Virus record (IMG/VR): IMGVR_UViG_3300042566_000599
Location: 32,346-96,345 of that record
Length of the DNA stretch: 64,000 nucleotides
Source: a virus
Direction: 5' to 3' (one strand)
Shown here: positions 1 to 64,000 of the stretch, piece by piece
Layout: each line of letters opens with the position of its first letter
How positions within the stretch are numbered: the first letter of the stretch is position 1
Made by a program: the position numbers and the translations under genes
The notes under the pieces: model-generated
Told to the model about the DNA's origin: nothing
The model's database searches: none
Seen by the model: the letters and a program-made list of their open reading frames with translations, nothing else

Positions 1-2
1 GC

Positions 3-281
3 ATTAAGAAGTTACTTAGTGGGAAAGTTCCGACTTCAACAATCAACCAAATCATAAAGATTGTGGATTCCGACATTCGCACCTTGACCTTCGACCACCT
101 ACACACAAGGGGCGATAAGGAACACACAATCGCTAACATGATTCGTGACATTCAACCATTACACAAGATTAAAAAAGAAATACAAAAGTGTGTAGTGCGT
201 TGTCATAACTGCCACGACATTATTACTGTGAAGCGTGCTAAAAATTGGAGATACCACGCCCACAAACAAGTAACTAAATAA
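3..281 (+). CDS. HNH-like endonuclease/Zn-finger protein, 5'-truncated by window edge
   Basis: Frame open from base 3; FDH...IANM...EIQKCVVRCHNCH motif typical of phage HNH-like proteins. Confidence 0.6.
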   Translation: MKKLLSGKVPTSTINQIIKIVDSDIRTLTFDHLHTRGDKEHTIANMIRDIQPLHKIKKEIQKCVVRCHNCHDIITVKRAKNWRYHAHKQVTK

Positions 282-285
282 ATGT

Positions 286-433
286 ATCTAGTGGGGGTTA
301 AAGCGAGTGACCTTTGTAGGTTTCTATTCATTCCCTACAAACTGTTCAAGGCTAAGAACAACCATGACCTCTCATGGGTCTTTGTATTACTCCTTTCAAC
401 CATGAAAGCGAGTTGTATCTGCCCCCACTAGAT
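286..433 (+). ncRNA. Candidate structured RNA / 5' leader
   Basis: 12-bp closing stem ATCTAGTGGGGG (286-297)/CCCCCACTAGAT (422-433) enclosing four hairpins; fills the intergenic gap. Confidence 0.55.
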
Positions 434-457
434 TCCCAATTAAGAAAGGAAGTAGAA

Positions 458-1093
458 ATGCCAAACTGGTGTTTTAACGCTCTTAACATCTCAGTTGAGA
501 GTCCAAAACAATTACAAAAGTTAATGCAAGCAATTACAAATGATTCAGAACAACCTTTCGACTTCAATCGAATAATTCCAATACCTGAAGAACTCGCTAA
601 CACTTCATCACCTAATAAAGATAACGCTGATGAAATGAAAAAGAAGTATGGGTTCTCTGATTGGTATGACTGGCGAGTTACTAACTGGGGAACTAAATGG
701 AACGCCTCTGATGTTGAACTCGACATTGAAACATCACAACAGATTCGTATTCGATTCAATACCGCTTGGTCACCACCAACACCAGTTATTACAAAGATTG
801 CAGAGAAGTTTCCTTTTGCTTTCATAACTTTGGATTGGGAAGAAGAAGGTGGTTACTACGGCAACTCTGAGTACGAGAACGGCAGACTCACTTTAGAACA
901 CGAAGGCGAAATGGATTGTGACTATCGCTGGGAGAAGTGGGGGGAGTGTGCTGAGTGGTGCGAACAATGTGGTGTTTGTGATTGCGAAGTTTGTAATTGC
1001 GAGTATCGCTCACAACAAACGCTTTGTGAAAGATGTAATGACGGCGAACATGGACAACTAAAAGGAGAAACAGATGAACCAACGACAGACTGA
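458..1093 (+). CDS. DUF1281/YubB ferredoxin-like domain protein with Cys-rich C-terminus
   Basis: MPNWCFN start after AGAAAGGA RBS; WYDWRVTNWGTKW and FNTAWSPP motifs. Confidence 0.75.
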   Translation: MPNWCFNALNISVESPKQLQKLMQAITNDSEQPFDFNRIIPIPEELANTSSPNKDNADEMKKKYGFSDWYDWRVTNWGTKWNASDVELDIETSQQIRIRFNTAWSPPTPVITKIAEKFPFAFITLDWEEEGGYYGNSEYENGRLTLEHEGEMDCDYRWEKWGECAEWCEQCGVCDCEVCNCEYRSQQTLCERCNDGEHGQLKGETDEPTTD

Positions 1094-1382
1094 CATAGTT
1101 AAAGGACTTACTCTTGCAAATGAGTTTCTAAAGATTCTTCGTGCGTTTAAGGTGGAACAAGCACATGAGAATCCAATTCCGTTTGAGGTAACTCATTCAT
1201 TAGCAAACGCTCAATTAAATCTCGTAATGGAGAAATACAATTCAGACCCCGAAGATTTAATTTGGGGTCTTGTGCAGGTTGTTGAGATGTTCCTAAAACT
1301 AACTGACACAGACCCCGAAGATTTATCGGGCGCACTAGACCAATTCATTCGCTTCATTGAAGAACAGGAAAACGACAAATGA
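1074..1382 (+). CDS. Hypothetical protein
   Basis: AAAGGAG RBS; overlaps both neighbours. Confidence 0.7.
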   Translation: MNQRQTDIVKGLTLANEFLKILRAFKVEQAHENPIPFEVTHSLANAQLNLVMEKYNSDPEDLIWGLVQVVEMFLKLTDTDPEDLSGALDQFIRFIEEQENDK

Positions 1383-1714
1383 AAAAAGTAAAAGTAAAAA
1401 CACTTCCTTCATCACAACCAAAGAGAGCGACTAACAATCCTGTCTTCAATCTCAAAGTGCCAACACCACGCGACATTGACCAAACTCCATGTCAAAAGAA
1501 TGACCCTGAGATTTGGTTTCCTAGTGGAGAGAACCTTCCTGAAGACACCGAGAAGATAAAAACTGCTAAATCACTATGCGCTCAATGCCACGAAACAACT
1601 AAGTGCCTTTCATTCGCATTATCGAATCGGATTCGTTATGGGATTTGGGGTGGCACTACTGAATCAGAACGACAGACACTTATTCGTAGAGCAGAACGGA
1701 GTAAAACTAAATGA
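1379..1714 (+). CDS. whiB: WhiB-family Fe-S transcription factor
   Basis: C-x-x-x-DPEIWFP...AKSLCAQC...C...YGIWGG. Confidence 0.9.
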   Translation: MKKVKVKTLPSSQPKRATNNPVFNLKVPTPRDIDQTPCQKNDPEIWFPSGENLPEDTEKIKTAKSLCAQCHETTKCLSFALSNRIRYGIWGGTTESERQTLIRRAERSKTK

Positions 1715-1962
1715 CACCTACCTACACAGTTCGCGTATCTCTTAACTCAGTTACTTATGAAGTGACGGCAGATGATGAAGAACAAGCAATCGAGAAAGCC
1801 CACGAGTTTATCTTGGAAGAATCAACTTACGATTTAGCAAAGTGGGCAGACTATGAAGTAAGTATTGAAGAGTGTGATGTCTGCGAAGCACCTGACGGAA
1901 CACCTCATTGTGATTGTGGTCAATGTGATTGTGGCGAAGACACAGAAGGGAATGAATCATGA
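1711..1962 (+). CDS. Hypothetical acidic protein with Cys-rich tail
   Basis: ATGA overlaps; CDVC...HCDCGQCDC. Confidence 0.7.
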   Translation: MTPTYTVRVSLNSVTYEVTADDEEQAIEKAHEFILEESTYDLAKWADYEVSIEECDVCEAPDGTPHCDCGQCDCGEDTEGNES

Positions 1963-2063
1963 AGTGTAACGATTGTGGCGCAAAAGTTACTTACGAGAGT
2001 ATGACGGAAGAAGGCAACTGGTCATGCTCTGATTGTGGTTGGGATACAGGGGTGAGTGACTAA
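1959..2063 (+). CDS. 34-aa Zn-ribbon microprotein (not in ORF track)
   Basis: MKCNDCGAKVTYESMTEEGNWSCSDCGWDTGVSD; ATGA and TAATG overlaps with neighbours. Confidence 0.7.
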   Translation: MKCNDCGAKVTYESMTEEGNWSCSDCGWDTGVSD

Positions 2064-2506
2064 TGGTTAATACATTCCTTCCGTATCCCGACTTTGTTCA
2101 ATCTGCACAAGCACTCGATTACAAACGACTTGGCAAACAACGAGTAGAAGCGTGGCAGATACTTCGTGCGCTTCGTGGAGAGACAAAAGGTTGGCGTAAT
2201 CACCCAGCAACTAACTTGTGGCGTGGTCACGAGAAGTTACTTTGTGAATACGGAATCGCAGTCTGTGATGAATGGATTGCTCGTGGTTACAAAGACACAA
2301 TGCGTGAGAGATTCGTTGCAATACATTCGACTTACCCTGATTGTGAAATACCAAAATGGTTTGGTAATACAAACTTTCATAATTCACATCAGAGTAATCT
2401 CAATCGCAAAGATTCGACTTACTATCACTTCAACATCACAAACGATTTACCTTATTTGTGGTTCGACAATGAAACAGAACAACTCTATGAAAAGGAATCA
2501 AAGTGA
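2063..2506 (+). CDS. MSMEG_6728-like / pyrimidine-dimer DNA glycosylase (T4 endonuclease V-like)
   Basis: TFLPYPDF...LDYKRLGKQRVEAWQIL...GWRNHPA...W..RGYKDT signature. Confidence 0.8.
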   Translation: MVNTFLPYPDFVQSAQALDYKRLGKQRVEAWQILRALRGETKGWRNHPATNLWRGHEKLLCEYGIAVCDEWIARGYKDTMRERFVAIHSTYPDCEIPKWFGNTNFHNSHQSNLNRKDSTYYHFNITNDLPYLWFDNETEQLYEKESK

Positions 2507-2736
2507 CCGAGAAATCAGAATGGCTAACAAACGAACAGGTAAGTGAGTTACTGGGGTTGAAGTATTCAACTCTCTACACTTATCGAAGAAGGAACACTCT
2601 TCCTGAACCCGATACATACATTGGAAGAACTCCTGTATGGAATCGAAAGACAATCGAAGAATGGAAAAACAATCGCAGAGAAACTGAGATTGAGTTAATA
2701 CCCGACCAACTAACAGAACAGGAAAACAAATCATGA
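2503..2736 (+). CDS. AlpA/excisionase-like HTH DNA-binding protein
   Basis: LTNEQVSELLGLKYSTLYTYRRRNTLPEPD...W...IEEW. Confidence 0.8.
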   Translation: MTEKSEWLTNEQVSELLGLKYSTLYTYRRRNTLPEPDTYIGRTPVWNRKTIEEWKNNRRETEIELIPDQLTEQENKS

Positions 2737-3011
2737 GAATAAAATTAAATAAGGAATCAAATCCAAATACATCTTTTGTAATTGGTGTAATGAACAGTTA
2801 TGAATTGAAATCAGGAATTGGAATTGGGTTCTCTTACTTCAATGACGGAACTTTAGATTTTGGATTCGTAATTGGTAAGAGTTACTTCAATCTTGAACTA
2901 TTGTGGGGAAGAGCAGAAGAACTCTCTTACTATGAAGAAGAAGATGAAGCCGAACAGGAACTTGAAGACTGGCTTGGTGAATTAGCAGAACAGGAAAGAC
3001 AGAAGAACTAA
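2733..3011 (+). CDS. Hypothetical protein with acidic C-terminus
   Basis: ATGA overlap, 92 aa. Confidence 0.65.
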   Translation: MRIKLNKESNPNTSFVIGVMNSYELKSGIGIGFSYFNDGTLDFGFVIGKSYFNLELLWGRAEELSYYEEEDEAEQELEDWLGELAEQERQKN

Positions 3012-3058
3012 CACATAGCGGAATAACTCAACTCTTCTAAGTTACTTGGTCACTACCT

Positions 3059-3095
3059 AGACCCTCATTCCCGATACGGAATGGGGGTCTTTTTT
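3059..3095 (+). terminator. Rho-independent terminator of the early operon
   Basis: AGACCCTCATTCC/GGAATGGGGGTCT stem followed by a T run. Confidence 0.8.
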
Positions 3096-3106
3096 ATGCC
3101 CTCTAA

Positions 3107-3205
3107 GTTACTGACCAGTAGAGGGGCTTGCGATTTGCGCTAGATGTTACTGGTGGGTAACTTACTGGTTGTTACTAGCCAGTAACTTACTCGCCAGTAG
3201 AGGGG
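3107..3205. promoter_or_regulatory. Array of GTTACT-N4-AGTAAC palindromes (operator or recombinase sites)
   Basis: Copies at 3107-3122, 3146-3161, 3171-3186, 3186-3201; CCAGTAGAGGGG direct repeat at 3115 and 3194. Confidence 0.6.
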
Positions 3206-3212
3206 GCGTTTT

Positions 3213-4490
3213 ATGGCGTATGTCGTTCAGCGTGGGTCACGATTTACAGGCTATTACCGCATGGGCAAAAAACGCCTGTCTGCTGGCACATGGGGCAGTT
3301 TCAAGGAAGCCCAGTATCAGGCACTACGCATGGAGAATGGGGCTTCTGAGGGGCTTTCAAGGGCTAATTTGACCCTCTCTGAGTATGCCGATAAATGGCT
3401 TCAGAGGGCTGAATTACTGCCTATCACGAAAAAGGGGTATGAATCCCTATGGAAGAGGTACTTAGCCCCTCAAATCGGCTCTAAACAGGTTTCTGAGGTA
3501 TCCACGCTTGAAGTGAGGGAATTGCTGGGCGAATTGAAGGCTCAGGGGGTAGGGGGCGCGACTCTCGCTCAAATCAAGGCGTGTCTAGGCTCTCTCTACA
3601 AATGGTTACAAGAGGGGCAAATTACTCAAACCAACCCAACTAGGGGCATAAAGGTCAAAGTGGGCAAATCGGACATCTCCAATGTGGTCGAGCCTGACCA
3701 GTTCAAGAAGATTGTGACCCACCTACCAACAGAGGGTGCAAAGTTATTTGCAAAGTTCTTAGTTGCTTCAGGGGCGAGATTCGGTGAGGCAAGTGAGATT
3801 CGATTAAAAGATTTTAATTTCAATACAAAAGAAGTTTTTATTCAGAGGCGTGTCAGCGAGTTAGGCAAGAAGCACAACAAGGGAGAAAGATTCCTAGTCG
3901 TAGATGCCACTAAGTCGGGTTACAAGCGTGTAGTGGTGCTACCTGAAGCCCTACTACAAGAGATTCAAGCGTATGTCATGCTAAATCGCATAGGGAAAGA
4001 CGACCTAGTGTTTGAGAAAAGCAAAGTCATACCAAAAGATAAACTAAAGAGTTCTCGTGGCACAGAAAAGTCTTCACGACCATTCGTGAAAGACGGAAAA
4101 CTGTTCCAACATGGCACGCTCAGGGCTTACGCAAGTGGGTCTTGTAGGTGTGATGAGTGTAAGGCGATAGTTCGAGAGTATCGAAGGTCGCAAAGAGCAA
4201 AGTCATACCAAAAGGGTGAGGTCATACCAAAAGAACCGAGCCACTTGCCACGAGATACATGGAGAACCATTTGGAACAAAGCAATAGCCAAATCAGGCAT
4301 GGGTTGGAGTCCAAGAACTCACGATTTGCGTCACGCAAACGCAACGCAGTTACTTAAAAACGGCGTTGATGTGCATGAAGTAAAAGAGCGATTGGGTCAC
4401 CAGTCCATCAAAACTACCGAACGCTATCTCCACCGCGTTCGTCACCAGAAATCAAAGGCGAGTGAAGTTGTCAATGACTTTCTGGGTTAG
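3213..4490 (+). CDS. Tyrosine recombinase/integrase with inserted Zn finger
   Basis: Catalytic R (GARFGE), K (TKS), HxxR (HDLRH), H (LGH), Y; N-terminal arm/core-binding region. Confidence 0.9.
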   Translation: MAYVVQRGSRFTGYYRMGKKRLSAGTWGSFKEAQYQALRMENGASEGLSRANLTLSEYADKWLQRAELLPITKKGYESLWKRYLAPQIGSKQVSEVSTLEVRELLGELKAQGVGGATLAQIKACLGSLYKWLQEGQITQTNPTRGIKVKVGKSDISNVVEPDQFKKIVTHLPTEGAKLFAKFLVASGARFGEASEIRLKDFNFNTKEVFIQRRVSELGKKHNKGERFLVVDATKSGYKRVVVLPEALLQEIQAYVMLNRIGKDDLVFEKSKVIPKDKLKSSRGTEKSSRPFVKDGKLFQHGTLRAYASGSCRCDECKAIVREYRRSQRAKSYQKGEVIPKEPSHLPRDTWRTIWNKAIAKSGMGWSPRTHDLRHANATQLLKNGVDVHEVKERLGHQSIKTTERYLHRVRHQKSKASEVVNDFLG

Positions 4491-5132
4491 GAGAACTGAT
4501 GAAACTAGAAACACAGAATCGGCTTGTAGTGCTAATTCTCAGCACCGCCTTCCTTTCGGGGTTGTTTGGTGTAGGCAGAGTTAGCCCAGCGTTTAGTCCA
4601 ACACGGGCAGAGGCGTTGGTAGTGCAGGTCGAGCAAGAGTCCAGCGACAAGTTGCTTGTTAAGTTCGAGAACTCTCACAAGTTGAGTGACCTAGAACTAG
4701 TAGCCCTATTGAAAGCAGTAGGGTTCGAAGGCAAAGCATTACGAGAAGCATGGGCAGTTGCGAAGAAAGAATCGACAGGAAGACCGCTCGCGCACAATGG
4801 GAACGCCTCAACAGGCGACAACTCATACGGCTTGTTTCAAATAAACATGCTTGGAGAGTTGGGAGAAGAGCGTCGAAAGAAGTTTGGATTGGATTCCAAT
4901 GCCGAACTGCTAAACCCTGTGGTTAATGCCCAAATCGCTTATCACATGAGCGGTGGGGGCGACAACTGGAGTGCGTGGAAGGGAATGACTCAGCGAACCA
5001 GAGAATGGATAGCAAAGTTCCCTGACACTAAACCAAAAGCCAAAGCAATAGCAAAAGGCAAAGGTAATAACTAAATAGGTAAAGCAATAGGTAAAGGCTA
5101 GTAAAGCAAAGTCTTACCAAAAGCAATACCAA
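4020..5132 (+). repeat. Dispersed AGCAAAGTCATACCAAAAG-type direct repeats
   Basis: Exact copies 4020-4038 and 4196-4214; partial 4221-4233; one-mismatch copy 5105-5123; related AAAGCAATA units near 4278 and 5042-5132. Confidence 0.75.
4499..5074 (+). CDS. Lysozyme-like/SLT transglycosylase with N-terminal hydrophobic signal
   Basis: AWAVAKKES...GDNSYGLFQINM...NP..NA.IA motif; hydrophobic N-terminus. Confidence 0.8.
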   Translation: MKLETQNRLVVLILSTAFLSGLFGVGRVSPAFSPTRAEALVVQVEQESSDKLLVKFENSHKLSDLELVALLKAVGFEGKALREAWAVAKKESTGRPLAHNGNASTGDNSYGLFQINMLGELGEERRKKFGLDSNAELLNPVVNAQIAYHMSGGGDNWSAWKGMTQRTREWIAKFPDTKPKAKAIAKGKGNN

Positions 5133-5167
5133 GTGGAGTAGCCCTCTTGATTGGGGGTTACTCCACT
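5132..5167. terminator. Terminator hairpin between convergent genes
   Basis: AGTGGAGTAGCCCTC/GGGGGTTACTCCACT stem, T-rich downstream. Confidence 0.7.
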
Positions 5168-5907
5168 AAGTTTTTGTTTATTAAAAACCTCACTTGTTCC
5201 ATGACCTTAGTTCTTTTTGCAGTCAAATATCTTTCTTTTAATGGTTTGAAAGAAGAATATGTATTTGGAGCAGTACTAATTTCTTCTTCTATGTTTTTTA
5301 AAACAGTTGAGTTTATGTAACGTTTAAAAACAATTTTTTTATTAGTCATAAACTCTACATAAAATAAAGGGTCTCCTTCATTAAAGACCATTGTTCTAGA
5401 AGTTTTTGGTAAAAAGTAATTTAAATGATAAGGCCTATACCAAGAACCAATATCAAACTCTCCTGCAGTTAATATAGCCCCAGGTGCAGGAGTATGAGTG
5501 GGAAAATAAGGAGCAGTAAACTTAGCAATTAGGGGCTCATCAGCAACAAAGTTCCACGACAAATCTATGCTTATGTCATCGTAATTTTCGATAGAAGATG
5601 GTCTTGGTTTATAAGAATCAATTAAACAAGTTGAGTCTAGAGTGTCAAACATGACCTTATACTCATCAATGTTCTTAGGGATGTTTGCTTGAAAAGACAC
5701 TTCATTATAAACAGCATAAACGTTCTTTAACAAAGAGGTTGTCGCTGGACATGCAAATATTGTTTTTGGACCGCTATCACTTACTTTTTGTTTTCTAAGT
5801 GCATTAAACACATGCACTGGTTCTGCATAAAGCAGAGTTCTAGAGAATGCCTCTGGGTTATAACCAGAGGCAGTCCAATAGATTGTTATTGTGTCTTTGT
5901 CCTTCAC
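5158..5907 (-). CDS. Hypothetical protein, divergent dUTPase-fold-like family
   Basis: CPA...GEFDIGSWYRP...FNEGDPLFYVEF pattern parallels 22469 and 51529. Confidence 0.5.
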   Translation of the reverse strand: MKDKDTITIYWTASGYNPEAFSRTLLYAEPVHVFNALRKQKVSDSGPKTIFACPATTSLLKNVYAVYNEVSFQANIPKNIDEYKVMFDTLDSTCLIDSYKPRPSSIENYDDISIDLSWNFVADEPLIAKFTAPYFPTHTPAPGAILTAGEFDIGSWYRPYHLNYFLPKTSRTMVFNEGDPLFYVEFMTNKKIVFKRYINSTVLKNIEEEISTAPNTYSSFKPLKERYLTAKRTKVMEQVRFLINKNLVE

Positions 5908-7931
5908 ACGTTGTCCTTAATGAGTTTTATTTCGCAAGCATCGGTTGTGCAGTACGCTTCTCCGATTGCATCTGCTGCCATTCCAGCATACACTCCGCTG
6001 AAATCAATTGGAAAAACTTCCATTGTTGCTGCTTCATACGCTTCTTTAGTTGTTTGGGTGTACGGCATTTGGGGATAAACATGGTTGCCACTTGGTAAAA
6101 ACGAGACTGTCTTTAACTGACCGTCATACATGTGCAACACAGTACCGATAGCAGAAGACTCTGTCTCTGGGTCAAAACTAATAGTGACACTTACAGAGTT
6201 GTCTGACCAGTATCTCTGGGCTGTAGCAGCAAGTGCCATTTTTTCATAAACACTTACCTCTTTCTCTGAACGTATAGCATCTGACTTTACAGGGAAGAAT
6301 ACGACAGAAGTTGTATCTGGAGATTCGTTTGCTGGTTCAACTTTGTAATTAGCCATTTTGAAGAGCGGCAACATAGGGTCATTGTTAGCAAAACGAATAG
6401 CACGCATGAAGTACTCGCCGCCAACAGACCAGTGAACTCCAGGAGATTCTCCAGCAAGAATAGAGACTGTTCCACTTGGCTTTACAGTCGTAGTCTTTAT
6501 TGATTCACGAATACCCAACCACTCAGAATAGTTTTTATCGTAGTTTTGAATAATGGAATAACCTTTATCCATCCACTCACGTAAGGTTGGCAAACCTTTG
6601 TTATCTGCAAAGTTTGCGACTCCAGAGATAGATGTTCCAATGCGACGATTGCGCTGCATGATGGCGTTGGTCTCTTCCCAGTGAGTAGGAAGAAGCGTTA
6701 CAGTCTTTGCATAGAGATATGCAAACTTTAGGGTGCGCAGGAAGTCTTCCAAGTTCTCGTGGCGATTTAAGTAGGTTTCAACCAAAGTACAGCACTCATA
6801 CGATTCAAGAGACTGTTCGGCACAGGGGTTGTAGCCAGCAGCACGCCAATCTTTATTGTTTGCAGGGTCAGCAAGCCGACCGTACTTACGAGTAACATCC
6901 ATCCAGATAACTCCAGGCTCACCATTACGAGCAATGCCGTCAATGATTGGGGTCAAGTCTTGGCCAACAGATACCTCAACAGAGTTGTTGGACATCCAGC
7001 CGTGAGTCATACGCTCTGGATACTTGTCGTAGTTCTTTAAATTTAAGAAGTCTTCATCGTCAAGTCGTCCCATTAACAACTCGGCAGAACGACGAACATT
7101 TCCAGACACAACACAAACACCAATCATGTTTCCAATGTCTGCAATGTCTCTACGAGTTAACTTTTGACCTGCACGACCGTTAAACATCGAACGAATCAAG
7201 TCGTGAAGTTTGATTAGTGGGTCTGGTCCTGCTGCGGTTCCACCGAACGTCTTGATTGGTTCGCCTGCTGGACGGACTGCTTCGTAATTAAATACTGGAT
7301 TCTTCGAATCTGGTCGTAAGTAGGAATTGATGAGGGCTGCGGTCGATTCGACCCAGCCTTCTCTGGTGTCTGGGATGTCATACGGTTGGTCTCCTTGTGG
7401 TGCGTAGATAGTGAACTCTTTGTCTGCGCCCTTATCATCAAAGCCAACTCCAACTCCAAGCATTGATGCTTCCATTAAGAATGCGAATGGTTTTGCTGGG
7501 TCTGTCTTTGTCATGGAACCAGTTGATACAAATGCACAGTTCTGTAGGGCTGCTGAATTTCGTTGAACATTCACTAGAGGAGTGCCCATAACCCACAGTC
7601 CGCGTCCTGGCGGTGTCCACTTCAAGTTAAATAGTCGGTCAAAGGCTTCTTTAGCAGAGGCTGCTGCTTTGGCGTCAGACCAAGGGAGTCGTTGACTTTT
7701 GGCGTGGTCCTTTTGAAGAGAGTACATACCGTTGATGACGCGTTCACATACGTCGACCCATGTCTCTTTCTGACCATCTTGCTTTAGGCGAGAATAGGTT
7801 CGAAGGAAAGTGATTTCACCAACCGAGTTTCCACCAGCATCTCGATAGCCAAACGGTGCTTTCTTGTCCTTGTACTGGGCAATAAAGTCGTCAGTTAATT
7901 TAAAAGAAAAGTAATTCATTTCCCCTACCAT
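5904..7931 (-). CDS. nrdJ: Class II (adenosylcobalamin) ribonucleoside-triphosphate reductase
   Basis: PPGRGLW, LQNC, VVSGNVRRSA, NPCAEQ, TTVKPSGT and C-terminal CTTDAC motifs. Confidence 0.95.
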   Translation of the reverse strand: MVGEMNYFSFKLTDDFIAQYKDKKAPFGYRDAGGNSVGEITFLRTYSRLKQDGQKETWVDVCERVINGMYSLQKDHAKSQRLPWSDAKAAASAKEAFDRLFNLKWTPPGRGLWVMGTPLVNVQRNSAALQNCAFVSTGSMTKTDPAKPFAFLMEASMLGVGVGFDDKGADKEFTIYAPQGDQPYDIPDTREGWVESTAALINSYLRPDSKNPVFNYEAVRPAGEPIKTFGGTAAGPDPLIKLHDLIRSMFNGRAGQKLTRRDIADIGNMIGVCVVSGNVRRSAELLMGRLDDEDFLNLKNYDKYPERMTHGWMSNNSVEVSVGQDLTPIIDGIARNGEPGVIWMDVTRKYGRLADPANNKDWRAAGYNPCAEQSLESYECCTLVETYLNRHENLEDFLRTLKFAYLYAKTVTLLPTHWEETNAIMQRNRRIGTSISGVANFADNKGLPTLREWMDKGYSIIQNYDKNYSEWLGIRESIKTTTVKPSGTVSILAGESPGVHWSVGGEYFMRAIRFANNDPMLPLFKMANYKVEPANESPDTTSVVFFPVKSDAIRSEKEVSVYEKMALAATAQRYWSDNSVSVTISFDPETESSAIGTVLHMYDGQLKTVSFLPSGNHVYPQMPYTQTTKEAYEAATMEVFPIDFSGVYAGMAADAIGEAYCTTDACEIKLIKDNV

Positions 7932-8076
7932 TTCATCAGATTATCAAATACCCCATAAGGGGAGACCTATTGTGCTTGTGTAAAACCTATCATGCACTTG
8001 TTAACTTCGTTTAATACTTTTTTCAACCTATGCAGTATGAACCCTGTTTCATACCTTGATAATTGCTGTTATCAGA

Positions 8077-9582
8077 TTATTGGTCTTCTATTGACCCAGA
8101 AATAATCTTTGTTACTGTATCTTCTTTAAGCGTCTCAGGCAACTCTTTTAATGCTTGAGCACGGTCACCAAAGATGGCGGAAAGCACTCCACCAGCACTC
8201 TGACGCTGGGCTGTAATCTGTATAAACTCTTTATTGGTCTCCATTTCCTTAACCTGATTGACCAGTTTGAATAGGCGGTCAATCTCCTGTGAGACGTTAG
8301 GGTCCGCATATCCGCCATTCATTTCTTCGGCAAAACGCATGAACGCCACACGCTGTCCTTGCATCTCAATTATGGCTGTGAGCAGGGATTTTAATTGTTC
8401 TTTAGTCTTTACCTCTACTGGAAGATTGAAGGCACAAGAATTATTAGGCTTGAAAGCAGGGCAATTAGCAGCGACAAAGCAAGTGTTGCACTGACGAATT
8501 GAACCACTCTGCGTTTGAACGACGGGTACATCTTTTAAAACATCCCTTCCATTCTCATCTGTTTCTACTACAGTCTTTATATTGAAGCCAAATACAGGTA
8601 AATTCTGCATCTCTTCAGGGGCTCTTTGAACCACTTCACTTCGCTCCACTTTCCTCCCTTCTACTCCACTGTTATCAGAAGGTACCCCCATCATTTCCAT
8701 CAAACCTGTCATTAGTGGGGTATCGCTGTTATCAGATACTTCCTCAATTTTGCCACCCTCAATGATGTGTAAATCAGGCTTCTTTTTATCCATTGACTTC
8801 TCCAACTGTAGATACGACCACACGGCAACTCTAGTGGCTTCAAGGGTACTATCTTTGACGAACTCTGAATAGTCTAGACCTGCGCCCTCAACAATTGCCT
8901 TGTATCGAAGCCTGGCTTGGTCTTTCATCTTCTTTGGATATCTAACTAACTTGGTCCCATCCCAGATGATTGTTTCGCCTCTTCTCATGGGCGATAACCA
9001 TGACAATGTGCTTGCTGTAGCAAATGGTATCTGTCTTAGGTTGTCTGGCTTGGCACACCCCAGAGCATGATAGCGAGTTCCAAACTGTCTTTCATAGGCT
9101 CTGGTTATGCCTGATAGGTTGGTGACTGATTCAATCTCTTCATTAGGTATTGCAATGTTTTGGAATTGCTGTGAAAGTTCTTTTAGGTTGAGTAGCCCGT
9201 ACTCTTGATGCCATATTACCCATAGTTTGGGGTCATTACTGAAAAAGGGACGTTGTTGTGCTACCCACTCTTGGCCCAAAATCTGTGAGTCGAATTCTTG
9301 AAAGGCCTCGGCTCTGTCAGCGTTATTGACCAAAAACTCCTGGTAGTCAGCAGCCAAGTCTAGTAACTCTTGTCTGGACAGGCCAGCCTTGTCCGCCTGA
9401 GATGCTCCAGACTCAATATAAACCTTTACATTACTATCAAAATGTTCAGAGATAAGCCAAGACTTTGTTTTAGGCAACCCACGTTTGCGTAAACCCCAAT
9501 AGTTGAGTCCCATCGACTCAACTTTGAGACCTTCAAGAAGGGTACGGTTACTTCCAACCTCTGTTCCTGAGAAGATAAGCAT
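8077..9582 (-). CDS. TGT/DpdA-like barrel protein fused to Cys4 and helical C-terminal domain
   Basis: YIESGA, VIWH, YHALG, PFATASTLSW..RRG resemble DSGAF/HGLG/SVDSTSW motifs; CNTC...NCP...C cluster. Confidence 0.55.
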   Translation of the reverse strand: MLIFSGTEVGSNRTLLEGLKVESMGLNYWGLRKRGLPKTKSWLISEHFDSNVKVYIESGASQADKAGLSRQELLDLAADYQEFLVNNADRAEAFQEFDSQILGQEWVAQQRPFFSNDPKLWVIWHQEYGLLNLKELSQQFQNIAIPNEEIESVTNLSGITRAYERQFGTRYHALGCAKPDNLRQIPFATASTLSWLSPMRRGETIIWDGTKLVRYPKKMKDQARLRYKAIVEGAGLDYSEFVKDSTLEATRVAVWSYLQLEKSMDKKKPDLHIIEGGKIEEVSDNSDTPLMTGLMEMMGVPSDNSGVEGRKVERSEVVQRAPEEMQNLPVFGFNIKTVVETDENGRDVLKDVPVVQTQSGSIRQCNTCFVAANCPAFKPNNSCAFNLPVEVKTKEQLKSLLTAIIEMQGQRVAFMRFAEEMNGGYADPNVSQEIDRLFKLVNQVKEMETNKEFIQITAQRQSAGGVLSAIFGDRAQALKELPETLKEDTVTKIISGSIEDQ

Positions 9583-10067
9583 TAGTCATCCCAGAGTTGT
9601 GCGTCTTTGGGCTGGGATGCATACTTTGACTTAGCAATATTAACTTTTGTAATAGCGTCCTCTATGTCTGACCATTTGCGAACTTTACTTGGAGCATCAG
9701 GCCTGTGTTCGATAGGTAAGTAACTTGGGTTACTCACCAGTAGTGTGGGTATACCTTGCTCCATAACCCAGGCACACATTGATGGGTCAGAGTCAACGTA
9801 CATCTCTACAGGAGCCTTTTGACGACTTAACTTAAATTGACGTTTCTTTAGGTCTTCTCCAGTCAAGTCAACAACGTTGTCCAGTAGGTCATCAAAACCA
9901 ATAATTCCGTGAGAGTTTAACCAGTGTTTTGCATCAGAAGAAGTGCCCTTAGTAATCAAGGCAACACGATGTAAATTATTTAATGCATAGTAAACCAGTA
10001 CACCCGCTCTGTTTGGTTCCCCAGATTCGGCTCTGAGCACTCCATCTAATGAAAATATTATGTTCAT
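9582..10067 (-). CDS. HAD-superfamily phosphatase-like protein
   Basis: IIFSLDGVL motif I (first Asp replaced by Ser), LIT, KK, YVDSDP motif IV. Confidence 0.6.
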   Translation of the reverse strand: MNIIFSLDGVLRAESGEPNRAGVLVYYALNNLHRVALITKGTSSDAKHWLNSHGIIGFDDLLDNVVDLTGEDLKKRQFKLSRQKAPVEMYVDSDPSMCAWVMEQGIPTLLVSNPSYLPIEHRPDAPSKVRKWSDIEDAITKVNIAKSKYASQPKDAQLWDD

Positions 10068-10071
10068 AAGC

Positions 10072-10509
10072 CTATTCCTTGTACCTTAATAAGTCGTTGT
10101 CTTTTATGTATTCAAAAATTTCTTTGTTAGTTTTGTTTAAGATATAACTAGGTATTGATAAAGAACTCAAAGAAGATACCCAACAATGTATTGACAAAAC
10201 ATAAAAACCTTCAGAACAAGAGTAGATACTAGGGTCTAACCGTGGTCTGTTAAGTAAAGCCTCTGTATTCTTTGGAACAACTACATATATAGGATTAAAC
10301 AAAGGTTCTTCGTCAGTAACAGAAGTTTGTGTTCCGCCAAAAATAGGGGGCAATCCCAAAGCATATCTGGTTGCTAACTCAAGATGAGTCGTGGCAAATG
10401 CTTGTGCTCCAATTTCAGGAATACTGTAACCAGGAGTTATAAGGGTACCTATTTCCATCTGGTGTGGGCTTCCGTGAAACAATTTTAATTCTCCAATATT
10501 TTGCTCCAT
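10072..10509 (-). CDS. Arr-like ADP-ribosyltransferase
   Basis: LFHGS...IGTLITPG...AFATT..A..YA...IYVVVP pattern. Confidence 0.6.
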   Translation of the reverse strand: MEQNIGELKLFHGSPHQMEIGTLITPGYSIPEIGAQAFATTHLELATRYALGLPPIFGGTQTSVTDEEPLFNPIYVVVPKNTEALLNRPRLDPSIYSCSEGFYVLSIHCWVSSLSSLSIPSYILNKTNKEIFEYIKDNDLLRYKE

Positions 10510-10518
10510 TTAGAGTTA

Positions 10519-11457
10519 CTAATCTCCGATTCGATAAGTTGCTGCTCTACGAATAAGGGTTTGAGTATCAGGCAATTCAACTCCATACGTCTCTTCTGCC
10601 TGCTTTCCCTCGTAAGCCTTTAAGTAGTCATGCATCTGACGAAGAGCGGGAACAGTCCCATACTTCTTTCCTGCTTGCCAACGATAATTATAGAAGTCGT
10701 CATAACCCTTACCAAATTCACCAAATGCAAGTTTGCGAGATTGATGGATGTCCTCAAATAACATCGCTCCCTGCTGTAGTGATTGCTGTAACTTGTACTC
10801 GGCATTACGACGTATAGCGTCATTAGGAGCAGACTGCACTTCAATCAATGCCCTTGAATAACGAGTAACAATATCCATAGCCATAGAACGGTCACGTTGT
10901 GTTGCTTTTTCCCATGCAGGATTACTTGGAGCAGTTGTTCGACGTGGAAATACTGTCCACTCATTGTGCTTTAAGTCATATGCTGCATACGGATGTATGG
11001 TGCGAATATCTGTAGCACCAGGATTTACATAAAAAGTTACTTCAAATCCATGCCAATTAGAAGTCTCTGGTTGTAAGTGATTTCTAAAGTCTTCATTAAG
11101 CATTTTACTAATTTCTGTATCAGACAATCCAACATATTCAGGATGGGCTCTACGGAACTGTACATAATCAACGCCAATCAACACATCCATGTCACCTGGG
11201 TCACGATGGGCTGACCATTGGTATGAGACTGCAGAACCTGCAATCCATGTGTGAGCCCAAAGGTCTGAGTGTCGGTACTGCTCATTCAAAAATCCAAATA
11301 GAAGTTGCAGAATTCCGTTCCGCACCCAGCCCTTGAGAACTGTGCCAGTAAATAACTGAGGGTCTAAATCTTCTTCTGGTTGTGAGAAGTACGAAGTAGA
11401 ACCTTGTTGAATCTCAACAGGCTCTGCTCCTTGTTCTATGCTTAACTGGCGTTTCAT
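10519..11457 (-). CDS. Pol-beta superfamily nucleotidyltransferase
   Basis: hGS...DMDVL motif (IAGSAVSYQW...GDMDVLIGVD); third acid in EVTFYVN. Confidence 0.75.
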   Translation of the reverse strand: MKRQLSIEQGAEPVEIQQGSTSYFSQPEEDLDPQLFTGTVLKGWVRNGILQLLFGFLNEQYRHSDLWAHTWIAGSAVSYQWSAHRDPGDMDVLIGVDYVQFRRAHPEYVGLSDTEISKMLNEDFRNHLQPETSNWHGFEVTFYVNPGATDIRTIHPYAAYDLKHNEWTVFPRRTTAPSNPAWEKATQRDRSMAMDIVTRYSRALIEVQSAPNDAIRRNAEYKLQQSLQQGAMLFEDIHQSRKLAFGEFGKGYDDFYNYRWQAGKKYGTVPALRQMHDYLKAYEGKQAEETYGVELPDTQTLIRRAATYRIGD

Positions 11458-11476
11458 ACGCCTAGTCTATGTCTCT

Positions 11477-11812
11477 TTAGGCTTTCGAGGTATCTATGCC
11501 ACGTTCAGAGAGTGCAGAACGCAGTTTTTCTTTTGCTTCATCGGCAGGATTTGCTGATAAAGCCATCAAAACAGACTTTGTAATACGGTCTGTTAATAGT
11601 AAAGATTCAATGTCCTCCACTATTTCGCGGCAAGAATGGAACACATCAAAAGTGCTTGCTTTACGTTGTACACGGTCTCCCTCTACAGCCTCTGTACTAA
11701 CCGCGCCGTCTTCATGAACCACTACGGTAAAAGCATATTGAAACCTTGGTTCAGGTCTTCCAAGGTCTTCCCAAGCCTTTTCTTTTTCTACGGGGTCGTT
11801 TATATGCTCCAT
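11477..11812 (-). CDS. Hypothetical protein
   Basis: 111 aa; coupled to upstream gene. Confidence 0.7.
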   Translation of the reverse strand: MEHINDPVEKEKAWEDLGRPEPRFQYAFTVVVHEDGAVSTEAVEGDRVQRKASTFDVFHSCREIVEDIESLLLTDRITKSVLMALSANPADEAKEKLRSALSERGIDTSKA

Positions 11813-12360
11813 TAACTCAACCCCATCAATTTTTGTTTACGTTGGGCTACACCAACTGCTACAGGACAAAAATCACACAAGTAAGTTTTTGGACCTACTT
11901 CGTCTTGGTATTTGCCCATACCTTCTGCTTTACGTTCTTTAACAGTATTTGGAACTAACATCTTCTCTTTTATGTGCCAATCAGCGCAGCCATCTTTCGG
12001 TTGGTTATGCGCTTTGTAGCACTGCATTGCACCTTCCATGAAGGTTGAACGAGATTCGTAAAACTTGTCATCAACCTCGTCAAGACCTTTAGAGCCTCCG
12101 CTTTTTAGTTGACGAATAATCTCTTTCTTCTTACTTGCGTCAGCCCAATACTTAATGGGTAAAACAAACAACTTTCCTTTGTGAGGGTCTCCTGATGGAA
12201 ATACGTGGTTTTCACAGGCAATGGCAAGAAGATAATCCTGTTCTACAGGACCTTCATAGGGAGGAAGTTCTTCAAGAGAATCACAGACTAGGCAATGTAA
12301 AAGCCTGAATACAGGACCGCCTACATCCTTCTTTTCTCCAAGTATAGGTATATTACTCAT
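11812..12360 (-). CDS. Hypothetical multi-Zn-binding protein
   Basis: CLVC, C..H, C...H..C and CDFC motifs; AAGGAG RBS. Confidence 0.7.
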   Translation of the reverse strand: MSNIPILGEKKDVGGPVFRLLHCLVCDSLEELPPYEGPVEQDYLLAIACENHVFPSGDPHKGKLFVLPIKYWADASKKKEIIRQLKSGGSKGLDEVDDKFYESRSTFMEGAMQCYKAHNQPKDGCADWHIKEKMLVPNTVKERKAEGMGKYQDEVGPKTYLCDFCPVAVGVAQRKQKLMGLS

Positions 12361-12412
12361 TGTGCTCCTTGTAGTAGTCCAGTTATCTTAACAGATAACT
12401 ACATAAGTTAGT

Positions 12413-12694
12413 TTAGTAGTCGTTGTCAGTTGGCTTTAGCCAAGCGTGAAGGTGATGTTGTTCGACGATAGCGTGTGCTGGAGCATGCTTCTCGCCTCTG
12501 TATAAGACACCTTCTGGAAGTTTAATCTTTGCGTCATGGTTTCCACGATTGACAGCGGAAATTGCACGCTTTGATGGGCCAAGCATGGAGGCAGGAACTG
12601 GTGGGTAGTGATTCCCTTGTAAATGAGCAAGAAGACCTAAGTCCTTGTTCTTGCCCTTCATTGAAGCAAATTCTTCAGCATGCATGTTTCCCAT
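12413..12694 (-). CDS. Hypothetical His-rich protein
   Basis: 93 aa in a tightly packed operon. Confidence 0.65.
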   Translation of the reverse strand: MGNMHAEEFASMKGKNKDLGLLAHLQGNHYPPVPASMLGPSKRAISAVNRGNHDAKIKLPEGVLYRGEKHAPAHAIVEQHHLHAWLKPTDNDY

Positions 12695-12696
12695 GG

Positions 12697-13020
12697 TTAT
12701 CCCTTCGCTCCGTCATGTCCATCAACAAAGTGTTGATTAATAGAACGCTTTATGTTCCCCTGTAACCGTGATGTTGTACGGCTGTATTTAAGGTCTGGAA
12801 CAACCCAACCCTGGTCTCCGTGCCATGCAACTGGAGTGTTGTATGACTTAACTACATATGATGGATTGTGTGAACGCATTGTTTCTGCGACATCTGACGG
12901 CAACATTCCTGTGCCATGTCCAACGTCTTCCATTGCACCACCACGGCTGCTTGGACCTACAAAAGGTTCTTTAGCAGCAACTGCTTCACCAAGATTCTTG
13001 TGTGTAACTCTTTTTGCCAT
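12697..13020 (-). CDS. Hypothetical phage protein
   Basis: SYNTPVAW...YSRTTS motif recurrent in phage proteins. Confidence 0.65.
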   Translation of the reverse strand: MAKRVTHKNLGEAVAAKEPFVGPSSRGGAMEDVGHGTGMLPSDVAETMRSHNPSYVVKSYNTPVAWHGDQGWVVPDLKYSRTTSRLQGNIKRSINQHFVDGHDGAKG

Positions 13021-13022
13021 AA

Positions 13023-13172
13023 TTAAAATCCTAACTCAACAGCGCAAGACTGACAGACTCGTCCTTGTCCTGCATAATCCATTGCGCCTTTGCCTCCACA
13101 ATTGTCACATTTCCAATTAGGGTTGTCACTAACTTTACGCTTTGGGTCATTGGAACGGTCTGGAACTCCCAT
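13023..13172 (-). CDS. 49-aa Zn-finger microprotein (not in ORF track)
   Basis: MGVPDRSNDPKRKVSDNPNWKCDNCGGKGAMDYAGQGRVCQSCAVELGF fills the gap between neighbours. Confidence 0.7.
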   Translation of the reverse strand: MGVPDRSNDPKRKVSDNPNWKCDNCGGKGAMDYAGQGRVCQSCAVELGF

Positions 13173-13174
13173 GA

Positions 13175-13378
13175 TTACTTACCTGGGTTTACTTTGTTTG
13201 GATACTCAGTAGTAGTAAAGCCATATCCATAGAATGGATGTAGAGACTGACGATTAGCCTCAGTTGCTGAGGTGTTCATTGCATTCTCTTCTGTGTCAGG
13301 GCGAACTTTACGGTACTTGCCGTCGGTTGCTCCTGCATCAAGGGATTTGTTCATCGAACGAGATGAGTTAACTGCCAT
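13175..13378 (-). CDS. Hypothetical protein
   Basis: 67 aa; packed operon. Confidence 0.65.
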   Translation of the reverse strand: MAVNSSRSMNKSLDAGATDGKYRKVRPDTEENAMNTSATEANRQSLHPFYGYGFTTTEYPNKVNPGK

Positions 13379-13573
13379 TTATTTGCCTTTCTTTCTTGAT
13401 TTAGGAGCAGACTTAATGCTTCCAGCACGGCCTGCAGCAAGTACAGATGCTCTGGCTTCCCAACTTTCTACAGAACGCTTCTTCTTTGTAGCACCTGGAA
13501 GATTAGTGCCGTACTTTTGAGTTAAAGACTCAATGCTAGGAAGAGCCGCTCCTCTGCGGTCGTTAAACATCAT
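13379..13573 (-). CDS. Hypothetical basic protein
   Basis: 64 aa, K/R-rich; overlaps neighbour. Confidence 0.6.
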   Translation of the reverse strand: MMFNDRRGAALPSIESLTQKYGTNLPGATKKKRSVESWEARASVLAAGRAGSIKSAPKSRKKGK

Positions 13574-13761
13574 TGCATTAATTCCTTTGCTCTCTTCTGC
13601 CGTTTGGCTGTAGTGCAGCCAGTGCAGTGCCCCTGGTTTGTTAGGAATTCTACAGGGTTAATTATCATCCCACAGGTTGGACAGTTGGAAGACCCATTGT
13701 ATCTTGTAAGATTTTCAGCCTGTAGTTCCACAGTTAGCATGCCATCGCCATCGTCAGCCAT
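13570..13761 (-). CDS. Small Zn-finger protein
   Basis: CPTC...CTGC; GGGAG RBS. Confidence 0.65.
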   Translation of the reverse strand: MADDGDGMLTVELQAENLTRYNGSSNCPTCGMIINPVEFLTNQGHCTGCTTAKRQKRAKELMQ

Positions 13762-13957
13762 TGTTCATCTCCCTACGCATTCTAGACTCAAACAAAACTT
13801 TTGAAAGCAGGTTAGCACCTGAAGTAGTTGCCTTGTACAGGGGATAGTCTCCCTCTAACTGAGAAACTGGAACGGCTGCGGCCCTCATTACTGCTCCGTG
13901 TTGTTCGGCTTGTGACATTCCTTTTTGCGCAAGAAAATCAGAAGAGTTATCAGCCAT
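13754..13957 (-). CDS. Hypothetical protein
   Basis: 67 aa; TAATG coupling. Confidence 0.6.
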   Translation of the reverse strand: MADNSSDFLAQKGMSQAEQHGAVMRAAAVPVSQLEGDYPLYKATTSGANLLSKVLFESRMRREMNNG

Positions 13958-14316
13958 TACTCACTCCCTAACGTGTTTCTAGATGCTCCAGTGTAGCCTG
14001 CTGGGCTTCCTGAGTACCATGAAGTGCGAGGTTCTACGTAGTTGCGGTCTACTGTTACAACATCATCAATGCCCACAGCACGACGGTCGTATCCATAGCG
14101 GTCTGGAAATAATCGAATCTGTGGAAGTGGTGGACGAACCATCTCTGCAATCTCTGTTCCAGGAATAGTTGCAACCATAAGTGCTTGCTGTGTTAGGCGC
14201 TCCATGTTAGAAGACCATGGACCGTTGTATTGCCAACGTTTTGCTACTTGGTCAGGTTGAACAGGAGCACGCCATGGCTTTGTGTGGTCATACACTCCAT
14301 CATACTTCTGCGTCAT
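13957..14316 (-). CDS. Hypothetical protein
   Basis: 119 aa; ATGA coupling. Confidence 0.7.
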   Translation of the reverse strand: MTQKYDGVYDHTKPWRAPVQPDQVAKRWQYNGPWSSNMERLTQQALMVATIPGTEIAEMVRPPLPQIRLFPDRYGYDRRAVGIDDVVTVDRNYVEPRTSWYSGSPAGYTGASRNTLGSE

Positions 14317-14975
14317 AGTGCACCTCTATGAGAAACCCAAGATACTGCTTGAGTTTTATTAGGGATGTCTACACCAAGTTGTTCAGAAGCAGACTTGTAT
14401 GCGTGCACAAAATGTTGATAACGACCCATAGCAGAAAGGCCGATGTCAGGCGACATCTTTCCTCCACCACCACGTGGTGTTGATTTACGCCCAGTTCCTA
14501 CAAAAGGATGTCCCATAGCAATGTCATAAGCATGACGGTCAATTGTTACTGGTTCTTTGTTACTTGGGTCGTGAATATTCTCAAAAAAACTACGGACTTT
14601 ATGTCCACCCAGTACTTCGTGTGGGTCTTCTCCACTGTGAATTCGTCTTGCTTTTTCTACGTTTGCTGGAAGAAGTGCTCCTGGTACAGAGCCTGTTGTT
14701 CTAAGTTCGTGTGCTTGAGCAACATTCTTATCCCAATCATTGAGAGGAGATAATGCAGCAAGAATTCCTGCTCCTTTACGAACGTCTCCACTACCAACTT
14801 TTTTGGCTTCGTCATGAGCACGCTCATACCACTCAGAACCGCCCTTAAGTAGTTCAGGACTAGACTGGTTATACTTATTTAAAATATTTTGAACATGAAC
14901 GTGAAACTGTTCTTGGGCTAAATTTTTATCCCAACTACCATGTTCGTTAACTCCAAAGAATGCCATTATTGCCAC
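14313..14975 (-). CDS. HhH/DNA-glycosylase-like phage protein
   Basis: WYERA...ILAALSP..W..N...KVRSFFENI...VTIDRHA motifs. Confidence 0.55.
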   Translation of the reverse strand: MAIMAFFGVNEHGSWDKNLAQEQFHVHVQNILNKYNQSSPELLKGGSEWYERAHDEAKKVGSGDVRKGAGILAALSPLNDWDKNVAQAHELRTTGSVPGALLPANVEKARRIHSGEDPHEVLGGHKVRSFFENIHDPSNKEPVTIDRHAYDIAMGHPFVGTGRKSTPRGGGGKMSPDIGLSAMGRYQHFVHAYKSASEQLGVDIPNKTQAVSWVSHRGAL

Positions 14976-15499
14976 GCAGGTTTCAAATAAGCCATCATGT
15001 TTTGACGGCGTACATCAATTTGACCTGGAGCATCTGATACTAAATTTGACTTACCATCATTTACTAGGTGTGGAGCAGGAGTTAGTTGAGTTTGTGGAGC
15101 AAAACGCGGTGCACGGTAAACTACCGCACCTTTGCTTGCGTCTGCTTGTGCCAACATTTGACGACGAATACCCATATCTGACGTAAACTCTTGAGGCCAA
15201 AAGTACATAGATGGCTCAATACGTTCACCTTTATGAACACCTCGTTGATAAGCCTTTTGATTTACACGACTCTTTACTGAGTCAAGAAGTCTGTCATCTC
15301 GACGTGAGCGGATTGTTCCTAAATAACCGTCTGGATACTCAGCAGATGGGACGCGGCCAACACCAATACGTGTTGCATCCAGAAGGTCACGAGCAACTGG
15401 AGTTCCTGCCCCACCCTGGTTGTTATAACCAGCAAGTCCTCCGCCACCTAATGATTGCCAGTTTTGACTAGCGGAAAAGTTATTAGCGCCTGTAGGCAT
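14966..15499 (-). CDS. Hypothetical protein
   Basis: 177 aa; coupled genes. Confidence 0.7.
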   Translation of the reverse strand: MPTGANNFSASQNWQSLGGGGLAGYNNQGGAGTPVARDLLDATRIGVGRVPSAEYPDGYLGTIRSRRDDRLLDSVKSRVNQKAYQRGVHKGERIEPSMYFWPQEFTSDMGIRRQMLAQADASKGAVVYRAPRFAPQTQLTPAPHLVNDGKSNLVSDAPGQIDVRRQNMMAYLKPAWQ

Positions 15500-16077
15500 C
15501 AGACACCTCTTCCTCTACGGTTCTTTGCAATCTTTGCATAAACTTCATTAATAGAAATTGGCTTTCCTCGTAAACGTGCGCCACGACTAATGTGAGATTG
15601 CTCAGCAAACTCCATAGCCTTTGGTTTTGGCTCCATACGTTCAGCAGCACTCGACCCTGTTGAAGTACTACGAAATTCTGGATTAGATTCAATGCCCCTT
15701 AATTGACGGCTAAAATAAAGGTTGCCACCTTCTGGACGACGAGTATCCGTACCACCGAGGTCATAACCAGCAATCTGCTTATCACGTTCTCCTGCTGAAC
15801 GAGCAGACTCTAAACTTGTGTGCTTTTGACTTACGTCTTGAAATATTTTATTACCAGATTTCCAAGCACCCTGATAGTCACTACTAGTTGCTTGTACTTC
15901 ATGTTCTTTTCTAAAAGACTTTGCTTGTTCAGGAGTTAACGGAGCATCTGTTATCTTTTCAGCACCTGGTTTTGAGACCATAATGCCAGGTCCTTTTGCA
16001 GGTTGAAAGGTTCGTAAATTGCGGCTTGCTCCGCCTTCATTTGCTAGTTTTGCAAATTCAGAATTACTCAGCACCAC
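15499..16077 (-). CDS. Hypothetical protein
   Basis: 192 aa; coupled genes. Confidence 0.7.
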   Translation of the reverse strand: MVLSNSEFAKLANEGGASRNLRTFQPAKGPGIMVSKPGAEKITDAPLTPEQAKSFRKEHEVQATSSDYQGAWKSGNKIFQDVSQKHTSLESARSAGERDKQIAGYDLGGTDTRRPEGGNLYFSRQLRGIESNPEFRSTSTGSSAAERMEPKPKAMEFAEQSHISRGARLRGKPISINEVYAKIAKNRRGRGV

Positions 16078-16333
16078 GACCTACCCCCTTGTCAGAACGA
16101 GGCAAACTAGGGGTAGCGTCATCATCAAACTTGTACACAGAACCAGAACTCTTTTTTGAGTAAGGTAGAGGTCCGCCCTTACCCATATCACGGGTACGCC
16201 AAGCAGTGCGTTGTTCATAGGTTCCGCGAGTAGCAGAACCGTACGATACTGGTGACTCTATTTCAGGAGTGACTGGCGTAACAATGCTGTTGTCATCCCC
16301 GAACTGTGAATAAGAACGAGGTTGTGTTGGCAC
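16064..16333 (-). CDS. Hypothetical protein
   Basis: 89 aa; GTG start. Confidence 0.55.
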   Translation of the reverse strand: MPTQPRSYSQFGDDNSIVTPVTPEIESPVSYGSATRGTYEQRTAWRTRDMGKGGPLPYSKKSSGSVYKFDDDATPSLPRSDKGVGRGAE

Positions 16334-16335
16334 TT

Positions 16336-16794
16336 TTAGTTACCGTTGTCCATCCCGTATGTGAAGTCAGCACTTTGACGTCCACGAACTGAAGGAACAA
16401 CTTTTGCATTTGAAAGAGTTGCTGATGCTTCAATTGAGTGAACTGCTGGAAACTTTGCTCCAACAACATAGCGAGCACCCATACGCTCAGACTGTGCTGC
16501 ATTTCCTGCAGGAACATTCTTGCGATTTGCTTTGTTCATAATTGTTGGGTCGCCAGCCTGTGTGTTCTTCTTAGGCATCAGTTTTCCACGTAGTGGTTTT
16601 GCACTGATGTTAGTTACACCAGAGTAGTCTGTGCCTACGTAACGACGTGGACTCGACATGTGTGCTGCTGATGCTAAAACTTCTTCTGGGGTGTCAATAC
16701 TTCTGTTTTTCATAGTACCTACCGATTCGAGATGACTTGTAGGAGCACCCATGCGACGGCGCATTGCGTGACCCATTCCTGACCAAGTTGCCAT
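16336..16794 (-). CDS. Hypothetical basic protein
   Basis: 152 aa; AAGGGAG RBS. Confidence 0.7.
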   Translation of the reverse strand: MATWSGMGHAMRRRMGAPTSHLESVGTMKNRSIDTPEEVLASAAHMSSPRRYVGTDYSGVTNISAKPLRGKLMPKKNTQAGDPTIMNKANRKNVPAGNAAQSERMGARYVVGAKFPAVHSIEASATLSNAKVVPSVRGRQSADFTYGMDNGN

Positions 16795-16830
16795 AATAAC
16801 TCCCTTGCTTACTCCAAGGATAAGCCCGTT

Positions 16831-17118
16831 TTAACTGGCTGTAATGACGAATACGATGGCGCTTATCTCTCCATCGCGGCTTTCAATTGTCGTAAAACCT
16901 GGCTTACAGGTTAAGTCCATGCCACGAGGAGCGACATAGCCACGAGAAATTGCGATTGCTTTTACAGCCTGGTTCACTGCTCCAGCGCCTACAGCACGTA
17001 GTTTGACCTCGTGCTTTTCATAGATTGCATGAGCGATTGCTGATGCAACGGATTGAGGGTTTGACCCTGCGCTTACTCGTAAAAACGGTTCTTCTGTAGA
17101 GGTTACTTCTATAGTCAC
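16831..17118 (-). CDS. spoVS: SpoVS-family (Alba-like) nucleic-acid-binding protein
   Basis: LRVSAGSNPQSVASAIA...RAVGAGAVNQAVKAIAISRGYVAPRGMDL.CKPGF signature. Confidence 0.9.
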   Translation of the reverse strand: MTIEVTSTEEPFLRVSAGSNPQSVASAIAHAIYEKHEVKLRAVGAGAVNQAVKAIAISRGYVAPRGMDLTCKPGFTTIESRDGEISAIVFVITAS

Positions 17119-17173
17119 AGATATGAGTCCTTTGGGTTCGATGTAGTGCCACTCCTAAGACAAAATAGTAGAA

Positions 17174-17752
17174 CTAATCTCTGGATTGGTCTCGATATTT
17201 GATGTCCTGAATTTGGGTTACGACAGCCTCTTCTACCTTGTCCTTGGCTATACCAGCAGCCAATCTAGCCAGAGCGTATGAGTCGGCAGCATTATCGTCG
17301 TTGAATTCTATGCCCCATCTTTTATATATTTGCAGCAACATCTCTTGCTTTTTAGCGTTCCCTTTACCTGCTGCATACTTCTTTAAAGTCATTGGAGGAA
17401 CCATTACTGGAAATCTAATGTCGTCATCAAAGTAGTCGTAGATGGTCAACTTTACTAGAGCAGATAGTTCACCCAGTACTAATGCGGAATGACTAGCAAG
17501 CACAGTGCCTTCCATCGCAATTTTCTGTATGGCATGAGTTTCAGAAATGTAGTCAAGATGGTCAAACAAAAATTGACGAATGTCTACTAGACGCTCAACA
17601 CCAAAGTAAGGTGATTTGTATACCCAAGTGTGATACTTAGACGGTTGATTAATTTGCAAAGCAGTGAAGGCAAATCCAGTAAGAGATTGGTCAATGCCTA
17701 TTGTTACCGAGTTACCATCTTCAAGATTACCGTCAAATGATTTGGTCGGCAC
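17174..17752 (-). CDS. ruvC: RuvC-like Holliday junction resolvase
   Basis: IGIDQSLTG, AME, P.TLKKYAAGKGNAKK, DNAADS motifs. Confidence 0.85.
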   Translation of the reverse strand: MPTKSFDGNLEDGNSVTIGIDQSLTGFAFTALQINQPSKYHTWVYKSPYFGVERLVDIRQFLFDHLDYISETHAIQKIAMEGTVLASHSALVLGELSALVKLTIYDYFDDDIRFPVMVPPMTLKKYAAGKGNAKKQEMLLQIYKRWGIEFNDDNAADSYALARLAAGIAKDKVEEAVVTQIQDIKYRDQSRD

Positions 17753-18017
17753 GGCGCTCTCTTTCGGTAATTACCATGTCAACAGTTCCTAGATAACCAG
17801 CGCCGTCTACCAAGTTATCCCTCTTATGTTTGTAGGCTTCTCTTGCAATCTTTACCCAAGTCATAGCAAGACCGACCTGTTCTTCTGTAAGTTCTATATT
17901 AAAGATTACTTCCCATCCCTTTTTGATTCGATTAAAGTTATCAAGGGGATGGTCGTAAGACTCATTTCTGTCATTGTTTATTAACTGGTGTGCTTCAGGC
18001 AAAATTGGTTCACTCAT
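17733..18017 (-). CDS. DUF6378-like (MazG-like dNTP diphosphohydrolase) protein
   Basis: DRNESYDHPLDNF.RI...M..VKIAR...DNLVDGAGY; ATGA-coupled start at 18017. Confidence 0.75.
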   Translation of the reverse strand: MSEPILPEAHQLINNDRNESYDHPLDNFNRIKKGWEVIFNIELTEEQVGLAMTWVKIAREAYKHKRDNLVDGAGYLGTVDMVITERERRADQII

Positions 18018-18889
18018 GGAATTAGTACATACCTTCCTGTTAGCCATTGGTTAGATGCAGTTGTTGTTGCGATGCTTGCGTATGTCTCATTAATTGTTGA
18101 CTTCAAGTTCTTCATCCACCACCCAGCAAAAGCAGCAGTGGAATTGGACGTGCCTACAGCAAATTGTTTTGTGCCATTCATTGCAGTATGAAAGAAACGA
18201 CCATTAGTGTAGAAGTCAGTAGATGTGTGGCCATTGCTGTACAAAGCAATAGTTGGAGTTGCGTCTTTATTCCAAGCCTCGCCACCTCGTAATGCAGGAT
18301 TATCGGTTGCTCCAACAGAGACTACATCAGCAATACAAGCAGGAACAGCGATATTGGCTCTGTTCTTTTCATTACCAGTGGAAGCAATTACTGCTACCTC
18401 TTGTTGTTTCAAGGAAGAAATTGTTCCAGTTAATTCGGATGTTGCTCTACATGGAGCGTTTACTTTTCCTTGAGAGATGCTAACGGCTTTAATATTGTGT
18501 TTAGAAGCATTTGCTACAACCCATTCAAGAGCCTTGGTAATATCGTCAATGGTGTAAGCACCTGCTCTACCATTAGTGCTCAATCCAAGAACTCGAATTA
18601 ACACAACTTTTGCATTAGGATTTACTCCTGTAAGAATTGAAAGCATGGTTGTCCCATGAGCAAAGGCTGGAAGTGAATTGGCTGCAACCGACGCTGCTCC
18701 AGTGCCTTCTTGAAAACGTGTTCCGTTAGGACAGGCTGCGTTAGAAACAATACAAACTTCGTGAACTACATTGTTTGGAAACAAAGATGCATTAAACCCA
18801 ACATCAATAATTGCAACAGTAGGCGATTGTGCGTTGGCTGGATATAAACCCCCAACCAATAGTAAAACTACAACCAATAACTTTTTCAT
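18014..18889 (-). CDS. Secreted subtilisin-like (S8) serine protease
   Basis: Signal peptide MKKLLVVVLLLVGG..ANA; triad IIDVG, HGT, GTS; oxyanion GN. Confidence 0.85.
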   Translation of the reverse strand: MKKLLVVVLLLVGGLYPANAQSPTVAIIDVGFNASLFPNNVVHEVCIVSNAACPNGTRFQEGTGAASVAANSLPAFAHGTTMLSILTGVNPNAKVVLIRVLGLSTNGRAGAYTIDDITKALEWVVANASKHNIKAVSISQGKVNAPCRATSELTGTISSLKQQEVAVIASTGNEKNRANIAVPACIADVVSVGATDNPALRGGEAWNKDATPTIALYSNGHTSTDFYTNGRFFHTAMNGTKQFAVGTSNSTAAFAGWWMKNLKSTINETYASIATTTASNQWLTGRYVLIP

Positions 18890-19353
18890 ACGTATTCCCT
18901 CCTTGGCCCTCCAGCCGTTCTACGAGTTATCTCTCTTGAAACTAAAGTGATGTCTCGTTCTTGGTTATTAAGCATCATTTCTAGAATCTTGCGACGAGCA
19001 TACTTCTCTTCGAACTTATCTTCAAGTTCTAAAACTTCAGAATCAACTGCAATCTGTGCTCTAATCAAAGTTACTTTATCGCCTTTTGTTGCAGAACCCA
19101 TTTTCTCTACCATTAGACGATTAGTCTTTAGGTCTAAGGCTCGTTGAGCCCCTCTTTCCTGTAACTGCGATTCCGCTAACTGAGAGGCTATGTAATCGGC
19201 CCAACCAGTTAACACAGTAAACAACTCAGCCAACTGCTCACTACTAAGAGAAGTAATGTCTGGCGGTAGAGGAGTTAACTCATAGGTGGGTTTTGGTACT
19301 TCAACAGCCTTTTCTAATAAAGGGTCCCAAGTATTTACGGAATTAAGTCGCAT
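18886..19353 (-). CDS. Coiled-coil protein, possibly UvsY-like recombination mediator
   Basis: Helical composition ending SREITRR; next to exonuclease and RecA. Confidence 0.45.
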   Translation of the reverse strand: MRLNSVNTWDPLLEKAVEVPKPTYELTPLPPDITSLSSEQLAELFTVLTGWADYIASQLAESQLQERGAQRALDLKTNRLMVEKMGSATKGDKVTLIRAQIAVDSEVLELEDKFEEKYARRKILEMMLNNQERDITLVSREITRRTAGGPRREYV

Positions 19354-20183
19354 TGTTTACACCCATCTCTAGATACGTTGCATTTAGGTATAACATCAGC
19401 ATCTACTGCATCAATTACTTTTTTAGCAGCGTTAAAAATTCTTTCAACAATTTCAAAATCAGCCTTTACTGTGAACTCTTTGTAGTCCTGGTCTGCTTTC
19501 AACTCATAAAGAAACACAATTTCTTTAGGCGCTTCATCTCCATACATACGACTAGCCAGTTCTAAGTACATTTGACCCTGCAATAGGTGACTGCGAAATG
19601 GTCTACGAATATTCTTCCAAGCCCTTGTAACATCACCATCAGCATCGTACAAAAGGTCTGGAGCCTCAAACCTCAGAGTTCCTGCTCCAATAGACTTTAT
19701 TTCTATCAAACAATCTTCACCAAGGTTCTTAATCCAACCATCTGTATGACCAGAAATACGTAATGAGTCTTCTCTAAGACTTACTTCACCGTACTCTAAA
19801 ACATCACATCCGCAATGCTCACACTCTTTAGGTGACAGTCCAAAAGTAATACCTTTGCAATAAACACAATTAAACTTTCCATACAAGTTACCCATTTCAT
19901 AAAAACGGTTTTGCCATTTTTCATGGATGGCGTGCCCTTCGTCAAAGATGTTCTGTAGTCTAAGAGACGGTTTGTCTGGCTTCTTTTTACCGCCTTTTAA
20001 TAGGTAAAAAGAATACCTATGACACCAATCAGACTTGATAATTTCAGATGGGTGTAAAACATCTGTTCTTCGGTCTGACTCTGGGCTACGCAAAAGGTGT
20101 CTCTCTACATCACCTATAAGACGTGTTTCAGTCTTTTTGGCATCCAAGAACTTCTTTAGGTCTTTCGACGCTTGAACTGGCAT
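19335..20183 (-). CDS. Cas4-like PD-(D/E)XK exonuclease
   Basis: HPS..C, G.AIH, GHTDG...IEIKS, Q..Y, C-terminal C..C. Confidence 0.8.
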   Translation of the reverse strand: MPVQASKDLKKFLDAKKTETRLIGDVERHLLRSPESDRRTDVLHPSEIIKSDWCHRYSFYLLKGGKKKPDKPSLRLQNIFDEGHAIHEKWQNRFYEMGNLYGKFNCVYCKGITFGLSPKECEHCGCDVLEYGEVSLREDSLRISGHTDGWIKNLGEDCLIEIKSIGAGTLRFEAPDLLYDADGDVTRAWKNIRRPFRSHLLQGQMYLELASRMYGDEAPKEIVFLYELKADQDYKEFTVKADFEIVERIFNAAKKVIDAVDADVIPKCNVSRDGCKQCDLIP

Positions 20184-20500
20184 TACACATCCTTACTAAA
20201 TATAAACTCTTCTAAGGTCATTTTCTTTTTGTATTTTTTTTGCCACTTTCGTACTAAAGCGTTCCTTTCTCGATGAGAGAGTCCTCCCCAAATTCCATGA
20301 GGCTCGTCTCTAGAGACTGCGTCCCATAAACATGCGTTTTTAACTGGACAGTGAGTTTTTCCGTTCTCACCAAAACAAAAAGCCTTTGCTTTTTCAGCAA
20401 TGACTTTGTACTGCTCCTTATCTCGTGGTGGATAAAAGAGGTCAGTATCTTCTCCTGAGCATTTAGCCTGATATCTCCAGGCGTACTCTGGTTCTTCCAT
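20183..20500 (-). CDS. whiB: WhiB-family transcription factor (second copy)
   Basis: AKC...DLFYP...AKAFC...CPV...C...HGIWGGLS. Confidence 0.9.
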   Translation of the reverse strand: MEEPEYAWRYQAKCSGEDTDLFYPPRDKEQYKVIAEKAKAFCFGENGKTHCPVKNACLWDAVSRDEPHGIWGGLSHRERNALVRKWQKKYKKKMTLEEFIFSKDV

Positions 20501-20503
20501 ATG

Positions 20504-20821
20504 TTAGGCATCCTTTGTCTTGTCTCGCATCTCTAGGAAATCATTCTCAAGAAGAATGACGTAATCTTCCCCATCGAGATGAATGCCTAAAACTGGCATT
20601 CTTCCTTCAAGGATTGCCTCTCTAACGTTCTTTTTTAAAACATCGGACTTTACAGTGAATTGTTTTTTTCCAGTCCACTTGTGCTCAATCAGCAGGTCGT
20701 CTGAACGCACATCGCCCTTTCTTGCCCAAAGAGCACCCGACGCCGCATTACGTGTTCCACCAATGGTTTTGGCAAGACGTTTCTCATGCTTCAGGGACTC
20801 TTTTTGCCCTTTACTCCTCAA
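20504..20821 (-). CDS. Hjc-like PD-(D/E)XK resolvase/endonuclease
   Basis: HEKRLAK...SGA...KGDV...LIEHK. Confidence 0.7.
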   Translation of the reverse strand: MRSKGQKESLKHEKRLAKTIGGTRNAASGALWARKGDVRSDDLLIEHKWTGKKQFTVKSDVLKKNVREAILEGRMPVLGIHLDGEDYVILLENDFLEMRDKTKDA

Positions 20822-21059
20822 GTTCTATTTTGCCTTCCTCGTAACCGTGAAGCAACTTAGGAACTATATAGAACAAGGTCTCTCTCCAAAAACACCTGTT
20901 ACAGCCACAAAAAGGTTCTCCCGATAATGTTTCAGTGACCTCTTCATCTGCTCCTTCAGAATAAACGGCTTCGAATAACATGTCGGTGTAGGTCTCTACC
21001 CCTCGTTCTAACTCTTCTGCCCATTCTGGGTCATTTACAAAAAACTCCTTCTCAGTCAT
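20811..21059 (-). CDS. Hypothetical acidic protein
   Basis: FCGCNRC motif; coupled genes. Confidence 0.65.
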   Translation of the reverse strand: MTEKEFFVNDPEWAEELERGVETYTDMLFEAVYSEGADEEVTETLSGEPFCGCNRCFWRETLFYIVPKLLHGYEEGKIELEE

Positions 21060-22098
21060 CGGAACCTACTGATATCGCGTCTGTAGATTCAAGAACAAGT
21101 TTTTCTAACTCTTCTTTTAAATCCAATTCACTGCGAAGACTGTCAATGACAGACTCAGTGCCTTGCCATTTTCTTTCACCGTAGTAATACCATCCACCCT
21201 TACGCTCTATAACCCCTTTGACGACTGCAAGAGCAGCGATTTCTTTAGCAAAGTCATACTCTCCAGGAAGGCAAGCGCCACCATTTGTAAAGTAAAAGTC
21301 AAAATATGCAACTCTTTGTGGGGGAGCCGTTTTATTCTTAAGAGTCCTAACCTTGATTCGTTGACCAATTCGGACCTTATTGTTACCTGAACCAAGTTCA
21401 ATCCATTCATCTCGACGGATTTCACACCGAGTAAAAAATGCATAATTCTTTCCCTCACCTCCAGGAGTGGTGCGAGGGTCTCCGTGCATTACACCAATCT
21501 TCATGCGGTACTGATTGATGACAATACCCAATACTGGGCGTTCTGCTTCAACAAGGCTTCTTTTCATTGCAGTACCGACAACTCTAAAGAACTTGTTAGT
21601 TAGTAGTGCTCCTCTTCCTACAGTTGCTTCGTCCATATTCTTTTCTAACTCAGGAGAAGGTGATAAGGCTGGAAGAGAGTCGATAACAATTGCGTCTACA
21701 GACTTAGACTCAGCAAAAGCAATGACTGCATCATAGGCTTCTTCCATAACGCTAGTCTCAACGACAATAACTCTGCTGGTATCGACACCACACATTTCAG
21801 CATATTCAGGTACCCATGCTTCTGCTGCAACCCAAACAGTTGTGAAGTTTGGGTCTTTCTCTTGATTAGCAGCGATAGTTTTTAAGGCTACTGCTGTCTT
21901 TCCATGAGACGGTTCGCCAATTAATTCATTCCATTGATTTCCAGGAAATCCACCGCCCAAGACATAGTCGAGAGTTGTAGAACCGCTGGTAAACCTAGGA
22001 ACAAGGTCAGAACGAATATCATTAGCAAACACAACAACGCCATCACCAAACTTTTTATTAAGTTGTGCGACAATCTTTTTTGCCTCATCAGTTATCAT
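21052..22098 (-). CDS. recA: RecA/UvsX recombinase
   Basis: TSGS..LD..LGGG, GEPSHGKT, IVIDS, INQ.R.KIGVMHGDPRTTPGG. Confidence 0.95.
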   Translation of the reverse strand: MITDEAKKIVAQLNKKFGDGVVVFANDIRSDLVPRFTSGSTTLDYVLGGGFPGNQWNELIGEPSHGKTAVALKTIAANQEKDPNFTTVWVAAEAWVPEYAEMCGVDTSRVIVVETSVMEEAYDAVIAFAESKSVDAIVIDSLPALSPSPELEKNMDEATVGRGALLTNKFFRVVGTAMKRSLVEAERPVLGIVINQYRMKIGVMHGDPRTTPGGEGKNYAFFTRCEIRRDEWIELGSGNNKVRIGQRIKVRTLKNKTAPPQRVAYFDFYFTNGGACLPGEYDFAKEIAALAVVKGVIERKGGWYYYGERKWQGTESVIDSLRSELDLKEELEKLVLESTDAISVGSDD

Positions 22099-22472
22099 CC
22101 ATCAATCCTTCCAACTATCTGTTGTGGGTTAAAGTTATTTGTTACATCGTTTCCTCGGGCTGACTTTGTTGTCCCCTCTACTTTTGCTCCAGTTAAAGAA
22201 CCGTATCGACTACCAGATTGCTCAAGAGGATACCCGCAGTCATAGCAACGTAACTTTGCGCCAGCAACACTCATGTAGTTGTTAGAAGAACAATTTGGAC
22301 AAGACTGTGTCTGTGCAGCACTCTGTGCCTTTGATAAAGGAGCAGAAGGCTGTGAAGGAACATACTGAGTCATAGGCTGTTGAGACGGTGGCATAGGCAT
22401 GTTTGTTGGACGCGATTGTTGTGGGGGTGTTTGTTGTCCTAGTTTATCTGCCCACCAGTTTGCATTACTCAT
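22095..22472 (-). CDS. Zn-ribbon protein with Pro/Gln-rich N-terminus
   Basis: CPNC...CYDCG. Confidence 0.65.
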   Translation of the reverse strand: MSNANWWADKLGQQTPPQQSRPTNMPMPPSQQPMTQYVPSQPSAPLSKAQSAAQTQSCPNCSSNNYMSVAGAKLRCYDCGYPLEQSGSRYGSLTGAKVEGTTKSARGNDVTNNFNPQQIVGRIDG

Positions 22473-23212
22473 CTTCCATCCCTTTCAACTTTTTTTCTTT
22501 TTGAAATATACTGCTTACTTCCAGAAAATTGAGTAAAAAAAGGCATTCTAAAATTTTCAAATCTTTTTTTGTCTTGTTCTGTTTGGTAACGAACCTCTAA
22601 GTTTAAAGGCTCTCTTTTAAATGGCACATATTGAACAAGAGGAGTTCCTCTTTTAATAAAAATTTCGTCTTTTTCTGAGGTTAACAACACTTGTTGGTTT
22701 ACAACATGGTGTGTATCAGTATCTATAATTCCAGGTAACACCGTAAACTCATTCGTGTAGTGATAAAACAAGGGTAATTGAAGCACTGAATAACCAGGAG
22801 GGGTTATAATATACCATGGGCAGTCTGACTTAAAAATAAAATTGCCATTTTGATTTAAGTGTTTAAAAGGAACGTGGGATAAAAACTGTTGGTTAGAGTG
22901 ACTACTCCAACGAAATTTTTCATGAGAAGTTCTCCAAGAATATTGTTCTGTATTTCTGTCATATTTTAAAATACTATCTGCCCACATAGGAATGACTATT
23001 CCTGCGGAAAAATAGTCGGGAAATGAAGGACAATTTTTTACGTTTCCTACAGTCACCTCTTTACTAGTTACTACGGTTTCTATTAAAGAAGTGGTCTTCC
23101 ACCACTCTGGAATAAATTTGTTTGCTGGTTTTGGCAATACTTCTTCAACCAACTCTAATCCTTCAAGTGTAGATACAACCTCTATTAAAGGAGTTACTTG
23201 TTTTTTAAACAC
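22469..23212 (-). CDS. Divergent dUTPase-fold-like protein
   Basis: KNCPSFPD..G, TPPGYS, LPGIIDTD, IKRGTPLVQYVPFKRE. Confidence 0.55.
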   Translation of the reverse strand: MFKKQVTPLIEVVSTLEGLELVEEVLPKPANKFIPEWWKTTSLIETVVTSKEVTVGNVKNCPSFPDYFSAGIVIPMWADSILKYDRNTEQYSWRTSHEKFRWSSHSNQQFLSHVPFKHLNQNGNFIFKSDCPWYIITPPGYSVLQLPLFYHYTNEFTVLPGIIDTDTHHVVNQQVLLTSEKDEIFIKRGTPLVQYVPFKREPLNLEVRYQTEQDKKRFENFRMPFFTQFSGSKQYISKRKKVERDGR

Positions 23213-25215
23213 TATTTAGCCTCTCCCCACTTGTTTACTATTTTTACGTCTGCAATAAGAGGAAATGTAATCTCTGGTAGGTGAATACCTTCCATCGACA
23301 CACGAATTGCTTCGGCGGTCTCTTCTGCTAAATCTTCACGAGCAACAGTAACCAATTCGTCGTGTACAGTCAAAACGACGTTGGCTGCTGGCTCATCTAC
23401 AAAACAAGAGTGTGCCCTTACAATTGCCAGTTTCATGATGTCTGCTGCAGACCCTTGAATTACCGTGTTAAACGCTTGACGTTCTGCTCTGGACCTTAAT
23501 CCCTGGTCTCTGCTCTTTAAGTCAGGTATATAACGACGTCGTCCAAATAGGGTAGATACAAACGGAGTCGGTGCCTGAGCGGAAGCCATACGGATAACTC
23601 GTGCTCGATATTTTGCAATGTCGTTGAACTGCTTACTGAATCGGTCTAACAGGTCTCTTGCATCTTTTACAGTACACCCAATGCTTTGAGCAATCTTCTC
23701 GGGTCCAACACCATAAGCGATAGATAGAACAAGAACTTTTCCAGCCTTACGGTCTACTCCCATCGTGTCACCAATAGTCGTGTATATGTCCCCGCCATCT
23801 ACATAATTTTTAACCATAATTGGGTCACCTGAAAAGGCTGCAATAATACGAGGCTCAATCTGGCTGTAGTCAGCAACAATCAATTTGTGACCAGGTGGAG
23901 CGATAAACAAATCTCGAATTAGTTTCCCGTACTCTCCGCCACTAGGGATGTTCTGAAGATTTGGGTCACTGCTAGAGAAACGACCTGTCTCTGCTCCATG
24001 CGATTTAAAATTTGTGTGCACTTTTTGATTTATTAAAAGTGACTTCTTCTCTACAATCTTTGTCTTTCCCATTACTGTGTGGGTAATCTCGCCACCTAAG
24101 TAGGGCATTACATAAGTTGTCATTAATTTATTTAAATCTTGGTACTCAAGAATTGCATCAACCAACTCGTCTTTATTGCGGTAGAACTCCAACGCATCAG
24201 ATGAAACAGAGTAGTGCTGGATTCCTAAGTTTTGAGGAGCAGTAGCAGCCACCTCTTGTCCTTTTGTAGTTAACGCTACTTTAATACGGAGGTTTGGCCT
24301 TATCCCTCTTCCGCCATCTTCTTTTGAAGAAAACAACAACTTCTGCTTTTCCTGCACAGAGTTCATGGAAAATGGAGTACCTACTAACTTCCAAGCCTTG
24401 GCCTTAGCAACGTCTATGTCTTTTTCAAGGCGATGCTTCAACTTAGTAAGTTCTACAACATCGATAGTTGCTCCAGCAAGTTCCATATCGCATAAAGAAG
24501 CAATTACGTCCATTTCAAGGTTCCAAACTCGGCTCAAATCCCCCTCAAGTTTAGGAGCCATAACTTTGTAGAGTTTGTAGGTAGCATCAGCATCGAGTCC
24601 TGAATAGTTTGCTACATCACTAAAAGAGTGAACCTCTACTTGTGCGCCAACACCTTTTTCAACAATAATTCCAAGTTCTCTCTTTGCGCAGTCAGCAAGC
24701 CCTAAGTAACCACGGTTTCGGTTGTTAACAATAAAGCCAGCCATCATTGTGTCAAAGAATGGTTTAGAGGGTACAACGCCACGGTAATACTTTGCAATAG
24801 ACTTTAAATCAAACTTTACATTGTGACCAATCTTTAACTTGTCACTAAAAAACAAAGGCTTAAGTGCTTTGAAAACATCACCTGGCAACAACTGGTCAGG
24901 AGCAGGACCGAATACTGGGGTCCACTTAGTTTGGTTTTTTGAGTAGTCTGTGTCCTTCAACTCTTTACCAGCGGCTAATTTACGTTGACCACTGAGTAAC
25001 AACTCTTTATCCCAATGCAAAAACTCACCATTAGGGTGACCCATCGGTATTACATCTACCCTGTCTTCTGTTGCAAGAGAAATCCACAGCACGTCGTTAA
25101 CAACGGGTTGGACTCGATTTTCTCCAACTGTTTCCACGTCAAATGCAAAAGCGTCTACGCGCTCATAGTGTGAAACTAAGTCGTCTAATTGTTTTTTGGT
25201 TGTAATAATGTTCAT
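23212..25215 (-). CDS. polA: Family A DNA polymerase with 3'-5' exonuclease
   Basis: FDVET, HNVKFD, TGRFSSSDPNLQNIP, ADYSQIEPR, R...K....S..YG, VHDE. Confidence 0.95.
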   Translation of the reverse strand: MNIITTKKQLDDLVSHYERVDAFAFDVETVGENRVQPVVNDVLWISLATEDRVDVIPMGHPNGEFLHWDKELLLSGQRKLAAGKELKDTDYSKNQTKWTPVFGPAPDQLLPGDVFKALKPLFFSDKLKIGHNVKFDLKSIAKYYRGVVPSKPFFDTMMAGFIVNNRNRGYLGLADCAKRELGIIVEKGVGAQVEVHSFSDVANYSGLDADATYKLYKVMAPKLEGDLSRVWNLEMDVIASLCDMELAGATIDVVELTKLKHRLEKDIDVAKAKAWKLVGTPFSMNSVQEKQKLLFSSKEDGGRGIRPNLRIKVALTTKGQEVAATAPQNLGIQHYSVSSDALEFYRNKDELVDAILEYQDLNKLMTTYVMPYLGGEITHTVMGKTKIVEKKSLLINQKVHTNFKSHGAETGRFSSSDPNLQNIPSGGEYGKLIRDLFIAPPGHKLIVADYSQIEPRIIAAFSGDPIMVKNYVDGGDIYTTIGDTMGVDRKAGKVLVLSIAYGVGPEKIAQSIGCTVKDARDLLDRFSKQFNDIAKYRARVIRMASAQAPTPFVSTLFGRRRYIPDLKSRDQGLRSRAERQAFNTVIQGSAADIMKLAIVRAHSCFVDEPAANVVLTVHDELVTVAREDLAEETAEAIRVSMEGIHLPEITFPLIADVKIVNKWGEAK

Positions 25216-25233
25216 ATAATCCCTCTAGTTAGA

Positions 25234-25271
25234 GTAAGAGAGCCTGAAACCTAAGTAACAGGCTCCCTTAC
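25234..25271 (-). promoter_or_regulatory. Intergenic hairpin between SSB and polA
   Basis: GTAAGAGAGCCTG/CAGGCTCCCTTAC inverted repeat; no clear U-tract. Confidence 0.5.
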
Positions 25272-25283
25272 TTGTGGAACGTC

Positions 25284-25931
25284 TTAAGCGACTGAGCGAG
25301 CAACCTCTAGTAGTTCAGAGCGAGGGGTCTCTCGAATTACTTCTGCTGTATAAGGTTCAGCGGATGCTACTAACTCATTAACCGTATCAGGGTTAAGTTT
25401 CCACTCCTCGGCAAGGTCACGACCACGGACGAAGTTGAGGGTGTACTGCGTCGTTGGGCCAGTGCCTAGTCGAGAAATCTCCCAGAACTCTTTTGAAAGA
25501 GGCCCTTTGCGCTCATCGTCATGTGCTTTCTTAATCTGACGAGCCAGTGATGGAGGAGCAGTAAGGATTTGTAGTCCCTCTGTCTCTCCAGCGAGTACGA
25601 GTACGTTAAATGCAAACTTACCACGAGGCTTGTCCCCAAGAATCTCGCACAACGGGCACTCGTCACCCATACATACAAAGGACTTCTTACCCTTAGGTCG
25701 CTCAATCCAGTGCTGTTCGTAAGTTGCAAATGGTGAATCCTCTAGGAACTTAACAAGTTGTGGTTCCTCAGAGAAACGGAAGTCGGTTGGATATTCAGAG
25801 TTCTCTGTGTTGAGAAGTGCATCAACGGCATCCCAGCCTTGTTGCACAGTTGTTCCAACCTTAGGTGTTGCTGTTTCGCTGTCTTCATCTAAGTAAGAAT
25901 CAGCGTTTACTGCTGGTTTTGTAATTGGCAT
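25284..25931 (-). CDS. Single-stranded DNA-binding protein (gp32-like)
   Basis: VKFL...QHW...C...CPLC Zn motif, G.G..T.Y; replication context. Confidence 0.65.
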   Translation of the reverse strand: MPITKPAVNADSYLDEDSETATPKVGTTVQQGWDAVDALLNTENSEYPTDFRFSEEPQLVKFLEDSPFATYEQHWIERPKGKKSFVCMGDECPLCEILGDKPRGKFAFNVLVLAGETEGLQILTAPPSLARQIKKAHDDERKGPLSKEFWEISRLGTGPTTQYTLNFVRGRDLAEEWKLNPDTVNELVASAEPYTAEVIRETPRSELLEVARSVA

Positions 25932-25955
25932 TTGTTTCTTTCTAGGTAATGAGGC

Positions 25956-26432
25956 CTATTGGCTCTCGGTGGATGTGATTTCCTTCCAGCGCTTTAATAA
26001 AGCCTCTGTAAGGTCTTCGTGTTGGCTCCACTCTACACGAGCAGAGCCAAGTAGGTTTCGCTTAGAAAACTCATCAACTGCAGACTCTATGAGATTGCGG
26101 GTATAAACCCGATTTCCTCCAGTCTTTTGACCTTTTAAAGTCTTAGACCTAAGTCGATACGGGGCACGTGGGATATATCCTTTGCGTTCCCATAAACGAA
26201 CAGTGACGATTGTCTTTTCCAATGCTTGTGCTAGTGCACCGATTGTAAAGACTTCTGTTTCTTTGCCTCCTAATGTTTTAACGATTGGGTTTTCATCCCA
26301 ACCATTAGTCTCACCGCTTTTACGGCGAGAAACTTTTGGGTCTGGTTCACGACGCTTCTTCTTTGAACCAGGAATGTATTCGAGGTCTTTAAAGGCCTCA
26401 TAAATCTCGTCTTCTCCTCTTAATCCTGGCAT
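25956..26432 (-). CDS. MerR-like HTH DNA-binding protein
   Basis: FTIGALAQALEKTIVTVRLWERKGYIP...R.YT; start after AAGGA RBS at 26432. Confidence 0.75.
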   Translation of the reverse strand: MPGLRGEDEIYEAFKDLEYIPGSKKKRREPDPKVSRRKSGETNGWDENPIVKTLGGKETEVFTIGALAQALEKTIVTVRLWERKGYIPRAPYRLRSKTLKGQKTGGNRVYTRNLIESAVDEFSKRNLLGSARVEWSQHEDLTEALLKRWKEITSTESQ

Positions 26433-26433
26433 G

Positions 26434-26574
26434 TTATTCCTTACGTAAAAACATTGGGACAATAGAGCCACATGGACAGATTGGCCGTTCTTTTTTTGAA
26501 GACAAATCAATATCAGTTGTGATTGTTAGAGTAGTCGTAGTGCATCCACCGCAATCAAATGTATAGGAATTCAT
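26434..26574 (-). CDS. 46-aa Zn-ribbon microprotein (not in ORF track)
   Basis: MNSYTFDCGGC...PICPCGSIVPMFLRKE; ATGA overlap. Confidence 0.6.
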   Translation of the reverse strand: MNSYTFDCGGCTTTTLTITTDIDLSSKKERPICPCGSIVPMFLRKE

Positions 26575-27011
26575 CGTTTGTTCATCACCAATGCCCACAC
26601 AACAGTTTGCGGATACATTTCGTCAACTTCTTCTTCAGTAAGTTCATCGCTGTAAAGGGATGCCATCAGTGCATCCTCATCAATTACTTCTACAGTCTTT
26701 ATCAACTTATCGCGTAAACCGCGTTCATCAATAATTTCAAACGCAACATCTTCATCAATCTTTCTAGTAACTCGACGCTGCTTTGTCATAGAAGTAAAGC
26801 CTTCAATTTCTTTTGGCAATTCAAAGATGATGTTTCCTTTGTCATCCTTTTCACCGCTGTCATCAATTACGGAGAAGAGGTCTTCACGTAAATCTTTCAT
26901 CTGTTGTTGAAAGTACTCAACTTGTTTTTTATAAAAAATGTACTGCTGTGCCTGTGAAAGGGTGTCGTCTTTGTCAACACCTCTTGGCTCTTGGTTTGCT
27001 ACGCGTGCCAT
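26571..27011 (-). CDS. Hypothetical coiled-coil protein
   Basis: 146 aa; GGAGG RBS. Confidence 0.7.
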   Translation of the reverse strand: MARVANQEPRGVDKDDTLSQAQQYIFYKKQVEYFQQQMKDLREDLFSVIDDSGEKDDKGNIIFELPKEIEGFTSMTKQRRVTRKIDEDVAFEIIDERGLRDKLIKTVEVIDEDALMASLYSDELTEEEVDEMYPQTVVWALVMNKR

Positions 27012-27019
27012 TACCCCTC

Positions 27020-28525
27020 CTACGATTTCATAAGGAAGTTCAAAAGACTTCCTACTGTTAAGTCTACACCACCACGAGAGTTGATTCCCGCACCGTCAAG
27101 TACGGCGTTAGCCACAGCGCCCTTCTGCTGGAGCATCTCATGTTGGCGTTCTTCTATTGAGTTTTTCATCAGTATATCCTGAATGGTGATAGTAGGCCAA
27201 CGGCTTGACGTACGCTTTATACGCCCATTTCTTTGAACCGCCAGACCAGCATTCCATGGCAGGTCATAGTTAATTAAAAGGTTTGCATTAGGCAGGTCTA
27301 CTCCATAGCCCCCAGCATCTGATGAAATAAAGACCCTACATTCTGGGTCAGTTAAAAACTTTTCTTTGCTCCTTTCTTTTTCTTTGGAATTCATTTCTCC
27401 TGTATAAATTGTTCCTCCAAGTTTGTCAAAGATTAAAGCGACGGCATCAAGGTAAGAAGTGAATACGACTATCTTTGCATCTGGGTCGGTCTCTAGATGT
27501 TCTTTGGCGTAGTCTACAAGAACGTCTAATTTGGGAGATTTAGCGCCTTGAAGTTTTACATGACCTTCCGCTACTAAATACTGAGCATATTGAGACTCAC
27601 TACCTGCAAGAAGCAATGGACTGTCACAGACCATTCGCAGAGCGGTTATCTTTGACATTATCGACCCACGCATTAAGTCTGCAGGACTACCAGGCTTATA
27701 CCCCTCCCCATAATGTGCAGCGATGGAAAAACTTGCACCCAACAATTGCTTTGCTTCTACTAGTTCATTCATTAGTTCTTCTGCAATGAAGTGATACAAC
27801 TTGCGACCAGTCGAATCAAAAGGAACAAGCAGAGGGTCACGGTTAATAACGCTAGGAAGGTGAGGGGCTACATCAGGGTCTGTCTGTACCTTCCTTACAG
27901 AACAAGCCTTCATCTTTTCGTGAAAAATAGGAAGATTACGGTAACGCTGCACTCCACCGAAGTGATTGCGAACAATAAAGGTTTGGTCAAATAAATCAAA
28001 ACGACCAAGAAGAGTTGGATTAACAAACTGCATAATGCTATACAACTCTTCTGGCCTACCATTTTCGATAGGTGTTCCTGTTAGAGCAAACTTAATAGAA
28101 ACGCTACGAGATAGTTCCTTGACCTTTTTGGAGCGCTTAGACTTAAATCCCTTTATAGCCGTGGCTTCGTCGCAGACGATTGCGTCCAAATATAGGTTTT
28201 TTACTATATCCCAGTCATTAACGATGGACTCGTAATTAGTGATTAAATACCTAGCATTGGAGGAGTATTGAGCCTCTCTAGTCTTCTTATTACCATCAAT
28301 GACCTGAACTGTAGAATCAGAAAACTTCTTTATTTCTTTTTCCCACTGATACTTAAGACTCGATAAAGCAACCACAAGAACCTTTTTAGGCGATAGTTGT
28401 TCAAGTGCTGCAATCGTCATGCAGGTTTTACCAAGACCCATCTCATAAGCAACTAACATCCTTTTCTCGCCAACCATACGACTGACTGCTTCTACCTGAT
28501 AAGGTTTTAAGGTTCCGTTAAACAA
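27020..28525 (-). CDS. SNF2-family helicase
   Basis: EMGLGKT, CDEA, LTGTPIEN, YDLPWN, QRNGRI.R. Confidence 0.9.
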   Translation of the reverse strand: MFNGTLKPYQVEAVSRMVGEKRMLVAYEMGLGKTCMTIAALEQLSPKKVLVVALSSLKYQWEKEIKKFSDSTVQVIDGNKKTREAQYSSNARYLITNYESIVNDWDIVKNLYLDAIVCDEATAIKGFKSKRSKKVKELSRSVSIKFALTGTPIENGRPEELYSIMQFVNPTLLGRFDLFDQTFIVRNHFGGVQRYRNLPIFHEKMKACSVRKVQTDPDVAPHLPSVINRDPLLVPFDSTGRKLYHFIAEELMNELVEAKQLLGASFSIAAHYGEGYKPGSPADLMRGSIMSKITALRMVCDSPLLLAGSESQYAQYLVAEGHVKLQGAKSPKLDVLVDYAKEHLETDPDAKIVVFTSYLDAVALIFDKLGGTIYTGEMNSKEKERSKEKFLTDPECRVFISSDAGGYGVDLPNANLLINYDLPWNAGLAVQRNGRIKRTSSRWPTITIQDILMKNSIEERQHEMLQQKGAVANAVLDGAGINSRGGVDLTVGSLLNFLMKS

Positions 28526-29453
28526 AGAATGCCTCTTTGCCTAATACGTAAGACTTGGCGTTCTCAATACCCTGATGAATCTCATTAATAGTCATGTCAC
28601 CTGGGTCTTTTACATCAATGCCCTTGTAATCAAAAAAGAACAAGTTCAAACCATACTTTCGAGCATAAGGACGCATTGATTCTGCAGCCTTCAACCCCGC
28701 CTCATCTTTATCAAAAGCAGCAATTACTTTGTCCGCTCTTCGCATAATCTTTGCTTGGTCTTCGCTAACTATTGCGCCAAAAGTAGATACAGCACCCTCA
28801 ACACCAGCACAACGAAGACGTACAACATCTAATGGAGATTCAACAACCACAAGAATGTCGGTTGCCATTACCTCGACACCAAATACTGTTTTTGACTTTT
28901 TAACTCCCGTTGGTTGATTGCGAAAGAAGCGGCCCGAAGCACCCTTCTCTTGCCATCCCATTAACTCGTGTGTATCAGGATTACGGATAGGAAGAATCCA
29001 TGCTGAGTTGTTTACATCCCAAAATACTCCGTGATGTTTTGCTGCTTCTGCAGTTAAAAATCTTTTCTTTAACTCTAATGCGGGAGGCTCTGAGTAGACG
29101 GCCAAACGAGCCTCTGACATGCCGATTGGCTCTGCTTCTGGCTGTACATATTGTGGCAAGTCTTTAATACGGCGTAATAAAGCATCTATGGGAAATTCTT
29201 CTTGACCATCAATAAACTCTTTTGCGTCGTGGTAATCAATGCCGCGCAAATCACGAACAAGCGTGTATAAGTTTCCCTTGTAACCGCAAGAAAAACAAAT
29301 GTGTGCACCAGTCATAATGTTTATCCACCATGATGGGTGGTGGTCTTCTTTTCCTGTGCGCTTCTTGTGCATAGGACAAAGGCCGTTAACCTCATCACCA
29401 CGTTGCGCTGCAAGAGGTAAATCAAGTGATAGGAGAACCTTCTCTACATCCAT
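28518..29453 (-). CDS. dnaG: DNA primase (Zn finger + TOPRIM)
   Basis: CPMH...CFSCG; VVESPLD; FDKDEAG; DPGD; coupled start at 29453. Confidence 0.85.
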   Translation of the reverse strand: MDVEKVLLSLDLPLAAQRGDEVNGLCPMHKKRTGKEDHHPSWWINIMTGAHICFSCGYKGNLYTLVRDLRGIDYHDAKEFIDGQEEFPIDALLRRIKDLPQYVQPEAEPIGMSEARLAVYSEPPALELKKRFLTAEAAKHHGVFWDVNNSAWILPIRNPDTHELMGWQEKGASGRFFRNQPTGVKKSKTVFGVEVMATDILVVVESPLDVVRLRCAGVEGAVSTFGAIVSEDQAKIMRRADKVIAAFDKDEAGLKAAESMRPYARKYGLNLFFFDYKGIDVKDPGDMTINEIHQGIENAKSYVLGKEAFFV

Positions 29454-30700
29454 CACTTGCTCCAATTCATGCAGTATGCGCACTTAGTCATGAAGGACTC
29501 ATCATGAAAGCACCCAGTCTCCCAACGCCAAGTAATCGCAGTCTCACTTGGAGGACAGTTACGTGATTGAACAATCTTTAAAAGCCTAATCTCTTCATCC
29601 TCTTCTACTGGCTCAAGGCCAAGGATTACATCTGAGTCTTGGAAGAAGGAAGACGAGTAACCAATTGAGTCTGCAGTCACCTTTCCAGCACGCATCTTCC
29701 ATAGAAGAGTTTGAGTAGTAATAACTACTGGCTTATTTATCTTCTGAGCCAGCCTCTTTAGTGCACGTGTTATGTTAGTGATTGCTTGAGGTGTGTTCAT
29801 TTCACCAGTAATCTCATCAAGCATCAAGTAGACACCGTCTACAAACACAATGTCAGGACTGCACTGCTCAATCTTTGCTGATAAAGCAGACACAGTAATA
29901 CCGTTAACGGCATCTACCAAATGGAATGAGTGCTCCTTCTCCATGGCGTTTAAAGTATCGATGTAACGAGATTCTTCTGCTGGCAATAATTTTCCACGAC
30001 GCAGACGGCCATGAGATATGTGGGAACGCATCGCATCGTGACGCTGCTGTTGCTCGTGATTGTTCATCTCAAAGGATTGGAACATAGGGGTGTATCCCAA
30101 TGTGTGAATGTTTATTGCAACCTGAAGAGCAATCTGAGACTTACCAGTCTTTGGTGGAGCAATGACCGTGATTAATTGTCCGCCTTGCAGTCCCGCTGTT
30201 GCTTCATCAATCTTTTCAAACCCTGTTGGTATTCCTAAAAACTTTTTATCTTGTAACGCTTTGTATTCTGCGTAGCGTTCTTCAGTGTTCTTTGACAAGT
30301 CAACTTCATGAGTGCCAAGTACGCCCTGTTCATTAACTTTTGCAATCGCCTGCTCCATAGCAAGAAGAGCAGCATCATGATTGTTGTCTTGCAGTAACTC
30401 GACCGCGTTCTCTAAACCTTGACGAGTAAGTAGTCGACGGCGGAAGTCGACCATCGTGTCTAGTAGATACTCAACGGAGTCTTCTACATCAAGAATCTTG
30501 TAATTTGGGTAATGGTCTTTGACTGTTACGCCAGTTGGAACTTCACGATATTCGCTGTAGTGCTTGCGAACAAAACTCCATACCTTGCGATTGTCTTCGT
30601 CTAAAAACCATCCGTCTTGAACACCTCGTGAAAGGGCAGGGACGATGTCACGGTCACGAATTACTTTACTGACCAGACGGTGTTCGTTATCTGCTGCCAT
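29453..30700 (-). CDS. dnaB: DnaB-like replicative helicase
   Basis: GIPTGF..ID..T.G, APPKTGKS, FEM, VFVDG, QDSD. Confidence 0.9.
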   Translation of the reverse strand: MAADNEHRLVSKVIRDRDIVPALSRGVQDGWFLDEDNRKVWSFVRKHYSEYREVPTGVTVKDHYPNYKILDVEDSVEYLLDTMVDFRRRLLTRQGLENAVELLQDNNHDAALLAMEQAIAKVNEQGVLGTHEVDLSKNTEERYAEYKALQDKKFLGIPTGFEKIDEATAGLQGGQLITVIAPPKTGKSQIALQVAINIHTLGYTPMFQSFEMNNHEQQQRHDAMRSHISHGRLRRGKLLPAEESRYIDTLNAMEKEHSFHLVDAVNGITVSALSAKIEQCSPDIVFVDGVYLMLDEITGEMNTPQAITNITRALKRLAQKINKPVVITTQTLLWKMRAGKVTADSIGYSSSFFQDSDVILGLEPVEEDEEIRLLKIVQSRNCPPSETAITWRWETGCFHDESFMTKCAYCMNWSK

Positions 30701-30717
30701 ATCGCCCCCTCAAGGCT

Positions 30718-31134
30718 CTAAAGATTGGCTAGTTCTACTCCTGCTGAACCATATCGCGCAACTCGGTCGGGCTTGTCGATAACGCCCTTCAAATTTGGTC
30801 GATACGGAAGTGTTGCGACTAACTCATCTACACTCTCGTACAACTGCCAGTAGTTAAACGGGTTAACTACACGACGCTCTAACTTTTCAAAAGATTTTTC
30901 AAGAAGTTCTTCTGTCCAACCTTCTGTCTCAAAACCAGCAAGTTCTAAGGAAATGCCGTAGTTGTTAGCAAGTATCCACAATCTGTTGGCTCCAAGCAAA
31001 TCGACTTCGCCAAGTTTATAGGTAATCTTCTTACCTAGTAGCCGACGTGTCTCTTCTTCAACTAATTTAATTACTACATCAGTAGTAGCAATAACTTGTG
31101 GAGAGGAGACATTTGATATGTCTCCGTTTTTCAT
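30718..31134 (-). CDS. Hypothetical protein
   Basis: 138 aa; ATGA coupling. Confidence 0.7.
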   Translation of the reverse strand: MKNGDISNVSSPQVIATTDVVIKLVEEETRRLLGKKITYKLGEVDLLGANRLWILANNYGISLELAGFETEGWTEELLEKSFEKLERRVVNPFNYWQLYESVDELVATLPYRPNLKGVIDKPDRVARYGSAGVELANL

Positions 31135-31439
31135 AGTACTTCTATCTTAGCGTACTTTAAAACAAACTCACGAAACTTCTCCGCAGTATCGCTTGCGTCT
31201 AGCGCAAGTTCCTCAGGAATCTCTTCGGGCACAAGAATGGAGTAGTGCCCATCGTTCATGTACATACGGTCATCAACAAAGCGAACATGCTTGCAATTAA
31301 ACGTCTTCTTCCACTTTGGACAATTGCATCGAAGTTTTTTACTGTCAGTGTCGAGTTCGACTTCGAAAATTCCAGCAGCCTGCGCAGAGATGAACAGTTG
31401 TACTGTTCTCCACGAAGCCTTCACGCTGCCGCCTTTCAC
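31131..31439 (-). CDS. SWIM-type Zn-finger protein
   Basis: CNCP....CKH. Confidence 0.7.
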   Translation of the reverse strand: MKGGSVKASWRTVQLFISAQAAGIFEVELDTDSKKLRCNCPKWKKTFNCKHVRFVDDRMYMNDGHYSILVPEEIPEELALDASDTAEKFREFVLKYAKIEVL

Positions 31440-32158
31440 TGTGCACCCCTCAAATCAGAACCAAAAATTGGAACACGTACGAATGCTTCTTGAGCAAAAC
31501 TGCCCATCGCTTCACTGTACTTGTCATTCCAGTTTTCCAGCATAACGTTCGTTGTCACAATAGTGGGCAACGCCTTGTCATACCTTGCACGAAGTATCTC
31601 ATCAAAGGACGCATCGTCGTACTTTGAACCATACTCTTTTCCTAAGTCATCTATGACGAGTATTCGTACGTTCAAAAAGTCAAACTTTGAACGCCCATGA
31701 AGCCCATCTAGTTCGTAAACCATCTGCTTCTTGTCTTCTGGGTCCGCGTCAAATGTCGACTTCTTCTTTGACAAAAACTCAGGGTAAGTCATGTAGTAGA
31801 TAGGACGAGCATTTAATCCGTAATCAGTTGCACTCATACCCAAAATTTTACGAGACTCATCATCATCATCTGGAAGTCGTCTAATAACCTCCATAGCAGC
31901 CACAACTGCATGAGTTGTCTTACCAATGCCAGGGCCACCATCAAACAGCATTCCTACGCCAGTTGTGCCGATGTTTCCCACTTGCTTTATAACAAGGCCG
32001 TTAGCGACGTCACCAATCCACTGGTCATACTCAAGAGGAACCTCTCCTGAACGCTCAACTAAATCCGCAATTTCAAGACCAAGAAAACGACGCGGAATAT
32101 TTGAAGTACGTAATAACCAATGCTTTTTTAAAGATGAAAGTTGATTGACGTCATACAC
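31436..32158 (-). CDS. DnaC/IstB-like AAA+ helicase loader
   Basis: GGPGIGKT, LVIDDLGKE, PTIVTTN; GTG start inferred. Confidence 0.85.
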   Translation of the reverse strand: MYDVNQLSSLKKHWLLRTSNIPRRFLGLEIADLVERSGEVPLEYDQWIGDVANGLVIKQVGNIGTTGVGMLFDGGPGIGKTTHAVVAAMEVIRRLPDDDDESRKILGMSATDYGLNARPIYYMTYPEFLSKKKSTFDADPEDKKQMVYELDGLHGRSKFDFLNVRILVIDDLGKEYGSKYDDASFDEILRARYDKALPTIVTTNVMLENWNDKYSEAMGSFAQEAFVRVPIFGSDLRGAQ

Positions 32159-33131
32159 TATTAGATTCCCCCTGTATCTTCTTTTCATAGCGCTCTAACT
32201 GCGCTCTTCCAGACATAGAGTTTTGAAACTCTCGTCCATCACTTGCGGTTAGAGTTGCCATCTTAACAGTTGGCGTTTTCTCTTGTGCAACTCGACCAAG
32301 TCCTAAACTCTCTCTGGCTTGGTTCATCTTCTTGCCAAATGACGCTAAGTAAAGTTTATAAAGGCTTGGAGCCTCGTCACCAATCTGCTTAAAGTTACGT
32401 TCATCAACCATAAACAGACGAAGCAACTCAAGTTCTATGAGAGCGGTTGTTCCGTATTGTTTTCTAAACTTTGACAGTGCTCCTGACAGCGCTCTGACAT
32501 TGACGGTTCCTGGGAGGAGGGGATACTTGCGCCCAACCCGAAAAGAAAACTCTGCAGCGACATCCATTGGGGTCCACTCATGCTCTGGACGCTTGCCGCG
32601 TGTTTTCGGGTCGCGTTTAGAGATTTTCTGCGTTGGTGCATCTTTTGGTTCAATGAGTCCAAAGCCTGCCAAGTCGTCGCCATCGTCATAGTTTTTCATA
32701 GGAACCTTCACTTCCTTTAGTGAAACACCTTCGGTGTTTCTAAGTTCTTTTAATTGATTACTATTTTGGCTATTAGGTACTAATGGCTTATTAGTAGATT
32801 GGCTACGTGGACTATTAGTCACGTAGTCATGTGAGGTGCGGTAATTTGAGTCCTCTTCAGCGCGGTAATTTGAGTCCTGTATCTCAATCATGAGTAGGCT
32901 GTTGAATCCGTTGGCACGTCGAGTCGGAGAGGTCTTAATGAGGCCCTGCTTCTCAAGTTCCTTAAGAGCCCTTCTAACGGTCTTATCGGACTTCTTGTCA
33001 GTCTCTCTACCCAAAGCCTCTATTGAGGCCTTAAAACGGCCTCTGGAGCCCGAAAAACGGCATAGTACGACCAACAGTCGGAACTGATAGTCGGTTAATT
33101 GGGCGGTAAACGCCTCCTGAGGGATTTTCAC
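32151..33131 (-). CDS. Replication initiator with N-terminal winged HTH
   Basis: SIEALGRET..S.KTVRRALKELEKQGLI; upstream of loader; internal iterons. Confidence 0.7.
   Translation of the reverse strand: MKIPQEAFTAQLTDYQFRLLVVLCRFSGSRGRFKASIEALGRETDKKSDKTVRRALKELEKQGLIKTSPTRRANGFNSLLMIEIQDSNYRAEEDSNYRTSHDYVTNSPRSQSTNKPLVPNSQNSNQLKELRNTEGVSLKEVKVPMKNYDDGDDLAGFGLIEPKDAPTQKISKRDPKTRGKRPEHEWTPMDVAAEFSFRVGRKYPLLPGTVNVRALSGALSKFRKQYGTTALIELELLRLFMVDERNFKQIGDEAPSLYKLYLASFGKKMNQARESLGLGRVAQEKTPTVKMATLTASDGREFQNSMSGRAQLERYEKKIQGESNSV
32750..32878. other. Putative replication origin (iterons plus AT-rich tract)
   Basis: GCGGTAATTTGAGTCCT at 32838-32854 and 32862-32878; adjacent AT-rich CTATT/TATTAG repeats. 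Confidence 0.55.
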
Positions 33132-33140
33132 GGGCGAACT

Positions 33141-33716
33141 CTACTCGCCAAATGGGTCGATGTCTTTTTTGCCCATATCTTCTCTCAAGCGGTCTTCTAC
33201 GGCTTTTGAGAGGGTGTCTAGAACACCGCTGGTGATGTAGTTAGCAAAGGATTCGATAAAGTTAGATAAGGCTTCCTGCATCTCTTCATACAGCAGGTCA
33301 GACTCCTCGTCGTCAAACTCGACCTCGATAAGTTCCAGTCCGTCTTCAATATTCCAGGTCTCCAATGCTAGGTCCTCAACTGCATGAAGAAGTAGATGCG
33401 CCTCAGTAGTGTCTTCCCAAACCATTGCAAGAATATCCTCGGCGGTTATTTCTCTTGTTATTTCTTTTCTAGGGTTGTTACACATAGTTATGTCTTGCGC
33501 ACGAACTACAAGCGTATCTATCTGTTTATCACCGTCTGTAAAAAATAAATGAAACTTAACCCCCGTCTCATTTAACACTTCTTCAATTGAGGCGTTAAAC
33601 AATGGCAAGTTCATTACTGGAAACACAACTAGAGCATCTGGGTTTAAGTTTATGAGACGTCGTAATCCGTCTTTTACGTCGCCATCTTTATACGGCAAAA
33701 CAATAATCTTTTTCAT
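33141..33716 (-). CDS. Hypothetical acidic protein
   Basis: 191 aa; GGAGG RBS. Confidence 0.7.
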   Translation of the reverse strand: MKKIIVLPYKDGDVKDGLRRLINLNPDALVVFPVMNLPLFNASIEEVLNETGVKFHLFFTDGDKQIDTLVVRAQDITMCNNPRKEITREITAEDILAMVWEDTTEAHLLLHAVEDLALETWNIEDGLELIEVEFDDEESDLLYEEMQEALSNFIESFANYITSGVLDTLSKAVEDRLREDMGKKDIDPFGE

Positions 33717-33724
33717 GGCCCCTC

Positions 33725-33997
33725 CTACAAACGTGTCAACCTCTGTTGAACCGTCATCGGTTTGTTTAAGTACTTGGTTAGTACCAAGGAGACAAAGGTA
33801 GCGGCTGGGACCAAAATCACCAAGTTGAGATGCAGCCCATACAAGACGTACATGGCTCCAAAACTTAATGGTGGAGCAAAGAAAATGTTTATACTGGACT
33901 TACCAATCCATGTCCCAAGAAGGGTTATGTCGAGAAGTTCTAGAACGTAGGTTACGGCAAAGCCTGTAAGCACTACTGCAATGAGGAGGTCTGTCAT
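33725..33997 (-). CDS. Small membrane protein (holin-like)
   Basis: About three hydrophobic segments; basic C-terminus. Confidence 0.5.
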   Translation of the reverse strand: MTDLLIAVVLTGFAVTYVLELLDITLLGTWIGKSSINIFFAPPLSFGAMYVLYGLHLNLVILVPAATFVSLVLTKYLNKPMTVQQRLTRL

Positions 33998-34006
33998 AGG
34001 AGCATC

Positions 34007-35962
34007 CTATATGGACAGATTGGTGTATTCAACTCCGCTATAGGTCACTATGCGCCAGAAAGAGTTTGGCGGAACCCAGTCTATAAGTGTCTGAGAAAGT
34101 CTAGGTACCTTTAAGGCTTTTCCGTAGTACATGTGTGACGCAGACTCGTTTGCTGTACCTTCCCAAACAACGCCAAATTGAGAAGATAGATTTCCATCAA
34201 AGGGGTCAGTAGCAGTAAAACTAGCCTCTAACTGGAAAGAGTCAACATTGGCTGTCTCTCCTGATAAAGGGTCAACTTCAACGTTTAATGCAAAGTCTAA
34301 CTCTGTCAACACTTGAGAAGAGTCTACGTATGTAGTAACTGAGTATCTTTGCCAAGATGTTGAGAGGCTAATTGAGCCAGATATTTCTGCTTCAGTAATA
34401 TCTACAGCGTTATCTCTGGGTGTCAAGGTTACTGTAGCGTCAACAGGTGCAGACGCTACTGCGTAGAACGATAGTGTGAAGTACTTTTCAGCAACAGGAA
34501 CTGTATCAGTGGTGGTCTCTATCGTTGCTCCAGAGGAGATGTCTACTTGTAGAGACTCATCACTTGCAAGGATATCTAGAGGAACATTCGAGTCTAAAGT
34601 AAACGCGTCTGCTGTAATTGTCCACTCATTAGTAGTCCCTTCAAATGAAGGGTTCTTTATGTAGTTACTTTTATTTGGATTTAACAAAATGTTAATTGCT
34701 CTTGCTTCATCGAATGATTGGACATCTCCAGCATGCAAATCTACTTGGTCTACATAGTAAGTTCCAGCAGCACTAAATGCAAAACGTAAACTGGCATAAA
34801 CCGTATCTGTTGGGCTAGTTATGGTGGTCCACTTGCTCTGCCAAGTGTTATTTGCTGCAAGTGCTGTTGCTGTAGATGCGCTTAAAAAAGCACCGTCTTT
34901 GTCGTACCAACGCACAGACATAGTTATGTTTCCAGCACTTGTTGGAGATTTTCCTTGAAATCCAAAAGTGTACTCAGCCTCTTCCTCTACAGGAACGCCC
35001 TTAGTGATTGGCGCATCAGCACCTAAGTTTATTTGAGAGGAACTACTAGCAGCGATAATTTCACAGGTGTACGTTTCATCAATAACTTTTTCAGATGTAG
35101 GAGGCACTTGAGTTGTTACAGCATCTATGGTGCAGTTTGTTGTTTGCCAATTTCCAGTAGAGTCATAGAAAGTTGAGTCTTGAGCAGTTAGAAGTAAGTT
35201 TGTTGACACAGTTGTTGTCGGCGCATACCCAGTCAAAGCCTCTACGTATGTGTCAATCCCGCTTTTTAATCCCTTGCGGCTATACATGTACAGCGCTTCA
35301 CGCACTAGCCTCTTTTGACTACGCAAAGGAATGTTTGGTTCATAATCAAGCCCTACGTTAAAAGATTCTAAAGGAACTAAGGATGCTGGAGTTCTATCAA
35401 CAGCATGGTTAGGTCTTGCTAAATCTGTTTGAGTTAGCAGTTGCTCATATGTAAAGGACAGGCCGTCCATAAAAGAGAATAGTGCAGAAGTTTCATCAAC
35501 AATTCCAAGAGGACTTTGAATACTGCTTGTAAAAACTCTTGGAAGAGTGTTCATCATTCGTTCTTGCATATTGTGGTTTGTAGGGATTAAATCTGAGATT
35601 TGACCTGCAGAAACCCAATAGCCAGCGTCAATTAAGAGAAAGACCCTATAGAATACTTGTCTGCCACTTTCTAAGGCAGGAACTCCAACAGCATCTTCAG
35701 AATCTATGAAGTCGTCTCTAGAAACATTTCCCTCTGTCGCAGTCTCTTCCCAAAGAATTACTCCATCTTCAGCATGCTCGGGATATCCTGCTTGATTTCG
35801 TACAAGTCTAATTCGTGTAAATTCACCCGTAGGCGGTTGCCACGTAACATATGTTTTATGAAAATCTAAGACCGTTAAGGTCATTGGATTTACTGAATAA
35901 GCAAGTTTTGGTTTTAGACCGTAGGTATCTGTTCCATAGGTAAACCGACCATATTTAGCCAT
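34007..35962 (-). CDS. Baseplate wedge/tail protein with carbohydrate-binding-like domains
   Basis: LP.VF...LY.RKG...G motif of P2 gpI-like proteins; NPSFE and YVD.V beta-sandwich motifs. Confidence 0.7.
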   Translation of the reverse strand: MAKYGRFTYGTDTYGLKPKLAYSVNPMTLTVLDFHKTYVTWQPPTGEFTRIRLVRNQAGYPEHAEDGVILWEETATEGNVSRDDFIDSEDAVGVPALESGRQVFYRVFLLIDAGYWVSAGQISDLIPTNHNMQERMMNTLPRVFTSSIQSPLGIVDETSALFSFMDGLSFTYEQLLTQTDLARPNHAVDRTPASLVPLESFNVGLDYEPNIPLRSQKRLVREALYMYSRKGLKSGIDTYVEALTGYAPTTTVSTNLLLTAQDSTFYDSTGNWQTTNCTIDAVTTQVPPTSEKVIDETYTCEIIAASSSSQINLGADAPITKGVPVEEEAEYTFGFQGKSPTSAGNITMSVRWYDKDGAFLSASTATALAANNTWQSKWTTITSPTDTVYASLRFAFSAAGTYYVDQVDLHAGDVQSFDEARAINILLNPNKSNYIKNPSFEGTTNEWTITADAFTLDSNVPLDILASDESLQVDISSGATIETTTDTVPVAEKYFTLSFYAVASAPVDATVTLTPRDNAVDITEAEISGSISLSTSWQRYSVTTYVDSSQVLTELDFALNVEVDPLSGETANVDSFQLEASFTATDPFDGNLSSQFGVVWEGTANESASHMYYGKALKVPRLSQTLIDWVPPNSFWRIVTYSGVEYTNLSI

Positions 35963-35972
35963 TTACGTCCTC

Positions 35973-36359
35973 TTAAACCGACAAGTCGCCAGATAGTAAC
36001 CATTCATTTGAAGCAATCTTTATTAGTCTTGCTTCTCCATATTGAGCATCTATTTTTGTTTTTGAACCAGAAGATAAAAGCGTAACTCCTACAGCGCCTT
36101 CTACCTGCACCTGTCCAGTTCCTTTTTGTAAAAGAATAATTGTTTGACCGATATCAAAGTTTACAGAACTTTCTACAGGAACTGTAACAGATACGGTACT
36201 TGAGTTAGTAAAAACTAACGCTCTTCCAGCGTTTGCCAAGGTTAAAGGGTGAGAGGTACCTGATATGTTTACTACTTCTCTTTTTGTTGCATCGGTTATC
36301 GCGACTGCTAAGTCTATCCATTCAGAACCACTGTATACTTGCGCTGTTTTGTATGTCAT
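35973..36359 (-). CDS. Tail fibre-associated protein
   Basis: VTVP...F.IG..I..LQ.GTGQV...W.L.GDL motif. Confidence 0.65.
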   Translation of the reverse strand: MTYKTAQVYSGSEWIDLAVAITDATKREVVNISGTSHPLTLANAGRALVFTNSSTVSVTVPVESSVNFDIGQTIILLQKGTGQVQVEGAVGVTLLSSGSKTKIDAQYGEARLIKIASNEWLLSGDLSV

Positions 36360-36949
36360 ATGATTGCTCCCATCAGTATTTTGATTCCATCATCGGACAT
36401 TAATAAGTTTGTTATATCTGTTCCATCTACTTGCGGAGAAATAATAGAGACATCTGAAGAAGAGTCTACCCATATAGTTCCAGCAGGAACGCTTGAGGGC
36501 TGAGTTGCTGAGTACACGATAGGAACAACCTGTTGACTGTATGTAAAGATATTTCCACTAGCGGTTACGTTTGAAACCACTGCGTTAGAAGAGTTTTTGA
36601 ACTCAATCAAGTTTGCTGTTTGACCCGACTTTGCCTTTATGGTGAGGCTTATGACGTTGTTTGCAGAGGATGTGATGACTGAACCTCCTGTTAGAGATAT
36701 AAAGTCATCGTAAACATCTTTGAGTCCGTACTCAATGTTTGCTAAACGGTCTTTAAGGGTGTTCCAGTTGGTTGTGGAAAAATCAACTGTTCCTACCCAG
36801 CCAGAACCTGTGGTAATACTTGTGCCTAGGTTACCCTGTAAAGCAACAACCTCTTCTTGAAGAGAGTTCACATGGGCAGCAAGGACGGTGTCTGTAAAGT
36901 CCACTTTTGTGGTGAACGACTTAACCGTTGTGGGATATGACGCTGTCAC
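36356..36949 (-). CDS. Tail fibre protein
   Basis: V.A.HVN.LQ.EV.A.Q..LG motif; tail module position. Confidence 0.6.
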   Translation of the reverse strand: MTASYPTTVKSFTTKVDFTDTVLAAHVNSLQEEVVALQGNLGTSITTGSGWVGTVDFSTTNWNTLKDRLANIEYGLKDVYDDFISLTGGSVITSSANNVISLTIKAKSGQTANLIEFKNSSNAVVSNVTASGNIFTYSQQVVPIVYSATQPSSVPAGTIWVDSSSDVSIISPQVDGTDITNLLMSDDGIKILMGAII

Positions 36950-37016
36950 TTTCCTCTTCCTTCCGACCTTAAAGGTCTATTTTCGTCTACTTGCCCCCTA
37001 TTTGTCTGCTGAACTC

Positions 37017-37727
37017 CTAGGCTATCTGGTTCATGGTTACGATTAAGGAGGGTACTGCTGGCTTTGGGCTTGATGCTGATTCGCTTTCTATTGCCATTTG
37101 AGTGGTATCAGTAGACCAAGCCAGTTGAACGTATTCATCATGTTTTAAGTCAATAAAAAAGTTCCATGCAGCAACTGCGTATTTTCCAGAATTTAAGTTT
37201 AGCCTAGTTGCAGAATTGGTTACATTAGAGCCATTCTTTTTTAACCAAATCCAGATGCTGTCTCCTGACCCTCCTCCTCCACCAGTTCTGTGGTGTATTT
37301 GGGCTGAAAACTGTACGTTATATGTTCCGCTTTCTTCTACCGTAAACTTTGAATTATCTTTTACTGCTATTCCTTCTTCATAGTCTTTGTTGTTTACTGA
37401 AAAGTTATAGGCTGTATTGATAGCAGCGGCAGTTTGGTCTGAACTACTAAACCAAGACCCGTAAGCAAAGACTCCCTGTGGTTCTTTTGAGAACTCACCA
37501 ATCCATACTGGATACTCTGGGTCACCACCTACGTAGAGGATGTAGACACCAGTTCCAATTGCAGGAGGTCTTTTAGTAGAGACAACAGGCCAAATCCAAT
37601 TCGTTACTGAGTCACTGTTAAACGAAGTGGACTGAACCTTTACCTTTAGACGCCTCAAATGAAGTGGGTCTCGGTTGTCTACGACAACTCCTCTGTAAAT
37701 TCCCTGTAATCTTTTTATAATATCCAT
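37017..37727 (-). CDS. Baseplate spike OB-fold protein (gpV/gp5-like) with C1q/TNF-like C-terminus
   Basis: YRGVVVDNRDP...RLKVKV...GGDPEYPVWIG; GTYNVQFSAQ...WLKKNG. Confidence 0.75.
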   Translation of the reverse strand: MDIIKRLQGIYRGVVVDNRDPLHLRRLKVKVQSTSFNSDSVTNWIWPVVSTKRPPAIGTGVYILYVGGDPEYPVWIGEFSKEPQGVFAYGSWFSSSDQTAAAINTAYNFSVNNKDYEEGIAVKDNSKFTVEESGTYNVQFSAQIHHRTGGGGGSGDSIWIWLKKNGSNVTNSATRLNLNSGKYAVAAWNFFIDLKHDEYVQLAWSTDTTQMAIESESASSPKPAVPSLIVTMNQIA

Positions 37728-39283
37728 TATACAAGAGTTACGTTTTCTTCTTTTAGTCTAAATATTTCATCAGAACCACTTACTAGTGAAGAGTTAAGCG
37801 CCACTGAACCTCCGTCGATATAGAACAGAGTTACTTTTGCAGTTTTTACTCCTGGCACTTGTTGCACAGAGTACTCGATATCTTGCGGGTATATCGTGTC
37901 TGCAAAGTCCATGTTTGAGTACCCAAAATCTGTTAATAGTTGATTTTTTATAGAGCCCTCAACCTCGGACGCTGTGTATTGGTCTAACTTGGTGTAATCA
38001 ACTCCAACAACAATGTCTACATAGACAGGAGGAGAGACTGTTACTGAAGTTCCTAAAAGAGTTTTATCAGACAAATAAAGTTCTACGTCAGATTCTAACT
38101 CCGTCCATTCAATAGTTGGATTGCCTGCCCCATCTAATCCTGGACTTTCATCTGCATCTGTTGTGTTTCTTGTTGGAGAAATGTATATAGTTACAGAGGT
38201 CCACACATTTGCTACAGCATTTGCTTTTCCAACTCCAGTCACTGCTAAAGCCAAATCCGCATAATCCTGCAGCGTAACTGCTCTGTTGTTTGCTCTTAAT
38301 GAGAGCGCCGCAGAGGTTCTTATTTGGTCTGTTTCTTCAGGGTCTGCTCCACCTATCGCAACGTCGTCGTTGGTTACGGTTATCGCACTTTGAATTGCAG
38401 AGACCTGAACCTCTGATAACCCAGGTAAATAGTCAATAGTGATTATGGTGTCTGGCTCTACATTTCCCAATGCGCCACCACCCACAATGTACTTAGCACG
38501 AATCTCTGAGTATAAAGTTGGGATTACTCCTGAAACTCCGTCCCCAAGTAAAACTGTAACTACATTGTCTTCATCAGATACCGCAGTAAATACTTGGTCT
38601 GTTGGACCGTAGTCAATGATATGTTGTACTTGAGTCCATTTAGTGTAAAGGTCACCGTCCTGTACATACAGTTCTATGCTTCCATCAACTACGGGGATTT
38701 GACTTAGTTCAAATGACATTCCAGGTTCTCCTGTAGAGTTCCCAATACGTTCACCGTAAATATTGACATCATCTCCAACAAGTATGATTGAACGTCCTTC
38801 AGAAGCAGGGACGGTCTCTTCTCCTGGCACTGAGGCTACAGCAGCGGGAACCACAGCAGCAGCATCGGTAGTAAAGTAGAGAGTTGTTACAGTGTCTCCA
38901 ACTACTATTTCTCCAGTAATTACTGTTCCTTCAGGAATTGTTAGTTGTGATGCTGAAGAGTTGCTGAAAGTAACATCCACTGTTGCCTGACGATAACCTG
39001 CAGGAACATATCCATACGTTTGAGCAATATTAAGCACGCTCTGACGTTGTGTCGCAGTTACGAGGAATGCTTCGTTTATACTTCGGTCTATATAGTAAGA
39101 GAGTAAATCTGCCATATAAGCAAATGCTTCTACTAAAGCAACTCCAAAGTCTGCAGGGTCAGCAGCAGTCCAGTTAGGTACACGGTCTTGGATACGTGCT
39201 ATCAATTCCTCACGAATTGAGGTGTAATCCTTGCTGGTATAGTCAAAAGCAATAGGGATATTGGACGGAGGGGTGACTGTCAT
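37727..39283 (-). CDS. Baseplate J/gp6-like wedge protein
   Basis: DYTSKDY, DFGVALVE, GGADPE, RAVTLQDY. Confidence 0.9.
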   Translation of the reverse strand: MTVTPPSNIPIAFDYTSKDYTSIREELIARIQDRVPNWTAADPADFGVALVEAFAYMADLLSYYIDRSINEAFLVTATQRQSVLNIAQTYGYVPAGYRQATVDVTFSNSSASQLTIPEGTVITGEIVVGDTVTTLYFTTDAAAVVPAAVASVPGEETVPASEGRSIILVGDDVNIYGERIGNSTGEPGMSFELSQIPVVDGSIELYVQDGDLYTKWTQVQHIIDYGPTDQVFTAVSDEDNVVTVLLGDGVSGVIPTLYSEIRAKYIVGGGALGNVEPDTIITIDYLPGLSEVQVSAIQSAITVTNDDVAIGGADPEETDQIRTSAALSLRANNRAVTLQDYADLALAVTGVGKANAVANVWTSVTIYISPTRNTTDADESPGLDGAGNPTIEWTELESDVELYLSDKTLLGTSVTVSPPVYVDIVVGVDYTKLDQYTASEVEGSIKNQLLTDFGYSNMDFADTIYPQDIEYSVQQVPGVKTAKVTLFYIDGGSVALNSSLVSGSDEIFRLKEENVTLV

Positions 39284-39696
39284 AGGTTCTCCTCATAAGG
39301 AATTAGGTTGCCTGATAATGCGATAAATCCAATTGTAGTGGATACTACTTCTTCGTTTGGAAGAGCGTAGATAATTTCTAGATTAATGGTGCCTGTAAAA
39401 GAGTCAAAAGCCGTGTTTACTGACTGAAGGTCTAGTCTTGGAAGTTGGGTGTTGAAGGAGGTTGTGACCAAGTCTTGAACAATGTCAGCAGCAGAGTCCT
39501 GGTTTTCAAAGATAGCAAGAGGAATGTCTGTCCCAAATAAGGGCCTCATAACCCTTTCGTTTACAGCGGTTCCTACTACTGACCTGACTTTGTCAGCCCA
39601 AATTTTTGATTGGTCTTTTGTTTGACTTACTTTGCCGTAAGGGTCGATTGAAAAGGGCAAAGATATTGCCACTTCGTCTTTCTTTACCTTATTCAT
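39280..39696 (-). CDS. gp25/GPW-like baseplate protein
   Basis: T..NERVMRPLFGT motif. Confidence 0.85.
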   Translation of the reverse strand: MNKVKKDEVAISLPFSIDPYGKVSQTKDQSKIWADKVRSVVGTAVNERVMRPLFGTDIPLAIFENQDSAADIVQDLVTTSFNTQLPRLDLQSVNTAFDSFTGTINLEIIYALPNEEVVSTTIGFIALSGNLIPYEENL

Positions 39697-40946
39697 CTAC
39701 TTTCCCATCTTCTTGGAGTAACCTTAAACCCGCCGCTCGTCTGCTTTATCATTGCAGAAGGTGCACTAATTTTGACTTTAGTTGGAGCCGCAATTTCATC
39801 TAAAGACATCTCAAATTCTACATTTCTAGTAGGACTTGAGGGTGCCACCTCTGGTCTTTTAGATGAGTCTTGATTTTTTCCCACCCCATCTGTCATACAA
39901 GAAAATTCCATTTCATATTTTCCAAACCAAGTAACAAAGTGCTCTACCTTAGTGATTACCCAATAACCATCAGTAAATTCCCCAGTTCCTCTAATGTCTA
40001 TCGTTTTGTAAGGGGAAACTCTTGGGTCTCCTTGACCAGTTCCTTCGGCAAAATAAGAGTACCTTGACAAAGTTGCATGCGCATCAGATAGCGTTCTAGC
40101 CATATTTGGACTTACTGATATTGTTGTAGACAGTGACTCTTTGAATAATGGCGTTTTTACATCTTTTCTAATTTTCTTTTTACTAGACGGTGAAGAAGAG
40201 TTAGAAAAAACTTTTGCGGTATAAGGGTCAACTCCTGCTATGTTTTTTTCTCTTTTATTGAACATAGAAAGAGCAGTTGAGTCTCCCATAGAAGGCACAA
40301 AAGAATCTAGTTTAGTTTGGTATACCGAAGTGTATCGAGGTATTTCATTATCTTCTGCGCTCAGAATTGGGGCTGACGTTACAAACTGGTCAATCATTTT
40401 ATCTAAAGGGTGAAAGTGAACTTCGGTACCGTATGCTTGACAAACGTACCCTATTCTTCTTGCTAACTCCTGTAGTTTTTCCCAATAGGTATGGTTAACC
40501 ATAGACTGTTGACTAAATATGGTTTTGTGAGCAGTTACCTTTGAGGTTAACTTAAACTTCTTAGATATTTCTTCAACAATTTGAGAGGCAGATTTGTTTA
40601 CCCAAATTTTGTCATCAGTTTCTTTTAATCCAAAAGCAGCCCCAATACCCTTAACTACAACTCTACGGTCCATACTCTTTTCTGTTTTTGGCTCAACTTG
40701 ATACACGTAACCATAAAATTTTCCTTTAGCCATTTGAGTTTGCCATTGAACAAGCATAATTACACCAGTTTTTAAAGCCTTCAAGTAAAAAGTAGATTGA
40801 TAGGGAAAAGAAAGTTCTATTACATCTTGTTTACCAATTTCTTGAATTAACCGAAAGTTTTTAGGTTGTTGGTTAAATCCAGGAAAGTCTGGAAATGTAA
40901 CTGAGAACTTTGTTCCTAGTCTATTTTGACGCAAGTTATCATTCAT
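39693..40946 (-). CDS. Baseplate hub (gpD/gp27-like)
   Basis: TYWEKL..LARRIGY, GDPRV, GYWVITKVEH. Confidence 0.75.
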   Translation of the reverse strand: MNDNLRQNRLGTKFSVTFPDFPGFNQQPKNFRLIQEIGKQDVIELSFPYQSTFYLKALKTGVIMLVQWQTQMAKGKFYGYVYQVEPKTEKSMDRRVVVKGIGAAFGLKETDDKIWVNKSASQIVEEISKKFKLTSKVTAHKTIFSQQSMVNHTYWEKLQELARRIGYVCQAYGTEVHFHPLDKMIDQFVTSAPILSAEDNEIPRYTSVYQTKLDSFVPSMGDSTALSMFNKREKNIAGVDPYTAKVFSNSSSPSSKKKIRKDVKTPLFKESLSTTISVSPNMARTLSDAHATLSRYSYFAEGTGQGDPRVSPYKTIDIRGTGEFTDGYWVITKVEHFVTWFGKYEMEFSCMTDGVGKNQDSSKRPEVAPSSPTRNVEFEMSLDEIAAPTKVKISAPSAMIKQTSGGFKVTPRRWESR

Positions 40947-41214
40947 TTGGAATCCTTAGTTGAGTTCCAGGTAAAATTATACTTGGGTTTATAATTTCTG
41001 GATTAAAGTCCATTATGCGCCACCATAACAGGGGGCTTCCTAAAAATCTATTAGCAAGGTTGTCTACTCTGTCAGTCTCTACCCAGGTGTATAGGAAGTA
41101 GTTAGATGATTCAGATGGAAACTCTCGAAATACAGAAACCTGAAACTTGTTAGTGCGTGAGTCACGGGCTTTGTACAACCGCCCATCAACGTACCTGCTA
41201 TCTAAAAATATCAT
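40939..41214 (-). CDS. LysM-like gpX/gp53 baseplate protein
   Basis: DRVDNLA...WWRIMD.NP...PGTQLRIP. Confidence 0.85.
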   Translation of the reverse strand: MIFLDSRYVDGRLYKARDSRTNKFQVSVFREFPSESSNYFLYTWVETDRVDNLANRFLGSPLLWWRIMDFNPEIINPSIILPGTQLRIPNE

Positions 41215-42536
41215 TATGAGGTCCTTCCTGGCTGTGTTACAGAAAGGTTTTGACTTGGATAATCAAGAAGTCTACGACAACTTAAGCGAACTGTTGAAAA
41301 TATAGGGACCATTCTGTCGTTAAAAATTGTATGGTTAACGTTTACGCTGTCAATCATTACTTTGTACCTCATTCCATCGCCTAAATGCAATTCAACTATG
41401 GAGAGGCGCAGGTATGCCCAGTCTGAGGTTGTTATGCCAAAATTATTTTTAAACGTTCCTGCAGGGCCATGTAGCACTTTAAACAAGTACTCAAGGTCAT
41501 GCATGGTTCCTTTTTTGTAGATATCTTTCATATCTTCAATTGCAACAGCATCTGGGTAAGGAAATGCCGAAGCAAATCCTGCTTGTTGTCTTGCAACTCT
41601 TTGTGCAGGGTCTACGTCTACAAGTGGTCCAGATTCAAGTTGTGTTCTCTTTAGGCTTTGTGAGGTTAACCCATTTTCATTTAAGTAATTCATATCTTCG
41701 ATACGATTTAACACTAATGTAAAGTCTACAGAAGCAGCAGTGAGTCCCGTAGACACTGGAAGAGCCTCATCTTGCGGGATAAACTGTGGGTCTACCTGGG
41801 CTTGTGTAGCCCAACCCATAGTGACTTCCTTTGGATTGTAGAGAAACCTAAACCCATACAGTTGAGGGTCAATTTTTGTATTAGGAGTGTCTTTTGCTAA
41901 ACCCTTTAACTGGTCTTTAACTATCTCTTTGTCCATTTGAACAGCACCTTTTGCAGGTTTTGCATTTTTCCAAGCATCACGTGCGGTGTTATACGCCGAA
42001 TAGTTAATAGTTAATTTGTCAAGTGAAGTAGAGGTGATGCTAGTTGGATTAAAGTACGCATTTCGAATTAATGGAGCGTTGTACCTGTACGGAAACTTGA
42101 CCTTTCCACCGTTTGATTGGACTGATGGACCTGCTGGTTTTGAGGACGAAGAAGAAGGAGAAGATGTCGATTTAGAAGATGACTTCTTTTTCTTAAGAGC
42201 GTTTATCTTAGTTGTTATCTCTTTAGACCTGTTGTCTTGAATCTTCCACTTATCGTAAATTTGGTCTCTAGCATTTGCAGTAATGGCTCTGTTGTCTTTA
42301 AGAGTTTCCTTTACTGCAGGGTCAGTTTCTACAGCAATCGCTTTGCTGATTGTTTTAACTGCGTTATTCTGTTCTTCATACTGGTCGTACAATCGGTCAG
42401 CCTGAGATTGAATTAAGGCACGCTTTTTTTGCAACTCTTTTACACGTGCTTCTCTTTTACGATTGTCTTCTTTTTGTGCGTTTCTTTCTTTAATTTTGTT
42501 AAGACGTTCTTTGTAATCTTTATGGCTAGACATCAT
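41214..42536 (-). CDS. Tail tube initiator-like protein with coiled-coil N-terminus
   Basis: GFRFLYNP...F...MVP motif; position between tape measure and LysM gene. Confidence 0.55.
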   Translation of the reverse strand: MMSSHKDYKERLNKIKERNAQKEDNRKREARVKELQKKRALIQSQADRLYDQYEEQNNAVKTISKAIAVETDPAVKETLKDNRAITANARDQIYDKWKIQDNRSKEITTKINALKKKKSSSKSTSSPSSSSSKPAGPSVQSNGGKVKFPYRYNAPLIRNAYFNPTSITSTSLDKLTINYSAYNTARDAWKNAKPAKGAVQMDKEIVKDQLKGLAKDTPNTKIDPQLYGFRFLYNPKEVTMGWATQAQVDPQFIPQDEALPVSTGLTAASVDFTLVLNRIEDMNYLNENGLTSQSLKRTQLESGPLVDVDPAQRVARQQAGFASAFPYPDAVAIEDMKDIYKKGTMHDLEYLFKVLHGPAGTFKNNFGITTSDWAYLRLSIVELHLGDGMRYKVMIDSVNVNHTIFNDRMVPIFSTVRLSCRRLLDYPSQNLSVTQPGRTS

Positions 42537-45064
42537 GAACCTCCAATTGCTGAGTTGTTGGCACCGTTCTTTAGGTACCCCTCTACCATTTTTGCCAGTT
42601 TTACTGCAGCAGCCGAGTCAGCAGAATCATACTTCACTGTAATGTAAACATTTCTATCACCTGAACTGGTTTGCGGACTTGAGAAGGATGCTCCAAAACC
42701 TACAGAACCACCACCTGTTGGAAATTTGTACCCAGGGTCGTTTACTTTTCCAGAACGCCATGCAGAGTTGTTGACTGCACCCAAAATAGCGGAGACACCA
42801 GCGTCGCTCTGTAAGGCATCAACTATAGATGTGTACCCTCTATCAGAGGCTTTATTGCCTAATAATGTAGAGACGGTTGCGTTCATCCCTTGTTCCCAAG
42901 ATAAATACCTCTTTACTCCAACACTATTCATTGCTGTGGCACCAGGGCGGTCTAAAGTTGTGTTTAGAGGATTGTACATAGCAGAGTTAGCACCAATTCC
43001 AGTTACTTTTCCTCCACCACCTTCAAATCGCATCCAAGTAGTTATTGCTGAAATGTTTGAGTCAGAGTGAGGTGCTCCTAAAGAACTTAACAAATCTCTT
43101 GCCCATTCTGCCTCCTTTTTAGTTCCCTGCATACCTACGTAGGTAACATCACTTGCGTATGAGTTAGACGTAGAACTGGTAGATGTTGTTAAGTAGGAAG
43201 AACTCTTTTGTGATTTGTATAAAGAAGTTGGGTCGATTCCTCCAGCATTAGAAATAAGAGATGGGTCTACTGGATTGTTGTTTCCTTTTCGTACTTCAAA
43301 GTGTAGGTGTGGACCAGTTACGTTTCCACTTGCACCAGAACGGCCAAGCCTTTGTCCTGTAGATACGTAGTCACCTACGTTAACGTTCTTTTGACTTAAG
43401 TGCCCATATACTGTCTGTAAACCATTTGCGTGGTCTACAACAACGCCTGTTCCATAATCAGTTCCTGGATTTACACTGGATACAACACCGCTAAGTGCCG
43501 CCACCACGGGAGAGCCAATAGGCATTTCGTAGTCCATGCCCTTATGAACACCATTGGTAGAAGCCCAAATTCCAGTATTACTTTTTGCTCCAAATCCTGC
43601 AGTTACTAGAGAGCCACTCTTTTGTTTTGTGGTTGTAGACGCGTTAAATCCAGCACCATAGCCTGGACTACCACTACCAAGTGCTACTCCAAGACCTGCA
43701 CCAGCAAGTGCAGCACCAGGAATTGCACCAAATCCAGTGGCAGCAAGTCCCGCGCCACCAGCCATGAGTAATCCACCAATAATTGTCTTCTTTATTCCAC
43801 CAAATACGCTTGGTGCAGCAGTTGCAAGCCCTTGTCCAGCGTTCGTTCCCGCAACACCTGAAATAAGTCCTTTTAGGTATCCAAGTGGCTCAATCACTTC
43901 CAGTAATGCTCTATTAAAAGTCTCAACTGTGTCAGCAGCGTTTTCAAATCCTTTTAACATTGAGGATTCGCCTCTAAGCATTAACTCTGTCTGTGATGCA
44001 TTTAAGCGTCCTTGAGATGTGAGCATTGTGTTTTGGTTATCACCTAATGGTTTAGAAGTAGACAAGTCACCTGTTCCACCCATTGTGATGTCACGCATTG
44101 ATTGGAGAAGCATCGTCTGTTGCGCTTCATCAAATCCCATAGTTCTTAGGTTGGCACCTAAAAATCCTCTATAGAAAGATTGATTTAAAGATTCAACATT
44201 ACTGAACCCACGTCCAGCAGTAACTCTTTCCATTAATTGACGGGCAATGTCGCCTGTTCCACGCATACGGCCTTGTGAATCGTATGTAGTAATTCCGTAC
44301 TGATACAGGTTTGCAGCCATTGGACCAGAACGAAGTCCTGCTAATGCTTGTGCTGCAGGAGCATTCTCCATTCCTAAGTATTTGTAAGCGTTACCGACTT
44401 CACTAGTAAGTTTTAGGTAGTCAGCGCTACCAGCACCTCCGCCAACTCCTCGTCCAGCCAGGATTGCAGACACTAGTGCGTCAGAACCAACGCTAGAAAG
44501 TCCGCCTCCCAATGCACTAAACGTTGCACGTTGCAAACTTGAACGACTAATTCCAGGCATAGTAAGTCCTGCCTGGTAATACCCAAGAGAACGACTAAGA
44601 GTTAAGTCAAGTGGTGGAGTCGCAGCATAAGCACCAGCAGCAAGACCAAAACCAATCTGACCAAGACCACCGAGGATGTTCGCTGCTCCAACTCTTCCTG
44701 GAGACATTCCTCCAGCAACCGCCAACATCGATGTACTTACTGAACTTCCACCACCACCAAACCCTGCTCCTGGAAGTGGAGTAGAGAACTTAGCCATATT
44801 GTTTTGCATGTTTTGATAGGTAGGCATTGCGCCTGTACCAGCAGCAAAACGAGCACCATCGGCTCCAGTTCCTGGTCGAGTAGTAGCGGTGGCTAGGTGC
44901 GCTCCACCGCCATTAGTTTTGAGCATTCCCTGAACGCCACCAACAACCCCTTCGGTAACTCCAGATACTTTTTCAACGGCAGCGTAGAGTTCATTTACTT
45001 TTTGGGTCAGTGTTGAAACGCCACTAGTCAAGGATTGAATATTTGACAGCATTTTGTTTGCCAT
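42533..45064 (-). CDS. Tape measure protein with M23 peptidase and lysozyme-like C-terminal domain
   Basis: Gly/Ala-rich body; HKGMD...YGHL...TGPHLHFEVR; W...EGG...YNPLNTT. Confidence 0.75.
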   Translation of the reverse strand: MANKMLSNIQSLTSGVSTLTQKVNELYAAVEKVSGVTEGVVGGVQGMLKTNGGGAHLATATTRPGTGADGARFAAGTGAMPTYQNMQNNMAKFSTPLPGAGFGGGGSSVSTSMLAVAGGMSPGRVGAANILGGLGQIGFGLAAGAYAATPPLDLTLSRSLGYYQAGLTMPGISRSSLQRATFSALGGGLSSVGSDALVSAILAGRGVGGGAGSADYLKLTSEVGNAYKYLGMENAPAAQALAGLRSGPMAANLYQYGITTYDSQGRMRGTGDIARQLMERVTAGRGFSNVESLNQSFYRGFLGANLRTMGFDEAQQTMLLQSMRDITMGGTGDLSTSKPLGDNQNTMLTSQGRLNASQTELMLRGESSMLKGFENAADTVETFNRALLEVIEPLGYLKGLISGVAGTNAGQGLATAAPSVFGGIKKTIIGGLLMAGGAGLAATGFGAIPGAALAGAGLGVALGSGSPGYGAGFNASTTTKQKSGSLVTAGFGAKSNTGIWASTNGVHKGMDYEMPIGSPVVAALSGVVSSVNPGTDYGTGVVVDHANGLQTVYGHLSQKNVNVGDYVSTGQRLGRSGASGNVTGPHLHFEVRKGNNNPVDPSLISNAGGIDPTSLYKSQKSSSYLTTSTSSTSNSYASDVTYVGMQGTKKEAEWARDLLSSLGAPHSDSNISAITTWMRFEGGGGKVTGIGANSAMYNPLNTTLDRPGATAMNSVGVKRYLSWEQGMNATVSTLLGNKASDRGYTSIVDALQSDAGVSAILGAVNNSAWRSGKVNDPGYKFPTGGGSVGFGASFSSPQTSSGDRNVYITVKYDSADSAAAVKLAKMVEGYLKNGANNSAIGGS

Positions 45065-45067
45065 TTA

Positions 45068-45226
45068 TCAATCCTTTCTACTCAAATGACTGGCTATCTC
45101 TATCCAGTTCTTACGTTCTCTAGGAGATAAGCCCTTTATCTCCGTTAATGTCCATCCTCTGTACTCTCCTGTAAGCACTGTCCACTCTGAAAGCAGTGTG
45201 CTGTAAGGGGTTACACTAGAATCGAA
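45068..45226 (-). CDS. Tail assembly chaperone frameshift extension (gpT-like)
   Basis: Frame +1 relative to chaperone encodes ...GWTLTEIKGLSPRERKNWIE...; no good independent start. Confidence 0.65.
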   Translation of the reverse strand, partial: FDSSVTPYSTLLSEWTVLTGEYRGWTLTEIKGLSPRERKNWIEIASHLSRKD

Positions 45227-46022
45227 ATAAGGTCCCGAAATTAACGGGAACTAGTACCTCTTTTCCCGTGTCGGGGTCTTCCACAGTAATGTCGTCGAAT
45301 TGAGGACCAGGAATGCGTGAATTAATTTCATCAACAATTGCTTTTCGGTCCACCAGTCCTAGGTTTCTCACTTGTTGTTTTGTCAATACTGGAGAACCGT
45401 CAATTTGCATTACGGTATTCTCAAGCATAATCGTTGTTAACTCAGCCGAAGTTTTGTCTGAATTTAAAATCATTTCTTTTTGCGCAACTCCTGTTGGTAG
45501 TTGCACGGTGTACTCATGTTTTCTTCCTTTTACGGTAAAAACACGGTCATTAATTGAATCTACAAGAACTTTAAATTTAATTTCTTTGTCAAGGTCTACT
45601 TCTACTTGTTTTAACTCATTTCCAAAAAACACAGGAACTTCCGTACTATGTCCAAATGTTGCTTTGAAAATTGCAAGGAGAAGAGTGTCTCTGTCTCCTG
45701 AAAGAAGTTGGTCAAGAATTTTTTCTGTGGCTTTTTCTTCACCAATTCTTACTGTTCCTCTTTGCAGAATGATTAATAGAGCACGCCCTACATCAGACGC
45801 TTTTGCGATTGCTTCTTCATCAGCGCCAGTTAATTCCCGCACTTCTGCCTCAGTAATGACCTCCCCAGCGGCGTTGATGTAGCCGCCAGGGAGAGTCACT
45901 ACGTTATCCGAAGGAGGAATGATTTTTACTTCTGACTGTTCTGGCTTTGTTTCAGCCATAGCCTGTTGAATAAGGTTGTTTGCCAATGCGGGATTAACCG
46001 CTGCACTAATTGTTTTCGTCAT
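45216..46022 (-). CDS. Tail assembly chaperone (gpG-like)
   Basis: VRELTGADEE, L.GDRD.LL motifs; between tube and tape measure. Confidence 0.7.
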   Translation of the reverse strand: MTKTISAAVNPALANNLIQQAMAETKPEQSEVKIIPPSDNVVTLPGGYINAAGEVITEAEVRELTGADEEAIAKASDVGRALLIILQRGTVRIGEEKATEKILDQLLSGDRDTLLLAIFKATFGHSTEVPVFFGNELKQVEVDLDKEIKFKVLVDSINDRVFTVKGRKHEYTVQLPTGVAQKEMILNSDKTSAELTTIMLENTVMQIDGSPVLTKQQVRNLGLVDRKAIVDEINSRIPGPQFDDITVEDPDTGKEVLVPVNFGTLFRF

Positions 46023-46033
46023 TTATATTCCTT

Positions 46034-46639
46034 TTAGAAGTCTGGTGCGTTTGTGGTTAGGTTTGGAGCCCAGTTAACATCGAACCCTTCGTGAACCAAA
46101 GACATCTGTTCTACGAATAGTGCGTTGTCACCTGCATTGAGGTCAGAGTATGCCACTGCTGTTGGCCATGCGTTGTACACGTGGAAACGCATTGCTGTGT
46201 GGTCAGTGGTTGATGCGTTATCACCAGCAGCATCGGAGGCTGCAGGGATTGGGTGAGATAAGACTTGAATCTCTAGGTCGCAACGAAAGTTCTGAGAGAC
46301 GCTTCGTAATGAACCGCCACCAGCAACTGTTGAGAAGAGATTACGCATCCAATCCCAGTTCTGCTTAGAGCCAAGAAGGACACCACGTTGCAGAGTGATT
46401 GGTGTGAAAGTTGTCTGACCAGGAATCTGGTGGACTGTGGTGTTGTAACCACCTTCACGATAAGGGATAGAGTCTGTCGTCACCGACATACCTGATACCG
46501 ACGTAAATCCAAAGGTTGCTGACTTCAACCCATTGAGAGTTGTGTTGTTGTTGTCCTGTGGGATAAAGGTTACCAAGAACCTAAAGTTACGTAACGGGTC
46601 AGTGATAAGCGTCGACCGATTATTGATAATTGTTGGCAT
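46034..46639 (-). CDS. Tail tube protein (T4 gp19-like)
   Basis: DPLRNFRF, YREGG, PGQT.F.PITLQRG, YNAWP, L.HEG. Confidence 0.9.
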   Translation of the reverse strand: MPTIINNRSTLITDPLRNFRFLVTFIPQDNNNTTLNGLKSATFGFTSVSGMSVTTDSIPYREGGYNTTVHQIPGQTTFTPITLQRGVLLGSKQNWDWMRNLFSTVAGGGSLRSVSQNFRCDLEIQVLSHPIPAASDAAGDNASTTDHTAMRFHVYNAWPTAVAYSDLNAGDNALFVEQMSLVHEGFDVNWAPNLTTNAPDF

Positions 46640-46659
46640 TTAGAGGTTTCTCCTTCGGG

Positions 46660-48168
46660 TTAGTTTGCTGTCTTTTGACTTAGGTCAATGACAACGAACT
46701 CTGCTGGATACTGGAGAGCAACACCGACCTGAATGTTTACTTCTCCATTTGCAATCGATGTCGTGGTGTTGTTTTCTCCATCGCACTTGATAAAGAATGC
46801 TTGTGCGTTGGTTGCTCCACGAAGTCCACCCTGGTTACGATACTCAGAGAGGAATGCTGTTAGCGATGTACGAACCTGTGCCCAGAGACGCTCATCATTG
46901 TTTTCAAAGATTGCAAACTCTGTGAGATTCTTTAGGTTCTTTCGGATGTAGATTAGCGAACGACGCATGTTTACATACTTGTTTGCTGTTCCATCTTGCT
47001 TGAGGGTACGTGCTCCCATTACTGAAAGTCCTGCACCAGGAATCTGACGAATCGGATTAATTGGAGAAGTAGATGCGTTCATAGAGTCAAGTTCAGTTGA
47101 AGAAAATGTGCGGTCCATTGCTACAGCACCTAGAACCTGAGTTCCAATACCTGCTGGAGCCTTAAATACGCCACGTGTTGCATCAGTTGTAAGGTAAAGC
47201 CCAACTACTGCACCTGCTGGACCAATTCTACGCAATGCACCTGAACCACGACCTAGTGGGTCAGAGGTGTAGAAGTGTGGGTAGTAGACAGCAGCATTAC
47301 TAGTATCTGTTAGGCTGGCAGCAAATGAAATTGCTTGAAGAACAGTTAGGTCTGCATCTGTGTCAACAACTACAAAGCCGTTGTGTTCTTCAGACCAAGA
47401 AGATGCTGCATCGTAGACTGAAGCAGTACCTGAAGCCAACACGTTAGCATCTGGCAAAAAGATTACAAGTGGACGCTCTAAAGTTGAGAATCGTTCAAAA
47501 ACTGAAGAAGTTCCTCCCTTGTAAGTTAAGTAGTCTGCAGAAGTTGGAGTAGTTCCATTACTTCCCCCAGTTAGTGGGTAGGTTGCAGAAGTGATGGTCT
47601 GTCCTGCGTATCCTCCGTCTACTGTCACAGTGATGTTTGGCGAAACTACGTTGATAACGGTTTCAGCATAATCGCTTGAAGTATCGTCATCAAAAACGAT
47701 GTTTTCATAACGTTCTAATAGAATGTCATCAGAAATTCCTGATGCTCCAGACTCTTTGTATAGGGTCAGGGTGTATGTTCCAGACACTTGTCCTGCTTCA
47801 AGAACAACACGAAGGTTGTTTCCATCAGTTCCCGCATTCTTTGCTAAAACTTCTACTTGAGCAGCACTTCCGCTATCAACTAGATTGACGTCAGCCTTTA
47901 CAGCATCTGCTGCTAGTAATCGTTTTACGTAAAGTTCACGACCTCCATTGGCGAAGAATGAGCCAACTTGGAATGTCGCTGGATATGAGGCATTGTATCC
48001 ACCAAAATATTTGGTAAATTCATACCATGAAGTAACAAGCGTTGTTGCTTCTGGACCTTGTGCAAATGTAGCAACAACGGCACCAGCAGCATCGGCGCTA
48101 ACGCCAGCAGGGATTGCTGATGGTAGAAGACGTTCACTGATGTAAACGCCTGGACGGCTATAAGCCAT
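46660..48168 (-). CDS. Tail sheath protein
   Basis: RPGVYISE, FFANGG, GVFKAPAG, GART, YVN.RR, FE.ND, PAEF. Confidence 0.95.
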   Translation of the reverse strand: MAYSRPGVYISERLLPSAIPAGVSADAAGAVVATFAQGPEATTLVTSWYEFTKYFGGYNASYPATFQVGSFFANGGRELYVKRLLAADAVKADVNLVDSGSAAQVEVLAKNAGTDGNNLRVVLEAGQVSGTYTLTLYKESGASGISDDILLERYENIVFDDDTSSDYAETVINVVSPNITVTVDGGYAGQTITSATYPLTGGSNGTTPTSADYLTYKGGTSSVFERFSTLERPLVIFLPDANVLASGTASVYDAASSWSEEHNGFVVVDTDADLTVLQAISFAASLTDTSNAAVYYPHFYTSDPLGRGSGALRRIGPAGAVVGLYLTTDATRGVFKAPAGIGTQVLGAVAMDRTFSSTELDSMNASTSPINPIRQIPGAGLSVMGARTLKQDGTANKYVNMRRSLIYIRKNLKNLTEFAIFENNDERLWAQVRTSLTAFLSEYRNQGGLRGATNAQAFFIKCDGENNTTTSIANGEVNIQVGVALQYPAEFVVIDLSQKTAN

Positions 48169-48198
48169 GATTTCTCCTAACTAAAGTGAAGGGGTTCC

Positions 48199-48900
48199 TT
48201 ATGGTGCAGTTATAGTAATCGGGTCAATCATGGTGAATGGACCACGAGAGTTTTGGTTACTCTCTGTATCCGACACACCAGTAATATTGAGTTCGAGCGC
48301 CTTATATAGTTTATTGAAGGTGGACTGCGCAATCTCGGATGAGACACGCACAGTTATTGCATTGACAAACAAACGTTTGCCATTTTCCGAAACATCACGC
48401 TTTGCAATGTCTAGGACATCCAAACGACGAGTCGTTCCCAAAGCGGTATTAGCGCCTGTGTTTAGGATTGCGAATCGAAGTGGAATTTTTGTGTAGAGCA
48501 GTTGAGCCAAAAGTTGACGGTCATGACGTGGTTGACGAGAATAGGTAGTTAACTGATAGTCAATATTGACAGGTATTGGAAAATCCATGTCCCAGTTGTG
48601 AACGTCATCATCGTAGTTAACTTGTTGAACTCCTTGTGCACCTTGCACCATAACTGATGGGTCAGCGTAGTAAGTTGGTTTTACTTTTCCACGCATTGCA
48701 CGTGAGAAGTCTTCTGCGATGTCTACCATGTCGATGGTGATGTAAGGGTACTTTTGCTCTGTAAGTTCTTGGTCAGGTTGCCCAAACCATACACCTACGT
48801 TTCTTGTAGAGCCTTCTTCTGTAACAGATTTTTGGTCTGTAACAGTCATACCAAGCAATAGATTACGGACTGCTTCGTCTTCGGCTAATAGAAAACTCAT
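48199..48900 (-). CDS. Tail terminator/neck protein
   Basis: YPYITID, P.NIDYQLTTY; immediately upstream of sheath. Confidence 0.6.
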   Translation of the reverse strand: MSFLLAEDEAVRNLLLGMTVTDQKSVTEEGSTRNVGVWFGQPDQELTEQKYPYITIDMVDIAEDFSRAMRGKVKPTYYADPSVMVQGAQGVQQVNYDDDVHNWDMDFPIPVNIDYQLTTYSRQPRHDRQLLAQLLYTKIPLRFAILNTGANTALGTTRRLDVLDIAKRDVSENGKRLFVNAITVRVSSEIAQSTFNKLYKALELNITGVSDTESNQNSRGPFTMIDPITITAP

Positions 48901-49211
48901 AGGTCACCAAAGTGTTTCTCTAATCGACCAAGAAAAAAATGCTCTGATTCGTCTTGTCTGTTTTTAAAGCGACGAACAGCAGCAGTAGGCTGTGTACTTG
49001 GGGTGCCATACTCTAGGTTCATCGCGGTCTCATAGTGTTTGTTTGAGACATGCGCTTCAAAGCCATCATTGCCGTGCTTGACGTGCAATGTACGTGATAC
49101 ACGAGAAGGCCAACCACTGGCCTGTGCTTCCGAACGAAGACGTGCAGACATAAGCCTTGTAGTCTCATGACTAGCGGCTTTAACTGCATTATTAAATTTA
49201 GATAAGGTCAC
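48897..49211 (-). CDS. Neck/head-tail protein
   Basis: LEYGT motif; position. Confidence 0.5.
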   Translation of the reverse strand: MTLSKFNNAVKAASHETTRLMSARLRSEAQASGWPSRVSRTLHVKHGNDGFEAHVSNKHYETAMNLEYGTPSTQPTAAVRRFKNRQDESEHFFLGRLEKHFGDL

Positions 49212-49396
49212 TTCTTTTTGGCCTTTTTCACAAGTTTTTCAGCGGCTTTACCACTTGCATAACCTGCGACAAGACCAGCAACAATTGGTTGCGTAAGTTT
49301 TGGACGTTGACCAAACACGCCCTTCATAAACTCTTCAACTTCTGCAGCGTTCTGCAATTCAGCAGCACGCTCATACCAAGGCTTCCAAGCCATCAT
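49208..49396 (-). CDS. Hypothetical protein
   Basis: 62 aa; AAAGGGG RBS. Confidence 0.6.
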   Translation of the reverse strand: MMAWKPWYERAAELQNAAEVEEFMKGVFGQRPKLTQPIVAGLVAGYASGKAAEKLVKKAKKK

Positions 49397-49464
49397 AATC
49401 CCCTTTGTCGCAAGTAGTGGGCACTACACGGAGTCCGCACGGAGTTCCGATAAGACAAGGATAG

Positions 49465-49490
49465 AAGAAAGGCCCCAATTAAGGGGCCTA
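49465..49490 (-). terminator. Rho-independent terminator closing the microprotein operon
   Basis: GGCCCC-TTAATT-GGGGCC then TTTCTT on the minus strand. Confidence 0.65.
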
Positions 49491-49494
49491 ACTC

Positions 49495-49779
49495 TTACTT
49501 CTTTTCTTTCTTCTCCCGCTTTTCCTCCGCCTTTTCGCCTCTCTTTCCTTCCTTCTTTTCGTGAGCCTTTTCTTTGCTCTTTATGCCCTTGATAATCTTC
49601 TTATCAATCTTGACATCTTCTTGAAGGGTCTTTGGCTTCTTCTTTTTGCCGTGAGCGGTATCTTTCTTTTCGAAATCTTCCTTTTGCTCTTTATCAAGCC
49701 CAGCCTTCTTGGTTAGGTACGCATCCATCTTGTCATCAGACTTCTTTGTGTACGTACCCTTCATAGGAGGCTTCTTCAT
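49495..49779 (-). CDS. Lys-rich protein
   Basis: About one third Lys; TAATG coupling. Confidence 0.7.
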   Translation of the reverse strand: MKKPPMKGTYTKKSDDKMDAYLTKKAGLDKEQKEDFEKKDTAHGKKKKPKTLQEDVKIDKKIIKGIKSKEKAHEKKEGKRGEKAEEKREKKEKK

Positions 49780-49916
49780 TACATGCCTTTCTTTCTTGGC
49801 ATAGTCTGCTTCTTACCCTTAGAGGCACGAAGCATCTTTAAATCAGGTGCATCAATCTTGCTTTTGTTTCCAGCAAGAGCAGCCATTTTTTTCTGCTTAG
49901 GAGATAACTTCTTCAT
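49779..49916 (-). CDS. 45-aa basic microprotein
   Basis: MKKLSPKQKKMAALAGNKSKIDAPDLKMLRASKGKKQTMPRKKGM; TAATG overlaps at both ends. Confidence 0.7.
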   Translation of the reverse strand: MKKLSPKQKKMAALAGNKSKIDAPDLKMLRASKGKKQTMPRKKGM

Positions 49917-49981
49917 TAGTTCCCCTTCTTGCAGATGCTGCACTTGCACTTGCAATTTCTCATTTTACAGGAGAGAGCCAT
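49916..49981 (-). CDS. 21-aa Cys/Lys micropeptide
   Basis: MALSCKMRNCKCKCSICKKGN; TAATG overlaps at both ends. Confidence 0.6.
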   Translation of the reverse strand: MALSCKMRNCKCKCSICKKGN

Positions 49982-50100
49982 TACTTCTTTTTCTCCTTTT
50001 TCTTGTCATCTTTCTTTTTTGCATACTTCTTATTAGCAGCGGCTAGGGTCTTCTCGCCATGCTTGTCTTTTGGCTTCATACATCCACATGTAGCACACAT
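49981..50100 (-). CDS. 39-aa basic microprotein with CxxCxC
   Basis: MCATCGCMKPKDKHGEKTLAAANKKYAKKKDDKKKEKKK; TAATG overlaps. Confidence 0.7.
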   Translation of the reverse strand: MCATCGCMKPKDKHGEKTLAAANKKYAKKKDDKKKEKKK

Positions 50101-50249
50101 TATTTTTTACCTGCTTTCTGTTTTGTGGGTTTTGCTATTCTGTTCTTGCCAGAACGGTCGGGAACACAGTTAGGTACCTTCTTGCCGTTCTTCATCTTCA
50201 TGCCTACTTGAACGTAACCGTCCCAGCATGGGTCAGATTTTTTAGCCAT
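50100..50249 (-). CDS. 49-aa microprotein with PCW.GY...VPNCVP motif
   Basis: MAKKSDPCWDGYVQVGMKMKNGKKVPNCVPDRSGKNRIAKPTKQKAGKK; TAATG overlaps. Confidence 0.75.
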   Translation of the reverse strand: MAKKSDPCWDGYVQVGMKMKNGKKVPNCVPDRSGKNRIAKPTKQKAGKK

Positions 50250-50455
50250 TACTTTTCCTTCTTGTGAGGGTTCTTTTTGTGCCAGTCTTTGACAGCCTTA
50301 ACACCCTGCTTAATTGTCTTAGACTCACCTTTTTTAGTCAGGTTAATCTTGTCCCACTTACCAGCCTTAGCCTTGGCTTCATGGTCGACGATAACGTCGC
50401 CCTTCTTGTTCTTTTTTACAGTGTGCTTTATTCCATCGACTTTAACGGTCTTCAT
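50249..50455 (-). CDS. 68-aa Lys-rich protein
   Basis: ORF track; coupled at both ends. Confidence 0.7.
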   Translation of the reverse strand: MKTVKVDGIKHTVKKNKKGDVIVDHEAKAKAGKWDKINLTKKGESKTIKQGVKAVKDWHKKNPHKKEK

Positions 50456-50634
50456 ACGTCAGCAATCTTCTTTCGTTTGTAACGGATAGGCGGCTTTGGC
50501 TTACGAACATATCCGCCCTTCTTTTTGCGCAATCCTGCGCCGCCTGATTCGTACTTGTCTTCTGCTATAGAGGTACGAACTTGCTTTTGAGGGGATTTTC
50601 CTGCGCGAGCGCCTGCGGTCTGTTTACGTCGCAT
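50452..50634 (-). CDS. 60-aa basic protein resembling the histone H3 tail
   Basis: MRRKQTAGARAGKSPQKQV...GGYVRKPKPPIRYK; coupled at both ends. Confidence 0.7.
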   Translation of the reverse strand: MRRKQTAGARAGKSPQKQVRTSIAEDKYESGGAGLRKKKGGYVRKPKPPIRYKRKKIADV

Positions 50635-50810
50635 TACTTTTTCTTCTTTGACATTCCTGCTTCGCTCATCGCGATAGCAACGGCTTGTTTGCGTGATTTA
50701 ACTACTGGACCTTTTCCTGGACCCTTTTTTCCAGACTTAAGTTTTTCTTCTTTGTACTCACGCATTACTTTTTCAACTTTACCTTTTTGCTTTGAAGTTG
50801 CTTTAGCCAT
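50634..50810 (-). CDS. 58-aa DUF6496-like basic protein
   Basis: KVEKVMREYK...LKSG...VKSRKQAVAIAMSEAG. Confidence 0.75.
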   Translation of the reverse strand: MAKATSKQKGKVEKVMREYKEEKLKSGKKGPGKGPVVKSRKQAVAIAMSEAGMSKKKK

Positions 50811-50947
50811 CACACATCCCCTTCTTCTAGGTCGTCTTCGTCGTTGTAATGGCTATTGTAGTCTTCAGCCATTTCTAATTCATCATCAATTTCATCTAAC
50901 AAAGCCTCATCAAAGAGGTCTGGGTCTAACTCTGGCTCAAAATCCAT
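50810..50947 (-). CDS. 45-aa hyperacidic microprotein
   Basis: MDFEPELDPDLFDEALLDEIDDELEMAEDYNSHYNDEDDLEEGDV; AAGGAG RBS; TGATG overlap. Confidence 0.7.
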   Translation of the reverse strand: MDFEPELDPDLFDEALLDEIDDELEMAEDYNSHYNDEDDLEEGDV

Positions 50948-50956
50948 GTGCTCTCC

Positions 50957-51499
50957 TTATTCTGTGTACTGTTGAAATTGAGGGTCGTTGACCAACTCTT
51001 CTGCATTTACCTGATTTAGGTCAACTGTAACAACTGAGTATCTCTCTTTATATCTACCACGTGGATTTACACGTGTAGGAGTGAAGACGTGATTTTGAAA
51101 AATAACTCTATCTTTTATGTGATTAGTAGGATTAGGGATAACATCTGGAAGTAGACGGTTTATATCATCGACAGCAATTACAAGGCGCAAAGTGTCAACC
51201 GTGTAGAAACCGCGTTCATTCATTATGTTTTGGCCACGAACCTGTTGAGCCAAAATTACTGGCATTTTAAAAGGCTCATCCCAACGACGACCTAGACCAT
51301 CAGTTTGGTTTGAGACATCATAGATAGGGTCTACATAATCACTGTAATTATCTGAGAACTCAGTGGGATTCCAAATCCACCAATCAACCACTGTGCCTAC
51401 AGGGTCGCGTAACTCATCGACCATACCCTCATCCATAGACATGGTTTCGAAATCTATCTTAAAACGACCTTGAACCTTAGAGCCACGCATACGACCCAT
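50957..51499 (-). CDS. Head closure/neck protein
   Basis: 180 aa beta-rich; structural module position. Confidence 0.5.
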   Translation of the reverse strand: MGRMRGSKVQGRFKIDFETMSMDEGMVDELRDPVGTVVDWWIWNPTEFSDNYSDYVDPIYDVSNQTDGLGRRWDEPFKMPVILAQQVRGQNIMNERGFYTVDTLRLVIAVDDINRLLPDVIPNPTNHIKDRVIFQNHVFTPTRVNPRGRYKERYSVVTVDLNQVNAEELVNDPQFQQYTE

Positions 51500-51528
51500 T
51501 GTCCCTTATCCAGTGGTCCTTTGTATTC

Positions 51529-52242
51529 CTATTTAAATTCCTTTTTACTTCTGTAAAAAGTCTTATAGGAATCAAAAATTTTTACCTTTAATCTGATGCT
51601 TACCTTTGATAATTCTCGCAGGTCTTCTTGTGACCCAAAAACAGTGTTCCAAGACTCTCTCTTAAATGGGATTACCTGTGCCATAGGAGTTCCAGCAGGG
51701 ATTAGACCCTCAAAAGAGTAGTCGTTTAATACAAATGGAAAGTTAATTGGAGCAAAGTACTTATCAGTGTCTACCACACCTGGAAAAATGGTGAAAACAG
51801 AGTCTCTATGAAGAGGTTGCACAAATAGTGAGGAATATCCTGGAGGAGTCTTGACACCCCACTGGTTCATCCACTTTGGGTAGGATAGTTCATGGCCACC
51901 TTTTCCTGGATGATTAGGCGCTTGCTCTATGGGATGGAATTCCACTGCAGTAAGGGAAGGCCACTCATAGTAGGGTGCCGTACCAGCCTTAGTATTCGGG
52001 TCTTTGCGTTGAGTTACAAATATATCTACTGAAGTAAACAGAATATATCCTGCAGAAATAGCGTCAAATACAGGCATACATCTTTTGATAGTTCCTGTAG
52101 TTGTCCCATCTCCTCCAGGAATTTTTTTATTGTCAATTAGATAGGAGTCTAATTCCTTATACCAATCTGGAACTACGCTACTGGCAGGTTGTGGTTTGTA
52201 GAACTCTGCTACAGTGCTTATCGGTGTAAACTTAATCTCCAT
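51529..52242 (-). CDS. Divergent dUTPase-fold-like protein
   Basis: TIKRCMPVFD, TPPGYS, PGVVDTD, IPAGTPMAQVIPFKRE; paralog of 22469. Confidence 0.55.
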   Translation of the reverse strand: MEIKFTPISTVAEFYKPQPASSVVPDWYKELDSYLIDNKKIPGGDGTTTGTIKRCMPVFDAISAGYILFTSVDIFVTQRKDPNTKAGTAPYYEWPSLTAVEFHPIEQAPNHPGKGGHELSYPKWMNQWGVKTPPGYSSLFVQPLHRDSVFTIFPGVVDTDKYFAPINFPFVLNDYSFEGLIPAGTPMAQVIPFKRESWNTVFGSQEDLRELSKVSIRLKVKIFDSYKTFYRSKKEFK

Positions 52243-52284
52243 GTAGTAACCCTAACAACTTGCCCCCCTATTTTGTCAAATCCT

Positions 52285-52662
52285 TTAGAGTAAAGGCTCT
52301 GTATCTGGAGTTCCTTGTAGAGGCTCAAAGCCAGGGACCTCTGTCCAAGACTGTGTTGCCTCAGACCACTCGTACATCTTATTGTCTGTTGGAAGAGGTA
52401 TGGGAGCCTCCCAAGTGGCGTTCTCCTCATCCCATACAAAAGATGGGAATGGTTTTGGAGGATAAAACTTGTTGGTTTCACTATTCCAAGTACCGCCAAT
52501 GAAGGATGCACCATAATCGCGACATGAGATAGCGTATTGAGCGTTGCTACTGATTCGAAGTAGGTTTAGTTGTTCTGGAGAGGGGTCTACTACAATAATG
52601 TTGTTAAATACAACATTGTCATAGTTAACTAGAGCGACGACATAACCAGTACTTGTGTTCAT
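52285..52662 (-). CDS. Fibre-associated protein
   Basis: IGGTW...FYPPKPFPS..W..W.AP..P motif; follows Gly-rich fibre gene. Confidence 0.6.
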   Translation of the reverse strand: MNTSTGYVVALVNYDNVVFNNIIVVDPSPEQLNLLRISSNAQYAISCRDYGASFIGGTWNSETNKFYPPKPFPSFVWDEENATWEAPIPLPTDNKMYEWSEATQSWTEVPGFEPLQGTPDTEPLL

Positions 52663-54104
52663 TATGAATTCCTAACTACGATGACAATTCCATTACCAGA
52701 ATTTGCTACTCCGTGAGCAGCAAAACTTGTACCACTATTGGAGGTGTAATACCCTCCATTACCGATTCCCTTAGCATAAGCAAAACCACTTAAAGTTAAA
52801 CCATTATAAGCGGTATAGGTACCGATAGGTGCATTACTATAATTTGTTCTTGCTTTTCCAGGCCCTCCTGATGGAGCAGACGCGTTTCCTGAACCAGCGC
52901 CACCTCCTCCAGGGCCGTTATTGCCGCCAGCGGCGCCTCCAGAGTTTCCTGCAGAGCCACCATTTCCTGCAGAAGCATTTCCACTTAAGTTTCCTGAATA
53001 ATTGGAAACGTTATAACCTGCGCTACCGCCTCCTCCAGAACCTCCCGCACCTCCCGCACCACCTGAATTAACAGGAGTGTTGTTGGAGTTATTCCAACCA
53101 CCTCTACCTCCACCGCCACCGCCAGCAGCATTGTGGTTAAAGAAGGTCGATGTCCCTCCACCTGCGCCGTTATTTGGGGCAGGGGGAGTAGCATAGTTTT
53201 GCACGGTGTTTCTAGTTTGGGTGCCAGGAGTACCCCCAGCACCAACTGTGATTACTGCAGTTCCGCTATTGATAGTTCCATTTGCAGTGGTTAGGTAGCC
53301 ACTACCACCACCTCCTCCGTATCCTCCACTACCTGAAAAGCCAAATTGGTAGTCAGAGATGTTGTACTCTGAAAGACCGCCAACGCCACCGCCTCCGCCA
53401 ATAACGTATGTGGTGTAGTTAAATGGATACGCAGGTGGAGTCCAAGTTAATGAATAGTCGAAGTAGTAGATGTTTCCACCAGCCGCTGCTGGAGTTGCGC
53501 TGTTAGACGCAGAAGAAGCACCAGAAGTTCCATTTGCATTTGTTGCTGTAACAGTAAAGGTATATCCAGTTCCCGCCGCTAATCCTCCCACGGATATTGG
53601 AGAGGTAGTTCCATTAACCGCTGGTCCACTACTAGATGCAGTCATTGTGAAGAAAGAGACTGCCTTTCCACCAGTTGCATTAGCAGTAAAGGTGACTGAT
53701 GCGTTCAACGTTCCAGCAGTCGCTGTTCCGATTGTAGGTGCTTGAGGAACTGTTGTTGCGGTAATGCCTGCAGATGCACCAGAAGCAGAACTTGTGCCAT
53801 AGACGTTAGTAGCAGTTACGGTAAAAGTATAAGAAGTATTGGAAGCAAGACCAGTCACTGTTTGAGTGGTTGCAGAGCCAGTAGAGGTAAACCCTCCAGG
53901 GTTTGACGTTACAGTGTAAGAAGTTGCAGTACCACCTGTTCTTGCAGGGTCCCAGGTAACGATGGCTGCACCGTTGTTAAACGCACGGCCAAGTCCAACG
54001 TCACTTGCTACAACGTTTGTAGGAGGTTGCGGTGCAACATAAATGCCTCGTGCTGAGGTTTTGGCTGGTTTTGAACCAGACGAAATGTTGGATGTTTCTG
54101 CCAT
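52662..54104 (-). CDS. Fibronectin type III + glycine-rich fibre/decoration protein
   Basis: Two FN3 repeats (W..P...Y.V...GL...Y.F.V.A.N..G.S) and GGGGG-rich C-terminus. Confidence 0.8.
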   Translation of the reverse strand: MAETSNISSGSKPAKTSARGIYVAPQPPTNVVASDVGLGRAFNNGAAIVTWDPARTGGTATSYTVTSNPGGFTSTGSATTQTVTGLASNTSYTFTVTATNVYGTSSASGASAGITATTVPQAPTIGTATAGTLNASVTFTANATGGKAVSFFTMTASSSGPAVNGTTSPISVGGLAAGTGYTFTVTATNANGTSGASSASNSATPAAAGGNIYYFDYSLTWTPPAYPFNYTTYVIGGGGGVGGLSEYNISDYQFGFSGSGGYGGGGGSGYLTTANGTINSGTAVITVGAGGTPGTQTRNTVQNYATPPAPNNGAGGGTSTFFNHNAAGGGGGGRGGWNNSNNTPVNSGGAGGAGGSGGGGSAGYNVSNYSGNLSGNASAGNGGSAGNSGGAAGGNNGPGGGGAGSGNASAPSGGPGKARTNYSNAPIGTYTAYNGLTLSGFAYAKGIGNGGYYTSNSGTSFAAHGVANSGNGIVIVVRNS

Positions 54105-54409
54105 TATGAAATCTCTACTCCAGAGATGTGTAGCGTAACGGAGGTTGCTGAAGCGCCACCTTGAATGGTTTTAGTAGTGGCTAATGTCTGCTTTAAAGAG
54201 ATGGATGTCGAGTCATTTGCCCCAACTGCAACTGCAGAAGCAATAGATACTCCATCAAGAGCAAGAGTAAAGGTCTGTGAAGAGCCAGATGTATTTGCAA
54301 CCAAGATATCTGTTACAACTGCTGTAGTAGAGGATGGCACTGTATACAGGGTTGTTGTGGTGGTTGTTGTAGCGGCGCCACGAAAGAGCGCTTTCGAGGT
54401 AACAGGCAT
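54104..54409 (-). CDS. Small structural protein
   Basis: MPVTSKALF...LYTVP...I.VAN...ISGVEIS; AAAGGA RBS at start 54409. Confidence 0.65.
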   Translation of the reverse strand: MPVTSKALFRGAATTTTTTTLYTVPSSTTAVVTDILVANTSGSSQTFTLALDGVSIASAVAVGANDSTSISLKQTLATTKTIQGGASATSVTLHISGVEIS

Positions 54410-54496
54410 TAGTCGCTGTCCTTTCAAGAGTGGATACAGAAGAGTATAGAAGAGAGACGAGCCCTGTGTTGTCAAACTTCTGGTAATGTTTGGGCT

Positions 54497-55498
54497 ATGA
54501 ATTTGGTGCATAAGTCGGTTTCTCAAGGGGGTAAGTTAGCCCCCCTCATCGTGCCTCATAGCCTTCCCGATAATACGGGGATTATGAACCCCTCTATCTT
54601 TATAGATGATGATGGCGATATCTTGGTAAATGTTAGATGCGTTAATTACACCCTCTACATTTCAGAAGAAGATGAACGCTTCTTTAGCCCTTGGGGGCCC
54701 CTTACTTACCTGCATCCAGAAAAGGACCAGAGACTAGTCACAGTTAACTATATGTGCCGCCTTGATAAGGACCTCAGTCTTATTAATTCTACACAAGTAG
54801 AGATGCTCAATCTTCACACTCCTATTTGGGAATTCCACGGATTGGAAGATGCCAGAGTTGTAAGGTGGGACGATGACCTGTACATGATTGGCGTGCGTCG
54901 TGATACCACGCCTAATGGTCAGGGCCGTATGGAATACTCAAAGATTGAGTTAGATAAAACTAATTGGATTGCTAAAGAGGTATCACGCGTGCGCATGCCC
55001 GCGCCCGTGCACGAGGACACCTCCTACTGTGAAAAGAATTGGATGCCTGTCATTGACAATCCTTATCATTTTGTCAAGTGGACGATGCCAACAGAAGTCG
55101 TTTGGTCTAATCCTAATGAGCCTGAAACTAGACAGGCCTTTACAAGAGAGACCCCTAACTCTCCTGTAGACCAACGAGGGGGTTCACACGTCATACGTTG
55201 GGGTGAGTACTACCTGTGTTTCACACACGAAGTTAAATTATGGCGCAATTACTTAAGTCAAAAAGACTCTGTCTATAGACACAGAGTTGTTGTCTGGGAT
55301 AAAGACTTTAATTTTAAGGGATTAAGTAATTCATTTGCATTTATGGATGTGAAGATTGAGTTCTGTACAGGAGCAGCAGTGCGCAATGACAACTTACTAG
55401 TTAGTTTTTCTGTTGCTGATAATGCTGCATTTATCCTTGAAATACCACAGAACGTTGTTAATGAGATGGTTACGGAGGCTCTGTCCTATGTCGGTTAA
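54497..55498 (+). CDS. Five-bladed beta-propeller glycoside hydrolase/transferase-like (GH130-like) protein
   Basis: NPSI, GLEDARV, EKNWMP, RGGS, YRHR, IEF..G motifs. Confidence 0.7.
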   Translation: MNLVHKSVSQGGKLAPLIVPHSLPDNTGIMNPSIFIDDDGDILVNVRCVNYTLYISEEDERFFSPWGPLTYLHPEKDQRLVTVNYMCRLDKDLSLINSTQVEMLNLHTPIWEFHGLEDARVVRWDDDLYMIGVRRDTTPNGQGRMEYSKIELDKTNWIAKEVSRVRMPAPVHEDTSYCEKNWMPVIDNPYHFVKWTMPTEVVWSNPNEPETRQAFTRETPNSPVDQRGGSHVIRWGEYYLCFTHEVKLWRNYLSQKDSVYRHRVVVWDKDFNFKGLSNSFAFMDVKIEFCTGAAVRNDNLLVSFSVADNAAFILEIPQNVVNEMVTEALSYVG

Positions 55499-56051
55499 AG
55501 AGTTGGCTATTGACCTGTCCTCTAATACACGAGATGCTAATAAAAACTTTGCGTTAGCCGAAGAGTATGAACGGCTACACCAACACGCTTCTGCTGCGGG
55601 GTTCTTTCTTAGAGCCGCAGATTTAGGTTACAAAACAGACCCACTATTAACCTACACATCTCTGTTAAAGATGGCTCTCTGTTTTTCCAGACAGAAAGAC
55701 CGCACAGCAACTGTGTTGACTACTCTACATAACGCTATTGCTTTTATGCCATCACGACCAGAGGCATATTTCATCCTTTCACGATTCTATGAGCGTAATC
55801 GAGATTGGCATAAAGCGTATGCTTTTGCAGAGTTGGGTCTTCAGTTTGCAATGACCGCTAACCACATGCCAACACCAGGGTATGTTGAATACAACGGAGC
55901 CTACTGTCTGATGTTTGAGAAGGCGGTAGTAGGGTGGTGGATTGGACGAAAAGATGAGAGTAAAGTGATATTCCAAGACCTACTAGATAACCATAAGATG
56001 ACACCAGATTACGTTTATGGGTGCCTTAATAATATGAAGTTGTTTAACTAA
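55488..56051 (+). CDS. TPR-like protein
   Basis: P.RPEAY..L..Y motif; helical repeats; GGAGG RBS. Confidence 0.65.
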   Translation: MSVKELAIDLSSNTRDANKNFALAEEYERLHQHASAAGFFLRAADLGYKTDPLLTYTSLLKMALCFSRQKDRTATVLTTLHNAIAFMPSRPEAYFILSRFYERNRDWHKAYAFAELGLQFAMTANHMPTPGYVEYNGAYCLMFEKAVVGWWIGRKDESKVIFQDLLDNHKMTPDYVYGCLNNMKLFN

Positions 56052-56581
56052 TGTTTCCTAATTGGTTTAAGGATGTTGAAAAGTACTTTAGACATGTTCC
56101 TAACGTGCCGTTACGAGCACTGCAAATAGGGACATACACTGGGGATGCAACTGAATGGCTACTTAATAATCGAGAAGTTGAACGTCTTCACGATGTAGAC
56201 ACCTGGGAAGGTAGCGAAGAAGTTGCACATGAATCATTAAACTTCTCTTCTGTAGAAGACTATTACGATTCTAGATTCAATGATGTACGACTTGTTAAGT
56301 GCAAAATGACCAGTGATGACTTTTTTGCAAACAATAAAAGTACCTTTAACTTCATCTATATTGATGGAGACCACACTGCTTCTCAAACAGTAATAGATGG
56401 ACTTAATGCTTTTAGAGTTTTAGAGACAGGCGGAGTAATGGCTTTTGACGATTATCTGTGGAACTATAACGGCAACCCCTTCTTAGAGCCTAAGAGAGGC
56501 GTAGATGCCCTTTTAGAGGTATGTAAAGGTCAATTTGTGCTGATTGAATCTGGTTATCAAGTGTGGATTAAGAAATGTTAA
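56051..56581 (+). CDS. Class I SAM-dependent methyltransferase (Methyltransf_24-like)
   Basis: LQIGTYTG, DTW.GS, FIYIDGDH, GG...FDDY. Confidence 0.85.
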   Translation: MFPNWFKDVEKYFRHVPNVPLRALQIGTYTGDATEWLLNNREVERLHDVDTWEGSEEVAHESLNFSSVEDYYDSRFNDVRLVKCKMTSDDFFANNKSTFNFIYIDGDHTASQTVIDGLNAFRVLETGGVMAFDDYLWNYNGNPFLEPKRGVDALLEVCKGQFVLIESGYQVWIKKC

Positions 56582-57309
56582 CTAACGCTTGCTATGAGGT
56601 CTTTCATACTGATACTGGAAACACTTTAAGAAACAAGTCTTATGAGGGCATCTTAAAAAGTATGTCTTTTTTACCTCGTCTTGGCTCTCCTACAATGTAC
56701 CTAAACACGGCAGAAAAAGCACAGAAGTTTATTAATGACAATCCAGACTTTAAAGTAAACACGGTGCACGATTATGCGCAGCCTGGAGAGATTTTCCCAC
56801 CCAGTTCTGGAGTGGTTGGAGTATGGGCAAGCAATTGGTTGGCTTTCAAAGCATTCCTTGAGAGTGATAAAGATGTTCTCTTAATCTTTGAGGATGACAT
56901 TGTTCTCAGTGCAAACTTTGAGCCAATTGTAAACTTTTATATGCAGCAACTAATGCCCACATGGGATTTCTTTTCCCTTTTTGTACCAGACGATTCATTA
57001 TTTGCGTATAGCGAAGTAGAGCACGACATATACGAAGAACATGTGTGCCGTTCATATCAGCAGTGGTCTTGTGCAGGATATGCTGTAAGTAGACGTGGTG
57101 CAGAAAAAGCCCTGCAGGATGTGGCTACACGTGGAATTACAGCACCAATAGACTGGTACATCTTTAACTTTAGAATGAAGCAAGAACAAGACCAGATGAG
57201 GTTTGCTACTTACACGTTAAAACCACAGGCTTACAGGCCAATAAAGTTCTTATTAGAAGCAGCAACTGCAAGTCAAATACACAATGGAGTTACAGAGTCT
57301 TTATTCTAG
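56575..57309 (+). CDS. Glycosyltransferase family 25-like
   Basis: GVVG.WAS, LIFEDD, GYAVSRRGA.K, PIDW. Confidence 0.8.
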   Translation: MLTNACYEVFHTDTGNTLRNKSYEGILKSMSFLPRLGSPTMYLNTAEKAQKFINDNPDFKVNTVHDYAQPGEIFPPSSGVVGVWASNWLAFKAFLESDKDVLLIFEDDIVLSANFEPIVNFYMQQLMPTWDFFSLFVPDDSLFAYSEVEHDIYEEHVCRSYQQWSCAGYAVSRRGAEKALQDVATRGITAPIDWYIFNFRMKQEQDQMRFATYTLKPQAYRPIKFLLEAATASQIHNGVTESLF

Positions 57310-58433
57310 TAGGCGTCCATTACGTCTCTAATAAACACGTCATCGGTCGCTCCCGTTGCTCCTTGCACTCCGCCAGTACCCTGTACTCCTTGAGTACCTT
57401 GTGTACCTTGCGTTCCTTGAGTACCCGCACCAGTAGTTCCTTGAGTTCCTTCAGTACCCTGTACTCCTTGCGTACCTTGAGCACCAGTATCGCCCTTGTC
57501 ACCAACACGTGCAAACGTTACGTAGAGGTTGTCGTTGTTAACAACTGACAGAGTTCCAGTTACGTGAGCAACTGGAACGCTGAAGTACGCTCCACCGCTC
57601 TCGTGCGTGTGTGTGCCTGTGATTTGGAAGAAAGCAAAACTACTTGGGTCTCCAACTTCAGTGAACTTAATAGTTCCCTTAATTCCAGAAGTTGAATCAT
57701 CAATTGTGTTTAGTAGTTGAGCAATATCATTTGAATTAAAGTCAATATTGTCGATATACATGACTGAAGCACTAGAAATAGTGGCATTATTGAATTTTAA
57801 GTTACCGCTTCCTGGGTCGGTGTTAGTGGTGTCTGTAAGGAAGTTGTACTCATGAGTTTCACCGCCAAATGCACCTGTAGCACCCTGTACACCAAGAGTT
57901 CCCTGCACTCCTTGAGTTCCCTGAGTGCCTTGAGTACCCTGAGTACCCTGAGTTCCTTGAGTACCCTCCGTACCCTGCACTCCTTGAGTTCCTTGAGTTC
58001 CTTGAGTTCCCTGAGTGCCTTGAGTGCCTTGAGTGCCTTGAGTGCCTTGAGAACCTATCTCTCCTTGTGTGCCCTGTGTTCCTTGTGCACCAGTTTCACC
58101 AAGCACACCCTGTGTACCTTGGGTTCCCTGAGTTCCCTGAACTCCTTGAGCACCTACAGTGCCTTGAGTACCTTGAGTACCCTGAGTTCCTTGGGTGCCG
58201 TCAGTACCCTGTACTCCTTGAGTACCATGTGTTCCCTGAACGCCTTGTGCTCCAGTTGCACCTTGAAGACCTTGAAGTCCGCCATAACCAAGGGAGTTCC
58301 AGGCAGTGCTGCCGTTACCTACCTTGATTTTCTGTGTGTCGGTCTCAATACCGACTTCACCAGCGGCAAGAGTGGGGTTATTGTTAAACCATTCTGTTGC
58401 TGTACCACGTCGTAGTTGTATGCGTACTGCCAT
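57306..58433 (-). CDS. Collagen-like fibre with Mtd_N-type N-terminus
   Basis: IQLRRGTA.EW...NP.LA.GE.G.ETDT..K.G.G; long G-x-Q triplet runs. Confidence 0.85.
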   Translation of the reverse strand: MAVRIQLRRGTATEWFNNNPTLAAGEVGIETDTQKIKVGNGSTAWNSLGYGGLQGLQGATGAQGVQGTHGTQGVQGTDGTQGTQGTQGTQGTVGAQGVQGTQGTQGTQGVLGETGAQGTQGTQGEIGSQGTQGTQGTQGTQGTQGTQGTQGVQGTEGTQGTQGTQGTQGTQGTQGVQGTLGVQGATGAFGGETHEYNFLTDTTNTDPGSGNLKFNNATISSASVMYIDNIDFNSNDIAQLLNTIDDSTSGIKGTIKFTEVGDPSSFAFFQITGTHTHESGGAYFSVPVAHVTGTLSVVNNDNLYVTFARVGDKGDTGAQGTQGVQGTEGTQGTTGAGTQGTQGTQGTQGVQGTGGVQGATGATDDVFIRDVMDAY

Positions 58434-58434
58434 G

Positions 58435-58719
58435 TTATAGAGTCACTCCTCCACCATCGTAGGAACTTGTATAAGCGTCGCTTCCAGCGTTTTCATCTCC
58501 GCCTTCTGCAGTTGTATCGTAGGTATCAGAACCAGCGGCTTCATTACCGCCTTCAATAAGGTCTGCATCAGCAATTGGAACTAGTTGAAGCCAAGAAACG
58601 CCATCAAAAGCAAAAAGACGACGCTCGTCTGTGTTCCAGTAAAGGTCGCCTGGAAATCGACCAAGAGGAATGTTATCAGAGGCGAAAACATTTACTGGAA
58701 CAAGGGCTTTTCTGCTCAT
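58435..58719 (-). CDS. Small fibre-associated protein
   Basis: GDLYWNT....L..FDG..W motif. Confidence 0.6.
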   Translation of the reverse strand: MSRKALVPVNVFASDNIPLGRFPGDLYWNTDERRLFAFDGVSWLQLVPIADADLIEGGNEAAGSDTYDTTAEGGDENAGSDAYTSSYDGGGVTL

Positions 58720-61544
58720 TATCCAATAACCGCCACGACGTAAGAGTCAGTTGTTGGGGCTTCTGCAAACTTTACAGTGACTGTGTTAGTTGTTGATTTT
58801 TCAACATCTACAACAACTTCCTCATAGTTTGCAGCGGCGTTGTATACAGAGACAAGTACACCACGTGTTCCAAAGTTGTGTGTAATCGTGAATGATGTCG
58901 CGCTATTATCGCCAATTGTGGTTGTATATTTACGGGCAACTGTGGTTGTGTCAATTGCAACGTCATCAGCGTTGGCTACGATACCTGTGCCAGCACCAAC
59001 GTTAAATGTTGTGCCAGTTTGAGTTAAACCGTTTCCAGCAGTGAAGGCGCCTGCGCCTGAGAACTGTGTAAAGATTAAGTTTGTAGAGTTAAGGGTAATA
59101 GTCTCATTTGTTGAGAGAACCCAACCAGTGTCTGCTTGTCCACCTTCTTCTACGAAGGTAAAGAGACCTGCAGTTACTTCGCCAGTCTCGTTGGCATCTT
59201 CTGCACGAACAAGCACCCAAGGGGTTGAGCCAGAGCCCTTGTGGAAGACAAAGTAAATACCGTGGTAAGCACGATTTCCACCAGACTCATTCTTTACAAG
59301 AACTCGTTCGTTGTCTTCTAGTGCAACAGAGTCAACTGATAGAGCGGCATTTGCGTTAGCAGTGAGTGTTCCACCATTGGTGCTTGTGTAGGTGTACGCA
59401 GGAAGTGCTGAGGCTGTTGCTGCTCGTACAGACTCTTTAACATCAAGTCCTTGAGCAACTCCGTCTACGTAATCCTTTGTAGCAATAACTGATGTATCTA
59501 CATCAATTGTGAAAGTCTGTTGAGCGCCATTGTAGGTAGTGTTAATACCTGTTCCATCAACAACCACTGTCTGCAGAGCGTCATTTACACGCTGTACTGA
59601 GAAGTATAGGTTTGTGGAACCTTCTGGAACATCATCAGTATCAGCAATTGTTGCTGTGATATCGCTAGTAAGGGCGATAGTACCTGATGCATCTGGAAGA
59701 CTGATAGCGTTATTACCAGTTGGAGAAATTGCGCTTAATGTTGTTGTGTACTGAGTACCTTCAAAGCCTGCTCCAGTAGATGCAGTAAAGGCATCAAATG
59801 AAACCTGGTCTCCAGCCTTTGTTAAGGCGTAACCTGCAGTGATTGGGTCGGTCGTACCAGTAGCACCCTGTGTACCTTGAGTACCCTGAGTTCCCGCAGT
59901 GCCCTGTGAACCTACAGTGCCTTGAACGCCTTGTGCAGCAATTAATGTCCAGTAAGTTCCTTCTGTAGGAGTGTCTCCAGTGTTGCCACCGTGAGCGTCG
60001 ATGCGGTACCAAGTCTGTCCTGCGTATGTTGCAACATCGCCGACTGCGTATGAAGTTCCAACACCATAAGCACCAGTAAAGTTCCAAAGGGCTGCTGTAC
60101 CTTGAGTACCCTGCGCACCTTCGGTACCTTGAGTTCCCTCAGTTCCTTGAGCACCCTCGATACCTTGTGTACCGTTAGCACCGTCTAGACCTTGAATACC
60201 GTCTGCACCTTGAGTACCTTGAACGCCCTGAGTTCCCTGTACGCCCTGAACGCCCTGTTGTCCTTCGACGCCTTGGGCTCCTTCGGTGCCTTGAGTGCCC
60301 TGTGCACCTTCAGTTCCTTGAGTACCCTGCTGTCCTTCAGTGCCTTGAACTCCCTGTGCACCTTCTGTACCTTGGGCGCCCTCTGTACCTTGAGCACCTT
60401 CTGCTCCCTGAGCACCTGTAGTGCCCTGTACGCCTTGAGCACCCGTTGTACCTTGGGCTCCAGTGTCGCCCTTGTCACCGACACGAGCAAATGTGATGTA
60501 CACATTGGTGTCGTTAGTAAACGAAGATACAGTACCTGTTACGTAGGCAATAGGAATGGAGTGCCAAGTTCCGCTGTCAGTGCTTGTTCCAACAATTTGG
60601 AAGAATAAGTACTGTGAAGAGTTTGCTGTGTTTGTAAGTTTAAAAGTTCCTTTGATGCCTGATGTTGAGTCATCGATTGTTGCAATCAACTGACCAATGT
60701 CATTGGAGTTAAAGTCAACATCATCAATATAAAGTTCTGTAGCAGAAGTTAATGTTGTAGTGTCAAACGCTACATTGCCTGAACCTGGGTCTTGTTCAGT
60801 GGTGCTTGTTATGTAATTGTATTCGTGGGTTTCTCCACCAAAAGAACCAGTAGCACCTTGGGTACCTTCTGTACCTTGAGCACCTTCTGTTCCTTGAGCA
60901 CCTTCTGTTCCTTGAGCACCTTCTGCACCTTGTGCACCTTCGGTACCCTGTGAACCTACAGTGCCTTGTGCACCTTCAGTACCTTGAGTTCCTTGAGCGC
61001 CCTCTGTTCCCTGTGTTCCCTGAGAACCTTCAGTTCCCTGTACACCTTGTGTACCAAGAGTTCCTTGTGTACCTTGTGTGCCCTGTGTACCTTGTACACC
61101 CTGCTGTCCTTCAACACCCTGTGTACCTTGAGTGCCTTGCGTTCCATTAGTGCCATCTAAACCTTGAGCACCCTCAGTTCCTTGCGAACCAACAGTTCCT
61201 TGCGTACCTTGTGCTCCAACTGTTCCCTGTGTTCCTTGAGCACCGACAGTACCCTGTGCACCTTGCGTACCATTTGCACCATCAAGACCCTGTGCACCTG
61301 CCGTTCCTTGTGCACCCTGTGCACCCGTATCGCCAGTAGCGCCCTGTGTACCCTGGGTACCTTGCGCACCAGCGCTTGTGCTGACCCATGCACTTCCGTT
61401 CCAAACACGGAGAAACCCAAGAACAGTATCAAAGTAAATTTGACCAACTACTGGTGTGGATGGCGCAGTTGCTAAGTTCTGAATTCGAGCATTCTGAAGT
61501 TCTAACTTAGTTAAATCAATAGGGGTTAAGTATTTGCGTGCCAC
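58719..61544 (-). CDS. Long collagen-like fibre protein
   Basis: Three G-x-Q/E runs; ATKDYVD...GLDVKESVRAAT...RVLVKN domain; ITHNFGT terminal domain. Confidence 0.85.
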   Translation of the reverse strand: MARKYLTPIDLTKLELQNARIQNLATAPSTPVVGQIYFDTVLGFLRVWNGSAWVSTSAGAQGTQGTQGATGDTGAQGAQGTAGAQGLDGANGTQGAQGTVGAQGTQGTVGAQGTQGTVGSQGTEGAQGLDGTNGTQGTQGTQGVEGQQGVQGTQGTQGTQGTLGTQGVQGTEGSQGTQGTEGAQGTQGTEGAQGTVGSQGTEGAQGAEGAQGTEGAQGTEGAQGTEGTQGATGSFGGETHEYNYITSTTEQDPGSGNVAFDTTTLTSATELYIDDVDFNSNDIGQLIATIDDSTSGIKGTFKLTNTANSSQYLFFQIVGTSTDSGTWHSIPIAYVTGTVSSFTNDTNVYITFARVGDKGDTGAQGTTGAQGVQGTTGAQGAEGAQGTEGAQGTEGAQGVQGTEGQQGTQGTEGAQGTQGTEGAQGVEGQQGVQGVQGTQGVQGTQGADGIQGLDGANGTQGIEGAQGTEGTQGTEGAQGTQGTAALWNFTGAYGVGTSYAVGDVATYAGQTWYRIDAHGGNTGDTPTEGTYWTLIAAQGVQGTVGSQGTAGTQGTQGTQGATGTTDPITAGYALTKAGDQVSFDAFTASTGAGFEGTQYTTTLSAISPTGNNAISLPDASGTIALTSDITATIADTDDVPEGSTNLYFSVQRVNDALQTVVVDGTGINTTYNGAQQTFTIDVDTSVIATKDYVDGVAQGLDVKESVRAATASALPAYTYTSTNGGTLTANANAALSVDSVALEDNERVLVKNESGGNRAYHGIYFVFHKGSGSTPWVLVRAEDANETGEVTAGLFTFVEEGGQADTGWVLSTNETITLNSTNLIFTQFSGAGAFTAGNGLTQTGTTFNVGAGTGIVANADDVAIDTTTVARKYTTTIGDNSATSFTITHNFGTRGVLVSVYNAAANYEEVVVDVEKSTTNTVTVKFAEAPTTDSYVVAVIG

Positions 61545-61555
61545 TCAGGGTCTCC

Positions 61556-61876
61556 TTAAGACAGGTAGGCTTTTCCGCTAAATGCGGCTGAAAAGGTTAG
61601 AACAACTTGATTCCGAGTGGTGTAAGAAATTTCGCCCTCGACGATTGTACCTGCTGAATCTAAAATTGTAACGTTAGGATAGAAGTCAAGATTATGATTT
61701 ATTGTCCAAGTAGCGCTAGAAGTACCCTGCGTGTGAGCGTAGGCAAGGTCTGGAAGTACTACTTCTGCTGAGGTTCCTGGGGTTCCGTAAGATACGGTTC
61801 CTGAAGGAGTGGTTATGCTAATGACGTCGTTTACATACGTCGTTGAGTTAGCCCCTGGTCTTACATATTGGCTCAT
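61556..61876 (-). CDS. Small structural protein
   Basis: HTQ..S.TWTINHNL..YP.V...F...FSGKAYLS. Confidence 0.7.
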   Translation of the reverse strand: MSQYVRPGANSTTYVNDVISITTPSGTVSYGTPGTSAEVVLPDLAYAHTQGTSSATWTINHNLDFYPNVTILDSAGTIVEGEISYTTRNQVVLTFSAAFSGKAYLS

Positions 61877-62937
61877 GGAATAGTCACCTCTTTAGTTACA
61901 AAAATTTTACCTGTTACGTATGTCTTTGTAACGCCATTTGCATCAACCATTTGAATGTCGTAATAGCACATATTTGGAAGAAGCCTAGTCTGCTGTTCGT
62001 TGAGGTCCAACTGTAGAGTACGAATCCCCGCTCCGTCTCCTGTGCCTACATCTGGCTTTGTAACTGCGAAGGAGGTTATTAGCGCTGAACTTCCTGGCAT
62101 CCGTCTAATCTCAGAGGTTGCAGTATATGTGTCAAGTTCAAAGTCAAATACGATATTCCAGGTGTAATCGTCGCCTTCATAAATGTAGAGGTCTTGAACA
62201 ATCGCTGTAACTTCTGGTTGTGTTCCTCCGTATGTTGGGATTGGAACGTATACACGAAGTGGAGTAGACCTATCATCAATTTCCATTGGTTGAAAGATTG
62301 GCACATAACGATTTGTAGTTTTAGAAATTCGACGTAGACTGAACACATCAATTTTGTACAAACCAATTCCAAGTTGTGAACACAATTCGCGGTATTGTGC
62401 TTGACGAGCCTGAGCCATCTGCATTAATTGTTGATAACGTTCAGAACGTGGAATAGTTACACCATCTGGTGCAAATACGTTGATGTCAAATGCTGCATCA
62501 TTTGCTAATGCATAAAGCGCTAATACCGATGCATGTACAACCACTGGATACTCTTCAACTCCAGGAAGATTGGTAATCGTCATCGTGCGCCCGTACGAGT
62601 CTGTGTGATTTAAAGAGTGTTCTGCAAAAGCAGTAGAAATATAGTGTTCAACTTCTCTAGAGGTAAAGTATTTAAAGTAGTTACCAGCAACGATAATTAC
62701 GTCACCTTCTGCAGGCGTAGTGTCAAATACTATGTAGCCTGTAGCCTCTTCGACCTCAACGTCATCTGACACATTAACGTTATCTTGGGTGATTACTAAG
62801 TTAGCGCCATCAAGAGGTGAGTACGGAACTAGAAACCGATTAGTAGTTCCATCTGCGGTAAATGAGTACACAAAAGACTTAGGAATGTCGCCAATTTCAT
62901 AACGCAGTCTGTCAGCCAGTACTGAGAGTGTAGCCAC
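61873..62937 (-). CDS. Head-tail adaptor with BppU-like C-terminal domain
   Basis: LR.EIGD; QGD-like YEGDD...YYDIQ....G motif; GGAGG RBS before GTG 62937. Confidence 0.6.
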   Translation of the reverse strand: MATLSVLADRLRYEIGDIPKSFVYSFTADGTTNRFLVPYSPLDGANLVITQDNVNVSDDVEVEEATGYIVFDTTPAEGDVIIVAGNYFKYFTSREVEHYISTAFAEHSLNHTDSYGRTMTITNLPGVEEYPVVVHASVLALYALANDAAFDINVFAPDGVTIPRSERYQQLMQMAQARQAQYRELCSQLGIGLYKIDVFSLRRISKTTNRYVPIFQPMEIDDRSTPLRVYVPIPTYGGTQPEVTAIVQDLYIYEGDDYTWNIVFDFELDTYTATSEIRRMPGSSALITSFAVTKPDVGTGDGAGIRTLQLDLNEQQTRLLPNMCYYDIQMVDANGVTKTYVTGKIFVTKEVTIP

Positions 62938-62995
62938 ATAACCTCCAAAAACTAAGTGTAACAATTCTCTCTTGTAATTGCCTTTTATTCAGCAC

Positions 62996-63050
62996 AAAAA
63001 GGTCCAACCCCCAACTGGGAGGAGGGCGGGAACCAGTTGAGGGTCGGACT
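62996..63050 (-). terminator. Long-stem terminator hairpin
   Basis: GTCCGACCCTCAACTGG/CCAGTTGGGGGTTGGAC then TTTTT on the minus strand. Confidence 0.7.
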
Positions 63051-63062
63051 ACTAGCGACGGC

Positions 63063-63446
63063 TTAGTTAGGCCGCCAAATGTAACCCAGTTGCTCTAAGT
63101 AATCCGCAAGGTGTCGTGGAACACGGTACTTGGCTCCTGCTTTAAATGAGTAACTTTGAGGAGTTCCATTAACCACACCGAATGTCATATCATCGATGTC
63201 GGTTACTGTTCGAATGATTACGTATTCATTCGACACTGAGACTCCAACATCCTCAATCTCGTCTAATACGAGTGGGGCATCAGGTTTCTTTGGGTCGAAT
63301 ACGTCTCGTTCTAGGCTCTCTGCCTCTAACTGATTAGCGGTAGAAATTTCTTCTTGACGCTTCTTTAGTTCTGCAGCGTTTTGCTTTGCTGCTCTTTCGG
63401 CTGCAACTCCTGTTGCATCCAATGGACTTGTTGCTTTATTTGCCAC
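63063..63446 (-). CDS. Hypothetical head-associated protein
   Basis: YSFKAG.KY.VP..LA.YL...GY motif; directly after capsid gene. Confidence 0.65.
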   Translation of the reverse strand: MANKATSPLDATGVAAERAAKQNAAELKKRQEEISTANQLEAESLERDVFDPKKPDAPLVLDEIEDVGVSVSNEYVIIRTVTDIDDMTFGVVNGTPQSYSFKAGAKYRVPRHLADYLEQLGYIWRPN

Positions 63447-63479
63447 GGTGTTTGTTCTCCTAAGTATATGGGTTGTTGT

Positions 63480-63514
63480 GTCTGGGGGCCAAAGAAGGAG
63501 TATGGCCCCCAGAC
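63480..63514 (-). promoter_or_regulatory. Hairpin downstream of capsid gene
   Basis: GTCTGGGGGCCA/TGGCCCCCAGAC perfect 12-bp stem. Confidence 0.65.
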
Positions 63515-63528
63515 GGTACTACTAACTA

Positions 63529-64000
63529 CTAGTTGGTGTAGACCTTGACGATAGCCTGGTCTGTGATTACACCTAGACCCCAAATTGCGTACCAAGCAAG
63601 AGCGTGCTCGCGACCGAAGTCAAGAACACCACCATCACGAAGTTCAACTGGGAGAGAGATTGCGTGACCAAATGCGTTGTCACCAATCATGATTGATTCG
63701 TAAACTTCAGCACCGTTACCAGTTGCTGTTGTTAGGTAACCCTTTTCTGCAGTGAAATCTGCAGACTCTGGGTTTCCACCTGAACCAGGGGCAGTGTTTG
63801 CCTTAACTGGAACAGTTGCAGCAGAAGCAGGAACAGCAACATCAGTAGAAGTTGTGTATGCAGCGTTAACTGCCAACTTCTTAACCTGTGTTGTTTCGAT
63901 GAATACTACGTCGTATAGACGACCGATTTCACCGAGCATGAAGTTACCTGGAGCAGCGTACTTTGTAACTTCGATGAACTCTGGGTTCGAACGAATGTCA
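63529..64000 (-). CDS. Major capsid protein (N4-gp56-like), C-terminal part
   Basis: GEIGRLYDVVFIETT, DFGREHALAWYAIWG; frame open to window end. Confidence 0.85.
   Translation of the reverse strand, partial: DIRSNPEFIEVTKYAAPGNFMLGEIGRLYDVVFIETTQVKKLAVNAAYTTSTDVAVPASAATVPVKANTAPGSGGNPESADFTAEKGYLTTATGNGAEVYESIMIGDNAFGHAISLPVELRDGGVLDFGREHALAWYAIWGLGVITDQAIVKVYTN

Follow-up and report, generated by a model that had tools for sequence, protein, structure and literature searches.

A conserved, multibranched RNA with an anti-Shine-Dalgarno-like strand in uncultured freshwater phages

Introduction

Some riboswitches and leaders, among them preQ1-II/III, SAM-II, and the actinobacterial translational T-box, hide the Shine-Dalgarno (SD) sequence of the gene that they precede. 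The RNA described here resembles them in having a domain closed by a helix, P1, upstream of a ribosome-binding site, and a strand complementary to that site; it differs from them in the length of P1 (13 bp), in giving no match to Rfam, in having no apparent association with a ligand or gene function, in carrying the complementary strand at places that move between clades, and in having some members without a downstream gene. Small RNAs with C- or CU-rich loops are known from Gram-positive bacteria, including Actinobacteria (6C RNA and the RsaE/RoxS type). With the 6C and RsaE types our RNA shares unpaired pyrimidine-rich loops, a stable scaffold, and complementarity to ribosome-binding sites; in contrast to them, it is embedded in an operon, has no detected promoter and usually no terminator, is built on a larger branched scaffold, and does not match the Rfam models of 6C or RsaE. 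Intercistronic stem-loops and RNase III sites form another group, exemplified by REP-type stabilizers and the early RNase III sites of phage T7; like these, the RNA fills the gap straight after a stop codon with a long stable helix, but it is branched and has conserved loops, a junction, and a sequence motif. GOLLD and ROOL are likewise phage-encoded, conserved, structured RNAs of unknown function; the lake-phage RNA is much smaller (about 95–155 nt across the family), folds differently, and lies between cistrons. Finally, in SAM-I-type junctions containing a kink-turn (k-turn), that loop can fold a helix back so that its terminal loop meets the junction (PMC3651934, PMC4316175). The SAM-I aptamer and our RNA both have a multi-helix junction and an internal loop with a 3-nt bulge and tandem G.A pairs; however, the junction here is three-way rather than four-way, none of the SAM-I consensus is present, the k-turn is assigned from sequence alone, and its non-bulged strand is shortened in 11 of 39 lake-phage sequences.

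Culturing of the phages of abundant freshwater Actinobacteria has only just begun (PMC10202952). The repertoire of structured RNAs in phages is poorly charted; the family reported here comprises 56 distinct sequences with a clear strand signal and a compact architecture of clamp, three-way junction, and likely k-turn. Its unusual hallmark is that the sequence with which the ribosome docks mRNA is copied, kept unpaired, and relocated within the fold. A role in gating translation would make the RNA a new type of intercistronic control element, and action in trans, or as a decoy, would represent a new phage route against host translation or defense.

Results and Discussion

A conserved RNA family in freshwater phages

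The window analyzed was a 64,000-nt stretch of viral DNA (IMG/VR record IMGVR_UViG_3300042566_000599), and its positions 286 to 433 encode, on the + strand, a genuine, conserved, multibranched RNA of about 148 nt organized around a three-way junction. Covariance-model matches to this segment scored 163 bits (R1) and 137 bits (R2) on the + strand, compared with about 15 bits on the minus strand. The 96-kb genome contains a single copy, which occupies a syntenic place across relatives, and covariance-model searches gave 61 copies, 56 of them distinct and one per phage. Family-wide statistics below refer to these 56 distinct sequences, those for the close clade to a MAFFT alignment of 12 relatives, and loop tallies to 39 distinct sequences.

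The element is an RNA family not yet in Rfam, with at least 56 sequence variants, all from uncultured freshwater phages. That it was not a known RNA family had been the impression of the initial annotation, made from the sequence before any search, and the Rfam scans of the window and its relatives bore this out. With Rfam 15 at gathering thresholds there was no match in the whole window or in seven relatives; permissive scans of window positions 150–600 and of positions 1750–2120 in relative L182 returned chance-level matches only, of which the DUF2815 motif came closest with a score of 15.5 bits (threshold, 41.2). ARAGORN found no tRNA or tmRNA gene in the window. When the element and two high-GC relatives were compared by blastn with 50,697 cultured-phage records, only chance matches were obtained; a pattern scan of 185,579 prokaryote genomes gave three matches, none confirmed by the covariance model, and a covariance-model search of 151 sampled genomes from the class of a Microbacteriaceae MAG (G001) found no copy. 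A pattern scan of metagenomes, on the other hand, yielded 11 stretches, two of them with new sequences (L078 and L079). The 24 sequencing runs listed as containing the element are all of DNA and all lake or freshwater metagenomes. The accessible text of a catalogue of more than 10,000 viral structured-RNA candidates (PMC10690425) gives no WhiB, HNH, or DUF1281 context, and the motif may or may not be among its entries.

Fold and covariation

The minimum free energy (MFE) of the RNA was −57 kcal/mol compared with −42 ± 3.9 kcal/mol for 200 dinucleotide shuffles (z = −3.8), none of which folded as well. This comparison had been suggested in the initial annotation together with a check for conservation and covariation among relatives, and both of the latter proved strong. 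In the 12 close relatives 98.8% of alignment cells were paired and 13 pairs covaried; across the 56 distinct sequences 96.2% of cells were paired, compared with about 40% when the partners were slid, and 34 of 42 pairs covaried, values of pairing and covariation that were reached by none of 500 shuffles. Alignments made without regard to structure recovered P1, P2, and P4 in one case and P3 and P5 in another, and in several distant members the MFE structure itself had the consensus architecture. In this architecture P1 encloses a three-way junction from which two arms depart, one consisting of P2 and P3 and the other of P4, a k-turn-like internal loop, and P5. The loops and the junction are more conserved than the stems.

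P1 contains the perfect 12-bp closing stem (286–297/422–433) noticed at the outset, which was 100% paired and covarying and which U298.G421 extends to 13 bp. Its 5′ strand, ATCTAGTGGGGG (286–297) followed by U298, occupies positions 286–298 and pairs with positions 421–433, that is, with CCCCCACTAGAT (422–433) preceded by G421; beyond these two strands the 12-mer does not recur in the window. Family-wide, 98.7–100% of P1 cells were paired and 11 of the 13 pairs covaried, five pairs doing so within the 12 close relatives, and the tally was 611 Watson-Crick, 95 G.U, and 0 A.C pairs. P4, formed by positions 355–362 and GUUGUAUCU (412–420) with A417 bulged, was paired in 100% of the 56 sequences, with four covarying pairs (AA/UU to GG/CC), 115 G.U, and 0 A.C. 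There is no linker between P4 and the 3′ strand of P1, so the two helices could stack coaxially.

The combined P1 and P4 tally (944 Watson-Crick, 210 G.U, and 0 A.C pairs) indicates an RNA read from the + strand. It also bears on whether the conserved feature could instead be an element of the DNA, such as a mobile inverted repeat, a homing-endonuclease target, or a cruciform, as might be suggested by the perfect 12-bp terminal inverted repeats, by the HNH endonuclease genes that adjoin them in the close clade, and by a second clamped element, flanked by ACTAT, that comes and goes between relatives. G.U pairs without A.C pairs are the mark of pairing in one strand; in addition, each genome has a single syntenic copy, the flanks show no consistent target-site duplication, most relatives have no adjoining HNH gene, and in L025 a relative of the HNH gene occurs without the element. 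We consider a DNA-level role largely refuted and most improbable.

The P2–P3 arm (303–352) consists of P2 (303–305/350–352 and 308–310/346–348) and P3 (314–320/334–340) with a loop at 321–333. P2 covaries (C-G to U-A), five of its six pairs doing so family-wide, and the P3 loop carries the motif GGUU..UUCAU..CC, conserved across the family. P3 corresponds to the first of the hairpins drawn in the initial annotation, TTTGTAGG (313–320) with CCTACAAA (334–341), which is present and supported by the relatives. P5 (369–377/400–408, within 369–408) closes a 22-nt terminal loop at 378–399. In the MAFFT alignment of the 12 close relatives four P5 pairs changed on both sides, from CAUGG/CCAUG to CAAGG/CCUUG and to CGUGG/CCACG, and family-wide all eight P5 pairs covaried. 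The sequence GAGUUGUAUCUGC was invariant in the close clade.

Three further hairpins that had been proposed, at 343–347/356–360, 362–367/372–377, and 389–413, do form in the MFE structure of the window but showed no compensatory change among the relatives, where they were 66%, 86%, and 91% paired, respectively. Their strands belong instead to the covarying helices P2 (303–310/346–352), P4 (355–362/412–420), and P5 (369–377/400–408). Closure of a junction by GACC and GGTC is likewise part of the MFE structure of the window but is not conserved and showed no covariation; GGTC (377–380) is unique to the window, the other sequences having GGGC. The repeat AAAGCGAGT is indeed found at 300–308 and at 405–413, but as an exact repeat in no other relative, and the changes in either copy follow those in its helix partner. 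The two copies are strands of the conserved P2 and of P5/k-turn/P4, and the initial proposal that they and a ribosome-binding site are three competing partners of one strand in a switch was not supported. Also rejected was a reading of hairpin 362–377 followed by GTCTTTGTAT as a terminator; the 6-bp stem is weak and not conserved, and the number of such sites in a scan was within chance.

Nearest-neighbor energies nevertheless place these local hairpins about 10 kcal/mol below the covarying P4/P5 fold in the window, so competition between the folds is physically possible. The predicted probability of P4 was about zero in most of the close clade despite its 100% conservation. The alternative hairpins lacked covariation and differed between clades.

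A kink-turn-like internal loop

The conserved asymmetric internal loop between P4 and the variable helix P5 has the sequence signature of a likely k-turn, judging from its fit to published rules. In the k-turn consensus a 3-nt bulge leads into tandem G.A/A.G pairs (PMC2790904), and a C at position 3b permits folding in metal ions alone (PMC2790904, PMC4382518). A k-turn lies between a Watson-Crick C stem and an NC stem, and the loop here is flanked by P4 and P5. Here the long strand, CAUGAC (363–368), would provide the bulge C363–U365 and, opposite the short strand CGA (409–411, which runs directly into the P4 3′ strand so that the two together span 409–420), the pairs G366.A411, A367.G410, and C368.C409. 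The long strand was CA(U/A)GA(C/U) in 38 of the 39 distinct sequences. The short strand was (C/U/A)GA in 28 and UA or A in the other 11, which fit a k-turn less well. Neither an L7Ae-family gene nor a gene for ribosomal protein S21 was found in the phage.

A loop of this kind would suit an aptamer sensing a ligand or protein, in which the junction would form the pocket, the k-turn would fold P5 back, and the anti-SD-like strand described below would be the read-out. In keeping with this, the nucleotides of the P1-closed three-way junction are conserved, k-turn-like loops occur in SAM-I and other riboswitches (PMC4316175, PMC3651934), the weak but conserved P4 competes with local hairpins, and CUUU in the P5 loop would be a possible partner for AAAG in J1/2 (300–303). 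This last pairing, a pseudoknot, has no covariation support, however, and the neighboring genes vary between clades without any hint of a metabolite or association with a single pathway; moreover, some copies have no downstream gene. Switch helices are usually far shorter than a 13-bp P1, which we also count against an aptamer, and we regard this role as quite unlikely.

An anti-Shine-Dalgarno-like strand

The P5 loop contains the strand ACUCCUUUC (389–397, + strand), which is unpaired in the conserved fold and invariant in the 12 close relatives. Its UCCUU/CUCCUUUC sequence is identical to the 3′ tail of actinobacterial 16S rRNA, the anti-SD sequence at which mRNA docks. UCCUU was present in 44 of the 56 family members, compared with 15 ± 3.4 in shuffles, and mostly at unpaired positions. 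Its place in the structure shifts by clade, from the P5 loop here to the P2 arm (J3/2 or the P2 loop) in most relatives; such mobility is more in keeping with a pairing strand than with a fixed tertiary contact. Both the P2 arm and the P5 loop have pyrimidine-rich strands.

As had been noticed initially, this segment, with ACTCCTTT at 389–396, is complementary to the ribosome-binding site of the next gene: the overlapping UCCUUUC (391–397) can pair with the SD sequence GAAAGGA (444–450), located 11 nt after P1 and 7 nt before the ATG at 458. Every close relative has an equivalent purine tract. The pairing energy calculated for the P5 loop with this ribosome-binding site was −12.8 kcal/mol, compared with a genome mean of −7.5 kcal/mol. 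Against the cis reading, complementarity of an anti-SD-like strand to any SD sequence is automatic, and this site came only 28th when the genome's 410 candidates were ranked, so that it was not singled out. In the commonest clade the complementarity between strand and SD, judged by eye from printed flanks, amounts to just 3–5 bp. A scan for additional covarying column pairs, covering pseudoknots and loop-to-SD pairing, gave noise only; covariation between strand and SD is not to be expected where the strand is invariant.

Our leading reading, which we hold tentatively and at less than an even chance, is that the RNA pairs with the ribosome-binding site of the next gene and so dampens its translation. 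The RNA would be transcribed with the block of + strand regulatory genes in a freshwater phage that encodes WhiB and whose host, given that gene, is probably actinobacterial. The 13-bp P1 clamp would stack on the weak, G.U-rich P4, with the P2–P3 side arm leaving at the junction, and this scaffold would present the anti-SD-like strand for pairing with purine-rich SD sequences. The best-placed partner here would be GAAAGGA, ahead of the DUF1281-like start codon, so that the folded RNA could restrain or gate that gene's translation in cis; such loop-to-SD pairing would form a pseudoknot spanning a 13-bp helix. How far the strand is occupied might depend on the equilibrium between the P4/k-turn/P5 fold, in which it is exposed, and the local hairpins, which would bury it, and a molecule binding the junction and the k-turn-like loop could also shift this equilibrium.

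Genomic context

Upstream of the RNA in the window is the 3′ end of an HNH endonuclease gene (3–281, + strand; full open reading frame L001:949-1500; PHROG 2255, E = 2.4e-21), the stop codon of which lies 4 nt before P1. Downstream is a gene (458–1093, + strand) for a 211-aa DUF1281_C/Api92-like protein (Pfam PF18406, E = 3.8e-14). Neither gene is tied to the RNA: in most relatives the upstream neighbor is a small Zn-ribbon gene rather than HNH, the HNH relative in L025 is without the RNA, and the RNA was absent from the phages of 78 distant homologues of the DUF1281-like protein that were fetched. A small open reading frame within the element (282–431, 49 aa) was rejected as coding, since its ATG was missing in 5 of the 12 close relatives and indels of 1–2 nt broke the frame.

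The RNA begins 1–9 nt past a stop codon in nearly all members and takes up the entire space between the genes. An SD sequence and start codon follow 16–33 nt downstream in about 39 of the 56 members, whatever the next gene, which varies between clades and may encode a DUF1281-like protein, a sigma-70 region 4-like HTH protein, or WhiB. In others there is no next gene; five or six members (L240, L289, L299, L297, L250, and probably L259) lie at the end of the + strand block, where a GC-rich hairpin and a U-run follow and no gene. In eight relatives a second structured element lies between the RNA and the next gene. These eight and the terminator-only copies imply that control of next-gene translation is not the function of every member, and the gene-less terminator copies together with the clade-variable flanking genes argue against a pure leader or riboswitch.

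The same positions, directly after stop codons both inside an operon and at its end, would also suit an element for mRNA processing or stability. The coaxial P1–P4 rod of about 21 bp might serve as an RNase III-type site or as a barrier to exonucleases and would uncouple the fates of the upstream and downstream messages, and P1 is very stable and always fully paired, in an RNA that occupies the entire gap. Such an element has no need, however, of an invariant junction, a k-turn-like loop, a conserved P3 loop, or a UCCUU strand, and the terminal copies already have a terminator hairpin, which would protect the 3′ end; we think this explanation unlikely.

A possible, though in itself somewhat doubtful, alternative to dampening in cis is a free-standing, stable non-coding RNA, a module delimited by the 13-bp clamp, that is cut from the operon transcript, or forms its 3′ end, and acts in trans by way of its pyrimidine-rich loops. 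Its mode of action could be that of a small RNA pairing at ribosome-binding sites in host or phage mRNAs, of the RNA component of a ribonucleoprotein, or of a 16S 3′-tail mimic that titrates or decoys a factor recognizing this tail. A trans-acting RNA would explain why the module sits right after stop codons among flanking genes that vary by clade and why five or six members end in a terminator with no gene; loops and junction more conserved than stems are typical of partner-binding RNAs, and the pyrimidine-rich strands of the P2 arm and P5 loop would be available for pairing. No promoter-like site was detected before the RNA, and no terminator for it in the window; most copies lack one, and the phage genome offers no conspicuous target of extended complementarity, points which count against action in trans.

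Actinobacterial toxins, moreover, cleave exactly the 16S sequence that the strand copies: in the mycobacterial 16S tail the cut by MazF-mt3 falls at U^CCUU (PMC5408214), and MazF-mt11 is another such toxin (PMC12274833). In its most specific form the trans-acting RNA would be a structural decoy of the 16S rRNA 3′ tail, held on a nuclease-resistant scaffold, that soaks up or blocks a host factor recognizing the anti-SD tail. The candidate target would be a MazF-type abortive-infection toxin or a factor of ribosome maturation or initiation, and the decoy would protect or re-program translation during infection. Retention of the motif at shifting positions in the fold, and the copies that stand at the end of an operon without a gene to regulate, would both be compatible with a decoy; we nonetheless judge this specific form improbable. 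Taken together, a trans-acting or decoy RNA is nearly as likely as the dampening in cis that we favor.

Two observations concern sequences near the RNA in relatives. Conserved DNA past the terminator in L272, considered as a further RNA, proved to be the 3′ end of a convergent minus-strand gene (window 5904–7931). The second element, which is clamped in a similar manner, is present or absent among relatives and has ACTAT on both flanks; with it, these phages look rich in RNA-based regulation.

Genomic setting of the RNA

The source record is a 96,345-bp virus with direct terminal repeats (IMG/VR), of which the window covers 32346-96345, and the DNA sequencing runs with this stretch were all lake or freshwater metagenomes. 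The RNA lies in a 176-base intergenic gap (282-457) flanked by two genes: upstream, the second of a tandem pair of HNH endonuclease genes (PHROG 2255, E = 2.4e-21), which ends at 281 and whose full ORF is L001:949-1500 (L001 being a stretch of the same phage reaching upstream of the window), and downstream, a gene at 458-1093 for a 211-aa DUF1281_C/Api92-like protein (Pfam PF18406, E = 3.8e-14). The latter is followed by a WhiB gene (1379-1714; PF02467, E = 3.7e-19), considered a marker of phages infecting Actinobacteria (PMC10202952), past which lie an excisionase-like gene and a tyrosine recombinase. The same gene block includes a pyrimidine-dimer DNA glycosylase gene (2063-2506; PF03013), which, with 53-95% amino-acid identity over more than 140 viral contigs, served well for retrieving phages of the group.

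A conserved fold in close relatives

All strings quoted in the initial annotation were present at its coordinates, and the region folded better than chance, at −57 kcal/mol relative to −42 ± 3.9 for 200 dinucleotide shuffles (z = −3.8). As the reverse strand also folded well (z = −3.3), energy by itself cannot assign the strand. A tRNA/tmRNA search found none, and the impression that this is no known RNA family was borne out by Rfam, which gave no match at gathering scores or when 150-600 was scanned permissively.

Close relatives were sought among viral contigs by the two flanking proteins, the stem pattern, and the invariant motifs. This gave 12 distinct close copies with 78-88% identity, each flanked by an HNH and a DUF1281-like gene. 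In a plain MAFFT alignment of these sequences the closing stem occurred in six versions, each fully paired, with compensatory changes from UAG/CUA to AGG/CCU and from GGGGG/CCCCC to GAGAG/CUCUC or GAAGG/CCUUC. RNAalifold on this alignment retained the closing stem (P1, 286-298/421-433) and the first hairpin (P3, 314-320/334-340) proposed initially, but replaced the remaining hairpins with P2 (303-305/350-352 and 308-310/346-348), the long-range helix P4 (355-362/412-420), and P5 (369-377/400-408), all on the + strand. By pair counts over the 12 sequences, the consensus structure was 98.8% paired, and 13 pairs, spread over four of the five helices, were altered on both sides; the three discarded inner hairpins were 66%, 86%, and 91% paired, with zero both-side changes. 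For example, the strand UCAUGG (372-377) changed to ACAAGG or UCGUGG, and the compensation was seen in CCAUGA at 400-405, not in CCAUGA at 362-367, its previously suggested partner. Nor did the GACC/GGTC closure hold, as GGTC (377-380) is specific to the window and GGGC occurs in every other sequence; the repeated 9-mer AAAGCGAGT is likewise an exact repeat in the window only. The suggestion of competing folds stood in part: the local hairpins form the nearest-neighbor minimum free energy (MFE) structure, which gives competition a physical basis, but the inner ones do not covary. One local hairpin competing with the conserved P4/P5 fold, CCATGA-CCTC-TCATGG followed by GTCTTTGTAT (362-380), was terminator-like in a consensus scan and is not conserved in relatives.

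In the consensus fold no linker separates P4 from the 3′ strand of P1, and the two helices could therefore stack to form a rod of about 21 bp, with the P2-P3 arm at the branch point between them. P5 varied in length and sequence; the conserved parts were the P3 loop (GGUU..UUCAU..CC), junction strands J1/2 and J2/4, and the core of P4.

Covariation across a wider family

A covariance model (R1) built from the 12 close sequences matched one copy in the window's phage genome and none ahead of 78 distant DUF1281-like genes from other phages. When R1 was applied to loci collected through the glycosylase gene, it matched about 35 further contigs, with 42-88 bits and always on the + strand, and a second model together with a family-wide pattern scan brought the total to 61 matches, 56 of them distinct. 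In the 56-sequence set, 96.2% of cells were paired versus 37-44% when partners were slid by 1-3 columns, both-side changes occurred in 34 of 42 pairs, and none of 500 shuffles attained the observed pairing and covariation values. P1 contained 611 Watson-Crick, 95 G.U, and no A.C pairs, and P4 contained 333, 115, and none, respectively; the retention of G.U and absence of A.C demonstrated selection on pairing in a + strand RNA. This asymmetry also ruled out a DNA cruciform or mobile inverted repeat. Because the large alignment was fitted to the covariance model, the structure was also checked independently of it: when 31 members were aligned with MAFFT only, P1, P4, and the P2 base were recovered with covariation, and in several distant members the MFE structure itself had the consensus architecture. 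We conclude that the structured RNA element is real and strongly supported.

All copies of the RNA came from uncultured freshwater viral contigs; searches of cultured phages, of one-per-species prokaryote genomes (pattern scan), and of 151 sampled actinobacterial genomes yielded none. No family member searched against Rfam matched (no Rfam 15 family was hit), and the RNA could be among the more than 10,000 candidate viral RNAs of a published catalogue. It forms a new family within a familiar general class, conserved structured phage RNA, and we can offer a function for it as a proposal only.

P4 and a kink-turn-like internal loop

Under the nearest-neighbor model the covarying fold lies 10 kcal/mol above the MFE in the window and a median of 5.6 kcal/mol above it over the family. 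For most close-clade members the predicted probability of P4 was almost nil, yet P4 was paired in every sequence. Since evolution has kept a thermodynamically disfavored helix, P4 must be stabilized by something outside the energy model; candidates are a k-turn, a protein, a ligand, and a tertiary or pseudoknot contact. A helix of this kind is what a switch would make use of.

Between P4 and P5 is an asymmetric internal loop with a long strand CAUGAC (363-368) and a short strand CGA (409-411), which agrees with the kink-turn consensus, where G.A and A.G pairs come after a 3-nt bulge (PMC2790904). Its position 3b is C, a base with which metal ions alone are reported to suffice for folding (PMC4382518). 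Of 39 distinct sequences, 38 have CA(U/A)GA(C/U) as the long strand; 28 have (C/U/A)GA as the short strand, and the other 11 have UA or A there. A k-turn is therefore a well-fitting inference for this loop, as judged from its sequence.

The anti-Shine-Dalgarno-like strand

In close relatives of the window's copy an invariant ACUCCUUUC (389-397) lies within the 22-nt P5 loop. Most other members place a CUCCUU(U/A) strand in the P2 arm instead: long forms have it after P3, and short forms without P3 have it in the P2 hairpin loop. UCCUU occurred in 44 of the 56 distinct sequences versus 15 ± 3.4 in dinucleotide shuffles (a count that ignores relatedness), mostly at unpaired positions, and its differing placement in the fold from clade to clade is evidence for selection on the strand itself. 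The strand is the same as the end of actinobacterial 16S rRNA, the full tail of which we take to be ..CACCUCCUUUCU. A relocatable copy of the 16S tail is the distinctive feature of the family. The actinobacterial anti-Shine-Dalgarno (anti-SD) is CCUCCU, with a CACCU cleavage site 11 nt from the 16S 3′ end (PMC12274833).

In the window, strand 391-397 complements GAAAGGA (444-450), which is 11 nt downstream of P1 and 7 nt upstream of the start codon, and the same loop-to-SD complementarity spans 7-10 bp in close relatives. On this basis our preferred, though tentative, reading is that the fold would present the strand, the strand would pair with the ribosome-binding site of the next gene, and the pairing would damp its translation. 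The case is weak. Any SD sequence complements such a strand, and against the P5 loop the downstream site gave −12.8 kcal/mol relative to a mean of −7.5 ± 3.4 for 410 candidate sites in the phage genome, ranking only 28th. Moreover, as the strand never varies, its pairing with the SD is beyond covariation testing.

Flanking genes and associated elements

In nearly all members the upstream gene's stop codon lies 1-9 nt ahead of the model match, a position that agrees with a simple processing or stability role; we consider this improbable, as it would leave the conserved loops unexplained. The upstream gene was a small Zn-ribbon gene in most members, an HNH gene in some, and other genes elsewhere. 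In the window's phage the Zn-ribbon counterpart is L001:148-309, and tandem HNH genes (221 and 183 aa; L001:287-1500) intervene before the RNA; because the Zn-ribbon gene directly adjoins the RNA in most relatives, they look like insertions of free-standing homing endonucleases at this site.

Downstream, an SD and start codon followed within 16-33 nt in about 39 of the 56, in front of genes of differing identity: DUF1281-like in the window, a sigma-70 region 4-like HTH gene in most, and WhiB in contig L213. Five or six members had no gene but a GC-rich hairpin and U-run after the RNA, at the end of a + strand block and facing a convergent gene. These operon-end copies, with no gene to control, further weaken the case for damping; together with the changing neighbors they point to a self-contained RNA acting in trans or as a decoy, which we rate as only slightly less probable than translational damping. 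In the short form without P3 (L240:5364-5520, L299, L297, L250, and L289), which carries a CCUUUC strand in the P2 hairpin loop, a strong intrinsic terminator was directly 3′ and the convergent gene opposite was homologous to window 5904-7931.

Eight members (L182:1919-2060, L184, L190, L231, L232, L251, L269, and L288; not the window) had a second structured element, about 140 nt long, separating the RNA from the next gene. A covarying stem of 17 bp closes this element, which has ACTAT on both flanks and no Rfam match. Close relatives L181 and L187 were without it; it resembles an RNA cassette that is modular and possibly mobile.

The sigma-70 region 4-like gene encodes 48-58 aa (PF04545, 23.8 bits, just below the cut-off of 24.1); this region 4-alone gene (e.g., L193:1309-1467, with equivalents in about 25 relatives) shares a block with the WhiB gene, and in the window's phage the DUF1281-like gene occupies its place. 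Binding of sigma region 4 has been reported for WhiB-family proteins, and WhiB and the sigma-region-4-like protein may therefore act as a pair.

Follow-up and report, generated by a model that had tools for sequence, protein, structure and literature searches.

A conserved chain of nine coupled small genes in a lake phage and its candidate role as a lysine-rich internal head protein set

Introduction

Can nine very short open reading frames (ORFs), each overlapping the next, be genuine phage genes, and what could a virus do with eight tiny basic proteins and one strongly acidic companion? The question is raised by positions 49495-50947 of the window (the whole 64,000-nucleotide stretch of viral DNA analysed here), for which the original prediction had proposed a viral chromatin system. 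According to that proposal, the chain encodes protamine- or histone-like core proteins together with an acidic chaperone or, alternatively, a set of injected effectors. A literature search found no paper on the cassette and none naming DUF6496, DUF6321, DUF5661, DUF5824 or DUF3721. We examined the layout of the chain, its conservation in related phages and the identity of each of its proteins, which we designate m1 to m9 in the order of translation:

50953..50958, minus strand: Shine-Dalgarno sequence AAGGAG, five bases ahead of the m1 ATG
50810..50947, minus strand: m1, acidic leader, 45 aa, net charge -22 (12 Asp, 10 Glu, no Lys or Arg)
50634..50810, minus strand: m2, 58 aa, lysine-rich, Pfam DUF6496
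50452..50634, minus strand: m3, 60 aa, Lys/Arg-rich, present in 36 of 66 chains
50249..50455, minus strand: m4, 68 aa, predicted folded domain, with His11, His25 and His59 invariant in the family alignment
50100..50249, minus strand: m5, 49 aa, CW.GY...VPNCVP module, then a lysine-rich tail
49981..50100, minus strand: m6, 39 aa, N-terminal MCATCGC cap, then a lysine-rich tail
49916..49981, minus strand: m7, 21-aa Cys/Lys peptide with five Cys of the CKCKC type, metallothionein-like
49779..49916, minus strand: m8, 45 aa, lysine-rich
49495..49779, minus strand: m9, 94 aa, Lys/Glu-rich, last gene of the chain
49460..49489, minus strand: terminator-like hairpin (AGGCCCC / GGGGCCT) with a T-rich tail, closing the transcription unit

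Results

Nine minus-strand ORFs of 45, 58, 60, 68, 49, 39, 21, 45 and 94 aa tile the interval 49495-50947, and all of the lengths and overlap junctions that had been predicted were recovered (TGATG at m1/m2, ATGA at m3/m4 and TAATG at the other six). The ribosome-binding site and the terminator were also where the original prediction placed them: the AAGGAG motif overlaps the stop codon of an upstream 180-aa gene, and a hairpin with a stem at 49489-49470 (seven pairs, six of them G-C) followed by a T-rich tail comes immediately behind the m9 stop. Of 48 related intervals, 36 retain a hairpin with a perfect stem and a T-rich tail, and both arms of the stem show sequence changes. The statement in the original prediction that six ORFs are missing from the ORF track would fit a cut-off of 60 aa, as six of the nine fall short of that length. 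The plus-strand ORFs at 50581-50991 and 49783-50046 were rejected as genes: rich in Leu and Phe, they read the lysine codons in antisense, and selection acts on the minus-strand frames.

Sixty-six distinct loci of related lake phages preserve the order of the chain, the median chain having nine genes. In these intervals 268 of the 511 junctions are 1-nt overlaps, a coupled pattern that is far beyond chance. All nine genes are under purifying selection (pN 0.11-0.32 versus pS 0.65-0.82), m6 being the most conserved (pN 0.11). The small size (21-49 aa) and low complexity of several ORFs could suggest that some or all of them are chance frames in lysine-codon-rich DNA, yet this explanation has a negligible probability given that pN is far below pS for each gene, that the junctions are highly conserved, and that m2 matches a Pfam family above its curated cut-off, m4 has a confidently predicted fold and m5 contains invariant columns. 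Thus, the nine ORFs are real, coupled, conserved and modular genes.

The host of the chain is an actinobacterial myophage from a lake, and the chain is the last coupled block of its head/neck late operon, located at the operon end and on the same strand as the portal, scaffold and capsid genes. Genes on both sides of the chain have matches in Streptomyces phage Alone3: the 180-aa gene upstream of it matches Alone3 gene 85, and a 233-aa gene among those ahead of the sheath matches gene 89 (annotated 'minor tail protein'). This makes the proposed setting between neck genes a reasonable one. Elsewhere in the same genome, a small basic gene of 90 aa overlaps the start of the portal gene, and a DUF6321 gene (domain at G000:C1:8606-8884, outside the window) followed by an AKKA-repeat gene adjoins the packaging genes.

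The eight proteins that follow m1 are basic, as predicted, but lysine-rich rather than Lys/Arg-rich: together they contain 129 Lys and 17 Arg (30% Lys), a K/R ratio of 7.6 versus 1.14 in the phage's 73 large ORFs. Nor do they fit the reading of generic polycations, for at least five of the eight carry a distinct module (DUF6496, a three-His domain, a CW.GY hairpin, a HypB-type cap or a Cys cluster). Residues 10-53 of m2 match the DUF6496 (PF20106) model with 44.7 bits (gathering cut-off 24; E 1.8e-11), a module that in longer viral proteins is always the C-terminal end. The AlphaFold2 model of m4 (pLDDT 87) has four strands and a C-terminal helix, and its pairing of residues 9-15 with 21-25 would, by inference, set His11 opposite His25. 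A fold search with this model gave no clear match (best Foldseek E 1.9); the best VIA-align scores were to the inhibitory subunit of methane monooxygenase (Z 5.0) and to the small UPF0339-type proteins HVO_2922 and ATU0232 (Z 4.5), and all of these model-based matches are below the level of shared ancestry. The m4 family is also found fused to DUF6321 and embedded in phage proteins of 1036 and 1522 aa. The CW.GY...VPNCVP module of m5 is a predicted basic beta-hairpin with invariant columns across distant phages, two Cys among them, and is often present in two tandem copies. The m3 protein is probably disordered, and m3 and m9 retrieved only unnamed viral clusters from the ESM Atlas.

Other searches were negative within their scope. 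PHROG and Pfam scans returned nothing useful for m1, m3, m4 and m6-m9, DUF6321 (PF19846) matched none of m1-m9 though it is present in cassettes of relatives (L105), and sequence searches of the PDB with m2, m4 and m5 found no match. Searched by tblastn, phage isolates likewise gave no match to m2, m4 or m9; here the low-complexity filter may conceal matches rich in lysine. At the nucleotide level, the 5-kb region had a single match among phage isolates, 78 bases long, in DSL-LC01. As to the proposed protamine- or histone-like identity, no homology or fold of either kind was found: Pfam and PDB sequence searches (the latter with m2, m4 and m5) gave no match to the histone fold, HU/IHF or the H1 globular domain, and the models of m4 and m5 are not histone or HU folds, these two being the only proteins that were folded, so a remote fold elsewhere in the set is possible.

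Candidate metal sites recur in the cassette. The m6 cap places Cys2, Cys5 and Cys7 exactly as in the CTTCGC of Escherichia coli HypB, whose N-terminal CxxCGC motif binds Ni(II) with picomolar affinity through the N-terminal amine and three thiolates (PMC12284835). At 39 residues, with no Pfam domain and lacking the HypB GTPase (CobW/HypB) domain, m6 is not a HypB; in relatives the HypB-type cap, a putative metal site, is joined to varied lysine-rich tails. At least one MCxxCGC-type cap is carried by 59 of the 66 chains, in which metallothionein-like Cys/Lys peptides are also common. Members of the m8 family in relatives have an EF-hand-like loop (D.N.NGKLD..DF) or are fused behind an MCxxCGC cap. 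Together with the three invariant His of m4 and the Cys pair of m5, these features would be consistent with a set mainly devoted to metal handling, whose peptides would capture or deliver Ni, Zn or Ca on the phage's behalf or keep these metals from the host, the lysine tails being secondary. We consider such a primary function improbable, because obvious ligands are absent from m2, m3 and m9, the m8 of the window has lost the canonical loop and no metalloenzyme client is evident nearby.

The acidic leader is as extreme as was originally described, and it is present in 64-65 of the 66 chains, always first. It is constrained (pN 0.23 versus pS 0.66) and carries the conserved motifs FEPE(L/I)DPxLF and EDYDDH.WDEE. 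A profile search with m1 retrieved only 11 representative clusters among 1.84 billion proteins; one long hit, P0279, proved to be an HNH endonuclease run together with a leader and is unrelated to the 180-aa gene. The leader's charge of -22 covers about a fifth of the +99 of the basic set and, across the 66 chains, leader and basic charges vary inversely (Spearman -0.43). We therefore rejected a one-to-one neutralisation of the polycations, and the predicted acidic chaperone gains no direct support. Being near-universal, always first and endowed with conserved motifs of its own, the leader could plausibly have a specific partnership with the cassette.

The related intervals contain between 4 and 12 genes and span 1.5-3.7 kb; insertions seen in some of them are an HNH endonuclease, a paralogue of the 237-aa gene or a LysM protein. 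Such plasticity could indicate a hyperplastic slot for unrelated small accessory genes, for example for anti-defence or host takeover, located in a structural operon by accident. Against it, the genes swapped into the interval are nearly always small, lysine-rich and from the same pool of modules, the leader and the order m2 to m9 persist, and fusions link the families (m4-DUF6321, m5-DUF6321, m5 with a Cys cap, and caps with m8- or m9-like tails); we regard an accessory-gene slot as having only a slim chance of being correct. On the evidence of sequence, the pool of small modules is common to aquatic phages, and the cassette proteins are drawn from it.

The most informative of these modules is that of m5, which matches residues 334-370 of Syn9 gp114 (E 1.3e-11) and also SSM1_115 of S-SM1, both of them members of T4-GC119, a modular, lysine-rich protein of cyanomyoviruses. 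In T4-GC119 the m5-type module is directly followed by DUF6321, the domain shared with the cassettes of relatives and with this genome, and the gene adjoins neck and packaging genes, as the chain does. For T4-GC119, a published listing records detection in purified S-SM1 virions (13 peptide counts) and no detection in those of Syn9 (PMC3037559, Table S8); the protein is a 'hypothetical protein' in two S-SM1 records and a structural protein only in that table. It differs from the chain in being a single polypeptide of 443-495 aa, whereas the modules here are separate coupled genes, and in having neither an acidic leader nor a match to m2, m3, m4 or m6-m9. The m5 module also follows an XkdF-type prohead protease domain in gene 13 of the haloarchaeal virus HSTV-1, is C-terminal to a portal-like domain in P0106 and lies two genes after the portal gene in DSL-LC01. 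It is fused to kinases, cytidylyltransferases and ferritin as well and, therefore, need not mark capsid proteins. A possible module of this kind in T4-GC190, the virion-detected cytidylyltransferase of S-SM1, gained no support from a search of S-SM1 for DUF5824, which did not find that family.

The best-supported reading of these relationships, which would also cover the predicted 'injected' option, is a place in the head interior. The part of the original prediction that placed the products there, as core proteins or effectors, gains indirect support from the m5 and DUF6321 modules in virion, prohead protease and portal-like proteins; the histone or protamine identity does not. Evidence from virions or the capsid interior of relatives concerns only m5, and m2, m3, m4 and m6-m9 would be included by position and fusions. 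Sticky basic proteins can co-purify with virions, which counts against a place in the head. So does the absence of a match to the prohead protease families S78, S78_2 and S77 in the complete genome (S77 being a weak search, as this family was found in none of the control genomes), which leaves no T4-style loading route visible. The high positive charge, expression at the end of a late operon, the lack of a detected prohead protease or loading signal and the presence of the m5 module on enzymes that do not need a place in the virion would all suit proteins made late and not packaged. Such cytoplasmic nucleic-acid binders could condense replicated phage DNA before packaging, coat host DNA or RNA, or act on ribosomes. 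We consider this unlikely, because the cassette has stayed in the structural operon even in relatives that retain only 58% identity in the neighbouring 180-aa protein, and because of the capsid-associated occurrences of the m5 module and its fused relative described above. On balance, we put at about even the chances that the products of the chain are lysine-rich proteins located within the head, some of them binding metal.

Discussion

We infer packaging, DNA binding, metal binding and a role for the leader from the genes, and they combine into the following model. The products of the nine genes would be small internal proteins of the head (eight lysine-rich proteins and one conserved acidic peptide), synthesised late and, owing to translational coupling, in fixed ratios. 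The basic proteins would enter the capsid and sit among the packaged DNA, where their lysines may serve as counter-ions to the DNA phosphates, by analogy with the internal proteins of T4. The putative metal sites (HypB-type Cys cap, Cys clusters, three-His domain and Cys pair) could cross-link or stabilise the proteins, which would probably exit the capsid with the DNA at infection. For the acidic leader, the weakest step of the model, an assembly role is most likely, either by preventing the polycations from binding nucleic acid or by directing them into the procapsid.

A bolder version of the model, which we consider doubtful, supposes a toolkit of tiny modules, lysine-rich and metal-capped, that is exchangeable among aquatic phages with widely differing hosts (freshwater actinobacteria, cyanobacteria, SAR11, methylophilales and haloarchaea). 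The acidic peptide would load the modules into the procapsid, and the phage would pack them with its DNA so that they, rather than polyamines and cations of the host, serve as counter-ions. If true, this would be a self-contained, virus-encoded system of DNA condensation, overlooked so far because most of its genes lie under the thresholds of gene calling. Should the proteins simply reside in the head, standard annotation would be missing a many-component internal protein set in a large, abundant group of lake phages, and parts of this set would be common to marine cyanophages, pelagiphages and archaeal viruses. The question bears on how DNA is neutralised and stabilised in phages of small, streamlined aquatic hosts, on what enters the cell alongside the genome and on the roles of the widespread families DUF6496, DUF6321 and T4-GC119. 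Further, the HypB-type caps and the three-His domain offer simple, testable predictions of metal binding.

Protamines, histone H1 and the adenovirus core proteins VII and mu are small DNA-condensing polycations. They are Arg-rich or contain a globular winged-helix domain, whereas the cassette is lysine-rich and is built from unrelated conserved modules. In phage T4, about 1000 small basic internal proteins are embedded in the packaged DNA, with lysines contacting the phosphates (PMC3012670). The composition of the cassette would fit IPI-IPIII, although the T4 proteins are larger, have no sequence similarity to the cassette in Pfam and PHROG scans and carry an N-terminal capsid targeting sequence that is cut by gp21, a type of protease not found here. 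IPI, at least, is an anti-restriction protein. The pairing of acidic and basic products also has a counterpart in the tables of T4-like genomes, where the acidic small core protein gp67 is encoded beside gp68, a core protein with a basic tail.

Nine Microgenes Form a Coupled Chain

Nine minus-strand ORFs tile positions 49495-50947 and are joined, in order, by TGATG, TAATG and ATGA junctions and then five further TAATG. The AAGGAG and the terminator that the original prediction placed at either end of the chain were both located:

50953-50958, minus strand: AAGGAG, five bases ahead of the first ATG (m1)
50810-50947, minus strand: m1, 45 aa, acidic leader
50634-50810, minus strand: m2, 58 aa
50452-50634, minus strand: m3, 60 aa
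50249-50455, minus strand: m4, 68 aa
50100-50249, minus strand: m5, 49 aa
49981-50100, minus strand: m6, 39 aa
49916-49981, minus strand: m7, 21 aa
49779-49916, minus strand: m8, 45 aa
49495-49779, minus strand: m9, 94 aa
49489-49470, minus strand: hairpin of seven pairs (six G-C) with a T-rich tail, directly 3' of the m9 stop codon

Scanning viral contigs twice with the flanking 180-aa and 233-aa proteins yielded 155 loci from lake metagenomes, 104 of them with both flanks, which gave 66 distinct intervals, that of the window among them. The synteny proposed as a check is kept: chain order is constant across the 66 intervals (median nine genes, range 4-12). Among their 511 junctions, 268 are 1-nt overlaps and 384 fall between -20 and +2 nt. 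Of 48 intervals, 36 keep the terminator hairpin, and both of its arms carry changes. Against relatives, all nine genes have pN values of 0.11-0.32 and pS values of 0.65-0.82, and conservation of m6 exceeds that of the structural flanks. The predicted fold of m4 is confident (pLDDT 87; four strands and one helix). Gene order, junctions, pN below pS, the recurring terminator and the m4 fold thus bear out the nine ORFs as real, coupled genes under selection; that they are not genes at all is extremely improbable.

The leader m1 is acidic as predicted, with 22 acidic residues and zero basic. The other eight, described as Lys/Arg-rich, proved to be lysine-rich, with 129 K versus 17 R (ratio 7.6, versus 1.14 in the phage's large ORFs). 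At the DNA level, the AAG/AAA runs of their lysine tails, frequently with GG, also make up a purine-rich stretch just ahead of the next start (e.g., 50635-50652, 50250-50267 and 49982-49999), and these C-terminal KKK stretches may also serve as ribosome-binding sites for the next microgene.

Genome and Host Context

The source IMG/VR record is complete (96,345 bp, with terminal repeats), and the window covers its bases 32346-96345. The window carries a tube gene and a sheath gene (46660-48168), which identify the phage as a myophage. Streptomyces phages are the closest isolates and, together with two WhiB-family genes (70 and 65 bits), point to an actinobacterial host:

1481-1681, plus strand: WhiB-family gene
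20255-20479, minus strand: WhiB-family gene

The capsid, portal and scaffold genes lie on the same strand as the chain and span the record ends. Because the major capsid gene is divided by the record boundary (window 63532-63996; genome 4-783) with overlapping residues, the "terminal repeat" lies inside it and probably stems from a circular assembly rather than from true genome ends. These genes are followed by collagen-like fibre genes, then by a glycosylation block on the opposite strand and a five-gene unit closing with a homologue of gene 85 of Streptomyces phage Alone3, directly after which come the chain and its terminator. Further downstream are genes of 62 and 104 aa, the Alone3 gene 89 homologue, sheath and tube. 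In the Streptomyces phages, the equivalent slot has a tailspike and two further genes in place of microproteins. The 62-aa gene (49208-49396), conserved in relatives, encodes a Gly/Ala-rich hydrophobic stretch and then a KKAKKK tail, and its product could be a small protein of the membrane or one associated with the tail. A 237-aa gene (51529-52242; PHROG 7084) sits two genes upstream of the chain, and some relatives have a paralogue of it inserted behind the final microgene (contig loci L011:7301-8029 and L129).

Variation and Metal Motifs

Cassettes of relatives also use DUF6321 and a number of unnamed basic families; now and then they hold larger genes, each of the following in a single lineage:

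L153:4079-4435, inside the cassette: HNH endonuclease, 118 aa
L131:3348-4325, inside the cassette: LysM protein, 326 aa

The interval could on this account be a mixed accessory slot, a reading that we consider improbable beside the constant order of the chain. Adjacent microgenes are caught fusing or splitting: a DUF6321 gene and an m5-type gene overlap by 13 nt in some cassettes (L071, L080), and in database protein P0007 the m5 gene continues into a Cys-capped peptide.

The original prediction of protamine- or histone-like core proteins was not upheld: Pfam searches of m1-m9, PDB sequence searches of m2, m4 and m5 and a fold search of m4 revealed no histone, protamine or HU-like identity. 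m2 is DUF6496 (Pfam), a module always at the C-terminal end of the 120 longer viral proteins that carry it. The only Arg-rich member, m3, is found in 36 of 66 chains. m4 has three invariant histidines (His11, His25 and His59) and no clear match in the fold search; of the 32 longer proteins that contain it, 13 join it to DUF6321, and it also lies within phage proteins of 1036 and 1522 aa. m5, a CW.GY...VPNCVP module in which 12 columns are invariant, is modeled as a basic beta-hairpin.

The N-terminus of m6, MCATCGC, has the Cys2/Cys5/Cys7 motif of the HypB site, which in HypB binds Ni(II) with picomolar affinity (PMC12284835). m7 has five Cys in 21 aa, and m8 relatives contain an EF-hand-like loop. 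At least one MCxxCG cap is present in 59 of 66 chains, and in relatives the caps carry differing tails, m8-like, m9-like and metallothionein-like among them. A cassette devoted to metal handling would accommodate these motifs, yet we judge it, too, improbable.

Capsid Connections of the m5 Module

Longer relatives of the m5 module number 615, with frequent tandem pairs and DUF6321 fusions; it is also joined to domains of DUF5661, DUF5824, ferritin, cytidylyltransferase and kinase type. A search of isolates retrieved the module in 137 records, whose organism names indicate phages of Synechococcus and other cyanobacteria, haloarchaea, Methylophilales, Paraglaciecola, Rhodobacter and a lake actinobacterium, as well as phage C48C1 and an uncultured, metagenome-derived phage. 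In Syn9 gp114 the module (residues 334-370) precedes DUF6321, and this segment matches 493 records, named as phages of cyanobacteria, Pelagibacter and Methylophilales and as marine and uncultured viruses. The hosts of both sets live in aquatic habitats.

Syn9 gp114 belongs to the cyanophage cluster T4-GC119, as does SSM1_115 of phage S-SM1 (1488 nt), which is labeled "hypothetical protein", not "structural protein", in two S-SM1 records. Sullivan et al. (2010; PMC3037559, Table S8) give GC119 (1488 nt in S-SM1) 13 peptide counts in purified S-SM1 virions and enter it as undetected in Syn9. Three placements of m5 point in the same direction as the virion detection: after an XkdF-type protease domain in gene 13 of the haloarchaeal virus HSTV-1, between portal-complex and capsid genes; C-terminal to a portal-like domain (Pfam match under the gathering score) in database protein P0106; and two genes past the portal gene in lake actinophage DSL-LC01. 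Outside the window, the genome has a second small-basic-protein site and another basic gene near the portal:

G000:C1:3464-3736 (L166), minus strand: 90-aa basic protein, WP..GASAWVAKKY..GGQY motif
G000:C1:8402-8884 (L165, L166), minus strand: second site, a 92-aa DUF6321 protein (87 bits), then a 67-aa protein

The first gene lies between the large terminase (4275-5858) and portal genes, its end overlapping the start of the portal gene; Syn9 gp114 and the cassettes of relatives contain a motif like that of its product. The 67-aa protein has an AKKA/PVKK repeat tail like that of histone H1. That the cassette proteins instead bind nucleic acid in the cytoplasm late in infection is unlikely.

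A Candidate Set of Internal Head Proteins

The best-supported reading, with roughly an even chance of being correct, is that m2-m9 are internal head proteins. In T4, ~1000 molecules of internal protein sit within the DNA, with lysines contacting phosphates (PMC3012670). The m2-m9 polycations would similarly lie with the packaged DNA, lysines serving as counter-ions; metal sites would stabilise or cross-link several of them, and they would probably exit with the DNA. One set of m2-m9 adds up to 435 residues with a net charge of +99, against 192,690 genome phosphates; by arithmetic, ~200 sets would offset roughly one-tenth of the charge on the DNA. Against packaging stands the want of a visible loading route: a search of the complete genome revealed no S78, S78_2 or S77 prohead protease, its S77 part being weak because the control genomes did not yield that family either.

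The acidic chaperone originally proposed is a weak case on charge grounds (-22 versus +99, with an inverse correlation across relatives). What argues for a dedicated role of m1, perhaps in assembly, is its constancy (64-65 of 66 chains), its first position in every case and its own conserved motifs, FEPE(L/I)DPxLF and EDYDDH.WDEE; it matched only 11 representative clusters among 1.84 billion proteins. T4-like genomes encode an acidic core protein, gp67, beside gp68, a core protein with a basic tail. DUF6496, DUF6321, DUF5661, DUF5824 and DUF3721 were named in no paper found by literature search. Phage internal head proteins are a known kind; the search brought up no account of the cassette families, of the way in which they are split into coupled genes, of the acidic leader or of the metal motifs.
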